Shown in pieces: positions 1-64,000 of a stretch of 64,000 bases of DNA (its first letter is position 1; every line of letters starts with the position of its first letter). Both the position numbers and the translations under genes were made by a program. This DNA is from Fidelibacterota bacterium SCGC AAA160-B08 (GTDB lineage Bacteria > Fidelibacterota > Marinisomatia > Marinisomatales > Marinisomataceae), in NCBI GenBank assembly GCA_000402755.1, contig AQSD01000004.1, forward strand, positions 1,366-65,365, in the 5' to 3' direction. The notes under the pieces were generated by a model that saw only the letters and a program-made list of their open reading frames with translations, made no database searches and was not told the DNA's origin.

Positions 1-59
1 CCAATATCGGAGGATTTGTAAGAGTTGCAGATTCAATGATTGACCAAGGTATTGTCTAA
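1..59 (+). CDS. 3' end of an unidentified upstream gene (partial; ...NIGGFVRVADSMIDQGIV*)
   Basis: Frame 3 is open from the window edge to TAA at 57-59, 25 nt before pgk. It is too short to assign a family. Confidence 0.3.
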   Translation, partial: NIGGFVRVADSMIDQGIV

Positions 60-84
60 ATTCTTTAGTATTATTTAGACTGTT

Positions 85-1284
85 ATGCTACGTAAGATTA
101 CATCAATAGACTTTCAGTCTAATAATAATACAAGTCAGTTTGTACTTATTCGAGTTGATTTTAATGTACCGGTGGAAGACGATCTAGTTGTAGATGATTA
201 TAGAATACTTAAATCATTACCTACAATCCAATATTGTCTTGACCAAGGAGCAAAAGTTGTTCTAATGTCCCATAGAGGAAGGCCAAATGGTAAAGTTGAT
301 TCAAGCCTTTCGTTAATGCCTGCAGGGGAAAGACTCGCTCAATTATTAGAAATGCCTATAAAATTTTCCCATGATTGTATATCAGAAGACGCTATAGATG
401 TATCAAGAAATTTAAAAAGAGGAGAAATTCACTTACTAGAAAACTTGAGATTTCATGAGGGAGAAACAATCAATGACCCATCATTTGCTTCTAAATTAGC
501 TAAACATGGAGCTATCTATTTAAATGATGCATTTGGTACAGCTCATCGTAAACATGCTTCGAATGTAGGTGTTGCTGATTATTTTACAACAAAAGGAATG
601 GGTTTATTGATGGAGAAAGAGATGGAGTTTCTTTCTGATGGTGTTTCTAACGCAATTGATCCAGTATCTTTGATTATTGGTGGAGCAAAAATTGATACCA
701 AGATAAATGTGATCAAACATTTTTTTGATATAGCAGACAACATTATTATTGGCGGCGCAATGGCAAATACTTTTTTAGCTGCAAATAAATATGATATGGG
801 AAAATCTTTAGTAGAAAAAAGCGAAATAGATACAGCGAGAAAGCTTATGCTAATGGCCTCTAAATATAAAACAAACATTATTCTTCCTATCGACTTTAAT
901 GGAGAGATGGGCAAGTTTGGAAGTGGTAAATTACGCTATACCAGTAGAGATGATATTAAGAAAACAATGATTTGTGAAGATATCGGAGAGCTGAGCATTA
1001 ATCTATTTACAGACATTATTAAACAATCAAAGACAGTTTTTTGGAATGGTACAGTTGGCGTAGCAGAAAATAAAGATTTTGCTATAGGTACTAATAAAAT
1101 AATTGATGCAATTACAGAAAGTAGATGCACTTCTATTGTTGGTGGAGGGGATACTATTGCAGCAATTAGAAATTATAAAAAAGGAATAATTGAAGACTTT
1201 TCTCACGCCTCTACTGGTGGAGGTTCTTGCTTAGAATTATTATCCGGTAATAAGCTTTCAGCTATACAGGCATTGGAAAAATAA
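85..1284 (+). CDS. pgk: phosphoglycerate kinase
   Basis: 399-aa ORF with RVDFNVP and MSHRGRP N-domain motifs and GGGD/STGGG C-domain motifs. TAATG overlap with tpiA. Confidence 0.95.
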   Translation: MLRKITSIDFQSNNNTSQFVLIRVDFNVPVEDDLVVDDYRILKSLPTIQYCLDQGAKVVLMSHRGRPNGKVDSSLSLMPAGERLAQLLEMPIKFSHDCISEDAIDVSRNLKRGEIHLLENLRFHEGETINDPSFASKLAKHGAIYLNDAFGTAHRKHASNVGVADYFTTKGMGLLMEKEMEFLSDGVSNAIDPVSLIIGGAKIDTKINVIKHFFDIADNIIIGGAMANTFLAANKYDMGKSLVEKSEIDTARKLMLMASKYKTNIILPIDFNGEMGKFGSGKLRYTSRDDIKKTMICEDIGELSINLFTDIIKQSKTVFWNGTVGVAENKDFAIGTNKIIDAITESRCTSIVGGGDTIAAIRNYKKGIIEDFSHASTGGGSCLELLSGNKLSAIQALEK

Positions 1285-2021
1285 TGAGAAAAATAACTCT
1301 AGCAGCAAATTGGAAGATGTATTTAGATGAGAGCAATTCAATCTCTTTTATTCACAAACTCAATGCAGACAAAGATTTATTTTCTGATAAAGATATTATA
1401 CTATTTCCATCACACGCCTGTATAAGAGCGGTAAAAGACCATCTAGATATAAGTTTAAAAATTGGTATGCAAGATTGTGATATGCATACTCAAGGAGCTT
1501 ATACTGGATCAACATCAATTAATTCTATTGATATAGACTCCTGTATTGTTGGTCATTCAGAAAGAAGGATCGTATACAAAGAAACAAATAGCATTATTTC
1601 GGATAAGTTAAATACTATTTTATCTAGCAACGCCAATCCTATCTTATGTATAGGAGAAACATTGAAAGAAAAAAATGAAAATTTAGCAATAAGTGTTCTG
1701 GATAAACAATTGTCTATCTTACCTCAAGATCTCGATGGAAAGCAATTGACTATTGCGTATGAGCCTGTATGGGCTATTGGATCTGGAGATGTGCCTTCAA
1801 ATGAATATATCAATGAAATGCTTTCTTCTATAAAAAATAGATTAAAAAGTTTATATTCAGATACAGATTTACATAATATTAAGTTATTTTATGGTGGGTC
1901 TGTTGACGCGAGTAATATTGAAGAACTTCTTAGTGTGAAGCTAATCGATGGTTTTCTCGTTGGTAGCGCTAGCGCTAACTTTGAAAAGTTTAAAGAAATT
2001 GTTAGAAAAATAAAATTATAA
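1284..2021 (+). CDS. tpiA: triosephosphate isomerase
   Basis: 245 aa with the AANWKM, GHSERR and AYEPVWAIGSG catalytic motifs. Confidence 0.95.
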   Translation: MRKITLAANWKMYLDESNSISFIHKLNADKDLFSDKDIILFPSHACIRAVKDHLDISLKIGMQDCDMHTQGAYTGSTSINSIDIDSCIVGHSERRIVYKETNSIISDKLNTILSSNANPILCIGETLKEKNENLAISVLDKQLSILPQDLDGKQLTIAYEPVWAIGSGDVPSNEYINEMLSSIKNRLKSLYSDTDLHNIKLFYGGSVDASNIEELLSVKLIDGFLVGSASANFEKFKEIVRKIKL

Positions 2022-2029
2022 GAGGTGTT

Positions 2030-2374
2030 ATGGTTCAATTTTTAATAGTAGTACATACATTAGTAAGTTTGTTACTTATCGGGGTAATTTTAATGCAATC
2101 AGGTCAGGGTGGACTAAACTCTATGATGGGTGGTGCCGCTAATTCGATGTTAGGATCTTCTGGCGCAAATGATTTCATTACCAAATTAACAACGTTTCTT
2201 GGGATAACATTCATTGGTTTAGCGTTAGTAATTGGCGCTATAAGCGGAGAATCTCAGTCATCTGGAGAATCTATTATTCAAAAAGATTCTGAATCTAGAC
2301 AAGTAGAATTGGCCGTTCCAAATGAATATGCTTTACCCTCTGAAGATCTTCTGCCAGAAGAAGCTACAAATTAA
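2030..2374 (+). CDS. secG: preprotein translocase subunit SecG
   Basis: 114 aa; N-terminal TM followed by LMQSGQGGL and a second TM. GAGG SD lies 7 nt upstream. The position after tpiA is typical. Confidence 0.85.
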   Translation: MVQFLIVVHTLVSLLLIGVILMQSGQGGLNSMMGGAANSMLGSSGANDFITKLTTFLGITFIGLALVIGAISGESQSSGESIIQKDSESRQVELAVPNEYALPSEDLLPEEATN

Positions 2375-2378
2375 GATA

Positions 2379-2462
2379 GCCGAAGTGGTGGAATTGGTAG
2401 ACACGCTAGCTTGAGGGGTTAGTGGAGGAAACTCTGTGTGGGTTCAAGTCCCGCCTTCGGCA
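2379..2462 (+). tRNA. tRNA-Leu (anticodon GAG), class II with long variable arm
   Basis: Acceptor GCCGAAG/CTTCGGC, anticodon stem CTAGC/GTTAG, loop TTGAGGG, T-loop GGTTCAAGTCC, discriminator A. No CCA is encoded. It starts 4 nt after the secG stop. Confidence 0.9.
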
Positions 2463-2543
2463 CAAAAATAACATTTAGTATTTTTTTAAAAGATTTATAG
2501 ATTACGTGATAATTAAAAAAATGAATACTTTAAAGGCGGTATA

Positions 2544-3749
2544 ATGAAAAATATTATTTTTATCTTATTATTCTCAACAACTATCTTTGCCCAAGGATCA
2601 GCTCTATCTCTTTATGAAGAATCTCAAAAAGCTCTATCTTCCGGCAACTTAGATCTTGCTGGAGAAAAAATTAGAGAAGCTATTAATCTAGACAAAGGAA
2701 ACGATAAATTTAGAAAAGAGTTCGATCGCTTAAATGGATTGAGAAATAAAATGATCAATGCTAATAGATCAGTTCAAGATGGAAGATTCGATGATGCTAT
2801 TTCAGGATTTGCAGATGTTATAGCTAATGTGTCAAATTCTGTTGAGGCATACTATGGAACAGCAAAAGCTTATGAAGGAAAGAAAGATTTTACTTCAGCT
2901 GTCAAATACTATAAACAATCTTTGGCTCTTGATCCTAATTATAAAAAGGCTAAAACATCTATATCCAACGTTGCTAAGAAGTTATATAATAGCGCAAATA
3001 AGGATTATAAAAATGGAAATCTTGAGTCTGCATTGTCAAAATATGAGCAAGTATTAGGTATTAATAGTAGGTTATATCAAGCCTATTTTCAAATGGGTGT
3101 TTTGCAAAAAAAGATGGGTAATCTATCTCTAGCAATTCAAAATTATCAAAGTGCTTTAAGTATTAAAAAAACATTTGACAAGGGATGGTATAGTCTTGGT
3201 TTAGCATATAGAGATAATGGTGATATGGATAATGCAAAATCTTCCTTTGAGGAAACAATTCGATTAAATAAGAAATATTATAAAGCTCACAAAAGCTTAG
3301 GAGATATTTTTATTGAATCAGAAAAATATGAAGACGCTATTGCAAGTTTTAAGTCAGCGATTGCTATTAAATCAAAGTATGCTCCAGCATATCATTCTAT
3401 GGGTATTACATATGCTAAAATGGAAGATTATACTAGGTCAGCAGAATCTTTAACTAAGGCTGTAGATCTACAGCCTAAAGAATTCCTATCTTGGTTTCAC
3501 TTATCTGAAGCTCACAATAAACTTAATGATTGCGAAGCTGCCAAAACAGCTGCGTTAGAGGCCATAGATTTGAAAAAGAATTTTGGCGGCGGTTGGTTTG
3601 AATTAGGTATTGCTGAGTATTGTGGAGGCAAAGGAAATAAGAATACATCTATTAATCATTTTGAAAAAGCAAGAAATGATAGAGAATGGAGAAAAATGGC
3701 AGAATATGAAATCGATCGCGTTAGAAATCCTGAGAAGTATGAGGAATGA
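2544..3749 (+). CDS. secreted tetratricopeptide (TPR) repeat protein
   Basis: 401 aa with an N-terminal signal peptide (LLFSTTIFAQG). Repeated 34-aa A/Y/L-patterned units (AYYGTAKAYE..., AYFQMGVLQ..., GWYSLGLAYRD...). Confidence 0.8.
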   Translation: MKNIIFILLFSTTIFAQGSALSLYEESQKALSSGNLDLAGEKIREAINLDKGNDKFRKEFDRLNGLRNKMINANRSVQDGRFDDAISGFADVIANVSNSVEAYYGTAKAYEGKKDFTSAVKYYKQSLALDPNYKKAKTSISNVAKKLYNSANKDYKNGNLESALSKYEQVLGINSRLYQAYFQMGVLQKKMGNLSLAIQNYQSALSIKKTFDKGWYSLGLAYRDNGDMDNAKSSFEETIRLNKKYYKAHKSLGDIFIESEKYEDAIASFKSAIAIKSKYAPAYHSMGITYAKMEDYTRSAESLTKAVDLQPKEFLSWFHLSEAHNKLNDCEAAKTAALEAIDLKKNFGGGWFELGIAEYCGGKGNKNTSINHFEKARNDREWRKMAEYEIDRVRNPEKYEE

Positions 3750-4429
3750 TTAAAGCAGTTATTTTTGACCTAGATAATACTCTGCTCGATTTTGTCAAAA
3801 TGAAAAAAGAGGCAGTAATGAGCGCTCTTTCATCTATGAAAGAAGCTGGTTTAGATTTAGATGTAGATATATCCTATAAAGATATAATGGATATATACGA
3901 AGTTGACGGGTGGGAAAATCAGGTAGTATTCGACAAATTTTTAAAAAATAAAATTGGCTATGTAGATAATAAATATTTAGCTGCTGGAATCGTTGCTTAC
4001 AGAAGAGCAAAAGAAGCTAATTTAAAAGCTTATCCAAATGTTCAAAAAACATTGAATCACTTATTAAAAAATGGCATCAAACTAGCCATTGTGTCAGATG
4101 CTCCTAGTCGAGAAGCTTGGATGAGAATTTATTATTTAAATCTTCATCATTCTTTTGATACAGTGATTACATTTGATGATTCAGGAGAAAGAAAACCTTC
4201 TCCAGCACCGTTCAAGCTTGCTCTCAAAGAATTAAATCTATCTAAGGATGAAGTGTTAATGGTAGGAGATTGGCCTGAAAGAGATATGGTTGGAGCCAAT
4301 AGTATGGGCATAAAGACTATTTTTGCAAAATATGGAGACGCCTTTGGAGTGAAAGACTCTGGAGCTAATTGGGATATTGAAGACATATCGGAAGTAGTTA
4401 CTATTATTGAAGAGATTAATAATGGCTAA
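3746..4429 (+). CDS. HAD-superfamily hydrolase (phosphatase, subfamily IA-like)
   Basis: 227 aa with motif I IFDLDNTLLD, motif II VSDAP and motif IV VGDWPERD. ATGA overlap with the upstream gene. Confidence 0.8.
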   Translation: MIKAVIFDLDNTLLDFVKMKKEAVMSALSSMKEAGLDLDVDISYKDIMDIYEVDGWENQVVFDKFLKNKIGYVDNKYLAAGIVAYRRAKEANLKAYPNVQKTLNHLLKNGIKLAIVSDAPSREAWMRIYYLNLHHSFDTVITFDDSGERKPSPAPFKLALKELNLSKDEVLMVGDWPERDMVGANSMGIKTIFAKYGDAFGVKDSGANWDIEDISEVVTIIEEINNG

Positions 4430-4769
4430 TATTGGTGTCGATATTGTTGCAATCAATCGTATTGAATCTATTTTAAGCTCTGATAAGAAAATGAAATTTT
4501 TGAATAAAATATTTTCTGAAAATGAAATCCTAGAATCAAAAGAAAAAGCAAATGCATCACAATATTTTTCTGGAAGATTTGCAGCAAAAGAAGCAGTTAA
4601 AAAAGCGCTATCCTCTGAAAAAAAATCAACTAATCAATCTTTTAAATCTATAGAAATTTTAAATAGCGATAGCGGTAAGCCTTATGTTCTAAGTAAGACT
4701 AGTGAAGATATCAATATTTCTATATCACACGATGGGAACTATGCAGTCGCTTTCTGCGTAATAGATTGA
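4422..4769 (+). CDS. acpS: holo-[acyl-carrier-protein] synthase
   Basis: MANIGVDIVAINRIE and FAAKEAVKKAL motifs. I chose ATG 4422 over the track's TTG 4407 because it matches the usual AcpS N-terminus. It overlaps the HAD gene by 8 nt. Confidence 0.85.
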   Translation: MANIGVDIVAINRIESILSSDKKMKFLNKIFSENEILESKEKANASQYFSGRFAAKEAVKKALSSEKKSTNQSFKSIEILNSDSGKPYVLSKTSEDINISISHDGNYAVAFCVID

Positions 4770-4775
4770 GTAGTT

Positions 4776-6032
4776 ATGGATTATTTTGAAATAGAAGGAA
4801 AGAATAAGCTCTTTGGAGATATTGATATTAGTGGAGCAAAAAATGCAGTATTGCCTTTGATGGCTGCTGCAATCTTAAATGATAGAGCGCTAACTATCAC
4901 TAATGTACCAAAATTGTCTGACTCAATTACAATGGGAAATCTAATAAAAGGAATGGGCGGAGAAGTTAATTTTGATCATTCTAGTATTATTATTGATCCA
5001 AAAAAATTGAATATACCTTACGCTCCATATAAACTTGTAAAAACTATGCGAGCTTCTTTTTATGTACTTGGACCGTTAGTTGCTAGGTTTGGCGAGGCAA
5101 AAGTTTCATTACCTGGAGGTTGTGCCTGGGGTCCTAGACCAGTCGATTTTCATCTTGAAGGGTTAAAAAAATTAGGTATAGATATAAGTCTAGAAGCAGG
5201 ATATGTGATTGCAAAGTCAAAAAAAATAGTTGGAAATAAAATTGTATTTCCAAAAATTTCTGTTGGAGCTACTGGAAATGTATTGATGGCAGCAGTTTTA
5301 GCTGAAGGAGATACTGAAATTCACAATGCAGCAGCAGAGCCTGAAATTCAACAATTATGTTTATTGTTAAATCAGATGGGAGCAAAAATATCAGGAATAG
5401 GCACTAATATATTGAAAATTCAAGGAGTAGAGAATTTGGGTGGCGTAGATAGTATTAAAGTTATCCCAGATAGAATCGAAGCAGGCACTTTTTTAATAGC
5501 TGTCGCCGCAACAGGTGGAAGAGTTAGGTTAAATAATGTAGAGCCGAAACATATGGAAAGTGTAACTAGTCTATTGAAACAGTCTAATATTGATATTGAA
5601 ATAGAAAAAGATTCTATTCTAGTTACTTCAACTGGATCCGATATGAAGGCTTGCAATATGGAGACCAATGAATATCCAGGATTCCCTACAGACTTGCAAG
5701 CACAATGGATGCTTTTAATGAGCTTATCTATAGGAGACTCCACGATAAAAGAAAATATCTATTTTGATCGCTTCACCCATATTTTAGAGCTAAACAGATT
5801 AGGATGTGATGTGCGTCTCCATAAAGATCATGCAGTTATTAAAGGCGATAGATCTTTGATTGGAGCTGATGTTATGTCTACTGATATTAGAGCTTCTGCT
5901 GCACTAATTATTGCCGCTTTATGCGCAGAAGGTTTGACTAGTATTAGTAGGGTCTACCATATCGATAGAGGTTATGATAGAATTGAAGAAAAATTAGTCA
6001 AAGTTGGAGCAAAAATAACAAGGAAGAAATAA
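4776..6032 (+). CDS. murA: UDP-N-acetylglucosamine 1-carboxyvinyltransferase
   Basis: 418 aa with GAKNAVLP and the active-site Cys loop LPGGCAWGPRPVD. The C-terminal HIDRGY..IE.KL motif is present. Confidence 0.95.
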   Translation: MDYFEIEGKNKLFGDIDISGAKNAVLPLMAAAILNDRALTITNVPKLSDSITMGNLIKGMGGEVNFDHSSIIIDPKKLNIPYAPYKLVKTMRASFYVLGPLVARFGEAKVSLPGGCAWGPRPVDFHLEGLKKLGIDISLEAGYVIAKSKKIVGNKIVFPKISVGATGNVLMAAVLAEGDTEIHNAAAEPEIQQLCLLLNQMGAKISGIGTNILKIQGVENLGGVDSIKVIPDRIEAGTFLIAVAATGGRVRLNNVEPKHMESVTSLLKQSNIDIEIEKDSILVTSTGSDMKACNMETNEYPGFPTDLQAQWMLLMSLSIGDSTIKENIYFDRFTHILELNRLGCDVRLHKDHAVIKGDRSLIGADVMSTDIRASAALIIAALCAEGLTSISRVYHIDRGYDRIEEKLVKVGAKITRKK

Positions 6033-6050
6033 CCGAATTTCGGTTGTTTC
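6031..6050 (+). terminator. possible weak intrinsic terminator after murA
   Basis: AACCG-AATTT-CGGTT hairpin followed by a T-rich GTTTCTTT. The stem is short, so support is weak. Confidence 0.35.
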
Positions 6051-6083
6051 TTTATGAATTCTTTATAGATTACTAATTAAGTT

Positions 6084-7433
6084 ATGAGAATTGTAATTAT
6101 CGGTGCAGGTGAAGTAGGTTTCCATGTTGCTAAGTCTCTTAGCGAACTTGATTATGACATTGCCGTAGTAGATATTAATCATAAAAAATGTCAACGAGCG
6201 AATGAACATTTAGATGTTATCGTTATAAAAGGCAATGGTTCTGATGAAAAAATACTACAGCAAGCCAATGTAGCTGATGCTGATTATGTATTTACTCTAA
6301 CTAGTTCAGATGAAACTAATCTTATTTCTTCTATGCAAGCACACAATTTAGGTGCAAAAAAGATTGTAGCACGTCTTAGAGATTTTGACTACAGTAAGAA
6401 TGGACATGCTTTTATTCCTGAGAAATTTGGGATAGATATGGTTATTCATCCTGAAGCTGCCGTAGCTGAAGAAATTATTCGATTAGTTAAGCATCCCTAT
6501 GCAGATAAATTTTATGAATTTGAAAATGGGAATGCAGTGCTTTTTTCAAAGAAGATAAATCATCGTTCCATTATTATAGGTAAAACAGTAGAAGAGTTTC
6601 ATAAGGAAAATACAGATTTTAAATGCTTAATTGTTGCTGTAGTAAGAGATGAAAAAATGACTATTCCAACATCTTCATTTAAGTTTGAGCCGGATGACTA
6701 TATATTCTTTTTTACAAAATCAAAAAATTTAGATATACTTTTAAATGCTTTAGGAATTTCTTCTTCTAAAACTAAGCGAGTAATGATAGCAGGCGCAAGT
6801 AAAATTGGACGTCTAATTGCACGACAATTAGAAGGAGATATGTCAGTTAGACTAATTGATAATTCAAAAGAAAAAGCAACTGCTGTAGCCAATGAATTGA
6901 ATGACTCTATCGTTATTCATTCCGATGCAACAGATGTTGAATTTTTGAAGGGTGAAAATATAAATGAAGTAGATTCATTTATTGCTGTCACAGAAGATCA
7001 ACAACTTAATTTGTTAGCAGGTATTCTTGCAAAACAATTAAGAGTAAAGCAGTCTATTATACATGTTACCAATCCAGATTATGTAAAAAATATGTCAGAT
7101 CTTGGAATGGGTTCTATTGTAAGTAAAAATACAGTTAGTGTTAATGCGATTGTTAAAGCAATTAGAATTGATCATAAAGATAATGTGATTCAATTATTTA
7201 GCACTCTAGAGATGGAAGCGATAGAGATTGAAGCAGAAAAAAATTCAAAAGCAGTACGTATTCCAATATCTAATTTAAATTTACCTCATGGTAGTATTGT
7301 AGCTCTAGTTAATCACAACGGACACTTAACAATACCATCTGGGGATTATCAAATCCTAGCAAATGATACGGTATTAATTTTCTGTATTCACTCAAAGGTT
7401 AGAGAAGTGAATAAGATATTTCAATCAGAATAA
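6084..7433 (+). CDS. trkA: Trk potassium uptake system, NAD-binding subunit TrkA
   Basis: 449 aa with two Rossmann GxGxxG modules (IIGAGEVG, IAGASKIG), each followed by a TrkA-C-like segment. TAATG overlap with trkH. Confidence 0.9.
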   Translation: MRIVIIGAGEVGFHVAKSLSELDYDIAVVDINHKKCQRANEHLDVIVIKGNGSDEKILQQANVADADYVFTLTSSDETNLISSMQAHNLGAKKIVARLRDFDYSKNGHAFIPEKFGIDMVIHPEAAVAEEIIRLVKHPYADKFYEFENGNAVLFSKKINHRSIIIGKTVEEFHKENTDFKCLIVAVVRDEKMTIPTSSFKFEPDDYIFFFTKSKNLDILLNALGISSSKTKRVMIAGASKIGRLIARQLEGDMSVRLIDNSKEKATAVANELNDSIVIHSDATDVEFLKGENINEVDSFIAVTEDQQLNLLAGILAKQLRVKQSIIHVTNPDYVKNMSDLGMGSIVSKNTVSVNAIVKAIRIDHKDNVIQLFSTLEMEAIEIEAEKNSKAVRIPISNLNLPHGSIVALVNHNGHLTIPSGDYQILANDTVLIFCIHSKVREVNKIFQSE

Positions 7434-8857
7434 TGAGCTTAAGACCTATATTTAGATTCTTAGCAATGCTGACAATGTTCTTGTCAATTTTTTTGCTTAT
7501 TCCTGCATTAATCGATTATGTAGATCTTGGAGGTGTATACTTATTAAAAATAGCAGGAGCTGCTTTTATTCTTTCTCTACCTGTCTTATATGTGTGCAGA
7601 AAGGCAAAATCATTATCTAATAAAAATGTATTTTTAGTAATTGTATTGAGTTGGGTGATGACATCAGTTTTTGGTTCGCTTCCATTCTATTATTCAGGAT
7701 TTTTTGATAATTATACGAATGCATTATTTGAGGCCGTATCAGGCGTGACTACTACAGGAGCTACCATTTTAGATGATATTGAAATTTTACCAAAAAGTAT
7801 TTTATTCTGGAGAGCATTCCTTCAATGGATTGGAGGTTTGGGTGTTGTTGTATTTACTATTGCTCTATTACCTCTATTGGGTGTTTCAGGAGAAAAGCTT
7901 TTTAATGTAGAGTATCCAGGTCCGTCATCAGAAAAAATTACACCAAGAATAAAAGATACAGCAAGATTATTGCTCAAATTTTATATTGGATTTACATTAC
8001 TAGAATTTGTATTGCTATCTTATGATATGTCCTCTTTTGACGCTATTTGTCATGCATTGACAACAATGCCCACTGGTGGATTTTCTACATTTAATGATAG
8101 TATTAATTCTCAGTCATATTACGTGAAATCAGTCATTTTATTATTTATGATTATCGGTGGAACGAATTTTGCTTTACATTTCAGAGCAGCTAAAGCTGGA
8201 GCAAAATCATATATAAGAGATAGAGAGTTCTTATACTATATAGGATTAGTTTCGTTAGCATCAATATCTATTTTATTAATTAGCTATTGGTATAGCGAAG
8301 GATCAAATACCCTAGATACTACTTTTCAGGTAGTTGCCATACTAACTTCAACAGGATATACTGCTACCGACTATAGCGCTTGGCAACCTTTCATTAAACA
8401 ATTTATATTATTTGGTTTAATGTTTGTCGGTGCAATGGGAGGATCTACTAGTGGTGGTATGAAGTTAATTAGACTTATTGCAGTCGCAAAATATGCTACA
8501 ATGGAATTAAAGCGATCATTACATTCAAAAGCAATTATACCTATTCGCATAGGTAAAAAAATAATTCCCGATGAAGTAATAAGAAAAACTATAGCATTCT
8601 TTTTATTTTATGTATCATTTTTCTTTTTTGCATCTTTCTGCTTTATTGTCATGGGTATTGATCTTCAATCTGCAATGGGTGCTGCCGCATCAGGAATGGG
8701 TAATATTGGTCCATCTTGGGGAGCTTATGGGGCCATGGATAACTACTTATTGATGCCAATGATAGGGAAGTATATCATGATGTTTTGTATGTTGCTAGGA
8801 AGATTAGAAATCTTTGCTGTGTTAGTATTATTTACGAAGACATTCTGGAGATCTTAA
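7433..8857 (+). CDS. trkH: Trk potassium uptake system, membrane subunit TrkH
   Basis: 474 aa, polytopic. Repeated selectivity-filter-like GxTTTG/TGG/STGY/GGSTSGG segments typical of TrkH/KtrB. Confidence 0.9.
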   Translation: MSLRPIFRFLAMLTMFLSIFLLIPALIDYVDLGGVYLLKIAGAAFILSLPVLYVCRKAKSLSNKNVFLVIVLSWVMTSVFGSLPFYYSGFFDNYTNALFEAVSGVTTTGATILDDIEILPKSILFWRAFLQWIGGLGVVVFTIALLPLLGVSGEKLFNVEYPGPSSEKITPRIKDTARLLLKFYIGFTLLEFVLLSYDMSSFDAICHALTTMPTGGFSTFNDSINSQSYYVKSVILLFMIIGGTNFALHFRAAKAGAKSYIRDREFLYYIGLVSLASISILLISYWYSEGSNTLDTTFQVVAILTSTGYTATDYSAWQPFIKQFILFGLMFVGAMGGSTSGGMKLIRLIAVAKYATMELKRSLHSKAIIPIRIGKKIIPDEVIRKTIAFFLFYVSFFFFASFCFIVMGIDLQSAMGAAASGMGNIGPSWGAYGAMDNYLLMPMIGKYIMMFCMLLGRLEIFAVLVLFTKTFWRS

Positions 8858-8885
8858 AATAGACCTACAGTCTAAAATTGCTGGC

Positions 8886-10460
8886 TTGCCTGCATTGCCC
8901 GGTATTTATCAATTCAAAGATAAGACCGATAAGATTATCTATATTGGCAAAGCAAAAGACCTCAAAAAGAGAGTTAAATCGTACTTTCAAAAAAAGTCAT
9001 ATCGCTCGCCTAAAGATCAATCTTTAATCAATAGAATTATAGATTTTGAATGGATTATTTGTGAAGATGAAGCCGATGCATTTATTACTGAAGCAACACT
9101 AATTAAAAAATTTAAACCCAAGTATAATGTTCGATTAAAAGACGATAAATCTTTTCCTTATTTAAAGATTACAAATGAACAATTTCCTCAAATTGATATT
9201 ACGCGAAAAGTCAAAAATGATAAATCGCGTTATTTTGGACCATATACAGACGTAAAGTCAATGCGAAGATTGCTAGATGTATTATATCGAGCCTTTCCAA
9301 TACGTAATTGTTATATCGAACTAAAAGACGGGACAATCATTAAAAAAGGACTAGGGATTCAGACTGTATCCGAGTCAGATTATCAAAATATGATTGATGA
9401 TATGATTTTATTTTTAAAAGGAGAAACTAAGGCATTAGAAAAGAAACTGATGAAACAAATGGAATATTTTTCATCAAAGCTTATGTATGAAGATTCTGCT
9501 AGAGTAAGAGACCAAATCAAAGCAATCGGATCATTCAAAAGAGGTCAAAGAAAATTAGAAGCTGATTTTACTAATAGAGATGTTATTGGTATTGAAAGTA
9601 AAGACAATCATCATGTGGTAGTTATTCTACGTATTAGAGAGGGAAGAATATTAAGTAGAGAAAAGATTTCTGTAGATACTAACGATTCTATTGCTGAAAT
9701 ATTTCGCTCTATTATTATCAATTTCTATATGAATGCAGCGTATATACCGAATGATATTTATTTATTAGAATTTCCTACAGAACTAGATGAGCTAAAAGAG
9801 TGGCTATCCACAAAAAATAATCGCAAAGTAGAGTTTACAGTTCCTAAGAGAGGTGTAAAGCTCAAAGAATTAAAATTGGCTAATAGAAATGCAAAACTTC
9901 TATTAAATGAGTGGATGTTAAATTTAGCAAAACGAAAAGATTATATTCCGAAGCTATTAAGTGAGCTTCAAGATATTTTAGCTTTATCAAAGCCTCCTAG
10001 ACTTATTGAGGCGTTTGATATTTCTCATTTAGGTGGAACAGATACAGTAGCATCAATGGTAGTGTTTAAAGATGGAAGGCCATACAAGAGCGGATATAGG
10101 AAATATAATATTAGTGTTGACCAGATTGATGATTTTGAATCAATGAGAGAGGTCGTATTTCGTCGTTACAAAAGACAGCTTGATGAAGGAAACTCATTGC
10201 CTGACTTAATTCTTATCGATGGAGGAAAAGGGCAATTATCATCTGCAAAACTATCTTTAGATAAATTGAAGTTAGATCTTCCGATTGTAGCTTTAGCAAA
10301 GAGGCTAGAGGAATTATTTATTCCAGGTGAAGCAGAGTCGTTAAGAATTGCAAAAAGTTCTCCAGCATTAAATCTTTTAAAGCAATTAAGAGATGAGGCA
10401 CATCGATTTGCTATTACATTTCAAAGAAGTAAAAGAACGAAAAGGATGTTATCTAAATAA
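8886..10460 (+). CDS. uvrC: excinuclease ABC subunit C (no C-terminal HhH2 domain; true start probably upstream at a non-canonical codon)
   Basis: GIY-YIG motifs (PGIYQF...IIYIGKA), a UVR region (YEDSARVRDQI) and endonuclease-domain motifs FDISH, IDGGKGQ, RDEAHRFA. The frame stays open back to 8826 and encodes UvrC-like residues before the first TTG. Confidence 0.9.
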   Translation: MPALPGIYQFKDKTDKIIYIGKAKDLKKRVKSYFQKKSYRSPKDQSLINRIIDFEWIICEDEADAFITEATLIKKFKPKYNVRLKDDKSFPYLKITNEQFPQIDITRKVKNDKSRYFGPYTDVKSMRRLLDVLYRAFPIRNCYIELKDGTIIKKGLGIQTVSESDYQNMIDDMILFLKGETKALEKKLMKQMEYFSSKLMYEDSARVRDQIKAIGSFKRGQRKLEADFTNRDVIGIESKDNHHVVVILRIREGRILSREKISVDTNDSIAEIFRSIIINFYMNAAYIPNDIYLLEFPTELDELKEWLSTKNNRKVEFTVPKRGVKLKELKLANRNAKLLLNEWMLNLAKRKDYIPKLLSELQDILALSKPPRLIEAFDISHLGGTDTVASMVVFKDGRPYKSGYRKYNISVDQIDDFESMREVVFRRYKRQLDEGNSLPDLILIDGGKGQLSSAKLSLDKLKLDLPIVALAKRLEELFIPGEAESLRIAKSSPALNLLKQLRDEAHRFAITFQRSKRTKRMLSK

Positions 10461-11409
10461 GATCCTTTTCTTTCATCCAATCGTCTGAAAGAAACTTTCT
10501 CATATAATTTCGAATACTATCAGGTAGTATTATCAAGCAATTTTGCCCTTTTTTGAGCTCTTTTGCTGCCTCTAGGGCTGCAAACGTTGCAGAGCCGCAT
10601 GAACCTCCGATTAATAGACCTTCTTCGGTTATAAGTGTTCTTGCAGTGCTAAATGCTTCTTTGTCATTTACCTTTACAAATCTATCAACAACTGTTGGAT
10701 CGAATGTCTTTGGAAAGAAGTCATAGCCAATACCTTCAATATGATATGGAGATCCCTTGTATTCATCTTCACCACCTAGGATGGAACCGTAGGGGTCGGC
10801 ACCTATAATTTTAATATCTGGAATTGATTCTTTAAGACGTCTTCCAACGCCGGTAATAGTTCCACCAGTTCCTACGCCCATTACCACCATATGTAAATCA
10901 GTTCCAAAGTCATCTAATATTTCTTGAGAAGTATGATTGTAGTGAACATCTGGATTGCAAGGGTTTTCCCATTGGTCGAGAACATGACTATTTGGAATCT
11001 CTTTATTTAATTTTCTTGCTACACCAAAATTACTATCATCTTCATCGTGAGAAGCTTCTGTCCTCGTACGTATAATTTCTGCGCCTAAGGCTTTAATCGT
11101 TAATTCTTTCTCCATGCTCATTTTTTTTGGCATACATATAATCAATCGATATCCTTTAACCGCAGCAGCCAGTGCAAGTCCAATACCCGTATTACCTGAT
11201 GTTGCTTCAATTAAGGTGTCTCCAGGTTTAATCCTTCCAGATTTTTCAGCACAATCAATCATACAAAATGCAGTACGATCTTTCACAGACCCACCAGGAT
11301 TAAACATCTCAAGCTTTGCATAGAGATTACATTCTAGGTTTGAGCCAATAGAATTAAGCTTTACAACAGGAGTAGAGCCAATAGTTTCAAGAATATTGTT
11401 ATAAATCAT
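10453..11409 (-). CDS. PLP-dependent cysteine synthase / cystathionine beta-synthase family enzyme
   Basis: 318 aa with the PLP-lysine motif GGSVKDR, ATSGNTGIGLA, and a glycine loop GVGTGGTITG. MPKKMSMEKE..LGAEIIRT resembles CBS/CysK. There is no CBS-pair domain. Confidence 0.85.
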   Translation of the reverse strand: MIYNNILETIGSTPVVKLNSIGSNLECNLYAKLEMFNPGGSVKDRTAFCMIDCAEKSGRIKPGDTLIEATSGNTGIGLALAAAVKGYRLIICMPKKMSMEKELTIKALGAEIIRTRTEASHDEDDSNFGVARKLNKEIPNSHVLDQWENPCNPDVHYNHTSQEILDDFGTDLHMVVMGVGTGGTITGVGRRLKESIPDIKIIGADPYGSILGGEDEYKGSPYHIEGIGYDFFPKTFDPTVVDRFVKVNDKEAFSTARTLITEEGLLIGGSCGSATFAALEAAKELKKGQNCLIILPDSIRNYMRKFLSDDWMKEKDLI

Positions 11410-11590
11410 GGTTTAATATTAAAAAAAAAGAGAAGAAGAAGCCCCCTCTTTTTTAAAGAAAGTTAATTGTATGAATAAATCGTTAAAAAATTAGTCAAAA
11501 ATATTATCAAATTTATCTATTCCATTGTTAAATGGTTTGCATTTTATTAAACTCATTTCGTTATAAATTATAAAAAAAACTATAGGCTCC

Positions 11591-13024
11591 ATGAATTTTA
11601 AAAATATTTTATCAAAAACAAACGTACCTGCCGATTGGATTGGTATTAGATATGTCGAAGAAATACAAAATGTCCTATCAACAAAAAAATTATCCCTAGA
11701 TAACGTTCAAAGAAATGTCACTAAAGGAGTAATGATTGATGTGCTTGTAGACGGACAGTTTTCATATTACGCAACTCCATTCCTTGACGAATCTCATATA
11801 TTGGAATGCATAAAGATTGCATATAATAACGCAAAGCTAGCTTCAAAGTACTCTGTATTTAAATTTGATCAATCTACAGTGCGACAAGGTTTTACCGGAG
11901 AGTATAATACTAAGCTAGAAACTCCTTTAAGCGACTTGTCTGTTACCGACATTCAAGATATCGCATTATTAGGCTCTAAAACTTTAATGAATCACGATAA
12001 AATTGTTCATGCAGCTACAACAATTGAACTGGTAGAAAGAACAACAGATATTGTGAGTACATCAGGTGCAGATATACATCAAAAAATGGATATTGTATTA
12101 GTTGAATTATCTTCAACTGCCCAAAATAAATATGACTCTCAAACTAGAAGTAATCATGGTATGAGAGGGCACTGCTTCCAAGCAGGTGCAGAATTCTTAA
12201 AAGATTATAACATAGAAGATGAAGCTAATCAAATTTCAATCCAAGCATTAGAGCTATTAAATGCTGAACAATGTCCTACAGAAATGATGGATTTAGTACT
12301 AGCTCCAGATCAGATGATGTTACAAATCCATGAAAGTGTTGGGCATCCACTTGAACTTGATAGAATCTTAGGAGATGAAAGAAATTTTGCAGGTTCAAGT
12401 TTTGTTAACCTCGATGATTTTGGTTCTTTGCAATATGGTTCAGAGCTGATGAATATTGTTTTCGATCCGACCATCCATAATCAACTGGCTACTTATAGCT
12501 TTGATGATGGAGGAATGCCTGCAGAAAAAGAGCATTTAATTAAAGATGGCGTTTTGGTCAGAGGACTTGGGGGAATTGAAAGTCAAATTCGATCAGGTGT
12601 AAACGGTGTTTCAAATTTAAGAGCATCTTCATGGAATAGAATTCCGATAGATCGAATGGCTAATATTAACCTCGAGGTAGGGCAGTCAACAAGAGATGAA
12701 ATCATTGGTAGTGTCGAAAGAGGTGTATATATGGAGAGTAATCGTTCGTGGTCGATTGACGATTATAGAAACAAGTTTCAATTTGGTTGCGAATATGGAC
12801 GTCTTATCGAAGACGGTGTATTAACTAGAGTGGTTAAAAATCCAAATTATAGAGGTATTACTAATCCATTTTGGAGAAGTCTATCTATGGTGGGTGATTT
12901 AGACACATTTGAAGTTTTTGGTACGCCTAATTGCGGTAAAGGAGAGCCAAATCAAGTAGAAAGAGTTGGACATGCATCTCCTTTATGCAAGTTTGATAAA
13001 ACACAAGTTTTTGGAGGAGTATAA
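11591..13024 (+). CDS. tldD: TldD-family metalloprotease
   Basis: 477 aa with the HESVGHPLELDR zinc motif and the C-terminal G.P.CGKG pattern typical of TldD. Directly followed by a PmbA/TldE paralog. Confidence 0.85.
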   Translation: MNFKNILSKTNVPADWIGIRYVEEIQNVLSTKKLSLDNVQRNVTKGVMIDVLVDGQFSYYATPFLDESHILECIKIAYNNAKLASKYSVFKFDQSTVRQGFTGEYNTKLETPLSDLSVTDIQDIALLGSKTLMNHDKIVHAATTIELVERTTDIVSTSGADIHQKMDIVLVELSSTAQNKYDSQTRSNHGMRGHCFQAGAEFLKDYNIEDEANQISIQALELLNAEQCPTEMMDLVLAPDQMMLQIHESVGHPLELDRILGDERNFAGSSFVNLDDFGSLQYGSELMNIVFDPTIHNQLATYSFDDGGMPAEKEHLIKDGVLVRGLGGIESQIRSGVNGVSNLRASSWNRIPIDRMANINLEVGQSTRDEIIGSVERGVYMESNRSWSIDDYRNKFQFGCEYGRLIEDGVLTRVVKNPNYRGITNPFWRSLSMVGDLDTFEVFGTPNCGKGEPNQVERVGHASPLCKFDKTQVFGGV

Positions 13025-14365
13025 ATGAAAAATGAGATATATAATTCAATATGTTCTCAGGTTTACGCTACTTTAAAAGAAGGCGAAAGCTTAACAATCT
13101 ATATGGAAGGTGAAAATTCCCAATATTTTAGATTCAACGATTCAAAAATCCGTCAAACTGGGATTATCGAAGATTATAAAGTAACACTTTCATTATATCA
13201 TGGAAAAAAATCACTTCAAGCAACAACAACAATTTCTTCTGATATAAATTATTCTGTTGAAAACCTAATATCAGAAATTAATTCATTACGAGATCCATTG
13301 TCGTTGATACCTGACAATAATTTTACAGTATTCCCTACAAAATTTGATTCACTAGAAATGTATCGAAAAGGGAAACTTCCTAATAGGGAAGAAATATTAG
13401 ATAGTTTAATGGACGTTATCGATAAAGATAACTTAACTGGAGTATGGACTTCAGGTAAAATTTTTAGAGCCTCATCTACTTCTGAAGGCGTAAGTCACTG
13501 GTTTGAGAAAGATTCATTTATTTTTGATTTCTCCCTGATTGATGCAAAAGAAAATATGGTAAAAATCTTATACCCGGGCTCAGATTGGAATAAAGATAAA
13601 TTTACTGCAGTATTTAATGATGCATCTGACAAGCTTAAGCTAATGGATAAGTCGAAGATAGAGTTGAAGCCTGGTAAATATAGGGTTTGGTTTGAACCTC
13701 ACGCTGTGGCAGACTTTGTTGATATGTTAAATTGGAATGGAGTCAGTGAATCTTCATTAAGAAATGGATCAAGCTCTTTATTGAAAATGAGAAATGATAA
13801 TGTGAAACTATCAGAGATGTTTTCTCTTGATGAATCATTTGATAGAAAATCTACATCTCCTTTTAATTCTCGCGCTGAGGTATCAGGTAATGTTAGTATT
13901 ATTAAGAACGGAGAATTGAAAAATACATTAATTAATTCTAAAACTGCGCTTGAATATGGGTTGGATTCAAATTATGCTGAAGATACAAATTCATGGGGCA
14001 TGGGAGAGTACTTAAGAGCTCCATTAATGCATGGAGGTAATATTAAGCTCAATGAAAGACTTAAAAGGTTGGGTACAGGTATATTTATTTCAAATATCCA
14101 CTATCTTAATTGGAGCGATAATCTTGGAGGTCGAATTACAGGCTTAACTAGATATGCCTGCTATTGGGTTGAAGATGGAAAAATGATAGCTCCAATCAAA
14201 ACAATGCGATTTGACGATTCTTTTTATAATTTTTTTGGTAGCAATTTAGAGGGTGTTGGCGAAGAGGTACTGTCTAGACCTGTAATTGAGACTTATGATG
14301 GGAGAAATCCAGGAGAAACTACCTGTCCAGGAATATTAGTTAATGATTTTGAATTAACTCTCTAA
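13025..14365 (+). CDS. PmbA/TldE-family protein (TldD partner)
   Basis: 446 aa, adjacent (TAAATG) to tldD. It has the same fold-family pattern but lacks the HExxxH motif, as expected for TldE. Confidence 0.75.
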   Translation: MKNEIYNSICSQVYATLKEGESLTIYMEGENSQYFRFNDSKIRQTGIIEDYKVTLSLYHGKKSLQATTTISSDINYSVENLISEINSLRDPLSLIPDNNFTVFPTKFDSLEMYRKGKLPNREEILDSLMDVIDKDNLTGVWTSGKIFRASSTSEGVSHWFEKDSFIFDFSLIDAKENMVKILYPGSDWNKDKFTAVFNDASDKLKLMDKSKIELKPGKYRVWFEPHAVADFVDMLNWNGVSESSLRNGSSSLLKMRNDNVKLSEMFSLDESFDRKSTSPFNSRAEVSGNVSIIKNGELKNTLINSKTALEYGLDSNYAEDTNSWGMGEYLRAPLMHGGNIKLNERLKRLGTGIFISNIHYLNWSDNLGGRITGLTRYACYWVEDGKMIAPIKTMRFDDSFYNFFGSNLEGVGEEVLSRPVIETYDGRNPGETTCPGILVNDFELTL

Positions 14366-14403
14366 ATATTTATATTGGCACGTTCAACTTTTTAAAAAAG
14401 TTT

Positions 14404-14477
14404 GGCGTCGTACCCAAGTGGTCTAAGGGATCGGTTTGCAAAACCGCTATTCGTCGGTTCGAATCCGACCGACGCCT
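14404..14477 (+). tRNA. tRNA-Cys (anticodon GCA)
   Basis: Acceptor GGCGTCG/CGACGCC, anticodon loop TTGCAAA, T-loop GGTTCGAATCC and discriminator U, the known Cys identity element. Confidence 0.9.
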
Positions 14478-14492
14478 CTTAAAAACTTTGTT

Positions 14493-14581
14493 GCCCGGGT
14501 GGTGAAATTGGTAGACACAAGGGACTTAAAATCCCTCGGAGATTAAACTCCGTGCCGGTTCGAGTCCGGCCCCGGGCACCA
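14493..14581 (+). tRNA. tRNA-Leu (anticodon TAA), class II, CCA encoded
   Basis: Acceptor GCCCGGG/CCCGGGC, anticodon stem AGGGA/TCCCT, loop CTTAAAA, long variable arm, T-loop GGTTCGAGTCC, 3' ACCA. It lies 15 nt after tRNA-Cys. Confidence 0.9.
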
Positions 14582-14602
14582 CTACTTCATGGAAACTTAC
14601 AT

Positions 14603-15355
14603 ATGACTCATTTTATCTTTTTTCACGGGATTGGTATCAGATCTCCATTTTGGAACAGTATTGTTCCGAAGCTAGAAGAGAAATCTCTTAATTATTCATT
14701 GATTGATTTAGATTTTTCTTCTCTTGATAATGCCTTCAAATCATCTAGAGCTTCCGTTAAAGGTATTATTAAAAAATATCCGGACAGAGATATTGTTATT
14801 ATTGGACATAGTTTGGGAGGTTTATTCGCAACCTACGTAGCTCAGTCTCTGGGTGATGATATACATAAATTAATCCTTATTGCGAGTGGGGTAGCACCTC
14901 CTAAAAAAAACTCTGCTAAGACTATTCCGCAAAAACAAATTAATGCTCTATATAAAGTCATTAAGAGGTTTGGAATGCAAATTATGTTTAAAGGTTATTT
15001 ACCCGACTGGTTAGCGCAATCAATGTTTTTTACGAAAAACACCCCAAAAGAGGTTCAAAGAGAGGTTTGGAAGAATGCTGTAAGGGAGAAACAAAGTTTC
15101 TTAATGGAGTCTTTTAAATCAAAAACAACATGGAATGATTATTTCAAAAGAGTGCATTTTAGCGGACCAGATAATGTTCTAGTTATCATTTGCGACAAAG
15201 ATAAATTGATTCCAAAACATGCATCTATTTATTTAAAAGATCACTTGAATGGATCTTATAAGGTGTATGAAGGTTGCGGGCATAACGATGTAGTAACATC
15301 AGAAAAGTTTAATAAAAAATTAGTAGATGATATAGTTCTATTTTCTTCTATATGA
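14603..15355 (+). CDS. alpha/beta-fold hydrolase
   Basis: Nucleophile elbow GHSLGG, N-terminal FFHGIG oxyanion region and C-terminal GCGHND His motif. The track ORF start (14552) reads through the tRNA, so the first in-frame ATG after the tRNA was chosen. Confidence 0.75.
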   Translation: MTHFIFFHGIGIRSPFWNSIVPKLEEKSLNYSLIDLDFSSLDNAFKSSRASVKGIIKKYPDRDIVIIGHSLGGLFATYVAQSLGDDIHKLILIASGVAPPKKNSAKTIPQKQINALYKVIKRFGMQIMFKGYLPDWLAQSMFFTKNTPKEVQREVWKNAVREKQSFLMESFKSKTTWNDYFKRVHFSGPDNVLVIICDKDKLIPKHASIYLKDHLNGSYKVYEGCGHNDVVTSEKFNKKLVDDIVLFSSI

Positions 15356-15438
15356 TAAGATATAGCTATATACTAAACTATCACTTTAACTTCAATTAAC
15401 TCTTGAATTGAGGTATTATAATCGGTAATATTAATTAA

Positions 15439-15849
15439 ATGAGACCATTTCACCTAGCTTTTCCAGTTACTGATTTAGACGCCACACGATCCTTCTATGT
15501 AGATATTTTACAATGCAATGTTGGCAGATCTTCTGACAAATGGATTGACTTTAACATGTTTGGTCATCAGGTAGTAGCTCATCTAGTGGATGCAAATGAT
15601 CACCCATCAACAAATAGTGTAGATGGAGATGATGTACCTGCGAGTCACTTTGGGGTTATTTTGACTATGGATCAATGGAATCAATTACGCGACCATTTAA
15701 ACAATTTTAACATTACATTTATTATTAAGCCAAAAATTCGTTTTAAAGGCGAGCCGGGAGAACAGGCTACTATGTTTTTTCTTGATCCTTCTGGGAATGC
15801 GCTTGAGTTTAAAGCTTTTAAGGATGACAAACAGATTTTTGCGACTTAA
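15439..15849 (+). CDS. VOC (glyoxalase/bleomycin-resistance/dioxygenase) family protein
   Basis: 136 aa. N-terminal HLAFPVTDLDATRSFY and C-terminal FFLDPSGNALEFK are typical paired beta-alpha-beta-beta-beta VOC modules. Confidence 0.7.
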   Translation: MRPFHLAFPVTDLDATRSFYVDILQCNVGRSSDKWIDFNMFGHQVVAHLVDANDHPSTNSVDGDDVPASHFGVILTMDQWNQLRDHLNNFNITFIIKPKIRFKGEPGEQATMFFLDPSGNALEFKAFKDDKQIFAT

Positions 15850-15863
15850 CTTATGGTACCAAT

Positions 15864-16556
15864 ATGCATATAGAACATTTTACTCCTGAGATTTTTGGAA
15901 CCTTCTGGTTGAGAGGAATCTTGTTCGTTATTTTCTTTATCTCAGCACTCTTTCTTATAGGAAAAAATAGTAGTAAAAAAACACAACTTTATATGCTCTA
16001 TGGAATGGGAATATATCAATTAGTATCCTCTATAGGATTAGACTTGGGTCGTATTGCAAATGGCACGTTTCTTTTATCTTCTCATTTACCACTCCAGATG
16101 TGTGGAATCACAGCTTATCTGTCTGGTATTATAGTATTTTATCGAAAACAATTTATTTTTGAGTTTTTATATTTTTGGGGGCTTGCAGGATTTATACATT
16201 CCGTTTTAACTCCAGAAATGACAACCGAAGTAAATACTTTTACTATTATTAACTACTATATTAGTCATGCATTAATTTTTGTTGTACCAGCGTGGTTGAT
16301 GTTAATGATGGATATGAGATTAAAAGTAGGTTCTTGGTGGACTAACTTTCTGTATACCCAACCAATACTTATTTTTATAATGATCGTTAATTGGTTGGTG
16401 GGTGGAAATTATATGTATTTAGCAGAAGCTCCATTGGCTGAAAATCCATTAATATTCACGAGGGTATGGCCATGGTATATTTTGACATTTGAGTTCTTAG
16501 TGATTCCTCATTTTCTTCTATTCTACTATTTTGGAAAAAAAAGTTCTGCCAATTAA
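15864..16556 (+). CDS. polytopic integral membrane protein (YwaF/TIGR02206-like, tentative)
   Basis: 230 aa with about 7 hydrophobic segments. The family assignment is from memory of general pattern only. Confidence 0.5.
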   Translation: MHIEHFTPEIFGTFWLRGILFVIFFISALFLIGKNSSKKTQLYMLYGMGIYQLVSSIGLDLGRIANGTFLLSSHLPLQMCGITAYLSGIIVFYRKQFIFEFLYFWGLAGFIHSVLTPEMTTEVNTFTIINYYISHALIFVVPAWLMLMMDMRLKVGSWWTNFLYTQPILIFIMIVNWLVGGNYMYLAEAPLAENPLIFTRVWPWYILTFEFLVIPHFLLFYYFGKKSSAN

Positions 16557-16559
16557 AGT

Positions 16560-17567
16560 ATGAAATTATTAATCATCTATTTTTGTTTGGCAATAGTTCT
16601 GTCATTTATCTGTTCTTTGCTGGAAGCCATATTGCTTTCAACGCCTAATTCATACGCATCTATTCTTGCAAAACAAGATTATAAGGCTGGAGTAAGATTG
16701 GAAGAGTATAAGGAGAATATCAACAGACCATTAGCAGCCATTTTAACCTTAAATACTTTTTCTCACACAATAGGAGCAGCAGGTGTTGGTGCACAAGTCT
16801 TTCATTTGTTTGGGGAAGCTTATGTTGCAATAGCATCAGGGATATTAACTTTCTTGATTCTAGTTTTTTCTGAAATTATTCCTAAGACATTAGGCAGTAC
16901 TTATTGGAGAGATTTAATTGGAAGGGCAACACTCATAATTCAATTTTTAATTGTTTTCACATATCCATTTGTTCTATTAGCTGAGTTCATATCAAATTTT
17001 GGATCAGATGAAAAATCTGTAACAAGAGAAGAAGTGATTGCTATGGCAGAAATGGCTGAAGATGAAGGAGTTTTTGAAGAACAAGAAACAGATTTAATTG
17101 AAAACACCTTACGCTTAAAAGATGTCAAAGTAAACGATGTCATGACTCCTAGAACAGTTGTATTTGCCTTAAATAAGGACATGACGGTCGGACAAGTACT
17201 CGATGAGCACAAGATATTAGATTTCACTAGAATACCGATTTTTGATACGGATTTGGACCATATAGTAGGTACAGTGAATCGATATGATATCGTCAATCGT
17301 CAAGCAGATGATCAATTCAGCACAAGAATGTCTGAAATATCAAAAGAAGTTCCATCAGTAAATGAAAATGACCCAGTAGATGAGGTGTTACGATTGTTTA
17401 TTCAAAAGAGATATCATTTAGCCTTAGTTGTTAATAATAACAACACCCTTACAGGTTTAGTTACTCTTGAAGATGCTATCGAAACATTGCTAGGCGAAGA
17501 AATCGTGGACGAGCATGATTCAGTAGTGGATATGAGAGATTTAGCTAAATCACAGAATAATAATTAA
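16560..17567 (+). CDS. CNNM/DUF21 transmembrane domain + CBS-pair protein (CorB/HlyC-like Mg/Co transporter family)
   Basis: 335 aa. N-terminal DUF21 pattern (LLSAILLS..., FSEIIPKT), then two CBS motifs (VMTPR..., ...GLVTLEDAIE.LLGEEI.DE). No C-terminal CorC_HlyC domain. Confidence 0.8.
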   Translation: MKLLIIYFCLAIVLSFICSLLEAILLSTPNSYASILAKQDYKAGVRLEEYKENINRPLAAILTLNTFSHTIGAAGVGAQVFHLFGEAYVAIASGILTFLILVFSEIIPKTLGSTYWRDLIGRATLIIQFLIVFTYPFVLLAEFISNFGSDEKSVTREEVIAMAEMAEDEGVFEEQETDLIENTLRLKDVKVNDVMTPRTVVFALNKDMTVGQVLDEHKILDFTRIPIFDTDLDHIVGTVNRYDIVNRQADDQFSTRMSEISKEVPSVNENDPVDEVLRLFIQKRYHLALVVNNNNTLTGLVTLEDAIETLLGEEIVDEHDSVVDMRDLAKSQNNN

Positions 17568-17610
17568 TTATTTGAGTTTTTGATTTAGTACGTTAACTTC
17601 TTCACCAGTT

Positions 17611-18084
17611 ATGGCTAAAAAACAAACATTTACTTCAAAGTTAGGCAAAGACGAAAAGAGCTTTAAATTTGTCAAACATATCAAGACAGTTACATCTGAG
17701 CAATCTGGACATATAAAATTTATTGCTAATATGGTTCGTCTTGAGGAAACTGAAAACATTGATCAAGCTTTGAAACGTATGGAAGAAGAAGCTTCTGTAA
17801 CGTTAGCGTTCGGTGAAAGTACCGATACTGAAGAAGTTGTAACTGAAGAAACACCAGCTGAGGAAACACCAGCTGAAGAAACTCAAGAAGAAGCATCTAC
17901 TGATAAAGAAACCCCAGTAGAAGATGCTCCAACCGAAGAAGCGCCTGCTGAAGAAGAAATTCCAGCAGAAGATGCTCCAACCGAAGAAGCGCCTGCTGAA
18001 GAAGAAATTTCAGCAGAACAATCTTCCGAATCGGTACCTGAAGAAGATTCAGCTAAACAAGCTGATGAATCCTCCAAAGAATAA
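17611..18084 (+). CDS. hypothetical protein: basic DUF4295-like N-terminus + acidic E/P/A/T tandem-repeat tail
   Basis: 157 aa. The first ~45 aa (MAKKQTFTSKLGKDEKSFKFVKHIKTVTSEQSGHIKF) resemble the small Bacteroidota DUF4295 proteins (from memory). The remainder is low-complexity acidic repeats. Confidence 0.6.
   Translation: MAKKQTFTSKLGKDEKSFKFVKHIKTVTSEQSGHIKFIANMVRLEETENIDQALKRMEEEASVTLAFGESTDTEEVVTEETPAEETPAEETQEEASTDKETPVEDAPTEEAPAEEEIPAEDAPTEEAPAEEEISAEQSSESVPEEDSAKQADESSKE
17848..17877 (+). repeat. 2 x 15-bp tandem repeat (GAAACACCAGCTGAR; ETPAE)
   Basis: Two direct copies read from the sequence, with one synonymous difference. Confidence 0.9.
17920..18015 (+). repeat. 2 x 48-bp near-perfect tandem repeat inside the CDS (EDAPTEEAPAEEEI[PS]A)
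   Basis: GAAGATGCTCCAACCGAAGAAGCGCCTGCTGAAGAAGAAATT(C/T)CAGCA occurs at 17920 and again at 17968, with one mismatch. Confidence 0.9.
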
Positions 18085-18093
18085 TTAATTATT

Positions 18094-18179
18094 GGAGAGG
18101 TGGCCGAGTGGTTTAAGGCGCACGCTTGGAAAGCGTGTAAGGTTAATAGCTTTCGCAGGTTCGAATCCTGTCCTCTCCG
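18094..18179 (+). tRNA. tRNA-Ser (anticodon GGA), class II
   Basis: Acceptor GGAGAGG/CCTCTCC, anticodon stem CACGC/GCGTG, loop TTGGAAA, long variable arm, T-loop GGTTCGAATCC, discriminator G. Confidence 0.9.
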
Positions 18180-18190
18180 CAAGCATTTAT

Positions 18191-18430
18191 ATGAACACAA
18201 CTTTACAAATCAAAGATATAGATAGAATTATTGAAATGGCCTGGGAAGATAGAACGCCATTTGAAGCTATTGAGTATCAGTTTGGATTAAAGGAAAATGG
18301 TGTTCGCAAGATAATGAGAGATACTCTCAAGAGAAGTTCTTTTAAATTATGGAGAGAACGAGTCAAAGGAAGAAAGACAAAGCATCTCATAACATCGAAA
18401 TCAACAAGATTTAAATCAAAGAATCAGTAA
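18191..18430 (+). CDS. DUF2805/TIGR03643-family small protein
   Basis: 79 aa from the first ATG after the tRNA. MAWEDRTPFEAIE.QFGL.E..V...MR..LK..SF.LWRERV.GR.TKH matches my memory of this family. The track ORF N-terminus is read-through of the tRNA. Confidence 0.65.
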   Translation: MNTTLQIKDIDRIIEMAWEDRTPFEAIEYQFGLKENGVRKIMRDTLKRSSFKLWRERVKGRKTKHLITSKSTRFKSKNQ

Positions 18431-18451
18431 ATAAAACCAAGGATATAAATT

Positions 18452-18607
18452 ATGAAAGAATTTAACAGCGAAGAAAAAATGTTAGGTATTGGTATTGGCT
18501 TAACTTTCGGTGTCGTATTTGGTGTACTGATAGATAATGTAGGACTAGGTATAAGTTTAGGTCTTGCTATCGGTGCAGGTGTAGGACAATATTTTAAAAA
18601 AAAATGA
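18452..18607 (+). CDS. small glycine-zipper membrane protein (51 aa; below the ORF-track cutoff)
   Basis: ATG 18452 to TGA 18605-18607. It encodes MKEFNSEEKMLGIGIGLTFGVVFGVLIDNVGLGISLGLAIGAGVGQYFKKK, with two GxxxG-rich hydrophobic helices. The opposite-strand track ORF 18424-18639 looks like its shadow. Confidence 0.55.
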   Translation: MKEFNSEEKMLGIGIGLTFGVVFGVLIDNVGLGISLGLAIGAGVGQYFKKK

Positions 18608-18654
18608 TAATTAATTTTAAAGAAATTAAAAAAAATCATTACTAAGTTTTGTAT

Positions 18655-19086
18655 ATGAAAAATATAATCCCAATCCTATTTCTATCATTAGTTTTTGCAC
18701 AGGACAGTGTTTACGATAAAATAGTTGAAGATCACAATAAAGCTGTACAGGATATTTTTGATGAACAAATCGTAGAGCAAAATAAACAACTAGAGCGTAT
18801 TTTAGCTAAGGAAGACTATAGCACACTAACAACTCAAGCATATAGTAGCGCCTTAGGTTTTTTTGCATCTTATGCAACAGAGAGTCCTATTCCTTGGATA
18901 ATTGGCTCTACTATAGTACCTCTTATGAAGATACGAAAAATTAATAAGAGCAATGACTCTATAGAGCTTAAAAATGAAAGAAAAAAAAGAGTTAAAAGAA
19001 ATGTGCAATTGGGATCTATTCCTTTTTTAAAGTGGTATATCATATTATTCCGAACACCTAAAGCAATAATTGATAATATTTCTTAG
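18655..19086 (+). CDS. hypothetical secreted/membrane protein
   Basis: Signal peptide MKNIIPILFLSLVFAQD, a coiled acidic region, a hydrophobic segment and a basic tail. No family recognised. Confidence 0.5.
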   Translation: MKNIIPILFLSLVFAQDSVYDKIVEDHNKAVQDIFDEQIVEQNKQLERILAKEDYSTLTTQAYSSALGFFASYATESPIPWIIGSTIVPLMKIRKINKSNDSIELKNERKKRVKRNVQLGSIPFLKWYIILFRTPKAIIDNIS

Positions 19087-19144
19087 TGAATAATCTTAAA
19101 ATTGAGAGATTGGGGATTATTATTGACTCTAAGATGTCAGGCCT

Positions 19145-19672
19145 ATGAAAAAAGTAATTATTGGCTCAAAGAACCCAATTAAGATCAATGCTACAAAATT
19201 AGCATTTGAGCAGATGTTTCCAGAACAGATTTTTGAATTTAATGGAGTGAATGTTTCCTCCAATGTCGACGATCAACCTTCTACGGACAGTGAAACCTTA
19301 GATGGTGCTAAGAATCGTTCTAATAATGTAAAAATAGAATGTCCAGATGCAGACTATTGGGTTGGTATAGAAGGTGGTATTGAAAAGAAAGACCATCAGA
19401 CCGAAGTATTTGCTTGGATGTTTATTCAGTCTAGTACGATAGAAAGTAAATCACGTACTGCTACCTTTAATTTACCAAAAAAAATTAGTGAATTAATTGA
19501 TTCTGGTATGGAGCTAGGTGATGCAGATGATATTGTATTTAATCGCAAGAATTCAAAACAAAATAATGGGGCGGTAGGTATTTTAACTGGAAACTTAATT
19601 GATAGAGAAAAATACTATACCCATGCTATTATCATGGCATTGATTCCGTTTAATAATATGGACCTTTACTAA
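19145..19672 (+). CDS. yjjX: inosine/xanthosine triphosphatase (YjjX/DUF84 family non-canonical NTPase)
   Basis: 175 aa. It aligns by eye along its full length with E. coli YjjX (GSKNPIKI.A, V.S.V..QP, GA.NR, DYWVGIEGGI, RTATF.LP, GAVGILTG, Y.HAI..AL.PF). Confidence 0.8.
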   Translation: MKKVIIGSKNPIKINATKLAFEQMFPEQIFEFNGVNVSSNVDDQPSTDSETLDGAKNRSNNVKIECPDADYWVGIEGGIEKKDHQTEVFAWMFIQSSTIESKSRTATFNLPKKISELIDSGMELGDADDIVFNRKNSKQNNGAVGILTGNLIDREKYYTHAIIMALIPFNNMDLY

Positions 19673-19691
19673 AAAGTATTTATATTTCGTC

Positions 19692-19880
19692 ATGTTTAAA
19701 GTACTCTCAGAACTGCGATCTAATACAAAAAAGCTTGGACTTAAAGCTGCTATCAAAATGATGTTTAAGCAATATGGCTGGAAAGTTGGAATGGCTATTT
19801 TTATGTACTACTTAATTCGAGATGTAACTCTTTATATTATTCTACCGTATCTCATCATGAAAGGTTTCTTTTCAGGATAA
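19692..19880 (+). CDS. hypothetical small membrane protein
   Basis: 62 aa: a basic N-terminus followed by one or two hydrophobic helices. It is tightly spaced with the next gene (4 nt). Confidence 0.4.
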   Translation: MFKVLSELRSNTKKLGLKAAIKMMFKQYGWKVGMAIFMYYLIRDVTLYIILPYLIMKGFFSG

Positions 19881-19884
19881 TATT

Positions 19885-20310
19885 ATGAAAGTACCTACAA
19901 TACTCAGAAAGTGGCTTGTATTTCACTTTTACTTCGATTATGCGGTTGCTATACCCATATTCATTGGCGCAGAGCAAATCCCCGTTTTTTTTCCTGAGTA
20001 CCCATTAGATACTGTATCGCTGAGAATTGTAGCAGCAGCATTGTTTGGTATAGGATTTAGCTCGCTTCAAGCTTCAGAGTTAGATTATCCTAGCATGGTT
20101 AAAAAATTACGTTGGGCAGTCATTTGGTCTGGAACTGCATGGTTGGGTATTTTGATATCACTTTTAAATGGAGGACATCCACTCAATTGGCCTTTCTTTA
20201 TAGTCTTTATCCTGTTTAATGTACTATGGTCTTATTATGCATATAAACTAGGATCGTTTAATAATTTCTTTGGTAGTGTTAAGAAGTTATTGTTCTTTGA
20301 TTTTGACTAA
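19885..20310 (+). CDS. hypothetical integral membrane protein (4 predicted TM)
   Basis: 141 aa with four hydrophobic segments. No family recognised. Confidence 0.5.
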   Translation: MKVPTILRKWLVFHFYFDYAVAIPIFIGAEQIPVFFPEYPLDTVSLRIVAAALFGIGFSSLQASELDYPSMVKKLRWAVIWSGTAWLGILISLLNGGHPLNWPFFIVFILFNVLWSYYAYKLGSFNNFFGSVKKLLFFDFD

Positions 20311-20313
20311 ATA

Positions 20314-21033
20314 TTATCTTTCAAGAATACCTGGCATAGACACTATATTAAACTTTACTTCAATTTGATCTTTAATAACCTTATCCATTGTAGTTTTTTT
20401 GGTAGTTTGCATATCATTCCAAAAAGATTGAGCGTCATCTAATTTCATTTCAGAACGGTATTGAACACCAAAATCTATTCGATTAAATTTCATAGTTCCA
20501 GATGCAGATTTAATATCAGATCCTAGATCTACAAGAGCTGTAAATATAACAGGCTTTGTAACAGATTTAATGGTTAAGTCTCCAGAAATTTCCATATTAT
20601 ATTTTCCATTAGATTGTTTTTCTAAGATTTTTGAATTTTTAATCTTCAAAGAAGCTACAGGAAAGCGCTCAACATCAAAAAAGTCTTGGCTTCTTAGGTG
20701 CCCAATTAAGTACTCTTTTTTACTATCCGAAAGATCAATGTTTGTCATAGATATCATATTAATTACAATACTTCCAGATATTTTATTGCCTTCATTTAAA
20801 TAAATATTTCCAGACTTTAATTTTAAATTTCCACTATGATTTTTGTTAACAACCTTTAGCCCACCTTTCCATTCCAGGCTACTAGTTCTGCTATTTATAA
20901 TGATAGTTGGGGCAGCACTAGCTTTGCGTTCAACTTGTTTTTGCTGCCCAATACTTTTAAGAGTTTCTCTGTTATTTGTTGACTGCGCCATTAGTGGAAT
21001 CGTAAGGCATAGTATCAATAATATTTTTTTCAT
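20314..21033 (-). CDS. YceI-family periplasmic (polyisoprenoid-binding-like) protein
   Basis: 239 aa with signal peptide MKKILLILCLTIPLMAQS. The S.LEWKG......HSG.L.L..G pattern and C-terminal beta-rich region are typical of YceI. Confidence 0.7.
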   Translation of the reverse strand: MKKILLILCLTIPLMAQSTNNRETLKSIGQQKQVERKASAAPTIIINSRTSSLEWKGGLKVVNKNHSGNLKLKSGNIYLNEGNKISGSIVINMISMTNIDLSDSKKEYLIGHLRSQDFFDVERFPVASLKIKNSKILEKQSNGKYNMEISGDLTIKSVTKPVIFTALVDLGSDIKSASGTMKFNRIDFGVQYRSEMKLDDAQSFWNDMQTTKKTTMDKVIKDQIEVKFNIVSMPGILER

Positions 21034-21128
21034 TAAAGTCCTTTGTTTGCTTTTAAAGTTTTATCTAATAAATTGGTGAGCAAAAAATTACTATATATAT
21101 ACAATTCATACAATTAAATTTAATATCA

Positions 21129-21215
21129 GGAGGCGTGGCAGAGCGGTTGAATGCACTAGTCTTGAAAACTAGCAAGGGTGAAAGCCCTTCAGAGGTTCGA
21201 ATCCTCTCGCCTCCG
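21129..21215 (+). tRNA. tRNA-Ser (anticodon TGA), class II
   Basis: Acceptor GGAGGCG/CGCCTCC, anticodon stem CTAGT/ACTAG, loop CTTGAAA, long variable arm, T arm AGAGG-TTCGAAT-CCTCT, discriminator G. Confidence 0.9.
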
Positions 21216-21217
21216 CA

Positions 21218-22624
21218 ATGAATAAGCCTATTGTCAGATTTGCTCCAAGCCCGACAGGGTACCTACATATTGGTGGAGCAAGAACAGCTCTTTTTAATTG
21301 GTTGTACGCTAAGAAAAATGGCGGAAAATTCCTTCTTAGGATTGAAGATACTGATTTAGAAAGATCAAAATCAGAGTATATTGATCAAATTACAGACGCC
21401 TTAAGTTGGTTAGGATTTGATTGGGATGATAATATTGTCCTGCAATCAAATAATAAATCACGTCATCAAGAAGTTATAAATCAAATGATTCAATCAGGAA
21501 CAGCTTATAGGTGTTTCTTGTCAAAAGAAGAGCTAGATGCATTGCGCACAGATTCAGAAAAAAAGAAAGAATTATTTCGAGTTCCAAAAACATATAGAGA
21601 CTATTCGCTGGAGCAACAACAAGTATTGATAGATCAAGGTAAGTCATCTACAGTTCGTTTAAAAATACCGGATGGTATAACCGAATTTACAGACTTGGTA
21701 TATGGAAATATTAAAGTGAATAATAAAGAATTGGATGACTTCATTATTGCAAGATCTGATGGATCTCCAACTTATAATTTTGTTGTAGCTATAGATGACT
21801 CTGATATGAACATTTCTCATGTGATAAGAGGGGATGATCATTTAGCGAATACACCAAAACAAATACTAGTTTATAATGCATTAGGATTGACGTTACCTAC
21901 ATTTGCTCACATGCCTATGATTTTAGGTTCTGATAAGAAAAGATTGAGCAAAAGACATGCAGCTACTAATGTCCAAGAGTATAGAGAAAAAGGATTTACT
22001 GCTACAGCAATGATTAACTACCTTTCTTTATTAGGTTGGAATCCAGATTCAGATCAAGAAATATTCAACGTAGCTGACTTGATAAGTGCTTTTAATTTCA
22101 ATCAAGTTCAGAAAAAGCCAGCTACCTTTGATGAAAAGAAATTATTATGGGTTTCTGGTCAACAGATGGCCACTATGAATACTAAAGTCGCTATAAGTGA
22201 ACTTGAGTCTTTGAGCGATAAATGGGGATTAAATCAAGACCTTAAGTATAAAAATAATGTGGTTGATTTAATCAAAGATAGATCAAAAACATTAAATGAT
22301 TTAATTGAGATTTCAGATGTATTCTTTCAGGACGATATTATATACGATAAAGATATGAGTCTGAAGATACTAGATGAAAGTTCTGTACAAATACTAACAG
22401 ACCTATATGAAGCTTTAAAAATAGAGGAGGGTTGGAAAAAAGATATACTTGAATCTATTTTTGACAATCTAATGACTCAGCATGAATTAGGATTAGGAAA
22501 ACTTATTAAACCAGTACGATTTGCATTAACAGGTCTTGGTTATGGACCCGGAATATTTGATATGATGCTTTTGCTTGGAAAAGATAGATGTTTGCTTCGC
22601 TTATCGGGAGCACTTAAGTTATAG
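21218..22624 (+). CDS. gltX: glutamate--tRNA ligase
   Basis: 468 aa with VRFAPSPTGYLHIGGARTA (HIGH) and KLSKRH (KMSKS). The N-terminus aligns with the canonical GltX start, so ATG 21218 is credible. Confidence 0.95.
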   Translation: MNKPIVRFAPSPTGYLHIGGARTALFNWLYAKKNGGKFLLRIEDTDLERSKSEYIDQITDALSWLGFDWDDNIVLQSNNKSRHQEVINQMIQSGTAYRCFLSKEELDALRTDSEKKKELFRVPKTYRDYSLEQQQVLIDQGKSSTVRLKIPDGITEFTDLVYGNIKVNNKELDDFIIARSDGSPTYNFVVAIDDSDMNISHVIRGDDHLANTPKQILVYNALGLTLPTFAHMPMILGSDKKRLSKRHAATNVQEYREKGFTATAMINYLSLLGWNPDSDQEIFNVADLISAFNFNQVQKKPATFDEKKLLWVSGQQMATMNTKVAISELESLSDKWGLNQDLKYKNNVVDLIKDRSKTLNDLIEISDVFFQDDIIYDKDMSLKILDESSVQILTDLYEALKIEEGWKKDILESIFDNLMTQHELGLGKLIKPVRFALTGLGYGPGIFDMMLLLGKDRCLLRLSGALKL

Positions 22625-22626
22625 CG

Positions 22627-23103
22627 ATGACTCGTTTATTTGTTATATTTTGTTTATCAGTTAATTTATATTCTCAAACTAATTTTCCAAATACTACAGT
22701 ACGTTCAATGGATAATAAAACTATCAATCTCCATAGCTTAACAGCTGAGGTATCGTTTGTTAGTTTTTGGGCAACATGGTGCCTTCCATGTATCAAAGAG
22801 ATTGATAAATTAAATGAATTTATTCACGAATATAGCGATATATCTGTCATATTGATCAATGAAGATAGGCCTGGAGATAAGGCTAAGGTAAAGGGATTCA
22901 TTCGTTCAAAAAAATATCCAATTGATGACAATTATCACGTCGTATTTGATACCAATAGTAAGTTATCTAGACAATTTAATGCTCAGCCAATCCCTCTAAC
23001 TTTGATTGTTAAAAACAATAAGGTTATTTATCGTAAGCGTGGATTCTACCTTGGTGATGAGGTTGAATTGAAAAAACAATTGGATAAAGCGTTGAATGAT
23101 TAA
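22627..23103 (+). CDS. TlpA/ResA-like periplasmic thiol:disulfide oxidoreductase (redoxin fold)
   Basis: 158 aa with a signal peptide, the active site FWATWCLPC, and a cis-Pro region QPIPLTLIV. Confidence 0.8.
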   Translation: MTRLFVIFCLSVNLYSQTNFPNTTVRSMDNKTINLHSLTAEVSFVSFWATWCLPCIKEIDKLNEFIHEYSDISVILINEDRPGDKAKVKGFIRSKKYPIDDNYHVVFDTNSKLSRQFNAQPIPLTLIVKNNKVIYRKRGFYLGDEVELKKQLDKALND

Positions 23104-24811
23104 TAGAGTATTTATTAACATCCTTTTACTTGGATGCGCTTACAGTCAAGGAGTAGCTATTGATACTTCAAATCAAATATCTGCACGATATGGTGATAGC
23201 GATAATGATTATAGTTATAGTGAGATATATCTCAATACAAGACTATCTATTGATCGATCAAATTATCGATTAGAATCAATTTTTACTTTTGAGATAAGCG
23301 ATCCTCCTGAAATTGGATTAAATGAGCAGGGTCTTCGCAATTTCTTAGTTGGAATCTATAATGATAACTTTTCATTGGAAGTCGGTGATGTATACCAAAC
23401 ATGGGGAAGAGGACTTCTTTTAAATCAGTTAGATTATCAGAGCTTAGATTTTGATACAGGTTCAAGGGGTTTGGGTATGCAATTTCGTAATGAATTTAGA
23501 GAGTTGAATATTATCGCTGGGAATACTAGTAGTCGTAAGAGCACAACAGTGTTAGGTGGATACGATCCTAGAATACCTAATTATTTTGTAGAACAATTTA
23601 TTTATGGAGCAGATATTAACTTTAGTCTTGGAGAATCTAATATCGGCGCATCTTTGTTGGCGGTAGATGAAGATGAAAGATCTCTTTCGCATACTTTAAC
23701 CAATCTGCGTATAGATAAACCGTATAAAAATGGTGAGTTTTTTATGTCCGCTATTAATAAGGTTTCTGAAAAAGATGTATATCCATTAGAAATTTTTTAT
23801 CCTAAAAAAGATGGTGGAGGTTTTTACATATCCAACACCAATTACTTAAAAGATTGGGCATTGACTTCGAGTTATCGAAAGTTTTCAATCGATATAAATA
23901 ATCCAGGGAATCGAGATAACATAGTAGATAATTATGGACAAGCATTAGATATTCAACGCTCACCAAGCGGTTTTTATCAGCATACATTTAAATTGCTAAG
24001 TAGAAATTCAAAAGAAGTGAATCTTAATGATGAGATTGGAGTAGAGATCCAATTATTAGGCCCTATTAATCACAATGCTAATATTTCAATTAATTATATG
24101 AAGTCAAGCAGTTCGAAGCAATGGTATAACGGGCAAGGCATACTTATAGGTGAATGGTTTAGCGACAATAATTCTTTTCTACCTTCAAGTAGTCAAAGTT
24201 CGTATCCATTTGAAGAAATATTTATTGAGTTTAGTGGATATAATCCAGGTGGAAATATTTTTTATAAAGTTGGTATAGATTTTCAACAGCAAGTATTTAA
24301 TGTTTTATCTAATTCAGCAGAAGTCAAATCTTTTGAAATAACTGAATCCTTTACAGTTCCATTTTTAGTAAGCGTTGTTGTAAATCCATTATGGAATATT
24401 GAGCTTCAGTTGGAGTTACAAAAACTTAAAACAGGGTTTGATACTACTTTCATATCAGATGTTGATGGAATTGACGACAACTATTCCTTTTATTCACTTT
24501 TGGATGAAGACTATCAAAAAAATCTATTCTTAGCATTGTCAGCAAATTATAATCAAAAATGGTCTTTTAATGTTGCTCATGAATCGACAAATAGCGATGA
24601 ATCTTTGCTCAATAGCGGTCAAAGCAATTCATTTGATAGCTCCAATGAATGGAATGCAATGTCTATGGCATATAAGTTTGATTCTGACCATACGCTTGAA
24701 TTATTTTATGGTTCTATACGCGGCGGGCTTGATTGTACTAATGGCGTATGTCGATATATACAGGCATTTGATGATGGTATAAGAATTGACTACAGCCATA
24801 ATTTAGATTAA
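23096..24811 (+). CDS. hypothetical beta-rich envelope protein (possibly outer membrane; DUF6029-like, tentative)
   Basis: 571 aa with signal peptide LLLGCAYSQG. Alternating Y/N/S/G-rich beta-strand-like composition, and a conserved-looking C-terminal GGLDCTNGVCRY motif. The family name is from memory only. Confidence 0.45.
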   Translation: MINRVFINILLLGCAYSQGVAIDTSNQISARYGDSDNDYSYSEIYLNTRLSIDRSNYRLESIFTFEISDPPEIGLNEQGLRNFLVGIYNDNFSLEVGDVYQTWGRGLLLNQLDYQSLDFDTGSRGLGMQFRNEFRELNIIAGNTSSRKSTTVLGGYDPRIPNYFVEQFIYGADINFSLGESNIGASLLAVDEDERSLSHTLTNLRIDKPYKNGEFFMSAINKVSEKDVYPLEIFYPKKDGGGFYISNTNYLKDWALTSSYRKFSIDINNPGNRDNIVDNYGQALDIQRSPSGFYQHTFKLLSRNSKEVNLNDEIGVEIQLLGPINHNANISINYMKSSSSKQWYNGQGILIGEWFSDNNSFLPSSSQSSYPFEEIFIEFSGYNPGGNIFYKVGIDFQQQVFNVLSNSAEVKSFEITESFTVPFLVSVVVNPLWNIELQLELQKLKTGFDTTFISDVDGIDDNYSFYSLLDEDYQKNLFLALSANYNQKWSFNVAHESTNSDESLLNSGQSNSFDSSNEWNAMSMAYKFDSDHTLELFYGSIRGGLDCTNGVCRYIQAFDDGIRIDYSHNLD

Positions 24812-24858
24812 CTTTGTTAGACTTGTAAAATAATCACTTTCTGGGGAAGGGAAAAATA

Positions 24859-25743
24859 GTGAAAAATTATAAAAAATTTCTAGTATTAAGTATAGTCAGT
24901 TCTATGCTAATTATGTCTTGTTCTAACGGTGGAAGTAGTGTTAATGCTTCAACAGATAGTACTTCAGAGACTGGCGGCAATGACGGTAGCGCAGTTAATG
25001 TTAAATCAAAAGTTTTGATGGAGTTGTTTACTTCAACTACATGCGGACCTTGTTTGCCACAAAATACAAAATTAAACCAATATTTAGATCCTACATCTTC
25101 GGTTTATGCAGAAGATTTAGCAGATGATTGGATTGTATTACGATATCATGTATGGTGGCCATCTGCAGGCGATCCTTACTATGATTGGAATACTGCTCCT
25201 GTAATCAATCGTGAAGCTTATTATGATGTAGGATATGTTCCTCATATGTATACACAAGGATGGACTGATTCGGGTGGTAGTGCACCTACATGGAGAACTA
25301 ATGCAAGAGCAGCTGTTGATGGTGTCTCACCTTTTAATGTTCAATTAACAGGTACAAGAGATGGATATAATATTAGCGGAAATGTCACAGTGGCTTCAGC
25401 TGGAGATGTAAACAATCTTGGATTTAAGCTTTATGTTGCAGTAACGCATGATAATTCACAATACTCAGCACCAAATGGTCAAGTAATATTTGATCAAACA
25501 TTTATTGATTTTTTAACACTTGATAGTTCTTCTGGATCAGTTTCTTATGGAGAGCCATTAAATCTTGGCGTAGGAGAAACTTATACCAAAAGCTATAATT
25601 GGACATTAGATGATAATTGGCCAAACGACTCAAATGTATCTTGGAGTGTAGAAGAATTAACTCTTGTTGCCTTTGTTCAATTTGACGGCACTGGACCTAA
25701 TCAGAAAAAAATATTCCAGGTTGAAGCTCTTAGTTTTGATTAA
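24859..25743 (+). CDS. thioredoxin-fold lipoprotein (Omp28-related-like) with CGPC motif
   Basis: GTG start with a GGAAGGG SD. Lipobox LIMSC. ELFTSTTCGPCLP resembles the Omp28-related EEFTG.WC..CP motif (from memory). Confidence 0.6.
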   Translation: MKNYKKFLVLSIVSSMLIMSCSNGGSSVNASTDSTSETGGNDGSAVNVKSKVLMELFTSTTCGPCLPQNTKLNQYLDPTSSVYAEDLADDWIVLRYHVWWPSAGDPYYDWNTAPVINREAYYDVGYVPHMYTQGWTDSGGSAPTWRTNARAAVDGVSPFNVQLTGTRDGYNISGNVTVASAGDVNNLGFKLYVAVTHDNSQYSAPNGQVIFDQTFIDFLTLDSSSGSVSYGEPLNLGVGETYTKSYNWTLDDNWPNDSNVSWSVEELTLVAFVQFDGTGPNQKKIFQVEALSFD

Positions 25744-25767
25744 TAAGTTTCGGTCTTATTTACATAT

Positions 25768-25841
25768 GCGCCCGTAGCTCAATTGGATAGAGCGTCTGGC
25801 TACGAACCAGGAGGCTGTAGGTTCAAATCCTTCCGGGCGTA
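25768..25841 (+). tRNA. tRNA-Arg (anticodon ACG)
   Basis: Acceptor GCGCCCG/CGGGCGT (G1-U72), D arm GCTC/GAGC, anticodon stem TCTGG/CCAGG, loop CTACGAA, T arm GTAGG-TTCAAAT-CCTTC (one U-U mismatch), discriminator A. Confidence 0.85.
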
Positions 25842-25844
25842 CAC

Positions 25845-26342
25845 ATGTCTATTGAAAATCAATTAGGAGCTGTCTCCCATGAAGATTGGATGCGTCGTGC
25901 TTTAAGCATTGCATCAAAAGGAATGAGAGAAGATGAAGTGCCAATCGGTGCCATCGTTGTCTATAAAGGAAAAATTATAGGTCAAGGTTATAATCAATGT
26001 GAATCTTTAAATGATTCTACTGCTCATGCAGAAATGCTAGCAATTACAGCAGCATCCAACACAATAGGAGATTGGCGATTAACTGATTGCACTCTTTATG
26101 TGACAAAAGAGCCTTGTTCTATGTGTGCAGGAGCGATTATAAATAGTCGTATTGATGCTCTATATTTTGGATGTTATGATGAAGATTTTGGTGCATGCGG
26201 TTCCAAGTTAGATATTTGCGGAAATCCTACCTTTAAAACGCCTAGTGTTGTCAGGGGAAATGTTTTGGGTGGAGACTCACTTGTTTTGATCCAAGATTAT
26301 TTTTTCAAGAAAAGAAAAAAGAAGAAAGATTTAGAGTTTTAG
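25845..26342 (+). CDS. tadA: tRNA-specific adenosine-34 deaminase
   Basis: 165 aa with the CDA-fold zinc motifs TAHAEMLAI and EPCSMCAGAI. Length and N-terminal helix (W.R.AL..A) are typical of TadA. Confidence 0.9.
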   Translation: MSIENQLGAVSHEDWMRRALSIASKGMREDEVPIGAIVVYKGKIIGQGYNQCESLNDSTAHAEMLAITAASNTIGDWRLTDCTLYVTKEPCSMCAGAIINSRIDALYFGCYDEDFGACGSKLDICGNPTFKTPSVVRGNVLGGDSLVLIQDYFFKKRKKKKDLEF

Positions 26343-27107
26343 TTAAAGCAGGTAAGGTAAAATAGCTTTTCTATTTTTCGGATAGTTTTCAAATGTTTTA
26401 TTGTACCATTTATGACCAGCAATAGCTCTTGGAACGAGATTTGCCATAGTCCATATCGCAAATGATAAGCCAGCTAATGACCATGTCATTAAAGCAAACG
26501 CAGTCCATTCCATGATTTCACCTAGATAGTTTGGATATGAGACATATTTATACATAAAACCATGAGGAACATGATAGCCTTCCTTATTAGATCTTAAGCG
26601 TAATAAGGTATTGTCTGATTTAATATTGATAGTGGCGCCTATTAGAAATAGTATGATACCTAATATGAAATTCCATTCATAAACATATTCCAGTGGATAT
26701 GCTTGTATAAAGCCTAAATAGTATCCATTGATAAAGCCATTGACCGTATTGAACATAAGTGCTAAGACAATAACTAAGAGTGGCATTTTAGATGAATTTT
26801 TTTGTCTAATAGGGTAGATAATGCTACGATTAAAATAATGACTTAACCACAGTATAAGAAAAATGTATGATACGATGCTTTTTTCTATAGGTCCAGTTAA
26901 GAAAAGATAGCCAACCATAACAGGTGACATGATTTCCATAGTAAACCATCCTAATTTGCTTGGAATCATAATGAAGAACCAAGAACCCCAATTTGACTTA
27001 GAAAACTTACCGTAAGGTGCAGGTATTTTTAACAAGACAAGAAAGGCTATAAATCCCAATAAGAACCAATAATTTATTCCCGCTTGATAAATTTGTAACA
27101 TCGACAA
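26343..27107 (-). CDS. 3-oxo-5-alpha-steroid 4-dehydrogenase (steroid 5-alpha-reductase) family membrane protein
   Basis: 254 aa, polytopic. The C-terminal HVPHGFMYKYVSYPNYLGEIMEW matches the SRD5A/polyprenol-reductase signature. Confidence 0.75.
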   Translation of the reverse strand: MSMLQIYQAGINYWFLLGFIAFLVLLKIPAPYGKFSKSNWGSWFFIMIPSKLGWFTMEIMSPVMVGYLFLTGPIEKSIVSYIFLILWLSHYFNRSIIYPIRQKNSSKMPLLVIVLALMFNTVNGFINGYYLGFIQAYPLEYVYEWNFILGIILFLIGATINIKSDNTLLRLRSNKEGYHVPHGFMYKYVSYPNYLGEIMEWTAFALMTWSLAGLSFAIWTMANLVPRAIAGHKWYNKTFENYPKNRKAILPYLL

Positions 27108-27145
27108 TAATTTATGGCTAATATTGATTCGTTCAAAGAGCGTTT

Positions 27146-27985
27146 ATGGATAATAAAACAATTATAGTAACAGGTGCAACCGATGGAATAGGTTTAGAGG
27201 CAGCCACTAAGATAGCTGCTCTTGGAAATCGCGTAGGTTTAGTAGGTAGAAATCCAGAAAAAGGCGCAAAAGCAATTGAACGCATTACAAGCTTAACTGG
27301 AAATGATAAGCTTGATTTCTTTCAAGCCGATTTAAGTTCAGTTTCTGAGATCAATAAACTTTCGGAAGAAATTAAAAATAAATATTCTAAGCTAAATGTC
27401 TTGCTCAATAATGCTGGGGGAGCAAGCAAAAATAAAATTATCACTTCGGAAGGACTTGAAAAAACATTTGCAACCAATCAAATGAATTATTTTACACTTA
27501 CTACGAACCTTATGGATATGTTATCAGCATCTGAAGGGTCTAGAGTCGTTAATGTTGCATCTAATGCTCATATTGGTGCAGATATTGATTTTCATAATAT
27601 TAATGGAGAAAAAGGTTATTCTTTTTGGAAGGCATACTGTATCTCAAAACTAATGAATATAATGTTTACATATAGGTTAGCAGAAATACAGAATAAAGTG
27701 ACAGTGAATGCACTGCATCCAGGATTTGTTGATACAAATATAGGAGGTAATGAAGGATCTACTATTAAGAAAATTGTTAAATTTGGATCAAAGCTTTTTG
27801 CGAGAACAGTAGAAAATGGAGCAGATTCAAGTATTTATCTTAGCACTTCAGATGAAGTAAATAATATTTCTGGAAAATATTTTTTTAAATGCAGACAAAT
27901 AAAATCATCAAAAGTATCTTACGATAAAAAACAGTGGGATCAAGTATGGAATTTATGTCAGTCCTATAAGGAGAAACTATCATAA
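27146..27985 (+). CDS. short-chain dehydrogenase/reductase (SDR, retinol-dehydrogenase-like)
   Basis: 279 aa with TGATDGIG, NNAG and the catalytic YCISK. Confidence 0.85.
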   Translation: MDNKTIIVTGATDGIGLEAATKIAALGNRVGLVGRNPEKGAKAIERITSLTGNDKLDFFQADLSSVSEINKLSEEIKNKYSKLNVLLNNAGGASKNKIITSEGLEKTFATNQMNYFTLTTNLMDMLSASEGSRVVNVASNAHIGADIDFHNINGEKGYSFWKAYCISKLMNIMFTYRLAEIQNKVTVNALHPGFVDTNIGGNEGSTIKKIVKFGSKLFARTVENGADSSIYLSTSDEVNNISGKYFFKCRQIKSSKVSYDKKQWDQVWNLCQSYKEKLS

Positions 27986-28425
27986 TGAAGCAAAGAATTC
28001 TTATGCGTTCAGAGTATGATTTCTTTAATACTGCATCAACTAGATGGAGAGATATGGATGGATTAGGACATATTAATCATACAATATATTTAGGATTATT
28101 AGAAACAAAGCATAAGGACTTTATTGACCATCTTCATGGTAGCAATGAACATGAGTTTGGTTTGCAAAGTACGGCGGCAGGGTTATTGGCTTCCATGAAA
28201 GTTATGTATATAAAACAAGTTCGTCATCCTGCAGAGCTTGATATAGGATATCGGATTACTAGAGTAGGTTCTAAGAGTTATGATGTTCATCAAGCTATTT
28301 TTGTAAAAGGAGATGACGATCCCGCATTTCAAAGTATTCACACATTTGTAATGTTTAACTTTGTAGAGCAAAAATCAATTCCAGTAGGAGATCTTATCAG
28401 AAACAACCTAAGAGAAATAAAATGA
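27985..28425 (+). CDS. acyl-CoA thioesterase (4HBT/YbgC-like hotdog fold)
   Basis: 146 aa. RWRDMDGLGHINHTIYLGLLE matches the 4HBT catalytic-Asp region. Confidence 0.7.
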   Translation: MKQRILMRSEYDFFNTASTRWRDMDGLGHINHTIYLGLLETKHKDFIDHLHGSNEHEFGLQSTAAGLLASMKVMYIKQVRHPAELDIGYRITRVGSKSYDVHQAIFVKGDDDPAFQSIHTFVMFNFVEQKSIPVGDLIRNNLREIK

Positions 28426-29186
28426 TTACACTGCTATCTCCATCAAAAAAATTAAATTTCAATGAACAAGATATTGTTCATAGTCATACTCAGTGCGATT
28501 TCATTCAAAGCGCTGAATTGCTAGCCAATGAAGCTAAAAATCTTACAGAAAATGACTTAAAAGATTTGATGAACATTAGCGATAAACTTGCAAAGTTAAA
28601 TCGAGATAGATTCGATAGATGGTCTTTGCCTTTCAGTACATCAAATGCAAAGCAAGCCATACTAGCTTTTGATGGAGGTGTATACTCAGGATTAAAGGCA
28701 GAAGATTTCAAAGAGAAAGATTTTGATTTTGCTCAAAACCATTTAAGGATTCTATCAGGATTGTATGGAATTTTAAAGCCCTTAGATCTTATTCAGCCTT
28801 ATAGGTTAGAAATGGGTATATCTTTTAAGAATAATAAAGGAAAAAACTTGTATGAATTCTGGAAGGAAGACCTAACTCAAAATTTAAATAATACGCTCAA
28901 GGAGCACAAAAATCCTACCATAATAAACTGTGCATCAGTTGAATATTTTTCAGCTATTGATTTAAGTAAGCTCAATGGAAAAATCTTGTCTATAGTATTT
29001 AAGGAATATCGAAATGATGAATTAAAATTTATCTCTTTCAATGCAAAGAAGGCTAGAGGTTTAATGACTCAATATATTATGAAAAATAAGATTGACAGTA
29101 ATGATGATATTAAAGATTTCAGTTATGATAATTATAATTTTGATTTAAAACTTTCTGATGATTCAACTTTTGTATTCACCAGATAA
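28422..29186 (+). CDS. yaaA: peroxide stress protein YaaA (UPF0246/DUF328)
   Basis: 254 aa with LLSPSKKLNF at the N-terminus, ILSGLYGILKPLDLIQPYRLEM, and FSAI...KKARG.M. Confidence 0.85.
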   Translation: MITLLSPSKKLNFNEQDIVHSHTQCDFIQSAELLANEAKNLTENDLKDLMNISDKLAKLNRDRFDRWSLPFSTSNAKQAILAFDGGVYSGLKAEDFKEKDFDFAQNHLRILSGLYGILKPLDLIQPYRLEMGISFKNNKGKNLYEFWKEDLTQNLNNTLKEHKNPTIINCASVEYFSAIDLSKLNGKILSIVFKEYRNDELKFISFNAKKARGLMTQYIMKNKIDSNDDIKDFSYDNYNFDLKLSDDSTFVFTR

Positions 29187-29212
29187 ATAATAAAAAAAAT
29201 AAAGGAAAAAAA

Positions 29213-30703
29213 ATGAAAAAATACATGTCAATATTAGCAGTATTTTTATTTTCAATTAGCATTATGCAAGTTGTTAGCTGTGCTAGTTCTGAGGGTGAAA
29301 TGTCAAGACAAACAGGAGAAGCTTCAAAAGAAGCTGCTGCTGGTCTAGATGCAGCCCACCACGTTATGTTTGAGTTAGCTAGAGCTGAATTTGAGAAAGG
29401 AATTGATAAGGATCCTAATTGTGTAACATGCTATTTAAATAAGGCGCATGTAGAGCAAGATAGAGTATTAAAAAGAGAATTACTTGAGACTGCTCTAGAG
29501 CTATCAAAACCAGGACATCCAGAAACTATACTTGCTCAAGCAGCAGTAGATTGGATAAATGGGGAAGGCGATCGATTTGCAGGATACTCTGATTTATATA
29601 AAAAATACCCAAATGACAGATTTTTAGCTGCTGGCGCCTATAGAAGTCTTCAACGTGAAGATAAGGTAGCAGAGGCAAGAGTCATGTTATTAGAAGCAGC
29701 TGATAGATTAAACCAAGGACACTTATATAATTTATTAGCCTATTCTTATATGTGGAATGTAGAGCCTAAATCAGAAGAATATGATATGGCATTACCATAC
29801 ATTAAAAAATATATGGAATTAGATCCAAAGCAAGCAAACGCATTGGACTCTCTTGGAGAGTTTTATTTAAATAAGGGAGACTATGATTTAGCTATAAAAT
29901 ACTATATGGAAGCAACAGAAATGGATCCAACTTTTTCATGGGGCCCAAGAAATACTGCGTTAGCTCAGTATGAAGCAAAATTATCACATGATGAAGCTAA
30001 AATTATGCGCACAAGTACAGAGAATGAAGATGCAGATAGTGCATTTGACATGGGAAGATGGCAGCTTTATAATTTAGAATGGGAAAATGCATATAAGTCA
30101 TTTTCATATGCAATTGAACAAGATCCTACTTTTGCACTTGCACATGCAATGAGAGCTAGAACAAGTAGTTTCTTAGGTAATCAAGGCGATATTGCAGATG
30201 ATATAGATATTGCTGTCAGTATGTCTTTAAATGCTTCAGATGATGAAGCTGCGATCATTAATGCTGTTGCTAATGATATGAAAAATGGAACTAGCACCTT
30301 CAACGCATTGAGCGAGAGATTGGCTGACAAATATTTAGATGATTCATTTCTAGCTTTTGAAACAGTATTTGCTACTATTTCTGAAGCAGGAGCAGATAAA
30401 GTTCTTGTTAGAGCAAAAGCTTTATATGCAATGAATCCAAACTTTACTCCAGTATTAAATATGATGGGATATGCATATATGGATAAAGATGATTTAGATA
30501 GCGCAGGTAAAGTATTGCAAGAACAAATAAGAAGAGCGTCTGGATCAGCAAATCCTTACGATTCAATGGCAGATTATTACCTAGCAATGGATAATCAAGT
30601 TGATGCCTTAAGATATTTTGAACAAGCAGCTAAAATGGGACTTAAAGCAAGTGTCGATAAAGCTGACAGTTTAAAATCTCAATTAGATAAAGAAAATGAA
30701 TAG
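29213..30703 (+). CDS. TPR-repeat lipoprotein
   Basis: 496 aa with lipobox VVSC. Several TPR-like units (ALDSLGEFYLNKGDYDLAIKYYMEATEMDP..., PYDSMADYYLAMDNQVDALRYFEQA). Confidence 0.65.
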   Translation: MKKYMSILAVFLFSISIMQVVSCASSEGEMSRQTGEASKEAAAGLDAAHHVMFELARAEFEKGIDKDPNCVTCYLNKAHVEQDRVLKRELLETALELSKPGHPETILAQAAVDWINGEGDRFAGYSDLYKKYPNDRFLAAGAYRSLQREDKVAEARVMLLEAADRLNQGHLYNLLAYSYMWNVEPKSEEYDMALPYIKKYMELDPKQANALDSLGEFYLNKGDYDLAIKYYMEATEMDPTFSWGPRNTALAQYEAKLSHDEAKIMRTSTENEDADSAFDMGRWQLYNLEWENAYKSFSYAIEQDPTFALAHAMRARTSSFLGNQGDIADDIDIAVSMSLNASDDEAAIINAVANDMKNGTSTFNALSERLADKYLDDSFLAFETVFATISEAGADKVLVRAKALYAMNPNFTPVLNMMGYAYMDKDDLDSAGKVLQEQIRRASGSANPYDSMADYYLAMDNQVDALRYFEQAAKMGLKASVDKADSLKSQLDKENE

Positions 30704-30715
30704 AGAGGAATTAAT

Positions 30716-31075
30716 ATGGCAAATGTAATAAAAAAGAACTTTAGCAATCCTGACGAATTGCGAGAACCAGATAAAATGAAAGTTGAGTTTCTAGAATTTC
30801 CATCAGGAAAAGTTGCTAGACTAACTTCACAGCCTGGTTGGACATGGACAGAATGTGTAAGTCCAATTGCAGGTACTGAAACATGTCAAGCGCATCATTT
30901 AGGAGTTGTTACCAAAGGTGATTTAACAATTTTTGGTGACGATGGATCAGAAGAGACATTTGGTCCTGGTGATGCATATGAAGTTTTACCAGGTCATACA
31001 GCTCAAGTTAATGGAGATGAAGAGGTAGAATGTTTTGAATTTTCATCAGAAACAGCTGAGACGTATGCAAAATAA
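30716..31075 (+). CDS. cupin-domain protein
   Basis: 119 aa. The H.H...V..G and GD.Y.V.PGH patterns fit a small cupin barrel. Confidence 0.6.
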   Translation: MANVIKKNFSNPDELREPDKMKVEFLEFPSGKVARLTSQPGWTWTECVSPIAGTETCQAHHLGVVTKGDLTIFGDDGSEETFGPGDAYEVLPGHTAQVNGDEEVECFEFSSETAETYAK

Positions 31076-31102
31076 CTAATCTTTAATTATTAATAATTGA
31101 AT

Positions 31103-31135
31103 AAAAAAGCATAGAATTTGATTTTATGCTTTTTT
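31103..31135. terminator. bidirectional intrinsic terminator between convergent genes
   Basis: 9-bp stem AAAAGCATA (31105-31113) / TATGCTTTT (31125-31133) with an 11-nt loop. It is flanked by an A-run and a T-run and overlaps the last codons of the minus-strand gene. Confidence 0.6.
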
Positions 31136-31592
31136 ATTTGAAAAAAAATCTTCCAAACCAAGAAGCTAAGCGAAGTTTTATTTTCATAGATAGGGACATA
31201 TCATAACACGTAATTAATCTCGTATCAGCTAAAGCTGCTTCTCTGTGTATGAGAGAAGATTTGTACCAATCAATTTCTGTCATTTCAAGAAATTTTTTCA
31301 TATTAGGATACCATATTACTCCAACTTCATCCCACTTATCTTTATCTGGACCAATCATTGTTAATCTTATTTTTGACCACCATAATACCTTCCCACCAAC
31401 CTTTGTAACTGCCTTAGTAGCAATGTCACTATATTTTTTATACGCATTTCTTCCAGATATATTATTTAATTGGCTATCTTTATAATTAGCATTTTTATTG
31501 TATGAAAATAGATTTATCTGCACGAGAGGCTTTCCATCGTCATGATTTTTTTTAGCATATTCAATCGTTTGTTCTGTTGGAATTATGAACAT
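31134..31592 (-). CDS. DUF1330-like (dimeric alpha/beta barrel) protein
   Basis: 152 aa. The ...GGKVLW......G......WDEVGVIWYPNMKKFLEM..IDWYK....HREAAL.DTRLI pattern resembles DUF1330 (from memory). Confidence 0.5.
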   Translation of the reverse strand: MFIIPTEQTIEYAKKNHDDGKPLVQINLFSYNKNANYKDSQLNNISGRNAYKKYSDIATKAVTKVGGKVLWWSKIRLTMIGPDKDKWDEVGVIWYPNMKKFLEMTEIDWYKSSLIHREAALADTRLITCYDMSLSMKIKLRLASWFGRFFFK

Positions 31593-31666
31593 TATTTACA
31601 ACCTTTCATTATTTATCATTACAAAATTTAAAACTTTCCTTAAATTGTCCAAAGCAAAGGATTCAA

Positions 31667-33277
31667 TTGAGTAAAAATTACCAAATTTTAGCACTAAAAT
31701 GGAGACCAAAACATTTTAAGGATGTTGTTGGTCAGAACCATATCACCGAAACATTACAAAAAGCATTCGAAAAGAATCGTATTGCTCAAGCTTTTTTATT
31801 TGCAGGTCCTAGAGGAGTTGGTAAAACAACAACAGCTCGATTGTTGGCCATGTCTTTAAATGGATCAGATACTCCTTCAACAGATTATGATACCGATTCA
31901 GACGCAGTAAAAGAGATCATCGAAGGAAGATCGATGGATGTTATTGAAATTGACGGTGCATCAAATAGAGGTATCGATGAGATACGCGAATTGAGAGAAA
32001 ATATTAAATTCATGCCTTTGTCAGGTAAATTTAAAGTAGTTATTATTGATGAAGTACATATGCTGACAGTTCAAGCATTTAATGCACTACTTAAGACATT
32101 AGAAGAACCGCCTACACATGTAAAATTTATTATGGCTACTACAGATATCCATAAAGTTCCACAGACAATTATTTCTCGATGCCAACGTTTTGACTTCCTA
32201 CCTATGACAAACACTGTTATTAAAGATAGGCTAAAGCATATACTTGAAGTAGAGTCGGTAAAAATTGACGATGCTTCATTGGAATTAATTGCTAGCAAGT
32301 CTGATGGTAGCATGAGAGATGCTTTAGGTTTTTTAGATCAAGTATTAGTGTTTAGTGATAAAAAGATTAGCACAGAGATGGTAATTGATTTGCTTGGTAT
32401 TGTTCCTACAGAAATTTATTTTAATATTACAGATGCTCTCCATAATAAAGATGGAGATAGTCTTATCTTAGCTATCCAAAAAATTAGAGATAAAGGCTAT
32501 ATTATTGAAGATCTTCTAAAGGGGTTAATAGGTCATTTTCGTAATCTTGCTTTGCTTCATTATACGAACGGATTAGGGTTAGCTGGTGTTTCACCGGAAG
32601 TAGCTAAAGCGTATACAAGTATTCGTTATGAATGGACACTGAAAGATATAGTAAGATTATCAACGAATCTGTCAGAATTATATTCATCAATTAAGCAATT
32701 TTCAGATCAATATTTAATTTTTGAAATGACGTTAATCAAGTTGTTACAATTTGATAAGAGCGTAGATATTGAGAAATTTTTAGACTCAAATATTGTTGAA
32801 AGTGCTACGCCTGTAGAGACGATTAAAAAGAGTGCTCCAAAGGCAAAGTCAACACCTAAAGTGGAGACTAATCACAAAGAACTTAAAGTTGAGGTTGAGA
32901 AAAAAGAAGTTAAAGAGGAAAAAAAAGCGAAAAGCAGTCGCTCTAAAATCTCTATAGAAGATGTAAAAAATTCTTGGAGTGAAATTTTAAAAAAAGTATC
33001 TAAGGAAAGAGGCTCTATTGGAGTTTTACTAGAAACATGTATTGTTGGAGATTTGAAAGACGATACTTTAGAGTTAATATCCTATGACAGTAATGAGTTT
33101 AGTCAGAAGCTTCTGAAGGATCCTTTTATTTTATCTACAATAAACTCAGTTCTAAAATCTTCATTGAAGGTGAATATTGTTGTTGATACCAATGTAGCAA
33201 AAATTGAAGAAGACGTAAAAGAAGAAATTAATCAAGATGATATTGTCAAATTATTTGACGGAAAGGATTTTGCCTAA
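31667..33277 (+). CDS. dnaX: DNA polymerase III subunit tau (and possibly gamma)
   Basis: 536 aa, TTG start with an AAGGA SD. YQILALKWRPKHF, Walker A GPRGVGKTT, DEVHML, and SRCQRF sensor motif. Confidence 0.95.
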   Translation: MSKNYQILALKWRPKHFKDVVGQNHITETLQKAFEKNRIAQAFLFAGPRGVGKTTTARLLAMSLNGSDTPSTDYDTDSDAVKEIIEGRSMDVIEIDGASNRGIDEIRELRENIKFMPLSGKFKVVIIDEVHMLTVQAFNALLKTLEEPPTHVKFIMATTDIHKVPQTIISRCQRFDFLPMTNTVIKDRLKHILEVESVKIDDASLELIASKSDGSMRDALGFLDQVLVFSDKKISTEMVIDLLGIVPTEIYFNITDALHNKDGDSLILAIQKIRDKGYIIEDLLKGLIGHFRNLALLHYTNGLGLAGVSPEVAKAYTSIRYEWTLKDIVRLSTNLSELYSSIKQFSDQYLIFEMTLIKLLQFDKSVDIEKFLDSNIVESATPVETIKKSAPKAKSTPKVETNHKELKVEVEKKEVKEEKKAKSSRSKISIEDVKNSWSEILKKVSKERGSIGVLLETCIVGDLKDDTLELISYDSNEFSQKLLKDPFILSTINSVLKSSLKVNIVVDTNVAKIEEDVKEEINQDDIVKLFDGKDFA

Positions 33278-33591
33278 TGTTTGGAAATATGAAAGAAATG
33301 ATGAAACAAGCACAGAATATGAAATCTGAAATGACCAAAGTTAAAAAAGAGCTCGAGAAGATTGAAGTCCAAGGATCCTCTTCTAATGAATCATGTATTG
33401 TTACTATGACAGCTGATATGAAAACTACTAAAGTTGAAATTGAAGAAACATTGCTTAGCAGTGATGCTTATATCATTGAAAATGCAATCAAAGTTGCTGT
33501 TAATAATGCGCTAGAAAAAGCAAAAGATACTTCCGCAAAAAGACTTAAATCTGTAACAGGCGGATTAATGGATAATATTCCAGGAATGTAA
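33277..33591 (+). CDS. ybaB: nucleoid-associated protein YbaB/EbfC
   Basis: 104 aa with MMKQAQ.M......+.EL and the C-terminal GLM..IPGM. The position between dnaX and recR is conserved. Confidence 0.9.
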   Translation: MFGNMKEMMKQAQNMKSEMTKVKKELEKIEVQGSSSNESCIVTMTADMKTTKVEIEETLLSSDAYIIENAIKVAVNNALEKAKDTSAKRLKSVTGGLMDNIPGM

Positions 33592-34190
33592 TGAGTAAAG
33601 TAGTAGTATATATTGACCAATTAGTAGAGGCTTTAACAAAATTTCCCGGAGTAGGTAGAAAGGGAGCTGAGCGTATTGCATATTTTATTGTTCGTTCTAA
33701 TAAGTCCGTTGCAAAAGATTTGATAGTTGGTCTAGATAATATAAGTGAAAAACTATCTAATTGTGATAATTGTGGAATGATTTTCTTGAAAGAGGACGAA
33801 GACTGTAGCTGTAATTCAAATCGAAACGCCTCATGTTTGTGCGTTGTTGAAAACGTTGAAGATGCTGTAAAAATTGAAAATACTAATAGTTATGATGGTT
33901 TGTATCATGTTCTTGGAGGTGCTATATCGCCATTGGATGGCATAGGACCATCCGAGTTATCTTTTGATAAGCTTTTAAATCGTATTGATGACAAATTAGA
34001 AGAAGTTATTATTGCTACCAATCCAAGTACGTCAGGCAATGCAACTGCGATGTATGTAGAAAAAATATTAAAAGATAAAAAAGTGATTATTTCTAGATTA
34101 GCAGTAGGCTTACCTGTTGGTAGTAATCTAGAGTACATAGATGATAAAACAGTAACCACTGCTATTGAAGGAAGGGTAAAGCTCAATTGA
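33591..34190 (+). CDS. recR: recombination protein RecR
   Basis: 199 aa with the HhH LTKFPGVGRKGAERIA, a C4 zinc finger CDNCG...CSC, and the Toprim region VVENVEDA...YHVLGG. Confidence 0.95.
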   Translation: MSKVVVYIDQLVEALTKFPGVGRKGAERIAYFIVRSNKSVAKDLIVGLDNISEKLSNCDNCGMIFLKEDEDCSCNSNRNASCLCVVENVEDAVKIENTNSYDGLYHVLGGAISPLDGIGPSELSFDKLLNRIDDKLEEVIIATNPSTSGNATAMYVEKILKDKKVIISRLAVGLPVGSNLEYIDDKTVTTAIEGRVKLN

Positions 34191-34690
34191 AAAACTTTAT
34201 CAATTTTTTAACTTATTCTCGCATTATTCTCACTCCACTTATTATATATCTTATTTATAGCGATAATCATATAGCAGCTGCATTGGTTTTTGCTTATTGC
34301 AGTTTCAGCGATATTGCTGATGGAAGATTGGCTCGCAAACATAATCTTGTATCAGAAAAAGGTAATTATATTGATCCTTTAGCAGATAAAATTCTGATGA
34401 TAGGAACATTAACAATACTAGCTTACCAAGGAATAATACTGCTCTGGGCTTACTGTATTATTGTTGGTCGCGATGTTTTAATTACGATGTATAGAAACTA
34501 CCTTATCGGAAAGGATAAGCCTCTAGTGACATCTCAATACGGAAAGTGGAAAACTGTATTTCAGCATGTTATGATTATTGTTATTTTATTGAACAGCCCT
34601 ACACAAGATATTATTAATCTAATTGTTTCATTTAATGCAATTTATGCAGCATCAACAGGATTTGAATATGTGTTCAAAAATGGATTTTAA
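34187..34690 (+). CDS. pgsA: CDP-diacylglycerol--glycerol-3-phosphate 3-phosphatidyltransferase
   Basis: 167 aa, TTG start overlapping the recR stop (TTGA). CDP-alcohol phosphatidyltransferase motif DIADGRLARK...G..IDPLADK. Confidence 0.8.
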   Translation: MKNFINFLTYSRIILTPLIIYLIYSDNHIAAALVFAYCSFSDIADGRLARKHNLVSEKGNYIDPLADKILMIGTLTILAYQGIILLWAYCIIVGRDVLITMYRNYLIGKDKPLVTSQYGKWKTVFQHVMIIVILLNSPTQDIINLIVSFNAIYAASTGFEYVFKNGF

Positions 34691-34696
34691 AAAAAT

Positions 34697-35242
34697 ATGA
34701 ATTATCAACTTGCAACTCTCTTTGGTTTAGGTAGGCTTCCAGGAGGAGGAACCTGGGCTTCTTTATTTGTTTTGATAGTAACTATCTTATCTAAAGATCC
34801 ATCTAATACACTCCTATTCTTCATTTCTATCACACTTCTTTTTGCACCTGCTATATATAAAAAATCATTACCTTTATTTAGCTCTAAAGATCCTAAGGAA
34901 TTTGTATTGGATGAAGTCATTGGAATGGCTCTCGCTCTTATTGCAGTACACACGTTTTCTAGTATTTTTGGAGGTTTTATTTTTAATCTTCCTGATTATA
35001 TAAATAATCAAGAACTCTTATTTTTTACAACATTTATAGTATTTCGAATTTTTGATATAAGCAAAATAGGTCCTATTGGTTGGATTGATGACCCAAATAC
35101 TGCACCAGTATGGTGGAGTAATATTGATAGTAGTGCTAAGGATTCTGCGTATATGAATGTTATAGGGGACGATATCATGGCAGCGCTATTAACTGGTATT
35201 GTTGTTATTTCTATTTTAAGTACTTGTTTGTGGGTCATATAA
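34697..35242 (+). CDS. pgpA: phosphatidylglycerophosphatase A
   Basis: 181 aa. It aligns by eye with E. coli PgpA blocks (FGLGRLPGGGTWASL; VLDEVIGMA; FRIFDISKIGPIGW; IGDDIMAAL). Confidence 0.75.
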   Translation: MNYQLATLFGLGRLPGGGTWASLFVLIVTILSKDPSNTLLFFISITLLFAPAIYKKSLPLFSSKDPKEFVLDEVIGMALALIAVHTFSSIFGGFIFNLPDYINNQELLFFTTFIVFRIFDISKIGPIGWIDDPNTAPVWWSNIDSSAKDSAYMNVIGDDIMAALLTGIVVISILSTCLWVI

Positions 35243-36525
35243 TGAAGATTGGAATCATAACCATTGGAAATGAATTATTGAGCGGATTTACCATTGATCG
35301 TAATTCTGCTTGGATTGGACAAAAGTTGTTAGAGTCTGGTATGAAAGTACACATAAGACAAACTATTCAAGACGATTTAGGTGATATCTACGACACTCTT
35401 GAGTCGATGTGGAAAGAATGGGAATGTGACTATATAATTGTTACCGGAGGTCTCGGTCCAACTGTTGATGATATTACAGTATCTACTTTTCTCGAATACT
35501 TTGATGACAAACATGAATTTGATAAAGAGTATTGGAGTATGCTCAAAGAGCGTTTTGAAAGGTTAAACTTCAAAATGCCAAACTTAAATAAGAATCAAGC
35601 TTACAGGTCAAAAAAAGGTAAAATGATTGAAAATTTAGTTGGAACAGCCAGAGGGTTGCACTACAAAAAAGGTCATGCTTCTCTTTTTAAAAATATAAAA
35701 ACTATCGCTAAGGGAGGCCCTAAAAATACCCATTTTTTTGCATTACCAGGTGTTCCTCAAGAGATGAAGTCAATGTTTACAAACTATGTTCTACCTTTAT
35801 TAGAAGATGAACTAGATAGTAAGATGCTTTGTAGGTCAATTAGAACCACAGGTGTCCCAGAGTCTATCCTACAAGAAAAAATATCCGACTTGATAGATTT
35901 GAATAAAGGAAAGTGTGATATTGCATTTTTACCACATCGTATGCTTGGAGTTGATATTCGATTAACAACTCAAGATAAAGAGCTTCTTGATAATTTGCTC
36001 AACTCTATTGTTGAAAGGATTGATAAGTATGTATATGGTTTTGATTCTGACAAATTAGAGGGGGTTGTTGCAGATCTTTTGATTGACAGCAATACAACAA
36101 TTGCTACAGCTGAATCTTGTACAGCAGGCATGTTAAGTGCTAGGCTTACGGATGTTCCTGGAAGCTCTAAATACTTCAATGGTGGTATTGTTTGTTATAG
36201 CAATCAACTAAAAAATGAATTAGTAAATGTTAAGCAAAAAACCTTAGATAAATATGGGGCTGTCAGCGAAGAAATTGCACATGAATTGGCCGTTAATATT
36301 GCTAAGAAATTAAATAGTGAAATAGGCGTAGGTATAACAGGGATAGCAGGTCCAGATGGTGGAACTGAAGAAAAACCAGTAGGATTGGTATTTGTTGGAA
36401 TATCTTATAAAAATAATGTATATATTAAGAAGTATAATTTAACACCAAACCGTAATATCAATCGCGAATTAACAGTTATTTTATGCTTAAATGAGATAAG
36501 AAAAATTTTAGAAAATTCTAAATAA
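35242..36525 (+). CDS. cinA: CinA-family competence/damage-inducible protein (MoCF-binding domain + PncC NMN amidohydrolase domain)
   Basis: [15 protein letters not shown], the [10 protein letters not shown] motif, and C-terminal TAESCTAG...TGIAGP. ATG 35242 (TAATG overlap) is preferred to the track's TTG 35224. Confidence 0.9.
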
Positions 36526-36550
36526 AAATAAATTTAAAAAAGGAAGAGTC

Positions 36551-37555
36551 ATGGCAACAAAAAAAGAAGCAGCAAATAAAACCAAAGTATTAGATACAGT
36601 ACAACAGGATATTAACAAAGAATATGGTGAGGGCTCAATCATGCGATTAGGCGGAACAGCTAGCTTAGATGTTGAGGCTATTTCTACAGGATGTTTATCA
36701 TTAGATATGGCTTTAGGTGTCGGTGGAGTTCCAAAGGGACGAATTATAGAAGTTTTTGGACCAGAATCTTCCGGAAAAACAACTTTAGCTTTGCATATTG
36801 TTGCTGAGTGTCAAAAAAATGGAGGTTCAGCTGCATTTATCGATGTAGAAAATGCTCTAGACCCTATATATGCAGAAAATCTAGGTTGCAAACCAGACGA
36901 CTTATTAGTTTCTCAACCAGATACTGCGGAACAAGCATTAGATATTTTACAAAAATTACTTGAGACAGGTGCACTAGATGTAATTGTTATTGATTCGGTT
37001 GCTGCGCTAGTTCCTAGAAAAGAATTAGAAGGTCAAATTGGAGATCTTACTGTTGGGTTGCAAGCACGTTTAATGTCTCAGGCTTTGCGTAAACTATCTG
37101 GACCTATTAACAAGTCAAGAACATGTGTTGTTTTTATTAATCAAATTAGAGAAAAAATTGGAGTAATGTTTGGTAGTCCTGAAACTACTCCAGGTGGAAG
37201 AGCTTTAAAGTTTTATTCATCAGTTAGATTAGATATTCGTAGAATTGCCGCTATTAAAGAAGGTACAGATATGACTGGAAATAGAACGAGAGTGAAGGTT
37301 GTAAAAAATAAAGTGGCTCCACCATTCAAAATGACTGAATTTGACATTATGTACGGTAAAGGTATATCATATGAAGGTGACTTGCTTGATCTCGCACTAC
37401 AAGGTGGTATAGTAGAAAAAATGGGCTCCTGGTTCTCTTATAAGGGTAATAAAATAGCTCAAGGAAGAGAAAAAGTAAAAATACTTCTACAATCAGATGA
37501 CAAACTACTCAAAAGCGTACTTTCTGATGTGAAAAACTATCTAGGGCTAGCTTAA
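36551..37555 (+). CDS. recA: recombinase RecA
   Basis: 334 aa with Walker [10 protein letters not shown], and the motifs [18 protein letters not shown] and [11 protein letters not shown]. Confidence 0.97.
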
Positions 37556-37572
37556 GCTCTACTTAGATACTA

Positions 37573-38754
37573 GTGGTTAAAAGTTTAAACATAGGGGATC
37601 GAATCGAAGTTGAGATTGGTCCTATTGCTCATGGGGGTCATTTCATATCCCGCCATAATGGTCAAGTTGTATTTGTTCGACATGGTATTACAGGTGAAAA
37701 AGCTATTGTAGAGATTACATCTGTATCATCAAAATTAGCTCACGGAGATGCCGTAGAAATTTTAGAAAAATCAACCGAAAGAATAGAGCCTGCTTGCAAG
37801 TATGCTATTCCAGGTGGATGTGGAGGTTGTGACTTTCAACATATCGCTTTATCTGCTCAACAAAAAATGAAGTTAGATGTTGTGAAAGACCAGTTTTTAC
37901 GTATCGGAAAAATAGAAGTTGACCCTGAAATGATTGCAGTCGAGCCTAAAGATGGTTTACATTGGCGAACTCGTTTTGATTTTGCAGTTTCTGACAATGG
38001 TCATGTCGGTTTATATGCCTCAAAAACAAAAAAAATTATTGAAATTGATGAATGTCTCATTGGTCTTAAGGAAATTAATACTCCTGAAATATTTAATAAA
38101 AAATGGAATGGAGATGATCGCGTTAGAGTTGCTGTATCTAGCTCAGGTCAGAAAAATATATCTAGAGGAAAATTTACTATTTCAGGTCCATCAAAACTTC
38201 GTGAAGTAATTGGCGAGAATACTTATAATATTTCTTCGCATTCATTCTGGCAAAGTCATATACGTGCACCAAAAACATTAACAGACCTATCCTTAGATCT
38301 TATGAATTTAAAGCCCGGAGACATTGTTTGTGATTTGTATGGCGGCGTTGGATTGTTTACTATGCCAATTACAGAAAAAATTGGAAATCATGGACATGTT
38401 CATTTGATTGAACTAAGTAATCAAGCTACTAGGGATGCATCAAAGATATTTAAAGGATATAATAATGTTTCGATTCATAAAGGTTCTGTGGATAAAAAAT
38501 TACGCTACATTCAGGACATTGATGTTATTCTGCTAGATCCACCTAGGACTGGAGCTGGTAAGATAGCTATAGATCAAATTTCCTCTAAAAAGCCTAGAAC
38601 TATCGTTTATATTTCATGTGATCCAGCATCGCTTGCTAGAGATAGTAGGTTTTTAGAAGATTCTGGGTATTCTTTAGATAAGATTACTGCTGTTGATTTA
38701 TTTCCAATGACGCATCATATCGAATGTGTTGTCAAGTTTGTACTTAAAAACTAA
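37573..38754 (+). CDS. TRAM-domain 23S rRNA (uracil-5)-methyltransferase, RlmD/RumA family
   Basis: 393 aa, GTG start. N-terminal TRAM barrel, Fe-S Cys cluster C..(6)..CGGCDFQH, SAM motif DLYGGVG, and the catalytic region LDPPRTG...YISCDPASLARD. Confidence 0.8.
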   Translation: MVKSLNIGDRIEVEIGPIAHGGHFISRHNGQVVFVRHGITGEKAIVEITSVSSKLAHGDAVEILEKSTERIEPACKYAIPGGCGGCDFQHIALSAQQKMKLDVVKDQFLRIGKIEVDPEMIAVEPKDGLHWRTRFDFAVSDNGHVGLYASKTKKIIEIDECLIGLKEINTPEIFNKKWNGDDRVRVAVSSSGQKNISRGKFTISGPSKLREVIGENTYNISSHSFWQSHIRAPKTLTDLSLDLMNLKPGDIVCDLYGGVGLFTMPITEKIGNHGHVHLIELSNQATRDASKIFKGYNNVSIHKGSVDKKLRYIQDIDVILLDPPRTGAGKIAIDQISSKKPRTIVYISCDPASLARDSRFLEDSGYSLDKITAVDLFPMTHHIECVVKFVLKN

Positions 38755-40329
38755 CTAGTACTTTTCAAAGTAATCGCTAGATAAATCTTTTAGCTTATTA
38801 CTTAATAGTATGATAGCAAGTAAGTTTGGAAAAGTCATGAATGCTAGAGCTGCATCTCCAAATATCCACACTTGTTCTAGAGTTAGCATCGATCCTACAA
38901 AAACCATAAATACATAACAGTATCTGTAGATAGAAATTGCACCAGTTCCAAATAAATATTCTGTAGCTCTTTCTCCATAAAAAGACCAACTAATAGCAGT
39001 AGATAAAGCAAATAATACAACAGCTACTGTTACTACTTGCGCTCCGATAGAAGGCATTCCAATTCCAAATGCATGGCTTGTTAAGAGAACTCCTGCCTTT
39101 AAGTCTGTTACAGAAGGGTCAATTCTTTGGCTGTAAAATTCAGTTAAATGCCATGAATTAGTTACCATTATAACAAGTCCTGTCAATGTACAAATAATGA
39201 TAGTATCAATATATGGCTCTAATAGAGCAACAACGCCTTCTCTTACAGCATATGGTGTCTTAGCTGTTGAGTGTGCAATAGCAGCAGATCCTTGTCCAGA
39301 TTCACTTGAGAACAAGCCTCTTTTTACACCCATCATCATTGTATTTAAAAATGAAATGAATGCTCCCGCAGCTATTCCAATAGCTGGATCTTTAATGGAA
39401 GGAGGGTTGAATGCCATTGTAAAAATAGTACTAAAAGACTCTCCAACTCTTTCATAGTTAGTAAGAATAATAAATAATGCACACATAACATAAATTGCTG
39501 CCATAATCGGGACCAGATAGCTTGTTACATTACCAATACGCTTAATACCGCCAAGAATGACAGCCCCAACAATAGCAGCGGATGATAAGCCTATTATAAC
39601 ATGCATTAAAGAAATATTTGATTCACTACCAAGTAAGGTAATTGAGTTTGTAGCCATGATAGCATTATCAGATCCAGTAATAGTTAATATTTGAGCATAT
39701 AACTGTTGTGTTAAAGTATTGGATTGAATTGCATTTCCAGTAAAAAATGAGCAGATAATAGCAAAACAAGCAAAGGTAGCAGCTAGCCATCTCCACTTAG
39801 GTCCTAAGCCATTTTCAATAGTATACATAGGTCCACCAGCAGTATTTCCAAGAGAGTCAGTTTCTCTATATTCTAATGCGAGTGTACATTCAGCATATTT
39901 TAGTGCTGTTCCAAAAAAAGCGGTAATCCACATCCAAAATAATGCTCCTGGACCACCATAATAAATAGCAATAGCAACTCCTGCAATATTTCCAATACCG
40001 ACTGTTGCTGCCAATGCAGTTGAGAGCGCTTTAAAGTGATTTAAATCACCTTCATCGTCAACGTGATCATAATCTCCTCGCGTTACTCGAATTCCATGCA
40101 GCACTCTTCTTAATTGAGGAAAACCTAATTTAAATGTCATATAAATACCCGTTCCAAGTAATGCAACCACCATAAATGGGATGCTACTTATAGGGTAATC
40201 TGCTTTAAAAGTATCTGAGAATAAATTTCCAGGAAAAGACCAAGCTGAATCATAAAAATGAACTCCTTGAGTTACAAGTACTATACCTATAATACTAAAT
40301 ATGATTGCTGAAAGTCTAATTTTTGACAT
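38755..40329 (-). CDS. alanine/glycine:cation (sodium) symporter, AGCS family
   Basis: 524 aa, polytopic, with the AGCS signatures ALAATVGIGNIAGVA and GGPGALFWMW. Confidence 0.85.
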   Translation of the reverse strand: MSKIRLSAIIFSIIGIVLVTQGVHFYDSAWSFPGNLFSDTFKADYPISSIPFMVVALLGTGIYMTFKLGFPQLRRVLHGIRVTRGDYDHVDDEGDLNHFKALSTALAATVGIGNIAGVAIAIYYGGPGALFWMWITAFFGTALKYAECTLALEYRETDSLGNTAGGPMYTIENGLGPKWRWLAATFACFAIICSFFTGNAIQSNTLTQQLYAQILTITGSDNAIMATNSITLLGSESNISLMHVIIGLSSAAIVGAVILGGIKRIGNVTSYLVPIMAAIYVMCALFIILTNYERVGESFSTIFTMAFNPPSIKDPAIGIAAGAFISFLNTMMMGVKRGLFSSESGQGSAAIAHSTAKTPYAVREGVVALLEPYIDTIIICTLTGLVIMVTNSWHLTEFYSQRIDPSVTDLKAGVLLTSHAFGIGMPSIGAQVVTVAVVLFALSTAISWSFYGERATEYLFGTGAISIYRYCYVFMVFVGSMLTLEQVWIFGDAALAFMTFPNLLAIILLSNKLKDLSSDYFEKY

Positions 40330-40363
40330 GCATGAATATTAAAAATTTTTTTTAAAAGTAAAC

Positions 40364-40945
40364 ATGAATTTTATTATTAATTTACTTTTCATGTTAATTG
40401 CAGGAGTAGATGAAGTAGGTAGAGGTGCGCTGGCTGGTCCAGTAGTAGCGGCAGCAGTCATATTAGATAATGATATAGATGGCTTAAACGACTCTAAGAA
40501 ATTGACAGAAAAAAAGCGTAATACTCTTTTTCAAATTATCAACGATACAGCATTGTCTGTTGCTGTGGGTATTAAATGGAACGACTATATAGATAATGTT
40601 AATATAAAAGTTGCATCAGAGCATGCAATGATTGATGCGATTAATAGCTTGAGTCTTAAGCCAGATAAGGTCATGGTAGATGGATTTCCTTTAGATATAG
40701 CAATTGAAAATGAAGGTATTATAAAAGGAGATCAAAAAATTAGATCAATTATGGCAGCTTCTATTATAGCAAAAGTTACTAGAGATGAAATTATGCGTTC
40801 ATTTCACTATATTTATCCCATGTATGGTTTTAATAAAAATAAAGGATATGGCACTAAACAACATTACGATGCTCTAAAGGAGCATTCTTATGTATCAATT
40901 CACAGGGAAACATTTAAGCCCATATCTAGTATGGTAAATAGATGA
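40364..40945 (+). CDS. rnhB: ribonuclease HII
   Basis: The IAGVDEVGRGALAGPVVAAAV catalytic DE motif and the DSKKL and ASIIAK motifs are present. The start may instead be ATG 40391 (MLIAGVDE...). Confidence 0.9.
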   Translation: MNFIINLLFMLIAGVDEVGRGALAGPVVAAAVILDNDIDGLNDSKKLTEKKRNTLFQIINDTALSVAVGIKWNDYIDNVNIKVASEHAMIDAINSLSLKPDKVMVDGFPLDIAIENEGIIKGDQKIRSIMAASIIAKVTRDEIMRSFHYIYPMYGFNKNKGYGTKQHYDALKEHSYVSIHRETFKPISSMVNR

Positions 40946-41940
40946 ATAAATTCATATCAGAGATAAAATCACTATTAGCGCTTATCTTAATTGTACTATT
41001 TCTTAAAGAAACGGTCGTTGAGCTTTACATAGTTCCAACTACTAGTATGGAAAGAAATATATTAAAAGGAGATATGTTAGTAGGAAGTCGTTTTGCTTAT
41101 GGTATGAAATTACCACAAAAGATTTGGGTGCCATTTACAGCCATTAGTATTCCAACTTTTTTACCTGATTATAGATTTCCCGCATTTAAGAAGGTGGAAA
41201 GAGGAGACGTCGTTGTTTTTGAATACCCAAGAGATATTGTTTATAAGTATGTAAAGCGATGCATAGGTATTGCCGGCGATACAATTAGAATAGAAGATAG
41301 AAAAGTTTATGTTAATGATATTATAATGGATCTTCCTGAAGGAGGTCAATTTCTTTCAAGCTCTTATTCAGAGAAAAATATCATAGAAAAAGATATTTTT
41401 TTAGGAGCTAAGGGTGATAATTCTGGTTTTAGTGGAAATAAAGATCAATATCCTGAGATTACTATTCCTAAAAAGGGAGACACTTTCTTATTGGATGAAT
41501 CTATGGATTGGCAATTGGTTATACCTATTCTATTATATGAGGGTAATAAGGTAGAGTTGATTTACAAAGAAACGAGATTTGCTTTCACGAATAAAAGCCC
41601 TAGAGATATTTTTAGAAGAACAGGTGACAGGGTTATTTTTAAAGATTATGTTCCTACCGAAGGAGCAACATTGATTAATCCATGGTCCCCTATGTTTAAG
41701 AAAGAATATATCCAACATCTTCATATAAACGGAAAATCAATTAGTGATATAGATTCATACAAAGTTCAGCAAGACTATTTTTGGATGATGGGAGATAATA
41801 GAGATAATAGTGAGGATTCTAGATATTGGGGATTTGTACCAGAAAGTCACATATTAGGTCAGCCAGTTATCACATGGTTCTCAATTAATCTTGATAATTA
41901 TATTCCAAGAATTTCACGTATTGGAAAAATTCCTAATTAG
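40942..41940 (+). CDS. lepB: signal peptidase I
   Basis: 332 aa with an N-terminal TM. Catalytic Ser box VPTTSMERNI, Lys box KRCIGIAGD, and GDNRDNSEDSRYWGFVP. Confidence 0.9.
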   Translation: MNKFISEIKSLLALILIVLFLKETVVELYIVPTTSMERNILKGDMLVGSRFAYGMKLPQKIWVPFTAISIPTFLPDYRFPAFKKVERGDVVVFEYPRDIVYKYVKRCIGIAGDTIRIEDRKVYVNDIIMDLPEGGQFLSSSYSEKNIIEKDIFLGAKGDNSGFSGNKDQYPEITIPKKGDTFLLDESMDWQLVIPILLYEGNKVELIYKETRFAFTNKSPRDIFRRTGDRVIFKDYVPTEGATLINPWSPMFKKEYIQHLHINGKSISDIDSYKVQQDYFWMMGDNRDNSEDSRYWGFVPESHILGQPVITWFSINLDNYIPRISRIGKIPN

Positions 41941-42015
41941 AAAAAAAAAGTTTTCATATTGGGTTTTCATTGATTAGTTTCGGTGGACTTAAAAAAAACA
42001 ACTGAGGTATTATAA

Positions 42016-42513
42016 ATGTTAACTAGTACAGAAAAGATTCTTAGCGTTGTAGCTTTAGCCCTTACCGTAGCGGTAGGTTTTTCATTATTACAATATAATT
42101 CTGCAATGGATGAAATGACTCAATTAAGACAAGAGCAAGTTGAACATGTAGATATGGTAAATCAAGAATTTAAACAGAGAGTAAAAGCTGTTGAGCTTGA
42201 AAATATTGGCCAAGGAAAAGAAATTAAAAGAGGTCAAGATAGAATTACTGCTAACACAAAATTAATTTATACTAAAGCTGATTCTCTTGGTAGTTTAATT
42301 GATGATTTAGCTTATGAAATCAAAAGAGTTGATCGTGACTTAACTAAGAAAATCAAGAATGTTCAACGTGACCTAGAGGGATTAGAAGACAATTTTGATT
42401 CTGAAAAACGTAGAACAAGAAGAGATCTTTCAGATATTAAGAAACAACTTAAAAAATTAGATGCAGCAGTATTCCCACCAGAAGAAGAAGTTGAAGGCGA
42501 TAAAAAGAAATAG
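42016..42513 (+). CDS. hypothetical membrane-anchored coiled-coil protein
   Basis: 165 aa: one N-terminal TM helix, then heptad-rich charged sequence. No family recognised. Confidence 0.5.
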   Translation: MLTSTEKILSVVALALTVAVGFSLLQYNSAMDEMTQLRQEQVEHVDMVNQEFKQRVKAVELENIGQGKEIKRGQDRITANTKLIYTKADSLGSLIDDLAYEIKRVDRDLTKKIKNVQRDLEGLEDNFDSEKRRTRRDLSDIKKQLKKLDAAVFPPEEEVEGDKKK

Positions 42514-42535
42514 CATGTAATTTGATTACTATTAG

Positions 42536-42564
42536 AAAAGGGCTTTTTATAAGCCCTTTTTTTT
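42536..42564. terminator. intrinsic terminator (bidirectional; also downstream of the minus-strand tRNA-Leu)
   Basis: 10-bp stem AAAAGGGCTT (42536-42545) / AAGCCCTTTT (42551-42560) with a 5-nt loop, followed by TTTT. Confidence 0.7.
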
Positions 42565-42565
42565 G

Positions 42566-42649
42566 TACCGAGAGTCGGGCTCGAACCGACACGAGGAAAC
42601 CCTCACCGGATTTTGAATCCGGCGCGTCTACCAATTCCGCCATCCCGGC
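42566..42649 (-). tRNA. tRNA-Leu (anticodon CAA), class II
   Basis: Reverse complement GCCGGGATGGCGGAATTGGTAGACGC...; anticodon stem CCGGA/TCCGG, loop TTCAAAA, T arm GTCGG-TTCGAGC-CCGAC. The acceptor has two G-U pairs. Confidence 0.85.
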
Positions 42650-42720
42650 AAAAATGTTGACAAATTTCACCTAAATTATGTAGCTTGTCAATAGCAGAGT
42701 ATTTAATCAAGGAGAAAAAA

Positions 42721-44592
42721 GTGTCATTTAAAACCGTACCAGGAATGTTTCAATTTTTAGTAAACGAAAGACCAAATCTTAAAACCTTCTTTACAAAAGG
42801 TGAAAATGGATGGGAAGGCGTTGAGCTAACAGATCTACAAAAGCTAGTGGAAGACTTTGCAAATGGGTTAAAAAATTTAGGCGTCAATGATCATGATAAG
42901 GTGGCAATTATTGGTGCTAATTCTCGTGAATGGGCTATTTCAGATTATGCAATTGCACATATTAGAGCGGTTTCTGTTCCAGTCTATCCAACACTTATTC
43001 CAGCTCAATCTCGATACGTAGTAGAGCATTCAGAAAGTAAGATTGCAATTGTACAAGACGCGCTACAGTTAGACAAGGTTTATTCTTTAATAAATGATGC
43101 AAATGCGAGTTTAAGTACTATCATAATTATGGATGATAGTTATGAAGGTAATAAAGAAAATGTTGTAAAATTTTCTGAAGTTTTTAAAATGAAAAATGAA
43201 GTACATGATATTCGTGAACTTTCAAAAAAAGTTGTGGAAGATGATTTGCTGACACTTATTTATACAAGTGGTACAACAGGAAATCCTAAAGGCGTTATGT
43301 TGAGTCATTCAAACATATGCAATAACTTACTATCAATTGATCATTTAATTAAAAAAGCAATGGAGTTAAACCCTCATCTTAAGCCTGAAGATGGTATTGA
43401 AAGGTTTATATCATTTCTACCAATAAGTCATAGTTTTGAAAGAGTAGGCGGTCATTATTCTATTTTTAGCCAAGGTACTCAAATTTATTATGCAGAAATG
43501 AACTTTACTCCAGAAATACTTTTTGAAAATATTAGAGAAGTTCGACCTACATTTTTAACAGCTGTTCCAAGAATTTTTGAGAAAATACATGGAAAAATAA
43601 TGGACGCTGTATCAGAAATGACTGGTGTTAAAAAAACACTCGCCGAATGGTCTATTGATGTTGGTATGCAAACTGTTCCATATAGACAGGCAAGTAAAAA
43701 ACTTCCATTTATGCTAGATTTCAAATATAAAATAGCTGATAAACTAGTTTTAAATAAGTTTAGAGCTGCCCTAGGTGGGAAGGTAAGATCTTGTTCATCA
43801 GGCGGATCAGCATTATCAAAAGAGGTTGGATCATTCTTCTGTGGAATAGGTATATCTATTATTGAAGGATACGGTTTAACTGAGACTAGTCCAGTAATGA
43901 CACTTGGAGACCCAGAGTTCTTTAAGTTTGGTACGGTTGGTAGAGCTATTCCTGGCGTTGAAGTAAAGATTGCTGAAGATGGTGAAATTTTATGTAAAGG
44001 TCATTGTGTTATGCAAGGATATTATAAAAATGAAGAAGCAACCAACGAAGCTATAGTCGATGGATGGTTTCACTCCGGAGATATTGGTAAATTTGATGAA
44101 GATGGTCTCTTACGAATTACAGATAGAAAGAAGAGCTTAATTGTTACTTCTGGAGGTAAGAATGTTGCGCCCCAACCTATGGAAGTTTCATTAACGTCCA
44201 GTAAATATATTGAGCAATGCAATGTTGTAGGAGATGATAGAAATTTCATTTCAGCTCTCATAGTCCCAAATAAAGAGAATTTAATATCCTGGGCAGAAGA
44301 TAAAGGCTTAGCATCCTTAGATTATAAAAGTCTATGTGCACATCCTGATGCTTATGATATGATTGATATAATCGTTAGAGATGTAATGACAAATTTCTCT
44401 AGATATGAATCAATCCGTAAGTTTGTCCTTATTCATGAAGAGTGGACGGTTGATGCCGGTGAATTAACACCTAAAATGTCTATAAAACGTAAAGTTGTTA
44501 CAACAAAGCATAAAGACGAAATTGAAGAGATGTACAATCCAAATAATGCACCAACAAGATCATCTGATGATAGTGGTCATTTAGGCGGATAA
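42721..44592 (+). CDS. long-chain fatty acid--CoA ligase (AMP-forming, ANL superfamily)
   Basis: AMP motif YTSGTTGNPKGV, plus GYGLTET and SGDIG..DEDG.L.ITDRKK. GTG 42721, preceded by AAGGAG and a 6-nt spacer, is preferred to the track's TTG 42685. Confidence 0.85.
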   Translation: MSFKTVPGMFQFLVNERPNLKTFFTKGENGWEGVELTDLQKLVEDFANGLKNLGVNDHDKVAIIGANSREWAISDYAIAHIRAVSVPVYPTLIPAQSRYVVEHSESKIAIVQDALQLDKVYSLINDANASLSTIIIMDDSYEGNKENVVKFSEVFKMKNEVHDIRELSKKVVEDDLLTLIYTSGTTGNPKGVMLSHSNICNNLLSIDHLIKKAMELNPHLKPEDGIERFISFLPISHSFERVGGHYSIFSQGTQIYYAEMNFTPEILFENIREVRPTFLTAVPRIFEKIHGKIMDAVSEMTGVKKTLAEWSIDVGMQTVPYRQASKKLPFMLDFKYKIADKLVLNKFRAALGGKVRSCSSGGSALSKEVGSFFCGIGISIIEGYGLTETSPVMTLGDPEFFKFGTVGRAIPGVEVKIAEDGEILCKGHCVMQGYYKNEEATNEAIVDGWFHSGDIGKFDEDGLLRITDRKKSLIVTSGGKNVAPQPMEVSLTSSKYIEQCNVVGDDRNFISALIVPNKENLISWAEDKGLASLDYKSLCAHPDAYDMIDIIVRDVMTNFSRYESIRKFVLIHEEWTVDAGELTPKMSIKRKVVTTKHKDEIEEMYNPNNAPTRSSDDSGHLGG

Positions 44593-44599
44593 TCGTCGA

Positions 44600-45520
44600 T
44601 TGTTGAATAAGTACTCTATATCTTTGATAGTAATATCGGTTTTCCTTACCGGTTGGACCTTGCCTAAAAATGACAATCCATATATTATTGTATTAGGTAT
44701 TGCTCAAGATGGTGGCGCTCCTCATGCGGCATGTACAAAAGAATGTTGTGCTAATAAATGGAACAACCCTCAATTACGCAATAAAGTATCCAGCTTGGGT
44801 ATTGTTGATCCATCAACCAATGAAGTATGGATGATTGATGCTACACCAGACTTTTCTTCACAGTTAAATACCCTGACAATGAATCAAAAAAGCACCTTTA
44901 AGGGAGTATTTCTAACACATGCTCACATAGGTCACTATACGGGATTAATCCATCTAGGACGTGAAGTTATGGGCGCAAAACAGATCCCAGTGTATGCTAT
45001 GCCAAAAATGAAAAGATTTTTGAGTGAAAATGGTCCCTGGAGTCAGCTTATCGGTTTAAATAATATCGATATTAAAAACCTTCAAGATAATACAAAAATT
45101 CAACTGAATGATAATTTAAGTATCACACCATTCATCGTTCCTCATCGCGATGAATTCTCTGAGACAGTAGGATATGAAATTAACGGCCCAAATAGATCGT
45201 TGGTGTTTATTCCAGATATAGATAAGTGGGAAAAATGGAGTGAGAATATTGAGGATATAGTAAGTAGTAACGATTTCAGTCTTTTAGATGGAACATTCTA
45301 TGATATTGATGAATTACCCGGAAGAGATATGTCAAAAATTCCTCATCCATTTATCGTTGAATCTATGGAAGTATTAGGCGATGTTGATAGCAAATCTAGA
45401 GTGCATTTTATTCATCTAAATCACACAAATCCAGCATTAGATAGATATTCAAATGCTATTAAGACGATAAAAGATAACGGTTTCAATGTTGCTAAAAGAA
45501 ATCAAAAATTTCATCTTTAA
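44600..45520 (+). CDS. PqqB-like metallo-beta-lactamase-fold protein
   Basis: 306 aa. It is collinear by eye with PqqB (VLGIAQDGGAPHAAC..CC; DATPDF..QL; LTHAHIGHYTGL; LLDGTFYD.DEL; FIHLNHTNPALD). It has an N-terminal hydrophobic segment. Confidence 0.65.
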   Translation: MLNKYSISLIVISVFLTGWTLPKNDNPYIIVLGIAQDGGAPHAACTKECCANKWNNPQLRNKVSSLGIVDPSTNEVWMIDATPDFSSQLNTLTMNQKSTFKGVFLTHAHIGHYTGLIHLGREVMGAKQIPVYAMPKMKRFLSENGPWSQLIGLNNIDIKNLQDNTKIQLNDNLSITPFIVPHRDEFSETVGYEINGPNRSLVFIPDIDKWEKWSENIEDIVSSNDFSLLDGTFYDIDELPGRDMSKIPHPFIVESMEVLGDVDSKSRVHFIHLNHTNPALDRYSNAIKTIKDNGFNVAKRNQKFHL

Positions 45521-45615
45521 AATTGTATCTTTTTCTGTGCAACTTTTATCTAAAATAAATGTCTAAATAGTAGTTCTGTATTAGCAATATATTCACTATT
45601 ATTAGAGGCATTATT

Positions 45616-47829
45616 ATGAAAAAGCAATTTATTCTATATATCTTATTAGCAAATTTATTTGGCCAATCATTTACAGATTTGACCGAAAGACCTACTTATA
45701 ATCCACAAAAAATTACATCACCAATTTTATTAGATGGAATGTTAGATGAGCAACAATGGCGAACAGCGCAAGTCGCAACTAATTTTATAGGAACAGAAAT
45801 ATTTCAAGGTCAACCTGCACCACTGAATACGGAAGCGAAGCTTTTGTATGATGATACCCATCTTTATGTTGGGTTTGTTGCATATGTCGATAGATCTGAT
45901 CTTCGTTTTAGTATAACAAAGAGAGATAATCTTGACGACAGAGATGATAGAGTTTTGATTAATATTGATGCGTTTGGCGATGAATCTCTAACATATGGTA
46001 TTGGAGTGAGTGCTGGTGGAGCACAAATAGATGGGCGTGCCACTTTTGGATTTGACCAATCGTTAGATTTAACATACGAAACAAAAGTAAAAATCTATGA
46101 GGATCGTTATGAAGTAGAGATGGCTATCCCATTTACAAGTCTTCGATATTCTTTAGCCTCAGCACAAACATGGCGCATAAATTTTGGTAGAGGATTCACA
46201 GGAGATGACGAATTAACTCGTTATGTATATTGGGCATCAAAGGTATCTGGAATTGAATGTCAAACTTGTCAGTTAGGATTTTTAAATGATATTCAGCCTC
46301 CAAAACAGGAAAGAGGAGATATTGAATATATTCCTTCTTTAGTAGGTGGCTATTCTGAAGACTTTACAGATAATACATCTTCATCAAATGATGAAGTTTC
46401 AATGTTTATAAAATATCCTATATCATCAGTGGATTTACTAGAAGTAGCGTTTAATCCAGATTTTAGTCAAATAGAATCAGATGATGTGCAAAATGATATT
46501 AATACTGTTAATGCGCTTTACTTTAGAGAAAAAAGACCTTTCTTTAGTGAAGGAGCAGAACTCTTTAAATTTCAAGCTGAAAGAGGATATATAAATCTGT
46601 TTTACTCTAGAACAATTAATGATCCATCGGTTGTTGCAAAATATACTGGAAAAGTTGGGAAAACCTCATACGGCGTAATAAGTGCTAGAGACGAGTCATC
46701 ATCTCTATTGTTACCTTTTGAAGAAACAAGTACTGTAATTAGTATGGGAAAAAGCTCTTCTAATATTGTTCGTTTAAAACGTATGCTTAAAAATGGTGGT
46801 TCTATTGGAGGTATTATTACAAATAGAACATTTGATAATGCTGGAGACATGACTACTGGTGGGATTGACTTTCATTACCATCCGGGTAATAATCTTCATT
46901 TGACATTGCATGGAACAGCATCGGTACATAATGAATCAAGTAATCTTGAATACAATCCAGAAGAAGAAGATATAGCATTGCAAATGATTGATGGAAATAC
47001 CACAGCATTTGACGGTGAAACAATTTCAGGTAACGCTCTCGGATTTAGTTTAAATAAAATGAATAGAACTGATAGATCTGGTATCACCCTAAGGCTCCGT
47101 TCACCTGGATTTAGAACCAGTAATGGATTTGAAAAAAATAACTCCACAAAATGGTTGAAACTCGGAAAAGGAAAGACTGTTTATTATGAGAATCATCCAT
47201 CTTTACTAAAGTTAGATTATGCTTTTGAGGGTGTTTATAAAACCAATTATGATGGATTAGTAAAAAAGAAAGAGATAGAATTTAAAACTTCTATATCTTT
47301 TGTGGATGGATCTAGTATGTCAGTAGACGTGAGCATGCAGGATGAAAACTTTAGAGGTGTTCAATTTGATGGAATGGCAAACATTCATGCCAACTATACA
47401 ACAAAATTAAATGAAAATATCAAGCTTCATGGCGGAGCTTTTATTGGAAATGAACTTATTAGATATTTAGATATTCCTGAACTCGGAGATGACCATGGAG
47501 TTTATGGTTATGTTGAATATAAGCTATCAGATGTTAGTAATTTTTCTTTAGGTCTCCAGTATGAGAATGTTAAAGATTATTATGATGGATATATCTTACA
47601 ATCAAGATTTAACCATTCTTTCTCTACTAAATTGACAATGAGAACGAAAGTTCAATATAACGGTTTTTCTAATTCATGGTTTGTTGAGCCAATGGTTACC
47701 TATCAACCCAATGCATTTAGTGCGCTATATTTTGGAGTAAATGATCTCCTAACAACGGATGATAGCATGTTCTCAAACTTAAAAGAGAGTCAAAGACAGT
47801 TCTTTATTAAATTTCAATACTTATTTTAG
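45616..47829 (+). CDS. CBM9-like + DUF5916 envelope protein
   Basis: 737 aa with a signal peptide. The N-terminal I.LDG.LDE..W..A....F........P....TE...LYDD..LYVGF pattern and long beta-rich C-terminus ending ...FIKFQYLF (aromatic terminus) match my memory of DUF5916 proteins. Confidence 0.6.
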   Translation: MKKQFILYILLANLFGQSFTDLTERPTYNPQKITSPILLDGMLDEQQWRTAQVATNFIGTEIFQGQPAPLNTEAKLLYDDTHLYVGFVAYVDRSDLRFSITKRDNLDDRDDRVLINIDAFGDESLTYGIGVSAGGAQIDGRATFGFDQSLDLTYETKVKIYEDRYEVEMAIPFTSLRYSLASAQTWRINFGRGFTGDDELTRYVYWASKVSGIECQTCQLGFLNDIQPPKQERGDIEYIPSLVGGYSEDFTDNTSSSNDEVSMFIKYPISSVDLLEVAFNPDFSQIESDDVQNDINTVNALYFREKRPFFSEGAELFKFQAERGYINLFYSRTINDPSVVAKYTGKVGKTSYGVISARDESSSLLLPFEETSTVISMGKSSSNIVRLKRMLKNGGSIGGIITNRTFDNAGDMTTGGIDFHYHPGNNLHLTLHGTASVHNESSNLEYNPEEEDIALQMIDGNTTAFDGETISGNALGFSLNKMNRTDRSGITLRLRSPGFRTSNGFEKNNSTKWLKLGKGKTVYYENHPSLLKLDYAFEGVYKTNYDGLVKKKEIEFKTSISFVDGSSMSVDVSMQDENFRGVQFDGMANIHANYTTKLNENIKLHGGAFIGNELIRYLDIPELGDDHGVYGYVEYKLSDVSNFSLGLQYENVKDYYDGYILQSRFNHSFSTKLTMRTKVQYNGFSNSWFVEPMVTYQPNAFSALYFGVNDLLTTDDSMFSNLKESQRQFFIKFQYLF

Positions 47830-47839
47830 GAGCATAAAC

Positions 47840-47908
47840 ATGAAAAAAATTATTTTAATAGCACTTTCACTAATGATTAATGGGTGTGTATCCCTTTCAC
47901 TATTTTAG
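47840..47908 (+). other. 22-codon mini-ORF encoding only a lipoprotein signal peptide (MKKIILIALSLMINGCVSLSLF*); duplicated 5' end of the next gene
   Basis: AGGAG (47828-47832) lies 7 nt upstream of ATG 47840, and the TAG is at 47906-47908. The DNA and peptide are similar to 47913-47980. It could be a gene remnant, a coupling uORF or a lipopeptide. Confidence 0.5.
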
Positions 47909-47912
47909 AATT

Positions 47913-48380
47913 ATGAAGATAAATAAAATTATTTTGATAGTAATGGCGTTATTTATTAATGGCTGTGTATCCCTGTCTATTGGAGATAAACTATCAAAAC
48001 GTGCTGTTAATAAATCTACTAATACAAGCAAGGTTGAAGCCAGTGTCTATGCATCAGAAAACACAACAATGATGGCTATTAATCATATCTTACCTGCAAA
48101 AAGTGCTGCATTTGAGATGATGAACAAAACTATCATCTTCCCTGCATTCAAACGCAATAATATTGATGTATATAATAGTTTACAATTCTTAGCTCCTGAA
48201 GGAGAAAACGAAGATGGAACATTCACTTTTGTGTATGTGGCTAACCCATATCTTGAAGACCAAAATTATGATATTTTAGATGTCTTGATAGCCGAATATG
48301 GTAGATCTAGAGCAGAAGAGTATTTTGATATCTGGTTAAGTTGTTTTGCTTATGAGCAAGAAGTAATGTCTTTTAGATGA
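47913..48380 (+). CDS. hypothetical lipoprotein
   Basis: MKINKIILIVMALFINGCVSLS lipobox. The track ORF start at 47880 has no signal logic. No SD of its own; it starts 4 nt after the mini-ORF stop. Confidence 0.6.
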   Translation: MKINKIILIVMALFINGCVSLSIGDKLSKRAVNKSTNTSKVEASVYASENTTMMAINHILPAKSAAFEMMNKTIIFPAFKRNNIDVYNSLQFLAPEGENEDGTFTFVYVANPYLEDQNYDILDVLIAEYGRSRAEEYFDIWLSCFAYEQEVMSFR

Positions 48381-49090
48381 TAAAATCATACCTTTTTGGT
48401 CTATTCTATATTAAATTTTCTTCAATGAGAGCAATACAAACTTTTTTCACTCTATGTCTTGGCATGCAATTGCTTGTTGCTCAAAACGTTGAAATAGAGC
48501 CAGATCGTCCTGGTACTGATAATTATCAAGAAAGAAGTAGGGCAAATCTGAGATCGGAATCAATTGTAAATATATATTCCAATATTGCTGTTGCCGATGT
48601 ACATGTTTGGAATTTGCCATGGCAATCATCAGAAAGAACATTTCCAGCTAAAATAGCCTTACCAACAGACAATCAACGCTATATTATTAGTTTATATACA
48701 CAGGCAGAATTTCAAGCAATTACTCAAGAATTACAGACATTTGATTTTGACTCGAGAGATATTGAAGAATTTGAATTATTACAAGATCAATTTGCAAGAA
48801 TGGAACTAGCAACAAAGTATGTACGTCCTATTCCGGGAACAGATGCGTCCGTTTTTTTAACACATTGTTCAAGCGATGATTTAGATTGCGAAAAAGGTAT
48901 GCATTGGTTAGATCAATTTTATGCGCATTATTATGACGCAAAACAAGAACAAAATCTTGTATCAGACTTAAATGGTTCTGATTTAACAGAAGAAGAAAAA
49001 TTTTTAGTTAGACGACATCGCTTAGGTGTCTTTAGTATGGTTAGTTTGTTTTCAATGGTCATGTTCGTGATAGATAGTAACGTTCAGTGA
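48377..49090 (+). CDS. hypothetical protein with N-terminal signal-like and C-terminal TM segments
   Basis: 237 aa, ATGA overlap with the upstream gene. An alternative start is ATG 48425 (MRAIQTFFTLCLGMQLLVAQN). No family recognised. Confidence 0.5.
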   Translation: MIKSYLFGLFYIKFSSMRAIQTFFTLCLGMQLLVAQNVEIEPDRPGTDNYQERSRANLRSESIVNIYSNIAVADVHVWNLPWQSSERTFPAKIALPTDNQRYIISLYTQAEFQAITQELQTFDFDSRDIEEFELLQDQFARMELATKYVRPIPGTDASVFLTHCSSDDLDCEKGMHWLDQFYAHYYDAKQEQNLVSDLNGSDLTEEEKFLVRRHRLGVFSMVSLFSMVMFVIDSNVQ

Positions 49091-51027
49091 CAAACATTTC
49101 TATTAATATCGTCGGTATTGGTACTGAAACTTATCCAAGCGGAATAACTCCATTAGAAATACTTTCTTCAGCCAAAGGAGTATCAAAAGATACTTTAATT
49201 TGTAAAGTAGATAAAGTTCTTACTGACTTAAGCGCATCACTGACTAGTGACGCCACTGTTCAATTTCTTGATGGGAAAAGCAAAGATGGCCATAATGTAT
49301 TATTGCATAGTACTGCTCACTTAATGGCTCAGGCAGCTAAAAGATTATATCCTAAGACTAAAGTTACTATTGGGCCATATTTAGAGAACAGATTCTATTA
49401 TGATTTTGATGTAGAAACTCCTTTTACAGATGAAGATTTACTAAAAATTGAACATGAGATGCTAAAAATATCTGAAGAAAATTTAGATATTGTACATCAT
49501 GTGAAATCAAGAAAAGATGCATTGAATTTTTTTAAAGAAATAGGCGAAGATTATAAGGTTGAAATTATTAATGATTTAGATGAATCTGAGGTTCTTAAGG
49601 TGTATACTCAGGGAGATTTTACTGATCTTTGTAGAGGTCCACACGTTCCATCTACCGGTCTAATTCAGCATTTTAAACTATTGTCATCTTCAGCAGCTTA
49701 TTGGAGAGGGGATGAAAATAATCAAACCTTACAACGTATATACGGCACCTCCTTTACTAACGCCAAAGATCTTAAAAAATATTTACTAATGCTCGAAGAG
49801 CAGAAGAAGAGGGATCATCGTAAAATTGGAAAAGAATTAGATTTATACTTTCATGATGAAGAGGTAGGTCCTGGATTACCTTTATGGACTCCAAATGGAG
49901 CTGTTATGATTGATGAATTAGAGGCTCTCGCAAAAGAAAAAGAAGACTTAGGGGGTTATAAGAGGGTAAGAACTCCCCATATCACTAAAGGTTCCCTGTA
50001 CGAGAAGTCAGGTCACTTAGAACATTATAGATCAAGTATGTATCCAGCAATGGACGTAGATGGCACTGATTATTACATGAAACCAATGAATTGTCCTCAT
50101 CATCATAAAATATATGCAAATACACCTAAAAGTTATCGTGACTTACCATATCGTTTATCAGAATATGGAACATGTTATCGATATGAAAAATCAGGTGAAT
50201 TATTTGGGCTCATGCGAGTTAGGAGTATGCAAATGAATGATGCGCATATCTATTGTACTGAAGATCAGTTTAAAGAGGAATTTATAGCTGTATGTAATAT
50301 GTATATGGAATATTTTAAAATTTTTGGAATAGAAAAGTATGAGATGCGATTAAGTCTTCATGATCCTAAAGATCTTGGTAAAAAGTATATAAACAATCCT
50401 AAGCTTTGGAAAAAAACAGAAGATGATGTAAGGAATGCTTTAGTTGATGCTGGGTTAAAATTTACTGAATCTGTTGGAGATGCTGCATTTTATGGTCCAA
50501 AAATAGATGTTCAAGTTTGGAGTGCCATAGGTAAAGAGTTTAGTTTGGCTACCAATCAAGTAGATTTTGCAGTCCCTGAGCGTTTTAATCTGACCTATAA
50601 AGATGCAGATGGTCATTCTAAAACTCCACTATGTATCCACAGAGCTCCATTAGGTACACATGAACGATTTATTGGATTCCTTATTGAGCATTTTGGTGGA
50701 AACTTTCCATTGTGGCTTGCTCCAAGACAAGTAACTATTCTTCCTGTTTCTGACAAATTCAATGATTATGCGCATAGTGTATGCGAATCATTAAAATCTC
50801 ATGGGATTAGAGTTGATTTAGATAGTCGATCAGAAAAAATTGGTTCAAAGATTAGAGATGCGGAAATGCAGAAAGTGAATATTATGGTAATCGTAGGTGA
50901 GAAAGAAGTTGAAGATAGCACCCTTACCATTAGAAGAAGATTTATTAAACAACAACAAACTGTTTCATTGGAAGATTTTTCTGATGAAATCATAAATGAA
51001 ATAAACGATAGGAGAGTACCGAATTAA
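49087..51027 (+). CDS. thrS: threonine--tRNA ligase
   Basis: 646 aa, GTG start (GTGA overlap). TGS domain, editing-domain HSTAHL, class II motifs (RVRTPH; FRYE.SG; GFLIEH), and an anticodon-binding domain. Confidence 0.95.
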   Translation: MTNISINIVGIGTETYPSGITPLEILSSAKGVSKDTLICKVDKVLTDLSASLTSDATVQFLDGKSKDGHNVLLHSTAHLMAQAAKRLYPKTKVTIGPYLENRFYYDFDVETPFTDEDLLKIEHEMLKISEENLDIVHHVKSRKDALNFFKEIGEDYKVEIINDLDESEVLKVYTQGDFTDLCRGPHVPSTGLIQHFKLLSSSAAYWRGDENNQTLQRIYGTSFTNAKDLKKYLLMLEEQKKRDHRKIGKELDLYFHDEEVGPGLPLWTPNGAVMIDELEALAKEKEDLGGYKRVRTPHITKGSLYEKSGHLEHYRSSMYPAMDVDGTDYYMKPMNCPHHHKIYANTPKSYRDLPYRLSEYGTCYRYEKSGELFGLMRVRSMQMNDAHIYCTEDQFKEEFIAVCNMYMEYFKIFGIEKYEMRLSLHDPKDLGKKYINNPKLWKKTEDDVRNALVDAGLKFTESVGDAAFYGPKIDVQVWSAIGKEFSLATNQVDFAVPERFNLTYKDADGHSKTPLCIHRAPLGTHERFIGFLIEHFGGNFPLWLAPRQVTILPVSDKFNDYAHSVCESLKSHGIRVDLDSRSEKIGSKIRDAEMQKVNIMVIVGEKEVEDSTLTIRRRFIKQQQTVSLEDFSDEIINEINDRRVPN

Positions 51028-51532
51028 AACAAAGAGAATAAGAGTAAATAACCGTATTTATGCTGATAAAATCAGATTGATAGGTCACGACAAAGAACAA
51101 ATAGGAATTGTAACGGTTCCAGAAGCATTAAACAGAGCGGAAGACGTAGGTTTAGATCTTGTAGAAATTTCACCTAATGCAAAACCGCCCGTATGTAAAA
51201 TTATGGATTTCGGCAAATTCAAGTATGAAGAAAAAAAGAAAGCACAACAAAGTCGAAAAAATCATCAAGTTATAAAAGTAAAAGAATTAAGAATGAGACC
51301 TAACATTGGAGACCATGACTTAGAAAATAAACTAAAAATGGGAAAAAAGTTTTTAAGTGAAGGTTACAAACTAAAGCTTACTTTGATGTATAGAGGTAGA
51401 GAGATGTCACGTCAAGATTTAGGTCAAGACTTATTAACCAGAGTTTTGTCGTCATTAAGTGAGCATGCACAGATGGAAAAAGATTCTCCTTTGATGGGAC
51501 GAAAGAAATCTATAATATTGGCTCCGAAATAG
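51023..51532 (+). CDS. infC: translation initiation factor IF-3 (AUU start)
   Basis: Conserved N-terminal residues KRIRVNNRIYADKIRLIG lie upstream of the first canonical start (TTG 51077). In-frame ATT at 51023 is preceded by AGGAG (51010-51014). There is an in-frame stop at 51002. Confidence 0.85.
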   Translation: MKTKRIRVNNRIYADKIRLIGHDKEQIGIVTVPEALNRAEDVGLDLVEISPNAKPPVCKIMDFGKFKYEEKKKAQQSRKNHQVIKVKELRMRPNIGDHDLENKLKMGKKFLSEGYKLKLTLMYRGREMSRQDLGQDLLTRVLSSLSEHAQMEKDSPLMGRKKSIILAPK

Positions 51533-51540
51533 GAAATATT

Positions 51541-51738
51541 ATGCCAAAGATGAAAACAAGAAAAAGTGTATCAAAAAGATTTAAAGTTACTGCTTCAGGT
51601 AAACTGAAACGTAATAAAGCAGGACACTCACATATGTTAATCCGTAGGGATGGAGATGTGAAGCGTTCAGCTAAAAAAGCGACAGTAGTAGCACCGTCTT
51701 TTGAGAAGCGTATGAAAAAAATGATGGGGAAAATATAA
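51541..51738 (+). CDS. rpmI: 50S ribosomal protein L35
   Basis: 65 aa starting MPKMKT+KS..KRFK.T..GK.KR, typical of L35. Confidence 0.95.
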   Translation: MPKMKTRKSVSKRFKVTASGKLKRNKAGHSHMLIRRDGDVKRSAKKATVVAPSFEKRMKKMMGKI

Positions 51739-51741
51739 GTT

Positions 51742-52092
51742 ATGCCAAGGTCCAATAGTTCAGTCCCAAGACATAGAAGACATCGCAAAACTGTTAAGTT
51801 AGCGAAAGGTTATTTCGGAGCAAGAAGCCGATTATATAAATCTGCAAAAGACGCAGTGGTTAAAGCTGGATTATATGCTTATAGAGATAGAAGGCAGAAA
51901 AAACGTCAATTTAGACGTCTATGGATCGTACGTATTAATGCAGCATCAAGATTAAATGGTTTATCATATTCAAATTTTGTACATTTATTGAAGGAGAAGG
52001 GTGTCGTTTTAGATAGAAAGATTTTAGCTCATTTAGCAGTTAATAATCCATCTGTCTTTGAAGACCTTGTAAAATATTTAAAGAAAAAATAA
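51742..52092 (+). CDS. rplT: 50S ribosomal protein L20
   Basis: 116 aa with MPR...........KLAKGY.G.R, YRDRR.KKR.FR.LWI.RINAA. Confidence 0.95.
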
Positions 52093-52100
52093 AAATAAAG

Positions 52101-53090
52101 ATGTCACTAGATAACACTATCAAAGAAATTCAGACATCTTTCCGCTCAGATTTATCTAACTGCAAAACAACTACTGACCTCGAAAATATCCGCATTACCT
52201 ACCTAGGAAGAAAAGGTAAGATTACTATTCTATTTGATGACTTCGCAAAACTACCTGGATCTGAAAAACCTAAGTACGGAAAAGCATTAAATGTCTTAAA
52301 GACGGATTTAACTATCGCCTTTAATCAAAAAATGAATGAATTGAATCCTAATAGTAGTGGATCCAATAACAATTCAGCAGATTTTTCATTACCTGGATAT
52401 GACTTACCAAAAGGAAGTTTGCATCCATTAGAGCAAATTACGAGTGAGATAAAATCAATTTTCCAATCTGTTGGGTTTTCTGTTGCATATGGACCTGAAA
52501 TTGATGATGATTATCATAATTTTGAAGCATTGAACGTTCCAAAACATCATCCTGCAAGAGATATGCAAGATACTTTCTTTATTGACCCTAATACGGTATT
52601 AAGAACCCATACTTCAAATGTTCAGATTCACTTAATGGAGAATCAAGATCCACCTATTCGTCATATTTGTTGTGGACGGGTCTTTAGAAATGAAGCAGTG
52701 AGCTATAAAAGCTTTTGCTTATTTAATCAAGTTGAAGGTTTGGTCGTAAATGAATCGTCTTCTTTCGCAGAAATGAAAGGTACTTTAGAATATTTTGTTG
52801 AAGAGATGTTTGGAAAAGGTACAAAAATGCGATTTAGACCAAGTTATTTTCCATTTACCGAACCAAGTGCTGAAGTAGATATATGGAATGATAAACTTAA
52901 TCAATGGATGGAAATCTTAGGTTGCGGTATGGTAAACCCAAATGTTCTTGCAAATGTTGGGTATGACAATAAAAAATATCAGGGATTTGCTTTTGGAATG
53001 GGCATAGAGCGTATTGCAATGATTAAATATGGAATTAAAGATATTCGTTTATTCTATCAGAATGACAAACGATTTTTGGAGCAATTTTAA
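52101..53090 (+). CDS. pheS: phenylalanine--tRNA ligase alpha subunit
   Basis: 329 aa with HP......DTFF, LRTHTS, GRVFR.E, FRPSYFPFTEPS and GMGIERIAM. Confidence 0.95.
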   Translation: MSLDNTIKEIQTSFRSDLSNCKTTTDLENIRITYLGRKGKITILFDDFAKLPGSEKPKYGKALNVLKTDLTIAFNQKMNELNPNSSGSNNNSADFSLPGYDLPKGSLHPLEQITSEIKSIFQSVGFSVAYGPEIDDDYHNFEALNVPKHHPARDMQDTFFIDPNTVLRTHTSNVQIHLMENQDPPIRHICCGRVFRNEAVSYKSFCLFNQVEGLVVNESSSFAEMKGTLEYFVEEMFGKGTKMRFRPSYFPFTEPSAEVDIWNDKLNQWMEILGCGMVNPNVLANVGYDNKKYQGFAFGMGIERIAMIKYGIKDIRLFYQNDKRFLEQF

Positions 53091-55468
53091 TGAAAGTTTC
53101 TCTATCATGGCTTAAGCGATTTGTCGACTTTGAATATTCTTCATCTGAGCTCGCAGATAAACTAACTATGCAAGGATTTGAATCTGAAGTAGTTACAGAC
53201 TTTAGCTCACTTCAGCATATTGTTGTAGGAGAGGTTAAATCTGCCGAAAAACATCCAGATGCTGATAAACTGAAGGTTTGCACGGTTACAGATGGAAACG
53301 ACTCATATAACGTTGTTTGTGGCGCACCTAATGTTGACAAAGGTCAAAAAATTGTATTTGCTAAGGTAGGCGCTGTATTACCTGGAGATTTTAAAATTGG
53401 AAAAGCAAAAATTAGAGGTGTTGAAAGTTTTGGAATGATTTGCTCTGAAAGAGAGCTGGGGATATCGGAAGAACATGACGGTATTATGGTTTTAGATCAT
53501 TCTTGCGAGGTTGGTGTAAATATTGATTCAATCTTAGGGGAAGCATATGACGCTATTGATGTAGAAATTACTCCAGATAAAGCATTCGCATTAAGTCATC
53601 GTGGTATTGCAAGAGAAGTTGCTGCTATGTCAGGCGCTAAGCTTAAAACTCCAATCGAAGTATCAAAGATTACGTCTAAAGGAAAAGATCTTATCAAGGT
53701 ATCATTAGACAAAGATGGTGGATGTACTCGCTATATTGCAGGTACAATGAAAAACCTTACGGTTGGACCATCGCCTAAATGGCTTACAGACTACTTAAAG
53801 TCTGTGGGACAAAAGAGTATCAACAATCTAGTTGATATATCAAATTTTATGTTATTAGAAATTGGACATCCAACACATATTTTTGATTTAAATAAGTTGT
53901 CAAAACCTACTATTGAAGTAAAATGGGCTAAAAAAGGTGAAAAATTTGATGCATTAGACGAAGAATCATACAAATTAGATACCGATCATCTAATTATCAC
54001 GGACTCTGTAAATACTATTGCTCTAGCAGGAATCATTGGAGGAAAAGATAGTGCTGTATCAGAGACAACAACTGAAGTCTTGATTGAGAGCGCTTACTTT
54101 AATCCGGTTGTTATAAGAAAAGGGTCTAAAAAATTAAATTTATTATCTGAGGCATCTAGACGTTTTGAAAGAGGAGCAGATCCTGAGGCAACTCTAGAAG
54201 CTTTTTACATGATTGTAGGTCTTATGACTGAAGTAGCGGGAGGTACGTTAGAATCGCTTATTACAGATGAATCTACTATCGATACTACTTTGCATAAGGT
54301 TTCTTTATCAGAAGACAAGCTCTTAAAATATACAGGGCAGGAAATAGATTCTAAATCTGTTGGTTCAATACTTGATGGATTGTATATCGGTTACGATAAA
54401 TCAAAAACAGGTTGGGATTGTACCATTCCATCTTTCAGACATGACGTAGTACATGAAACAGATCTTATAGAAGAGGTTTTACGTTGCTATGGTTATGAAA
54501 ATATTAAATCTTCGTATAGTTTTTCATCTCAAATGCAATATGCCAATGATGAAGAACAGCCATTATTTGAACTAAAGCAGTACCTATCATCTTTAGGATT
54601 CAACCAATGTTATAATAATTCATTGCAAGATATCGAGGAGGTTAAGGCTTTCGGTATTACTCCTGTATCCGTTATGAACCCATCTTCAGAAAGAATGAAT
54701 ACATTACGTACAACTCTTCATCGTGGTTTATTAGAGAATTTAGATTTTAATTTCAAGAATGGTTCAGCCAATACATTGATTTATGAGCATGGAACTGTGT
54801 TTGAGAAAAAAGGAGATACCTTAAAAGATATTGATCAAGTGAGTAATTTCTCCTGTCTAATACATGGAAATTTCTATGATAAGAGTGTTCACTTTGATGG
54901 AGTAGAAAATAATTTCTTCTTATTAAAGGGAATAGCAACGAACGCATTTCAAACCCTTACTAAAGCTAAAGTTAAGTTTGTAGAAGATAAGAGTTCGTAT
55001 TGCGACATATTTTATCGTATTGTTGATAACAAAAAGAATACTGTAGGCTCTATAGGGGTTATAGCAGGTTCTTTTCTTGATAAGCTAGATATTGCACATA
55101 AGACGGATGTTTGTGTTATGGATATTAATACAACCTTCTTTACGGAGCATTTTAATCATAGCGTTAAAGTAAAAGATATTATTTTATACCCTGTAGTTAC
55201 TAGGGATTTAAATTTTAAGCTAGATAGCGGTGCTAATCTAGGCGAAGTATGTTCTGCTATGAAATCGGTAAATCAATCAATATTACAAGATGTATGGCCT
55301 GTTGATATTTATCAATCGAAAGAAGAGAAAAGTAAGAAGAATGTACTATTCAAGCTATCATTTCAAAACATTAAGAAAACACTTGAAGATAATGAGGTAA
55401 ATGCAATTATTACAGAAATTATAAGCATTGTTACAAAGAAATTTAATGCTAAATTAAGGGATAATTAA
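53090..55468 (+). CDS. pheT: phenylalanine--tRNA ligase beta subunit
   Basis: 792 aa starting MKVSLSWLK. tRNA-binding OB domain (HPDADKL.VC.V), then B3/4, B5 (FRHD) and FDX-ACB C-terminal domains. Confidence 0.95.
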   Translation: MKVSLSWLKRFVDFEYSSSELADKLTMQGFESEVVTDFSSLQHIVVGEVKSAEKHPDADKLKVCTVTDGNDSYNVVCGAPNVDKGQKIVFAKVGAVLPGDFKIGKAKIRGVESFGMICSERELGISEEHDGIMVLDHSCEVGVNIDSILGEAYDAIDVEITPDKAFALSHRGIAREVAAMSGAKLKTPIEVSKITSKGKDLIKVSLDKDGGCTRYIAGTMKNLTVGPSPKWLTDYLKSVGQKSINNLVDISNFMLLEIGHPTHIFDLNKLSKPTIEVKWAKKGEKFDALDEESYKLDTDHLIITDSVNTIALAGIIGGKDSAVSETTTEVLIESAYFNPVVIRKGSKKLNLLSEASRRFERGADPEATLEAFYMIVGLMTEVAGGTLESLITDESTIDTTLHKVSLSEDKLLKYTGQEIDSKSVGSILDGLYIGYDKSKTGWDCTIPSFRHDVVHETDLIEEVLRCYGYENIKSSYSFSSQMQYANDEEQPLFELKQYLSSLGFNQCYNNSLQDIEEVKAFGITPVSVMNPSSERMNTLRTTLHRGLLENLDFNFKNGSANTLIYEHGTVFEKKGDTLKDIDQVSNFSCLIHGNFYDKSVHFDGVENNFFLLKGIATNAFQTLTKAKVKFVEDKSSYCDIFYRIVDNKKNTVGSIGVIAGSFLDKLDIAHKTDVCVMDINTTFFTEHFNHSVKVKDIILYPVVTRDLNFKLDSGANLGEVCSAMKSVNQSILQDVWPVDIYQSKEEKSKKNVLFKLSFQNIKKTLEDNEVNAIITEIISIVTKKFNAKLRDN

Positions 55469-55481
55469 TAGGAAGATAGCT

Positions 55482-55775
55482 ATGGAAGATTCAGAAAAAA
55501 AAGTTGTAAAAGTTAGAATTTTTGGTCAAGAATACTCTATCCGAGCTACCGTTAACGAAGATCACATAAGAGAATGTGCTGCGTTGGTAGATAGAAAGAT
55601 GGCTGAAATTCAAAGATCAGCACCTTCATCCTTAAATGCATCTAAGATAGCTATTTTAGCTGCAATGAACATCTCTGATGAATTGATGAGCGCACAAAGA
55701 GGAGAATACTCCTTTAAAGGCGAAGTAGAATCAAAGATTAAGTCTTTGGTTGAACGTATTGAAGAAATAGTTTAA
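55482..55775 (+). CDS. zapA: cell division protein ZapA
   Basis: 97 aa. V.+V.IFGQEY.I........I...A..VD.KM.EI....P.....+IA.L.A+NI..EL is typical of ZapA. Confidence 0.8.
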   Translation: MEDSEKKVVKVRIFGQEYSIRATVNEDHIRECAALVDRKMAEIQRSAPSSLNASKIAILAAMNISDELMSAQRGEYSFKGEVESKIKSLVERIEEIV

Positions 55776-55797
55776 AAAATAACAGAGAAAGGGTTTT

Positions 55798-56673
55798 GTG
55801 TTGGATACAAAAATTTTATCAGGAATAGAAGCAAGTCACGCTCTATATGATAGTCTGCATGATCGCATTCACACCTTAAAAGAAAAGGGTATTACTCCTG
55901 GATTAGCAGCTATTTTAGTCGGAGAAGATCCTGCGTCACAAATTTACGTTCGCAATAAAACAAAGCGCTTTGATGCTTTGGGACTCAAATCAGACCTTTA
56001 TCGCTTAGAAGACTCTGTTTCACAGAAAGAATTATTAGATTTAATCGCAAAAATTAATGCAGATGATAGCTTTCACGGTATTTTAGTACAACTGCCATTG
56101 CCAAAGCATATTGATAGCGACAAGGTTATCCATGCTATTGATCCAAAAAAAGACGTTGATGGGTTTCATCCAGAAAATGCTGGATTACTGTCAATAGGTC
56201 GACCAAGATTTGTTCCCTGTACACCTAAGGGGATTATGTTCATGCTAAAACACTTCGATGTTGATTTAAATGGGAAGCATGTAGTGGTGGTAGGTCGTAG
56301 CAATATTGTCGGAAGACCCGTTTCTGTTTTATCTAGCCTTAAATCTTTAGGAAACGCAACCGTAACGCTTTGCCATAGCGGTACATCTGATTTAAAGCAT
56401 TTTACACAACAAGCCGATGTTGTAGTCGCAGCCATGGGCTCTCCAGAATTTTTAGACGCTTCCTTTATTAAAGAGGGCGCTTGTCTTGTTGACGTTGGAA
56501 TTAATCGTATTGAACGTGATGGAAAGTCTGTTATTGTTGGAGATGTTAATCAGCCAAGCGTAACAGGTAAAGCCAGTTCACTTACGCCGGTACCTAGAGG
56601 AGTAGGTCCTATGACAATAGCTATGTTAGTAGAAAACACTATTGTGTCAGCAGAATTATTATTATTAAATTAA
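55798..56673 (+). CDS. folD: bifunctional methylenetetrahydrofolate dehydrogenase / methenyltetrahydrofolate cyclohydrolase
   Basis: 291 aa, GTG/TTG start. PGLA.ILVG.DPAS..YV..K, ILVQLPLP.HI, DVDGFHP.N.G, VVVGRSNIVG+P and TPVP.GVGPMT motifs. Confidence 0.95.
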   Translation: MLDTKILSGIEASHALYDSLHDRIHTLKEKGITPGLAAILVGEDPASQIYVRNKTKRFDALGLKSDLYRLEDSVSQKELLDLIAKINADDSFHGILVQLPLPKHIDSDKVIHAIDPKKDVDGFHPENAGLLSIGRPRFVPCTPKGIMFMLKHFDVDLNGKHVVVVGRSNIVGRPVSVLSSLKSLGNATVTLCHSGTSDLKHFTQQADVVVAAMGSPEFLDASFIKEGACLVDVGINRIERDGKSVIVGDVNQPSVTGKASSLTPVPRGVGPMTIAMLVENTIVSAELLLLN

Positions 56674-56700
56674 TTTTTTATTAAAATGAAGGTTTATAAC

Positions 56701-58488
56701 ATGAAAAAAATAGCATTAATAGTACTGTCCTTATTGTTTATGGGATGCGCAGGTAACAATATTGATCAGGACGAAATAAAGAAAGCCAATCAATTTTTTG
56801 AATCTATTTTCCAGGACAGGGTATTAGATAGTCCTGAATTTCAGACAAGATTAGGATATAAATCTAATTACGATCAATGGGATGACATTACCTGGATTAA
56901 AGCAAGAGAAGATATAAGACAAGCTCAGGAAGATTTAAAATATCTAAGAGAGAATATTAATATCGATAAACTAGATGATAAAACTGCAATTAGTTATCGA
57001 TTGATGGAAAAATCTTTACAAAGAACCATAGATTCTGATCCATATTTATTCCGTGGATATATGGTAACTCATCGCGGAGGAAAGCATTCTTCGATTCCAT
57101 CTTTTTTAATCAATTATCAGTCGATGGAAGATGAAAGAGATGTAAAAGATTATTTAGAAAGATTGCGTAATATTGGCCCACTCTTTGAAGACTTTATCGA
57201 TGAATTGAAGCTAAGAGATGAGCTTGGAACTATTGCACCTATGTTTGTTTATCCTAAGGCAATTGCTGTGTGTGAAAATATTATATCAGGCTATCCGTTT
57301 GAAGAGGTAAAAGAGCAAAATGTTATTTATGAAGATTTTGTTACAAAAATAGAAGCATTAGATCTAACAGATGCGATTAAACTACGTTATAAAAGTGAAG
57401 CCGAAGCTATCTTAGTTACAATAGTAAATTACTCTTATAGGACTTTAATCGACTTTCTTGGTGAGCAGCAACTAAAAGCTACTAATAATGACGGTGTTTG
57501 GAAGTACCCTAACGGTGCTGAATATTATCAATACAGCTTAGATAATTATACAACATTAGGATTAACTGCAGAGCAAGTACATCAAGTTGGATTAGATGAA
57601 GTCGCTCGTATTCATGAAGAAATTTATACTATTATGGAGACGGTTTCTTTTGAAGGTAATTTACAGGAATTTTTTGACTTCATGAGAACAGACCCACAGT
57701 TTTATTATCCGCAAGGACCTAAAGGGCGTCAAATGTATTTAGATCAAGTGAATGTGGTGGTTGACACAATATCTGCTCGCATTGAAGAGTTATTCTATGG
57801 ATTACCAAGTATTCCACTTGTTGTAAAAGCGGTCGAACCTTACCGTGAAGCTTCTGCTGGTATTGCATTTTATAGTCGAGGACAAGCTGATGGAAGTCGT
57901 CCTGGAATCTATTATGCTAATCTATACAACATGCAAGATATGCCAATTTATAAATTAGAAAACTTAGCTTATCATGAAGCAATTCCTGGACATCATATGC
58001 AGATTGCGATCGCATTGGAAGTAGAAGGAATGCCAAGCTTTAGAAAATATGGTGGATACAGTGTATTTTCTGAGGGATGGGCACTGTACTCTGAAACACT
58101 TCCAAAAGAAATTGGTCTTTATGAAGATCCTTATTCTGATTTTGGTCGTTTATCTGGAGAACTTTGGAGAGCCTGTCGCTTGGTAGTAGATACTGGAATT
58201 CATCATTACAGATGGACTAGAGAAGAAGGAATTGATTATTATATGAGCAATACAGCCAATCCAGAAGGAGATTGTGTTGGAATGGTAGAACGTCATATTG
58301 TATGGCCAGGCCAAGCTGTTTCTTATAAAATAGGTATGTTAAAAATTCAAGAATTACGTACTTATGCTGAATTATCTCTGGGGGCTAAATTTTCTCTTCA
58401 AGCCTTTCATGATATTGTATTAAAAAATGGAGGCGTACCAATGGATATTCTTCAAGATATTGTATATCAATGGGTAGGTAGTCAGTAG
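56701..58488 (+). CDS. DUF885-family lipoprotein (putative metallopeptidase-like)
   Basis: Lipobox LLFMGCAG. HEAIPGHHMQ motif and overall DUF885 pattern. ATG 56701 (AAGG 8 nt upstream) is preferred to the track's 56686. Confidence 0.75.
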   Translation: MKKIALIVLSLLFMGCAGNNIDQDEIKKANQFFESIFQDRVLDSPEFQTRLGYKSNYDQWDDITWIKAREDIRQAQEDLKYLRENINIDKLDDKTAISYRLMEKSLQRTIDSDPYLFRGYMVTHRGGKHSSIPSFLINYQSMEDERDVKDYLERLRNIGPLFEDFIDELKLRDELGTIAPMFVYPKAIAVCENIISGYPFEEVKEQNVIYEDFVTKIEALDLTDAIKLRYKSEAEAILVTIVNYSYRTLIDFLGEQQLKATNNDGVWKYPNGAEYYQYSLDNYTTLGLTAEQVHQVGLDEVARIHEEIYTIMETVSFEGNLQEFFDFMRTDPQFYYPQGPKGRQMYLDQVNVVVDTISARIEELFYGLPSIPLVVKAVEPYREASAGIAFYSRGQADGSRPGIYYANLYNMQDMPIYKLENLAYHEAIPGHHMQIAIALEVEGMPSFRKYGGYSVFSEGWALYSETLPKEIGLYEDPYSDFGRLSGELWRACRLVVDTGIHHYRWTREEGIDYYMSNTANPEGDCVGMVERHIVWPGQAVSYKIGMLKIQELRTYAELSLGAKFSLQAFHDIVLKNGGVPMDILQDIVYQWVGSQ

Positions 58489-58493
58489 ATTTT

Positions 58494-58814
58494 ATGATTA
58501 TTATCAAAACAACATCCGATAGCCATAAGACGATGAAAGATATCACCAATGCGCTACTTAATAAACGTTATGCTGCATGTGTTAATATTATTCCTCGTAT
58601 GCGCTCAAAATATGTCCTAGATGGACGTATTGTTGAGTCGAGAGAGGTTATGTTGCTTATCAAGACATCGCAAGATTTAGAGGCAAAGGTATATCAAACC
58701 ATTAAAGAGATGCACAACTATGATATTCCTGAGATTTCTACTATCTCAACAAGCAACGTAGATAAAGATTATTTAAAATGGATTAATGAATCACTTGAAT
58801 TAGAAAAAAAATAA
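58494..58814 (+). CDS. cutA: divalent-cation tolerance protein CutA
   Basis: 106 aa with AACVNI.P...S.Y...G.I....E..LLIKT.......+...IKE.H.YD.PEI. Confidence 0.85.
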   Translation: MIIIKTTSDSHKTMKDITNALLNKRYAACVNIIPRMRSKYVLDGRIVESREVMLLIKTSQDLEAKVYQTIKEMHNYDIPEISTISTSNVDKDYLKWINESLELEKK

Positions 58815-58957
58815 TGAACGACGACAACTATAAAAAATCTATATGGTATAGAATTGAGCGGTTCTTTGATAGGCATAACCATTTAATGGAGTTTATTAGA
58901 ACAATATTGGCACTGCTTGTGCTTACTCTGCAACTATATATTATTTCAAAATTGTAA
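58814..58957 (+). CDS. possible 47-aa tail-anchored small membrane protein (below the ORF-track cutoff)
   Basis: ATG overlaps the cutA stop (TAATG), with TAA at 58955-58957. It encodes MNDDNYKKSIWYRIERFFDRHNHLMEFIRTILALLVLTLQLYIISKL, with one C-terminal hydrophobic helix. It fills an otherwise empty 150-bp gap. Confidence 0.4.
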   Translation: MNDDNYKKSIWYRIERFFDRHNHLMEFIRTILALLVLTLQLYIISKL

Positions 58958-58967
58958 TAAGAGAAAA

Positions 58968-60071
58968 ATGAATCTAAATAATATTTCAGAGGGAAAAATT
59001 TTAAAGTATTTAGCATTATTCTTTACTGTTTTAATGCTATTAACTGCTGCAGTTGTCTTAGCTTTTAAGTCTCCTGGAAGCATTAAAGAGCAATTATATG
59101 ATCGTGCGGTTCAACCCTTACTTGTAATTCCACCAAATCAACCTGATGTACTACGTATAGTTTACACGGGTGTAAGTACTCCATTAACACCACATATTGC
59201 ACAACAAAGCGTTGTAATATCGATTAATAGTAGTAATTATGTTTTTGATTCAGGGTCACGTTCTACGGCGAACTTTATATCACAAGGTACCTTAGAAGCA
59301 GCCTCTATTGAAGCGGTCTTTCTAACGCATACCCATTCTGACCATATTGGAAGCTTAGGTGAGTTAGTATTATCATCCTGGGGGCGTGGACGAACAAGCG
59401 CAATGCCAGTCTATGGTGCAACGCAATTAACGCAAAATGTTGTGGATGGATTTAACTTAGCCTACCAACCAGATAGAATGCATCGTGTTACCCATCATGG
59501 AGAAGGTTTTTTTGATGCAGAACATGGATTGTTAAAGGCTTATATATTTGATACGCCAGCAAGTGAAATATCCGTCTTCAAAGATAGTAATATCGAAGTA
59601 TTTGCTTTTGATGTACCGCATGGACCTGTAGATGGTTCGGTTGGATATCGTATTGTAGCGGGTAGTCGCTCTGTTATTATTTCAGGTGATACAGACCTCA
59701 TGGATGACTATAGTTTTGCAAATGGAGTAGATGTGTTAATTCATGAAGCAATTTTAGAACAAGAAAGTGAAGAAATTAGTCGTGCAGCATATCGCGTTGG
59801 TAATGATCGTATGGGAGTGGTATTCCATGATATTCAAAATTATCATGCCAATTTAATGGACTATGAAGATCAACCAGGATTATTAAGTCGTTTAGAAGGT
59901 ATCGATATAGGAATGTTAGCATTGATTCATATCATTCCAGATAAAGACCAACCAATTGTTAAACGTGTACTAAGACGCTTTAAATCAGCTTCGTCACATG
60001 AAACAGTAATTGTTAAAGATAACATGGTAATGGAATTACCCTTAAACTCAGACAAGATTTTTATAAAATGA
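58968..60071 (+). CDS. metallo-beta-lactamase-fold hydrolase (RNase Z/ElaC-like family), membrane-anchored
   Basis: N-terminal TM, then the LTHTHSDHIG (HxHxDH) motif and later SGDT and LIHEA/H motifs. ATG 58968 is preferred to the track's 58917. Confidence 0.7.
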   Translation: MNLNNISEGKILKYLALFFTVLMLLTAAVVLAFKSPGSIKEQLYDRAVQPLLVIPPNQPDVLRIVYTGVSTPLTPHIAQQSVVISINSSNYVFDSGSRSTANFISQGTLEAASIEAVFLTHTHSDHIGSLGELVLSSWGRGRTSAMPVYGATQLTQNVVDGFNLAYQPDRMHRVTHHGEGFFDAEHGLLKAYIFDTPASEISVFKDSNIEVFAFDVPHGPVDGSVGYRIVAGSRSVIISGDTDLMDDYSFANGVDVLIHEAILEQESEEISRAAYRVGNDRMGVVFHDIQNYHANLMDYEDQPGLLSRLEGIDIGMLALIHIIPDKDQPIVKRVLRRFKSASSHETVIVKDNMVMELPLNSDKIFIK

Positions 60072-60730
60072 ATATTATAGACAGCCTAAAATGGCGTTAT
60101 GCCACCAAAAAATTTGATCCGGATAAAAAGGTCAGCGATACTGATATTGCTACCCTAAAAGAGGCGGTACGTCTTACCCCATCTTCTTATGGATTTCAGC
60201 TCTATAAAGTTATTGTCGTTACCGATCAAAAAATTAAAGATAAGCTCTACAAAGAATCGTATTATCAGTCCCAAATTCGTGATTGTTCGCACTTGTTTGT
60301 ATTCTGTAGTTACAAGACTGTAGACTCCAAACATATCGATGAATTTATTGATTTAATGGAGCAGGGAAGACAACAGGATCATGAGCGCGCTTATATAGAT
60401 AAAATGAAATCCAAAGCAAAGATTATGCTCTATGGAACAATAGCAAAAGCGGATATTGGACGACGCGATAAATCAGAAGCACTTCATTGGATGCAAAAAC
60501 AATGCTATTTGGCTATATCTCAGTTGATGGTAGCTTGTGCAGATATGCGTATTGATTCCTGTCCATTTGAAGGATTTAGTACAGAAGCGTATGATAAAAT
60601 TTTAGACTTAGGGGACAAGAACTTAACCTCGACAGTATTACTACCAGTTGGCTATCGCACAGAAGACGATCGTCATCAGTTTCGTACAAAAGTACGTAAA
60701 CCTCTCGATAAGCTTTTTGAAGACAGATAA
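60068..60730 (+). CDS. NAD(P)H nitroreductase family protein
   Basis: 220 aa with the N-terminal RYATKKFD FMN-binding motif, P.S.G.Q.Y, and C-terminal P.GY...........R.P. Confidence 0.8.
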   Translation: MNIIDSLKWRYATKKFDPDKKVSDTDIATLKEAVRLTPSSYGFQLYKVIVVTDQKIKDKLYKESYYQSQIRDCSHLFVFCSYKTVDSKHIDEFIDLMEQGRQQDHERAYIDKMKSKAKIMLYGTIAKADIGRRDKSEALHWMQKQCYLAISQLMVACADMRIDSCPFEGFSTEAYDKILDLGDKNLTSTVLLPVGYRTEDDRHQFRTKVRKPLDKLFEDR

Positions 60731-60760
60731 TTTTATCGTAAGTTGACATAACAATATCAT

Positions 60761-61885
60761 ATGCAATATTTCAATACAATTTTATTAATTATTATCGCGG
60801 CTCTAGCTGCGATGTCTTTTTTTCGAAAAAAAGATGAAAGCACTATTAGTAAAGATCAGCTAGAAAAAGATTTCAAAGCAATCGCTGATGACTTATTGGT
60901 AAATCAAACAGAAGCAACAGAGAGAAAAGTCGAAGACAAGCTTCATACTATCTTAGAGGGATTCGGAAAAGTTCAGAAAGAAAAATTTGATACTATAAGT
61001 ACAAAAACAAAAGATATGACTGAGTTGATCACAAGGATGGAGCAAGATAGAACAGAGTCGGTAGGAAAGCAAACCGAGTTAATTCGTACAATGTTATCAA
61101 GCACCGATAATATTAGTCGCGTTATGAACTCTCCAGGACCTAGAGGTAAATGGGGCGAAATGCAAGTACGTCAAATTTTAGAAGCAGCTGGATTTAAAGA
61201 AGATGTTCACTTTCAATACAATAAGAAATCTCAATTAGGATCTGATCGTCCTGATTTTGTTGTAAATGGTGCTGATGGCAAAAAAATTATTCTTGATGCA
61301 AAAGTTCCTTTTACCGCATTTGAAGAATCCACTAAAATCGATGATCCAAATGAGATAAAACGTTTATATAAAAAGCATGCAACAGAAACTCGTGCACATA
61401 TGGACAAATTAGCAAAAAGCTGTTATTGGGATCAATATGAAGATGCAGCTCCGTTCGTATTGATGGTTTTACCAGCAGAGTCATTATTATATGCAGCTTT
61501 TCAATCAGATGATTCTTTGTTTAAGGACGGTATTGATAAACAAGTCTATATATGTTCTCCATTAAACTTACTTGCTACAATGCAAGTAATCGCTCAAGGG
61601 CATGTACATGTTAAGCAAAATGAGGATGCACGAAAAATTACTACAGCTGCTCGCGATCTTTTAAAGGTAGTGTCTGTTTTTAACGGCCACTTCAAATCTA
61701 TTGGAATGCACACAGAACGTCTATTCAAGTCGTTTAACTCTGCAGCAAAAACATTAGAAGTGAAAGTAAAGCCTAAATTGGAAAAATTAAGCGATATGGG
61801 TGTAGAACTTGAAAAAGGTAAGGATGTAGATCCTGGAATTAAAATGATTGAAGATGGTCCAATTGATATTTTTGAAGAAGAATAA
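60761..61885 (+). CDS. rmuC: DNA recombination protein RmuC
   Basis: 374 aa: N-terminal TM, a coiled coil, then RGKWGEMQVRQILEAAG, RPDFVV, IILDAKVP and VLMVLP, typical of RmuC. Confidence 0.85.
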   Translation: MQYFNTILLIIIAALAAMSFFRKKDESTISKDQLEKDFKAIADDLLVNQTEATERKVEDKLHTILEGFGKVQKEKFDTISTKTKDMTELITRMEQDRTESVGKQTELIRTMLSSTDNISRVMNSPGPRGKWGEMQVRQILEAAGFKEDVHFQYNKKSQLGSDRPDFVVNGADGKKIILDAKVPFTAFEESTKIDDPNEIKRLYKKHATETRAHMDKLAKSCYWDQYEDAAPFVLMVLPAESLLYAAFQSDDSLFKDGIDKQVYICSPLNLLATMQVIAQGHVHVKQNEDARKITTAARDLLKVVSVFNGHFKSIGMHTERLFKSFNSAAKTLEVKVKPKLEKLSDMGVELEKGKDVDPGIKMIEDGPIDIFEEE

Positions 61886-61910
61886 TTTTTAAACTTTTTG
61901 AGGATAAATA

Positions 61911-62780
61911 ATGAATACTAAAACAGCATCTATCGCAATAATAATTTCACTTATCATTGCAACGTTATTAATTAATGCAGGTAGTCAAGGAAGTGTTATC
62001 GTAAATGGCTGGCCTCTATTTGCTATTTGTGCTCCTATTGGCTTCTTATTGCATTGGACAGCTTTTCTGCCTTCTTATGCACTTAAAACAGATCATTATT
62101 TTGACCTCATTGGATCAACTTCTTATATAGCTACAGTTGTTACAGTGGCTATGCTGAGTCCATCTTTAGACACAAGAGACTTAATTATCTGTAGTATGAT
62201 TGTCCTTTGGGCTACACGCTTAGGTTTGTTTTTATTTACTAGAATTAAACAAGATGGAAAAGATGTGCGATTAGATGTAATTAAAACAAAATTTATTCGC
62301 TTTTTAAATCTGTGGACACTTGGTGGTTTATGGGTCTTAGTGACTATGGGGGCAGGTCTTGCTGCTGTCACATCAAACACATCTTTAGAGATAGGTTTAT
62401 TAGGATATATTGGAATTGGATTGTGGGTATTTGGTTTTGTTATTGAAGTCATAGCTGACAGTCAAAAAAGACAGTTTAGAAAAGATCCAAATAATAAAGG
62501 CGGATTTATTGCAACTGGGGTGTGGGCTTGGTCTCAACATCCTAATTATTTTGGTGAAATCACCTTATGGCTTGGTGTTGCCTTGTTAGCATTTCCAGTC
62601 CTTTCTGGATGGCAATTGGCTACATTGATATCACCCGTTTTTGTCTACTTACTATTAACGAAGGTAAGTGGTATCAATTTACTGGATGAGATTGCAAAAG
62701 AACGATGGGGTTCAGATCCTGAGTACTTAGCATACACAAAACGAACATCAAAATTACTCTTACTTCCTCCTGAGAAATAA
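61911..62780 (+). CDS. DUF1295 / steroid 5-alpha-reductase-superfamily membrane protein
   Basis: 289 aa, polytopic. GVWAWSQHPNYFGEITLWLG matches the DUF1295 signature. Confidence 0.75.
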   Translation: MNTKTASIAIIISLIIATLLINAGSQGSVIVNGWPLFAICAPIGFLLHWTAFLPSYALKTDHYFDLIGSTSYIATVVTVAMLSPSLDTRDLIICSMIVLWATRLGLFLFTRIKQDGKDVRLDVIKTKFIRFLNLWTLGGLWVLVTMGAGLAAVTSNTSLEIGLLGYIGIGLWVFGFVIEVIADSQKRQFRKDPNNKGGFIATGVWAWSQHPNYFGEITLWLGVALLAFPVLSGWQLATLISPVFVYLLLTKVSGINLLDEIAKERWGSDPEYLAYTKRTSKLLLLPPEK

Positions 62781-62800
62781 GCATTGCGTAAATTTTATTC

Positions 62801-63823
62801 ATGAGATATTTATTCTACGTAACTCTTTCATACTCTTTTAGCGTTTTGCGACCAATTGAAATAGCTATTAATAGACAAGGAGGTACTGTTGCTTGGTTTA
62901 TACCTGAGGGCAGTGAGGCAGAAAAATTTCTACAGCCAACCGATCATCGTTTATCAGGCATTAAAGAGGTTAAAGCCTTTGCAGCTCATGCAACACTAGT
63001 GCCCGGTAATATCGTTCCTGATTTCTTTCCAGGAATCAAGGTGCAGGTATTTCATGGGTTTGATTCTGGTAAAAAGAATAAGTTCAATATTCGTGGCTTG
63101 TTTGATCTTTACTGCACACAAGGACCTAATATTACCAAGGGATTTGAAGGAATAGCAGATGGAACCTGCGAGATTGTTGAAACCGGCTGGTCAAAGCTAG
63201 ATCCATTATTTAGTCCTCATCCAGATACAGATAAATTTCGTACAGATCCACCATTAATCCTCTACGCACCAACCTTTTCTCCAAAGTTAACCAGTACATA
63301 TGCTCTCTATGATCATATAAAAAAATTACTAAAAGAGAAAGATTGGCAATGGATTGTCAAACTGCATCCCAAAGCAACGCAGGAAGAGGTTATTTTATAT
63401 AAAGGATTAGCATGCGATAACTTACGTTTTATCGAAACAGGAGAGATTACTCCGATTTTACAAGCAGCAGATGTCATTCTATCAGATACTTCATCTATTT
63501 TAGCGGAGTTTGCTTTGCAGGATAAGCTGGCAATTGCATTTAACAATCGACGCCCTGAACCTTGGATGTTAAATTTTACTAAAGCTCACTTATTAGAGAA
63601 ATTACTTGATAGGGCGTTATTACCTAATCGAGAGCAGTTATCAAAAGTAATTGAGTATGGCAATGCCATACATCCACATAAAGACGGCAAATCAAGCGAA
63701 CGCGCATTAAGCGCTATTAATTCTCTGATTGATTCCGGGATAGGGCATTTAAAAACAAAGCCATTGAATTTGATTCGTCGGTTCAAAATACGTAGAGAAT
63801 TAAAATACTATCATTGGGCATAA
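62801..63823 (+). CDS. CDP-glycerol glycerophosphotransferase (TagB/TagF)-like protein
   Basis: 340 aa. VQVFHGF, ILYAPTFSP, KLHPKA and LSDTSSILAEFALQDK..IAF resemble TagF-family motifs (from memory). Confidence 0.55.
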   Translation: MRYLFYVTLSYSFSVLRPIEIAINRQGGTVAWFIPEGSEAEKFLQPTDHRLSGIKEVKAFAAHATLVPGNIVPDFFPGIKVQVFHGFDSGKKNKFNIRGLFDLYCTQGPNITKGFEGIADGTCEIVETGWSKLDPLFSPHPDTDKFRTDPPLILYAPTFSPKLTSTYALYDHIKKLLKEKDWQWIVKLHPKATQEEVILYKGLACDNLRFIETGEITPILQAADVILSDTSSILAEFALQDKLAIAFNNRRPEPWMLNFTKAHLLEKLLDRALLPNREQLSKVIEYGNAIHPHKDGKSSERALSAINSLIDSGIGHLKTKPLNLIRRFKIRRELKYYHWA

Positions 63824-63844
63824 ACTAGTAGTACAATACAGCTC

Positions 63845-64000
63845 ATGTCCTTGCATTATAAAATTTCTGATAAATATTTACATCTAAAAGATTATCTATT
63901 AGATATTAAAACCAATATTGACAAGCACACTCATCTTATTAAGAATGCACGCAACCTTGTCGTTATTGTAAAAATTAAAGGAAAAAAGTATGTGGTGAAA
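63845..64000 (+). CDS. 5' end of an ORF, possibly an LPS/Kdo-kinase-like (protein-kinase fold) protein (partial)
   Basis: ATG 63845, open to the window end. ...IKNARNLVVIVKIKGKKYVVK resembles the N-lobe of lipopolysaccharide kinase-family proteins. Only 52 aa are visible. Confidence 0.3.
   Translation, partial: MSLHYKISDKYLHLKDYLLDIKTNIDKHTHLIKNARNLVVIVKIKGKKYVVK

Follow-up and report, generated by a model that had tools for sequence, protein, structure and literature searches.

The tRNA-Arg(ACG) gene and its flanks

The DNA analysed here, referred to as the window, is a stretch of 64,000 nt from contig AQSD01000004.1 of Fidelibacterota bacterium SCGC AAA160-B08, a marine Marinimicrobia genome. 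It includes a tRNA-Arg(ACG) gene followed on the same strand, three nucleotides further on, by tadA (Table 1). The initial annotation had proposed a tRNA-Arg with anticodon ACG, a CAC gap before the ATG and a deaminase identified as TadA, and all three are borne out. ARAGORN calls a tRNA-Arg at 25768-25842 with the anticodon acg at position 35, its one extra base being C74, and the Rfam model RF00005 matches 25768-25841 from end to end with 66.4 bits (threshold 29). The gene forms a canonical cloverleaf with U33-A34-C35-G36 in an anticodon loop of sequence CTACGAA which, read as CUACGAA, is identical to that of E. coli. It includes a G1-U72 pair and a U50-U64 mismatch, does not encode the CCA end and is nearly identical across 43 related loci.

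Table 1. Features of the tRNA-Arg(ACG)-tadA locus, in window coordinates
Feature	Coordinates	Strand	Evidence and remarks
tRNA-Ser(UGA)	21129-21215	+	ARAGORN, Rfam; preceded by a 95-nt AT-rich gap, 2 nt (CA) to gltX
gltX-like glutamyl-tRNA synthetase gene	21218-22624	+	Pfam tRNA-synt_1c (346 bits) and Anticodon_2
Redoxin/AhpC-like gene	22627-23103	+	Pfam
DUF6029 gene	23096-24811	+	Pfam
Omp28-like gene	24859-25743	+	Pfam
5' leader TTTACATAT	25759-25767	+	directly upstream of tRNA-Arg(ACG), U at -1; conserved in relatives
tRNA-Arg(ACG)	25768-25841	+	74 nt to discriminator A73; ARAGORN, Rfam RF00005
Junction CAC (3 nt)	25842-25844	+	C25842 is the encoded C74; AC are the sole two bases before the start codon
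tadA, tRNA adenosine(34) deaminase	25845-26342	+	165 aa; NF008113, PF14437, PF00383, PDB 1z3a
Steroid-5-alpha-reductase-like gene	26343-27107	-	convergent; Pfam Steroid_dh (174.7 bits)

The junction reads ...CGGGCGTA/CAC/ATGTCT, the discriminator A being the base at 25841. In relatives it is CAC, CAA, CTA or CTC, with a length of 3 nt and a first base C in every case. CCA is missing from six of the seven tRNA genes of the window, and an encoded C74 is present in all six of these. CCA-less tRNA genes fit an RNase Z-type 3' pathway of the kind known from B. subtilis. No RNase Z above the family cutoff was found in the window, where two metallo-beta-lactamase proteins score 54.7 and 25 bits against 293. 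On the 5' side, relatives retain the leader TTTACATAT, in contrast to the variable bases that separate it from the upstream stop codon. This leader may function in RNase P processing or belong to a promoter; a scan of it for a consensus sigma-70 promoter found none.

The tadA product carries zinc and catalytic motifs of the cytidine deaminase type, H(C)xE as H61-A-E63 and PCxxC as P90-C91-S-M-C94. It passes the NCBIfam equivalog NF008113 (tRNA adenosine(34) deaminase TadA) marginally, with 150.4 bits for a cutoff of 150, and the next family, RibD, reaches just 39.6 bits. Pfam assigns MafB19-deam (PF14437, 131.7 bits) and dCMP_cyt_deam_1 (PF00383, 103.6 bits). In the PDB, E. coli TadA ranks first (1z3a, E=2.5e-36, the alignment beginning at residue 10), followed by the putative cytosine/adenosine deaminase 3ocq (E=2.1e-35) and engineered forms of TadA, for example 6vpc (E=2.1e-33), with 2b3j and 1wwr lower on the list. 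In 25 window ORFs the codons CGC (33) and CGA (55) are used and CGG is absent. The lack of CGG leads to the prediction that a tRNA-Arg(CCG) would be missing. By the wobble rules, decoding of CGC and CGA by a tRNA with an ACG anticodon requires I34, which is thus needed here. This lends indirect support to the view that the window TadA would deaminate A34 of tRNA-Arg(ACG).

Neighbouring genes and compactness

The genes upstream of tRNA-Arg(ACG) lie on the same strand and are tightly packed. According to the ORF map, the gaps along gltX, the redoxin, DUF6029 and Omp28-like genes and tRNA-Arg are 2, -8, 47 and 24 nt. The likely first gene of this same-strand unit is tRNA-Ser(UGA), whose junction with gltX is conserved in five relatives (loci L025, L027, L028, L030 and L037). 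The redoxin, DUF6029 and Omp28-like genes are missing in relatives L025-L030, where gltX stands directly before tRNA-Arg; in L027 just a 59-nt stretch is left, with a non-coding remnant of the 3' end of the Omp28-like gene. On the other side, the tadA stop and that of the steroid-5-alpha-reductase-like gene meet with a 0-nt gap, and this convergent gene marks the end of the plus-strand unit. No tRNA lies on the 3' side of tadA in the window.

Such packing is general in the window, in which the median intergenic gap is about 7 nt. Two tRNA genes stand directly 5' to an ORF in the manner of mitochondrial punctuation (tRNA-Arg/3 nt/tadA and tRNA-Ser(UGA)/2 nt/gltX), and secG (2030-2374) is followed after 4 nt by tRNA-Leu(GAG). 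The tRNA-Ser(UGA)-gltX and secG-tRNA-Leu(GAG) junctions make mixed tRNA-mRNA units a normal organisation of this genome. A Shine-Dalgarno-like motif precedes only 18 of 62 window ORFs (~29%). The tiny spacer and absent Shine-Dalgarno sequence are therefore general properties of a very compact genome and do not point to a mechanism particular to tadA.

Search for expression signals

The claim that the two genes leave no space between them for a promoter or a Shine-Dalgarno sequence holds up: the gap is 3 nt, and no promoter-like site was found on the plus strand from 25374 to 26152. The tRNA itself and the 24-nt gap upstream of it likewise gave no promoter in a consensus scan. The candidate hexamers TTGATT, TATTTA and TCAAAT were rejected for wrong spacing or for lack of conservation in relatives; the T-loop TTCAAAT becomes TTCAAGT and TTCGAGT in relatives, which leaves no conserved -10-like element within the tRNA. 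A promoter for the whole unit was also sought upstream of tRNA-Ser(UGA) and not found there. No plus-strand terminator was found between tRNA-Arg(ACG) and tadA, nor any terminator between the tadA stop and that of the convergent gene; the sole terminator-like match in 24500-27300 lies on the minus strand (25879-25864) within the 5' end of tadA. Location on one strand, a 3-nt gap and the lack of an intervening plus-strand promoter or terminator together are the sequence signature of a mixed tRNA-mRNA operon.

The 25 nt before the tadA start are tRNA sequence and do not contain GGAG, GAGG or AGGA. With neither a Shine-Dalgarno sequence nor a 5' UTR, tadA has the sequence properties of a (near-)leaderless mRNA. 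A fold sequestering the start codon was considered and rejected: in the minimum free energy structure the leader ACAU pairs with AUGU over 4 bp only (z-score -1.6) and the pairing is lost in L028 and L037, and it was treated as due to chance. A UACG hairpin mimic in tadA, which might have served self-editing or TadA binding, was also discarded, TACG being absent from the gene.

The start codon of tadA

The tadA ORF cannot begin further upstream, since the tRNA carries a TAG in its frame at 25818. In 33 junction variants from Marinimicrobia relatives an ATG or GTG always occurs at +4, that is 3 nt past the tRNA, and the frame is free of stops as far as a conserved SHEDWM motif, which aligns with FSHEYWM of E. 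coli (residues 7-13). The W-M codons lie 48 or 51 nt from the discriminator in these variants. Given this conservation of both frame and protein, we accept the ATG at 25845 as the true tadA start.

The same data bear on the idea that tadA is expressed alone, from a promoter within or upstream of the tRNA, with translation beginning at Met16 (ATG 25890) and the first 15 codons forming an untranslated leader. Many database gene calls in relatives do begin at the residue that corresponds to M16, giving proteins of 145 aa, and an AGGAG occurs at 25867-25871. However, relatives do not conserve this AGGAG, its distance from M16 is 18 nt, and only an out-of-frame ATG stands at the proper spacing from it; it was rejected as a Shine-Dalgarno sequence. 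The SHEDW residues N-terminal to M16 are conserved as protein (E. coli residues 8-12), and the stretch from the tRNA to M16 varies only by multiples of 3 nt. An internal start at M16 was rejected on this protein and frame conservation and, with the plus-strand promoter scan also negative, separate expression of tadA is very improbable. A practical consequence is that gene callers often shorten tadA to the internal Met; they can be expected to struggle as well where tadA overlaps the next tRNA.

Conservation of the pair

The abutment is kept in 43 of 48 related Marinimicrobia loci (TadA identity >=61%), the survey of relatives for which the initial annotation had called. The upstream context of the abutting pair differs among them (an Omp28-like gene, gltX with a remnant, or others), and in some relatives the gene order is tRNA-Ser, gltX, tRNA-Arg, tadA. 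In five close relatives the tRNA is separated from tadA by inserted genes amounting to 0.7-0.9 kb; order and strand are retained despite the insertion in the clade relatives L017, L032 and L045, and in L077, the L014 and L020 loci not extending to the tRNA.

The layout is not peculiar to this genome, as a wider search showed. A pattern scan using one genome per species gave at least 120 matches, of which at least 114 are genuine; the pattern admitted short spacers only, so that these numbers do not represent a fraction of bacteria with the arrangement. Among the matches listed, more than 20 phylum-level groups are named in the record titles, and a frequent layout is tRNA-Arg(ACG)-tadA-tRNA-Ser, with tRNA-Ser directly after tadA. 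In several phyla the tadA stop codon even falls within this downstream tRNA-Ser. A filter on an N-terminal motif retained 99 of the listed matches; of these, 25 have a spacer of at most 6 nt and 53 one of at most 12 nt. Across phyla the spacer ranges from 3 to about 30 nt among the matches listed; in one KSB1 genome the junction is ...ACCA/ATG. The matches listed include strain records of Halanaerobium congolense (L198) and Geomobilimonas luticola (L166), and cultured organisms such as these, with the same layout, make the ideas set out below testable by experiment. Mycobacterium tuberculosis may, we presume, carry the same cluster around Rv3752c.

Such recurrence, in 43 of the 48 Marinimicrobia loci and in at least 114 genomes of species representatives from many phyla, puts the adjacency far beyond chance, and tRNA-Arg(ACG)-tadA is a widespread bacterial synteny. 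It is not universal: E. coli tadA has no adjoining tRNA-Arg(ACG), and the linkage is gone in most of the more distant Marinimicrobia. These losses, with the insertions in the five relatives, indicate that tight coupling is not essential.

A proposed compact tRNA-punctuated unit

The absence of room for a promoter or Shine-Dalgarno sequence makes a shared precursor a reasonable proposition, and the layout argues strongly that tRNA-Arg(ACG) and tadA would be co-transcribed. The explanation that we favour, with a probability of about 0.6, is that tadA belongs to a compact tRNA-punctuated operon and has no 5' UTR of its own, its message being freed by tRNA processing and translated in a near-leaderless manner. 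A single same-strand transcription unit would include tRNA-Ser(UGA), gltX, three further genes, tRNA-Arg(ACG) and tadA. The processing route that we infer would involve cleavage of the precursor by RNase P at the tRNA 5' end, an exact endonucleolytic cleavage, directly at the discriminator or close to it, to form the 3' end, and completion of the CCA-less tRNA by the CCA-adding enzyme. The freed tadA message would then have a leader of 0-3 nt and its translation would be Shine-Dalgarno-independent and leaderless-like, comparable to that of mitochondrial tRNA-punctuated transcripts. In E. coli even leaders of 1-5 nt lower leaderless translation, so that a 2-3-nt tadA leader may not act as leaderless. 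The deaminase would be made only together with, and in proportion to, its one essential substrate, which would explain the persistence of the pairing in many phyla.

E. coli offers a functional rationale for keeping enzyme and substrate at a fixed ratio: there, tRNA-Arg(ACG) competes through its level with the mRNA substrates of TadA, and the TadA-to-tRNA-Arg ratio is reported to govern mRNA editing levels (PMC13170351). The locus would provide a natural system in which to study the setting of this ratio, a quantity lately found to control mRNA editing in bacteria (PMC13170351). A more elaborate and rather doubtful version of the favoured explanation would make the pair a deeply conserved bacterial unit in which the cut at the tRNA-Arg(ACG) 3' end creates the (near-)leaderless tadA mRNA, each precursor yields one substrate and one message, tRNA processing competes with completion of TadA where the stop lies in tRNA-Ser, and mitochondria-like punctuation sets the TadA-to-tRNA-Arg ratio. 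The gene of a tRNA-modifying enzyme is here physically tied to that of its single essential substrate, and the occurrence of this tie under more than 20 phylum-level labels, among the matches listed, points to selection for co-expression. Spacers of 0-6 nt would also imply that tRNA processing can yield translatable near-leaderless mRNAs in free-living bacteria. Such expression is usually associated with mitochondria.

The layout might also have arisen by inheritance and streamlining: an ancient tRNA-Ser/tRNA-Arg(ACG)/tadA/tRNA-Ser cluster, with its spacers squeezed, would be co-transcribed without the substrate link itself ever having been selected. This is possible, if not the explanation that we prefer. 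Equally tight junctions in the window join unrelated partners such as tRNA-Ser(UGA) and gltX, in keeping with the short median gap, and tRNA-Ser, to our knowledge not a substrate of TadA, shows linkage to tadA with a frequency similar to that of tRNA-Arg among the matches listed. E. coli keeps tRNA-Ser(GCU) together with tRNA-Arg(ACG) as serV-argVYZQ; junction insertions are tolerated in the five close relatives, and the linkage has been lost in E. coli and most distant Marinimicrobia without apparent cost. Yet bacterial gene order decays fast and the pair nevertheless persists across the phylum-level labels of the matches listed, with changing flanks. Moreover, the tRNA gene immediately before tadA is, out of some 40 tRNA species, that of TadA's own substrate, and order and strand are kept even in the insertion-bearing loci named above.

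Autoregulation, a possibility raised in the initial annotation, in which TadA would bind the anticodon arm of tRNA-Arg(ACG) within the tRNA-tadA precursor and so modulate processing or translation of its own message, is unlikely. TadA recognises the isolated anticodon stem-loop, as published structures and biochemistry have established, and this element lies about 40 nt upstream of the tadA AUG. Where the stop is inside the downstream tRNA-Ser, tRNA processing and full translation could compete, and the TadA : tRNA-Arg ratio matters for editing in E. coli (PMC13170351). However, nothing in the sequence demands such a mechanism, and no observation favours binding of TadA to its own precursor: tadA has no UACG mimic, the pairing between leader and start codon is short and not kept in L028 or L037, and both the spacer variation across phyla and the tolerated inserted genes speak against a precise steric mechanism.

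Comparison with known systems

A literature search, for which most subscription journals were out of reach, found no description of tRNA-Arg(ACG)-tadA adjacency, in agreement with the initial annotation, which knew of none. As a kind, mixed tRNA-protein operons are known already. In the E. coli thrU-tyrU-glyT-thrT-tufB operon, as here, a protein gene with a role in translation is immediately preceded by tRNA genes on its own strand, no promoter intervenes, and release of the products depends on tRNA processing. The thrT-tufB spacer, however, is 114 nt rather than 3 nt and contains a normal ribosome-binding site, and EF-Tu serves all elongator tRNAs whereas the essential substrate of TadA is the tRNA encoded just upstream. 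Another case is secG-leuU, a protein-tRNA gene pair conserved since ancient times, in which leuU encodes tRNA-Leu(GAG); its gap is 14 nt in E. coli and 4 nt in the window, and its presence in both identifies mixed units as a known and conserved kind. It differs in that the tRNA is downstream of the ORF, the mRNA keeps its own 5' UTR and the partners have no enzyme-substrate relation.

Mitochondrial tRNA punctuation with leaderless mRNAs was reportedly described by Ojala, Montoya and Attardi in 1981. The resemblance lies in ORF-tRNA gaps of 0-3 nt, a start codon at or near the 5' end and the lack of a Shine-Dalgarno sequence, and the mRNA ends would likewise come from RNase P and RNase Z cleavage. 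The tadA stops that overlap the next tRNA in other phyla recall the incomplete stop codons of mitochondria; we know of no completion of stop codons by polyadenylation in these bacteria. Unlike mitochondria, this is a free-living bacterium in which tRNAs flank only some genes of the unit.

The E. coli serV-argVYZQ cluster includes the same substrate tRNA and also links a tRNA-Ser to tRNA-Arg(ACG). In E. coli, tadA is located between pgpC and mltF, some 120 kb from this cluster, so that enzyme and substrate are expressed independently. B. subtilis tadA is, we assume, not directly preceded by tRNA-Arg(ACG). Its neighbourhood is tadA (yaaJ)-scr-dnaX-yaaK-recR, an order that covers the genes downstream of yaaJ (PMC10454642). 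The window has dnaX-ybaB-recR some 5 kb downstream from tadA (31667-34190), and this resemblance suggests that the window and B. subtilis may share an old tadA/dnaX/recR neighbourhood.

Identity and start codon of the pair

The initial annotation placed the end of a tRNA-Arg(ACG) gene 3 nt before the ATG of tadA, whose product is the deaminase editing A34 of that tRNA, and ARAGORN, Rfam, the TadA model and the domain matches agree with this. The junction reads CCTTCCGGGCGTA, then CAC, then ATGTCTATT in the window sequence. ARAGORN calls a tRNA-Arg with anticodon ACG, and the Rfam tRNA model gives a full-length match (25768-25841; 66.4 bits, threshold 29); ARAGORN includes one base more, C74. 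The tadA ORF narrowly passes the NCBIfam TadA equivalog cutoff (150.4 bits versus 150). Its product includes the deaminase domains PF14437 and PF00383 and the motifs H61-A-E63 and P90-C91-x-x-C94, and its best relative of solved structure is E. coli TadA (1z3a; E=2.5e-36). The stop codons of tadA and of a convergent gene abut.

Since an in-frame TAG occurs at 25818, within the tRNA, tadA has no start further upstream, and the sole alternative to 25845 is Met16 (25890). The peptide SHEDWM, which spans Met16, is kept in homologues, and its counterpart in the alignment to E. coli TadA is FSHEYWM (residues 7-13). Related Marinimicrobia gave 33 distinct junction sequences. In these, the W-M codons lie 48 or 51 nt from the discriminator (A73), distances that are both divisible by three, with no stop codon in between, and an ATG or GTG lies exactly 3 nt past the discriminator in all 33. 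On these comparative grounds (SHEDWM conservation, frame-kept distances and the invariant ATG/GTG) the start is assigned to 25845; the conserved peptide across Met16 and the frame kept in the 33 variants argue against Met16. Many 145-aa database gene calls begin at this internal Met and are probably truncated annotations.

Features of the window and of junction insertions in related loci
Feature	Coordinates	Strand	Remarks
tRNA-Arg, anticodon ACG	25768-25842	+	ARAGORN
tadA ORF	25845-26342	+	165 aa, ORF list
Same-strand run	21129-26342	+	tRNA-Ser(UGA), gltX-like, redoxin-like, DUF6029, Omp28-like, tRNA-Arg(ACG), tadA
Leader TTTACATAT	25759-25767		directly 5' of tRNA-Arg
tRNA-Ser(UGA)-gltX junction	21129-21220
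pgk, tpiA, secG, tRNA-Leu(GAG)	2030-2463
tRNA genes without CCA, with C74	2379-2463, 14404-14478, 18094-18180, 21129-21216, 25768-25842, 42565-42649
tRNA-Leu(UAA)	14493-14581		only window tRNA gene with full encoded CCA
dnaX-ybaB-recR	31667-34190		~5 kb downstream of tadA
HNH endonuclease gene	L017 113-793		Pfam HNH_5 and HNH
Same HNH gene, final 81 nt	L014 1-81
Zinc-ribbon/TM2-domain genes	L020 406-1075; L032 2287-2960; L045 1724-2439
Membrane protein gene	L077 2069-2812		247 aa, multi-pass

Conservation and insertions among Marinimicrobia

A metagenome search with the TadA protein retrieved 80 loci, 48 with a TadA 61-99% identical and 32 more distant (52-61%). tRNA-Arg(ACG) abuts tadA in 43 of the 48, and the adjacency is thus conserved in relatives. 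The spacer is 3 nt (CAC, CAA, CTA or CTC) in 41 of these, 5 nt in locus L028 and 7 nt in L037. The leader TTTACATAT is also kept across the clade, with varying adjoining intergenic bases; no match to a promoter consensus was found in it. As the upstream neighbour differs among the abutting loci (the Omp28-like gene, gltX or, in a few, unrelated sequence), the pair persists through rearrangements. In gltX-preceded loci, the 59 nt before the tRNA carry an Omp28-like 3' remnant that is non-coding (L027): either three genes were deleted or the stretch was kept in some other role, for example as a promoter or processing signal. In L027 (2853-2911), and also in L025, L026, L029 and L030, the remnant reads KIYQVEALVFD followed by two stops. 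Among the 32 distant loci, tRNA-Arg lies upstream in L077 only, with a membrane protein gene between it and tadA, and tRNA-Ser(CGA) is found just downstream of tadA in six.

The tRNA-Arg(ACG)/tadA junction is a recurrent insertion site. Five loci (L017, L014, L020, L032 and L045) carry same-strand insertions exactly at this point. The HNH gene of L017 takes the original cacATGTCTAT start and its end overlaps the tadA start. The independent contig L014, from a close relative, includes the end of the same gene; only L017 spans the junction. The insertion resembles those of mobile or homing-type elements. L020, L032 and L045 carry zinc-ribbon/TM2-domain genes, and in the first two a membrane protein of ~60 aa is also encoded. 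These three insertions and that of L077 are all on the strand of tRNA-Arg and tadA.

Distribution across bacteria

One genome per bacterial species was scanned for a tRNA-Arg(ACG) D-arm and anticodon loop, 105-135 nt, P-[VI]-G, 60-90 nt and H-A-E. This gave at least 120 loci (~6 chance matches expected), which show breadth and not frequency because the pattern could find short spacers only. On inspection of the matches listed, L161 and L182 proved clearly false and L092 ambiguous. The record titles of the matches listed include Marinimicrobia, KSB1, Calditrichota, Caldisericota, WOR-3, Omnitrophota, Desulfurobacteriaceae, Geobacteraceae, Myxococcota, Acidobacteriota, Elusimicrobiota, Latescibacterota, Planctomycetota, Gemmatimonadota, Poribacteria, Nitrospirae, Bdellovibrionales, Bradymonadales, Melioribacter and Halanaerobiales. 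The synteny is widespread, and the finding is thus broader than initially thought. In E. coli the linkage is absent: tadA lies between pgpC and mltF, and serV-argVYZQ is ~120 kb away.

A wider order recurs among the matches listed: [tRNA-Glu(CUC)/tRNA-Ser(GCU)], tRNA-Arg(ACG), tadA, tRNA-Ser(CGA, GGA or GCU). Four Myxococcota loci (L139, L153, L172, L180) carry two tandem tRNA-Arg(ACG) copies, the second adjoining tadA. Downstream of tadA lies tRNA-Ser(CGA), joined in three of these loci by tRNA-Ser(GGA). For the 99 listed matches passing a strict N-terminal filter, the first in-frame start codon lies a median of 12 nt past the discriminator (≤6 nt in 25, ≤12 nt in 53), and CCA is encoded in 40. 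In one KSB1 genome the ATG comes directly after ...ACCA, and other matches have space for a Shine-Dalgarno (SD) sequence (GGAG in Thermovibrio, AGGTG in Frackibacter).

At the other end of the gene, the tadA frame enters the downstream tRNA-Ser in L198, L133, L087 and about 20 other genome loci among the matches listed. The stop lies 11-13 nt inside the tRNA in Halanaerobium congolense (L198) and Cryosericum (L133, Cryosericum hinesii), while in L087 (Desulfurobacteriaceae) the TAG stop shares its last G with tRNA-Ser, where it is G1. In these loci, cleavage by RNase P would thus take the stop codon away from the tadA message.

Two matches carry unexpected labels. L124 (PBWZ01000041.1), labelled Chloroflexota, has a junction and TadA N-terminus of typical Marinimicrobia type, and L162 (JAACEJ010000140.1), labelled Actinomycetota, matches the Calditrichota locus L085 in junction, TadA N-terminus and flanking tRNAs. 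Both public MAGs may have been wrongly binned or labelled.

Other tight junctions in the genome

The window shares 94.7% identity with L001, a marine metagenome contig of 344 kb, and 80-82% with two GTDB representatives that carry the label Candidatus Neomarinimicrobiota, which places it in the Marinimicrobia (SAR406). With a G+C content of 33.7% and a median gap between features of ~7 nt, the genome is very compact. Only 2 nt (C74 and A) separate tRNA-Ser(UGA) from the ATG that opens a gltX-like gene for glutamyl-tRNA synthetase; the gap is also 2 nt in relatives, and 1 nt in L037. Elsewhere, pgk and tpiA precede secG, and tRNA-Leu(GAG) lies 4 nt on. E. coli secG-leuU has the same protein-tRNA pairing, with a gap of 14 nt, and secG-tRNA-Leu(GAG) is hence an anciently conserved mixed operon. 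SD-like motifs occur in 18 of 62 window ORFs (background 8.7%). Together with the other tight tRNA-ORF junctions, this means that tight, SD-less junctions are normal in this genome, and the finding is less specific to tadA than the initial annotation supposed.

The dnaX-ybaB-recR genes near tadA recall the B. subtilis order tadA-scr-dnaX-yaaK-recR (PMC10454642) and perhaps preserve part of an ancient gene neighbourhood common to both.

Expression and processing

The view that the two genes leave no room for a promoter or SD between them was borne out: the spacer is 3 nt and no consensus promoter was found on the + strand over 25374-26152. None was found upstream of tRNA-Ser(UGA). With no space for such signals, the shared precursor proposed in the initial annotation is very likely; we strongly infer co-transcription of tRNA-Arg and tadA, which are probably part of a longer unit starting near tRNA-Ser(UGA).

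Six of the seven window tRNA genes lack CCA, so that a CCA-adding enzyme must act, and all six encode C74. In B. subtilis, RNase Z cuts CCA-less precursors at or next to the discriminator. For one precursor to supply the tRNA as well as an undamaged tadA message, the 3' cut would have to be precise, at or next to this base; a cut further downstream with exonucleolytic trimming would destroy the message. Precise cleavage would give a tadA mRNA bearing a 5'-monophosphate and a 0-3-nt leader, to be translated without an SD much like mitochondrial mRNAs freed by tRNA punctuation. It is plausible that the tadA 5' end is made in this way. The ribosome is less likely to initiate on the unprocessed precursor, since a 30S subunit placed at the AUG would need to sit on folded acceptor and T-arm sequence. 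Among the window proteins, no RNase Z scored above the family cutoff.

Why the pair might be maintained

The 25 long window ORFs contain 461 Arg codons (CGT 85, CGC 33, CGA 55, CGG 0, AGA 248, AGG 40), 37% of them CGT, CGC or CGA. As CGC and CGA are used, the ACG tRNA must become ICG to read both. The absence of CGG from these ORFs suggests a genome without tRNA-Arg(CCG), and tRNA-Arg(ICG) is probably alone in decoding the CGN box. Co-transcription would tie TadA synthesis to that of its substrate. The enzyme-to-substrate ratio has consequences, since altered tRNA-Arg(ACG) dosage alters global TadA-dependent mRNA editing in E. coli (PMC13170351).

Inherited synteny without a dedicated function is a serious rival to such coupling: tRNA-Ser and tRNA-Arg are linked to tadA with about equal frequency, insertions between tRNA-Arg and tadA are tolerated, and the linkage has been lost in several lineages. 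Feedback through TadA binding to its own tRNA-tadA precursor, the other part of the initial proposal, is unsupported. A UACG motif was looked for in tadA and none is present, the spacer length varies widely across phyla, and the predicted pairing between leader ACAU and AUGU at the tadA start spans just 4 bp and is not conserved.

Operons that mix tRNA and protein genes are well established. They include E. coli secG-leuU and thrU-tyrU-glyT-thrT-tufB, in which a 114-nt spacer precedes tufB, compared with 3 nt before the window tadA. No description of the tRNA-Arg(ACG)-tadA adjacency was found in the full-text literature searched, and earlier notice may exist in subscription journals or databases. 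The difference from known mixed operons is a combination: a near-zero spacer, an enzyme encoded behind its own substrate, and conservation across many phyla. Closest in geometry is mitochondrial tRNA punctuation, and the tadA stops inside tRNA-Ser in other phyla add to this likeness.
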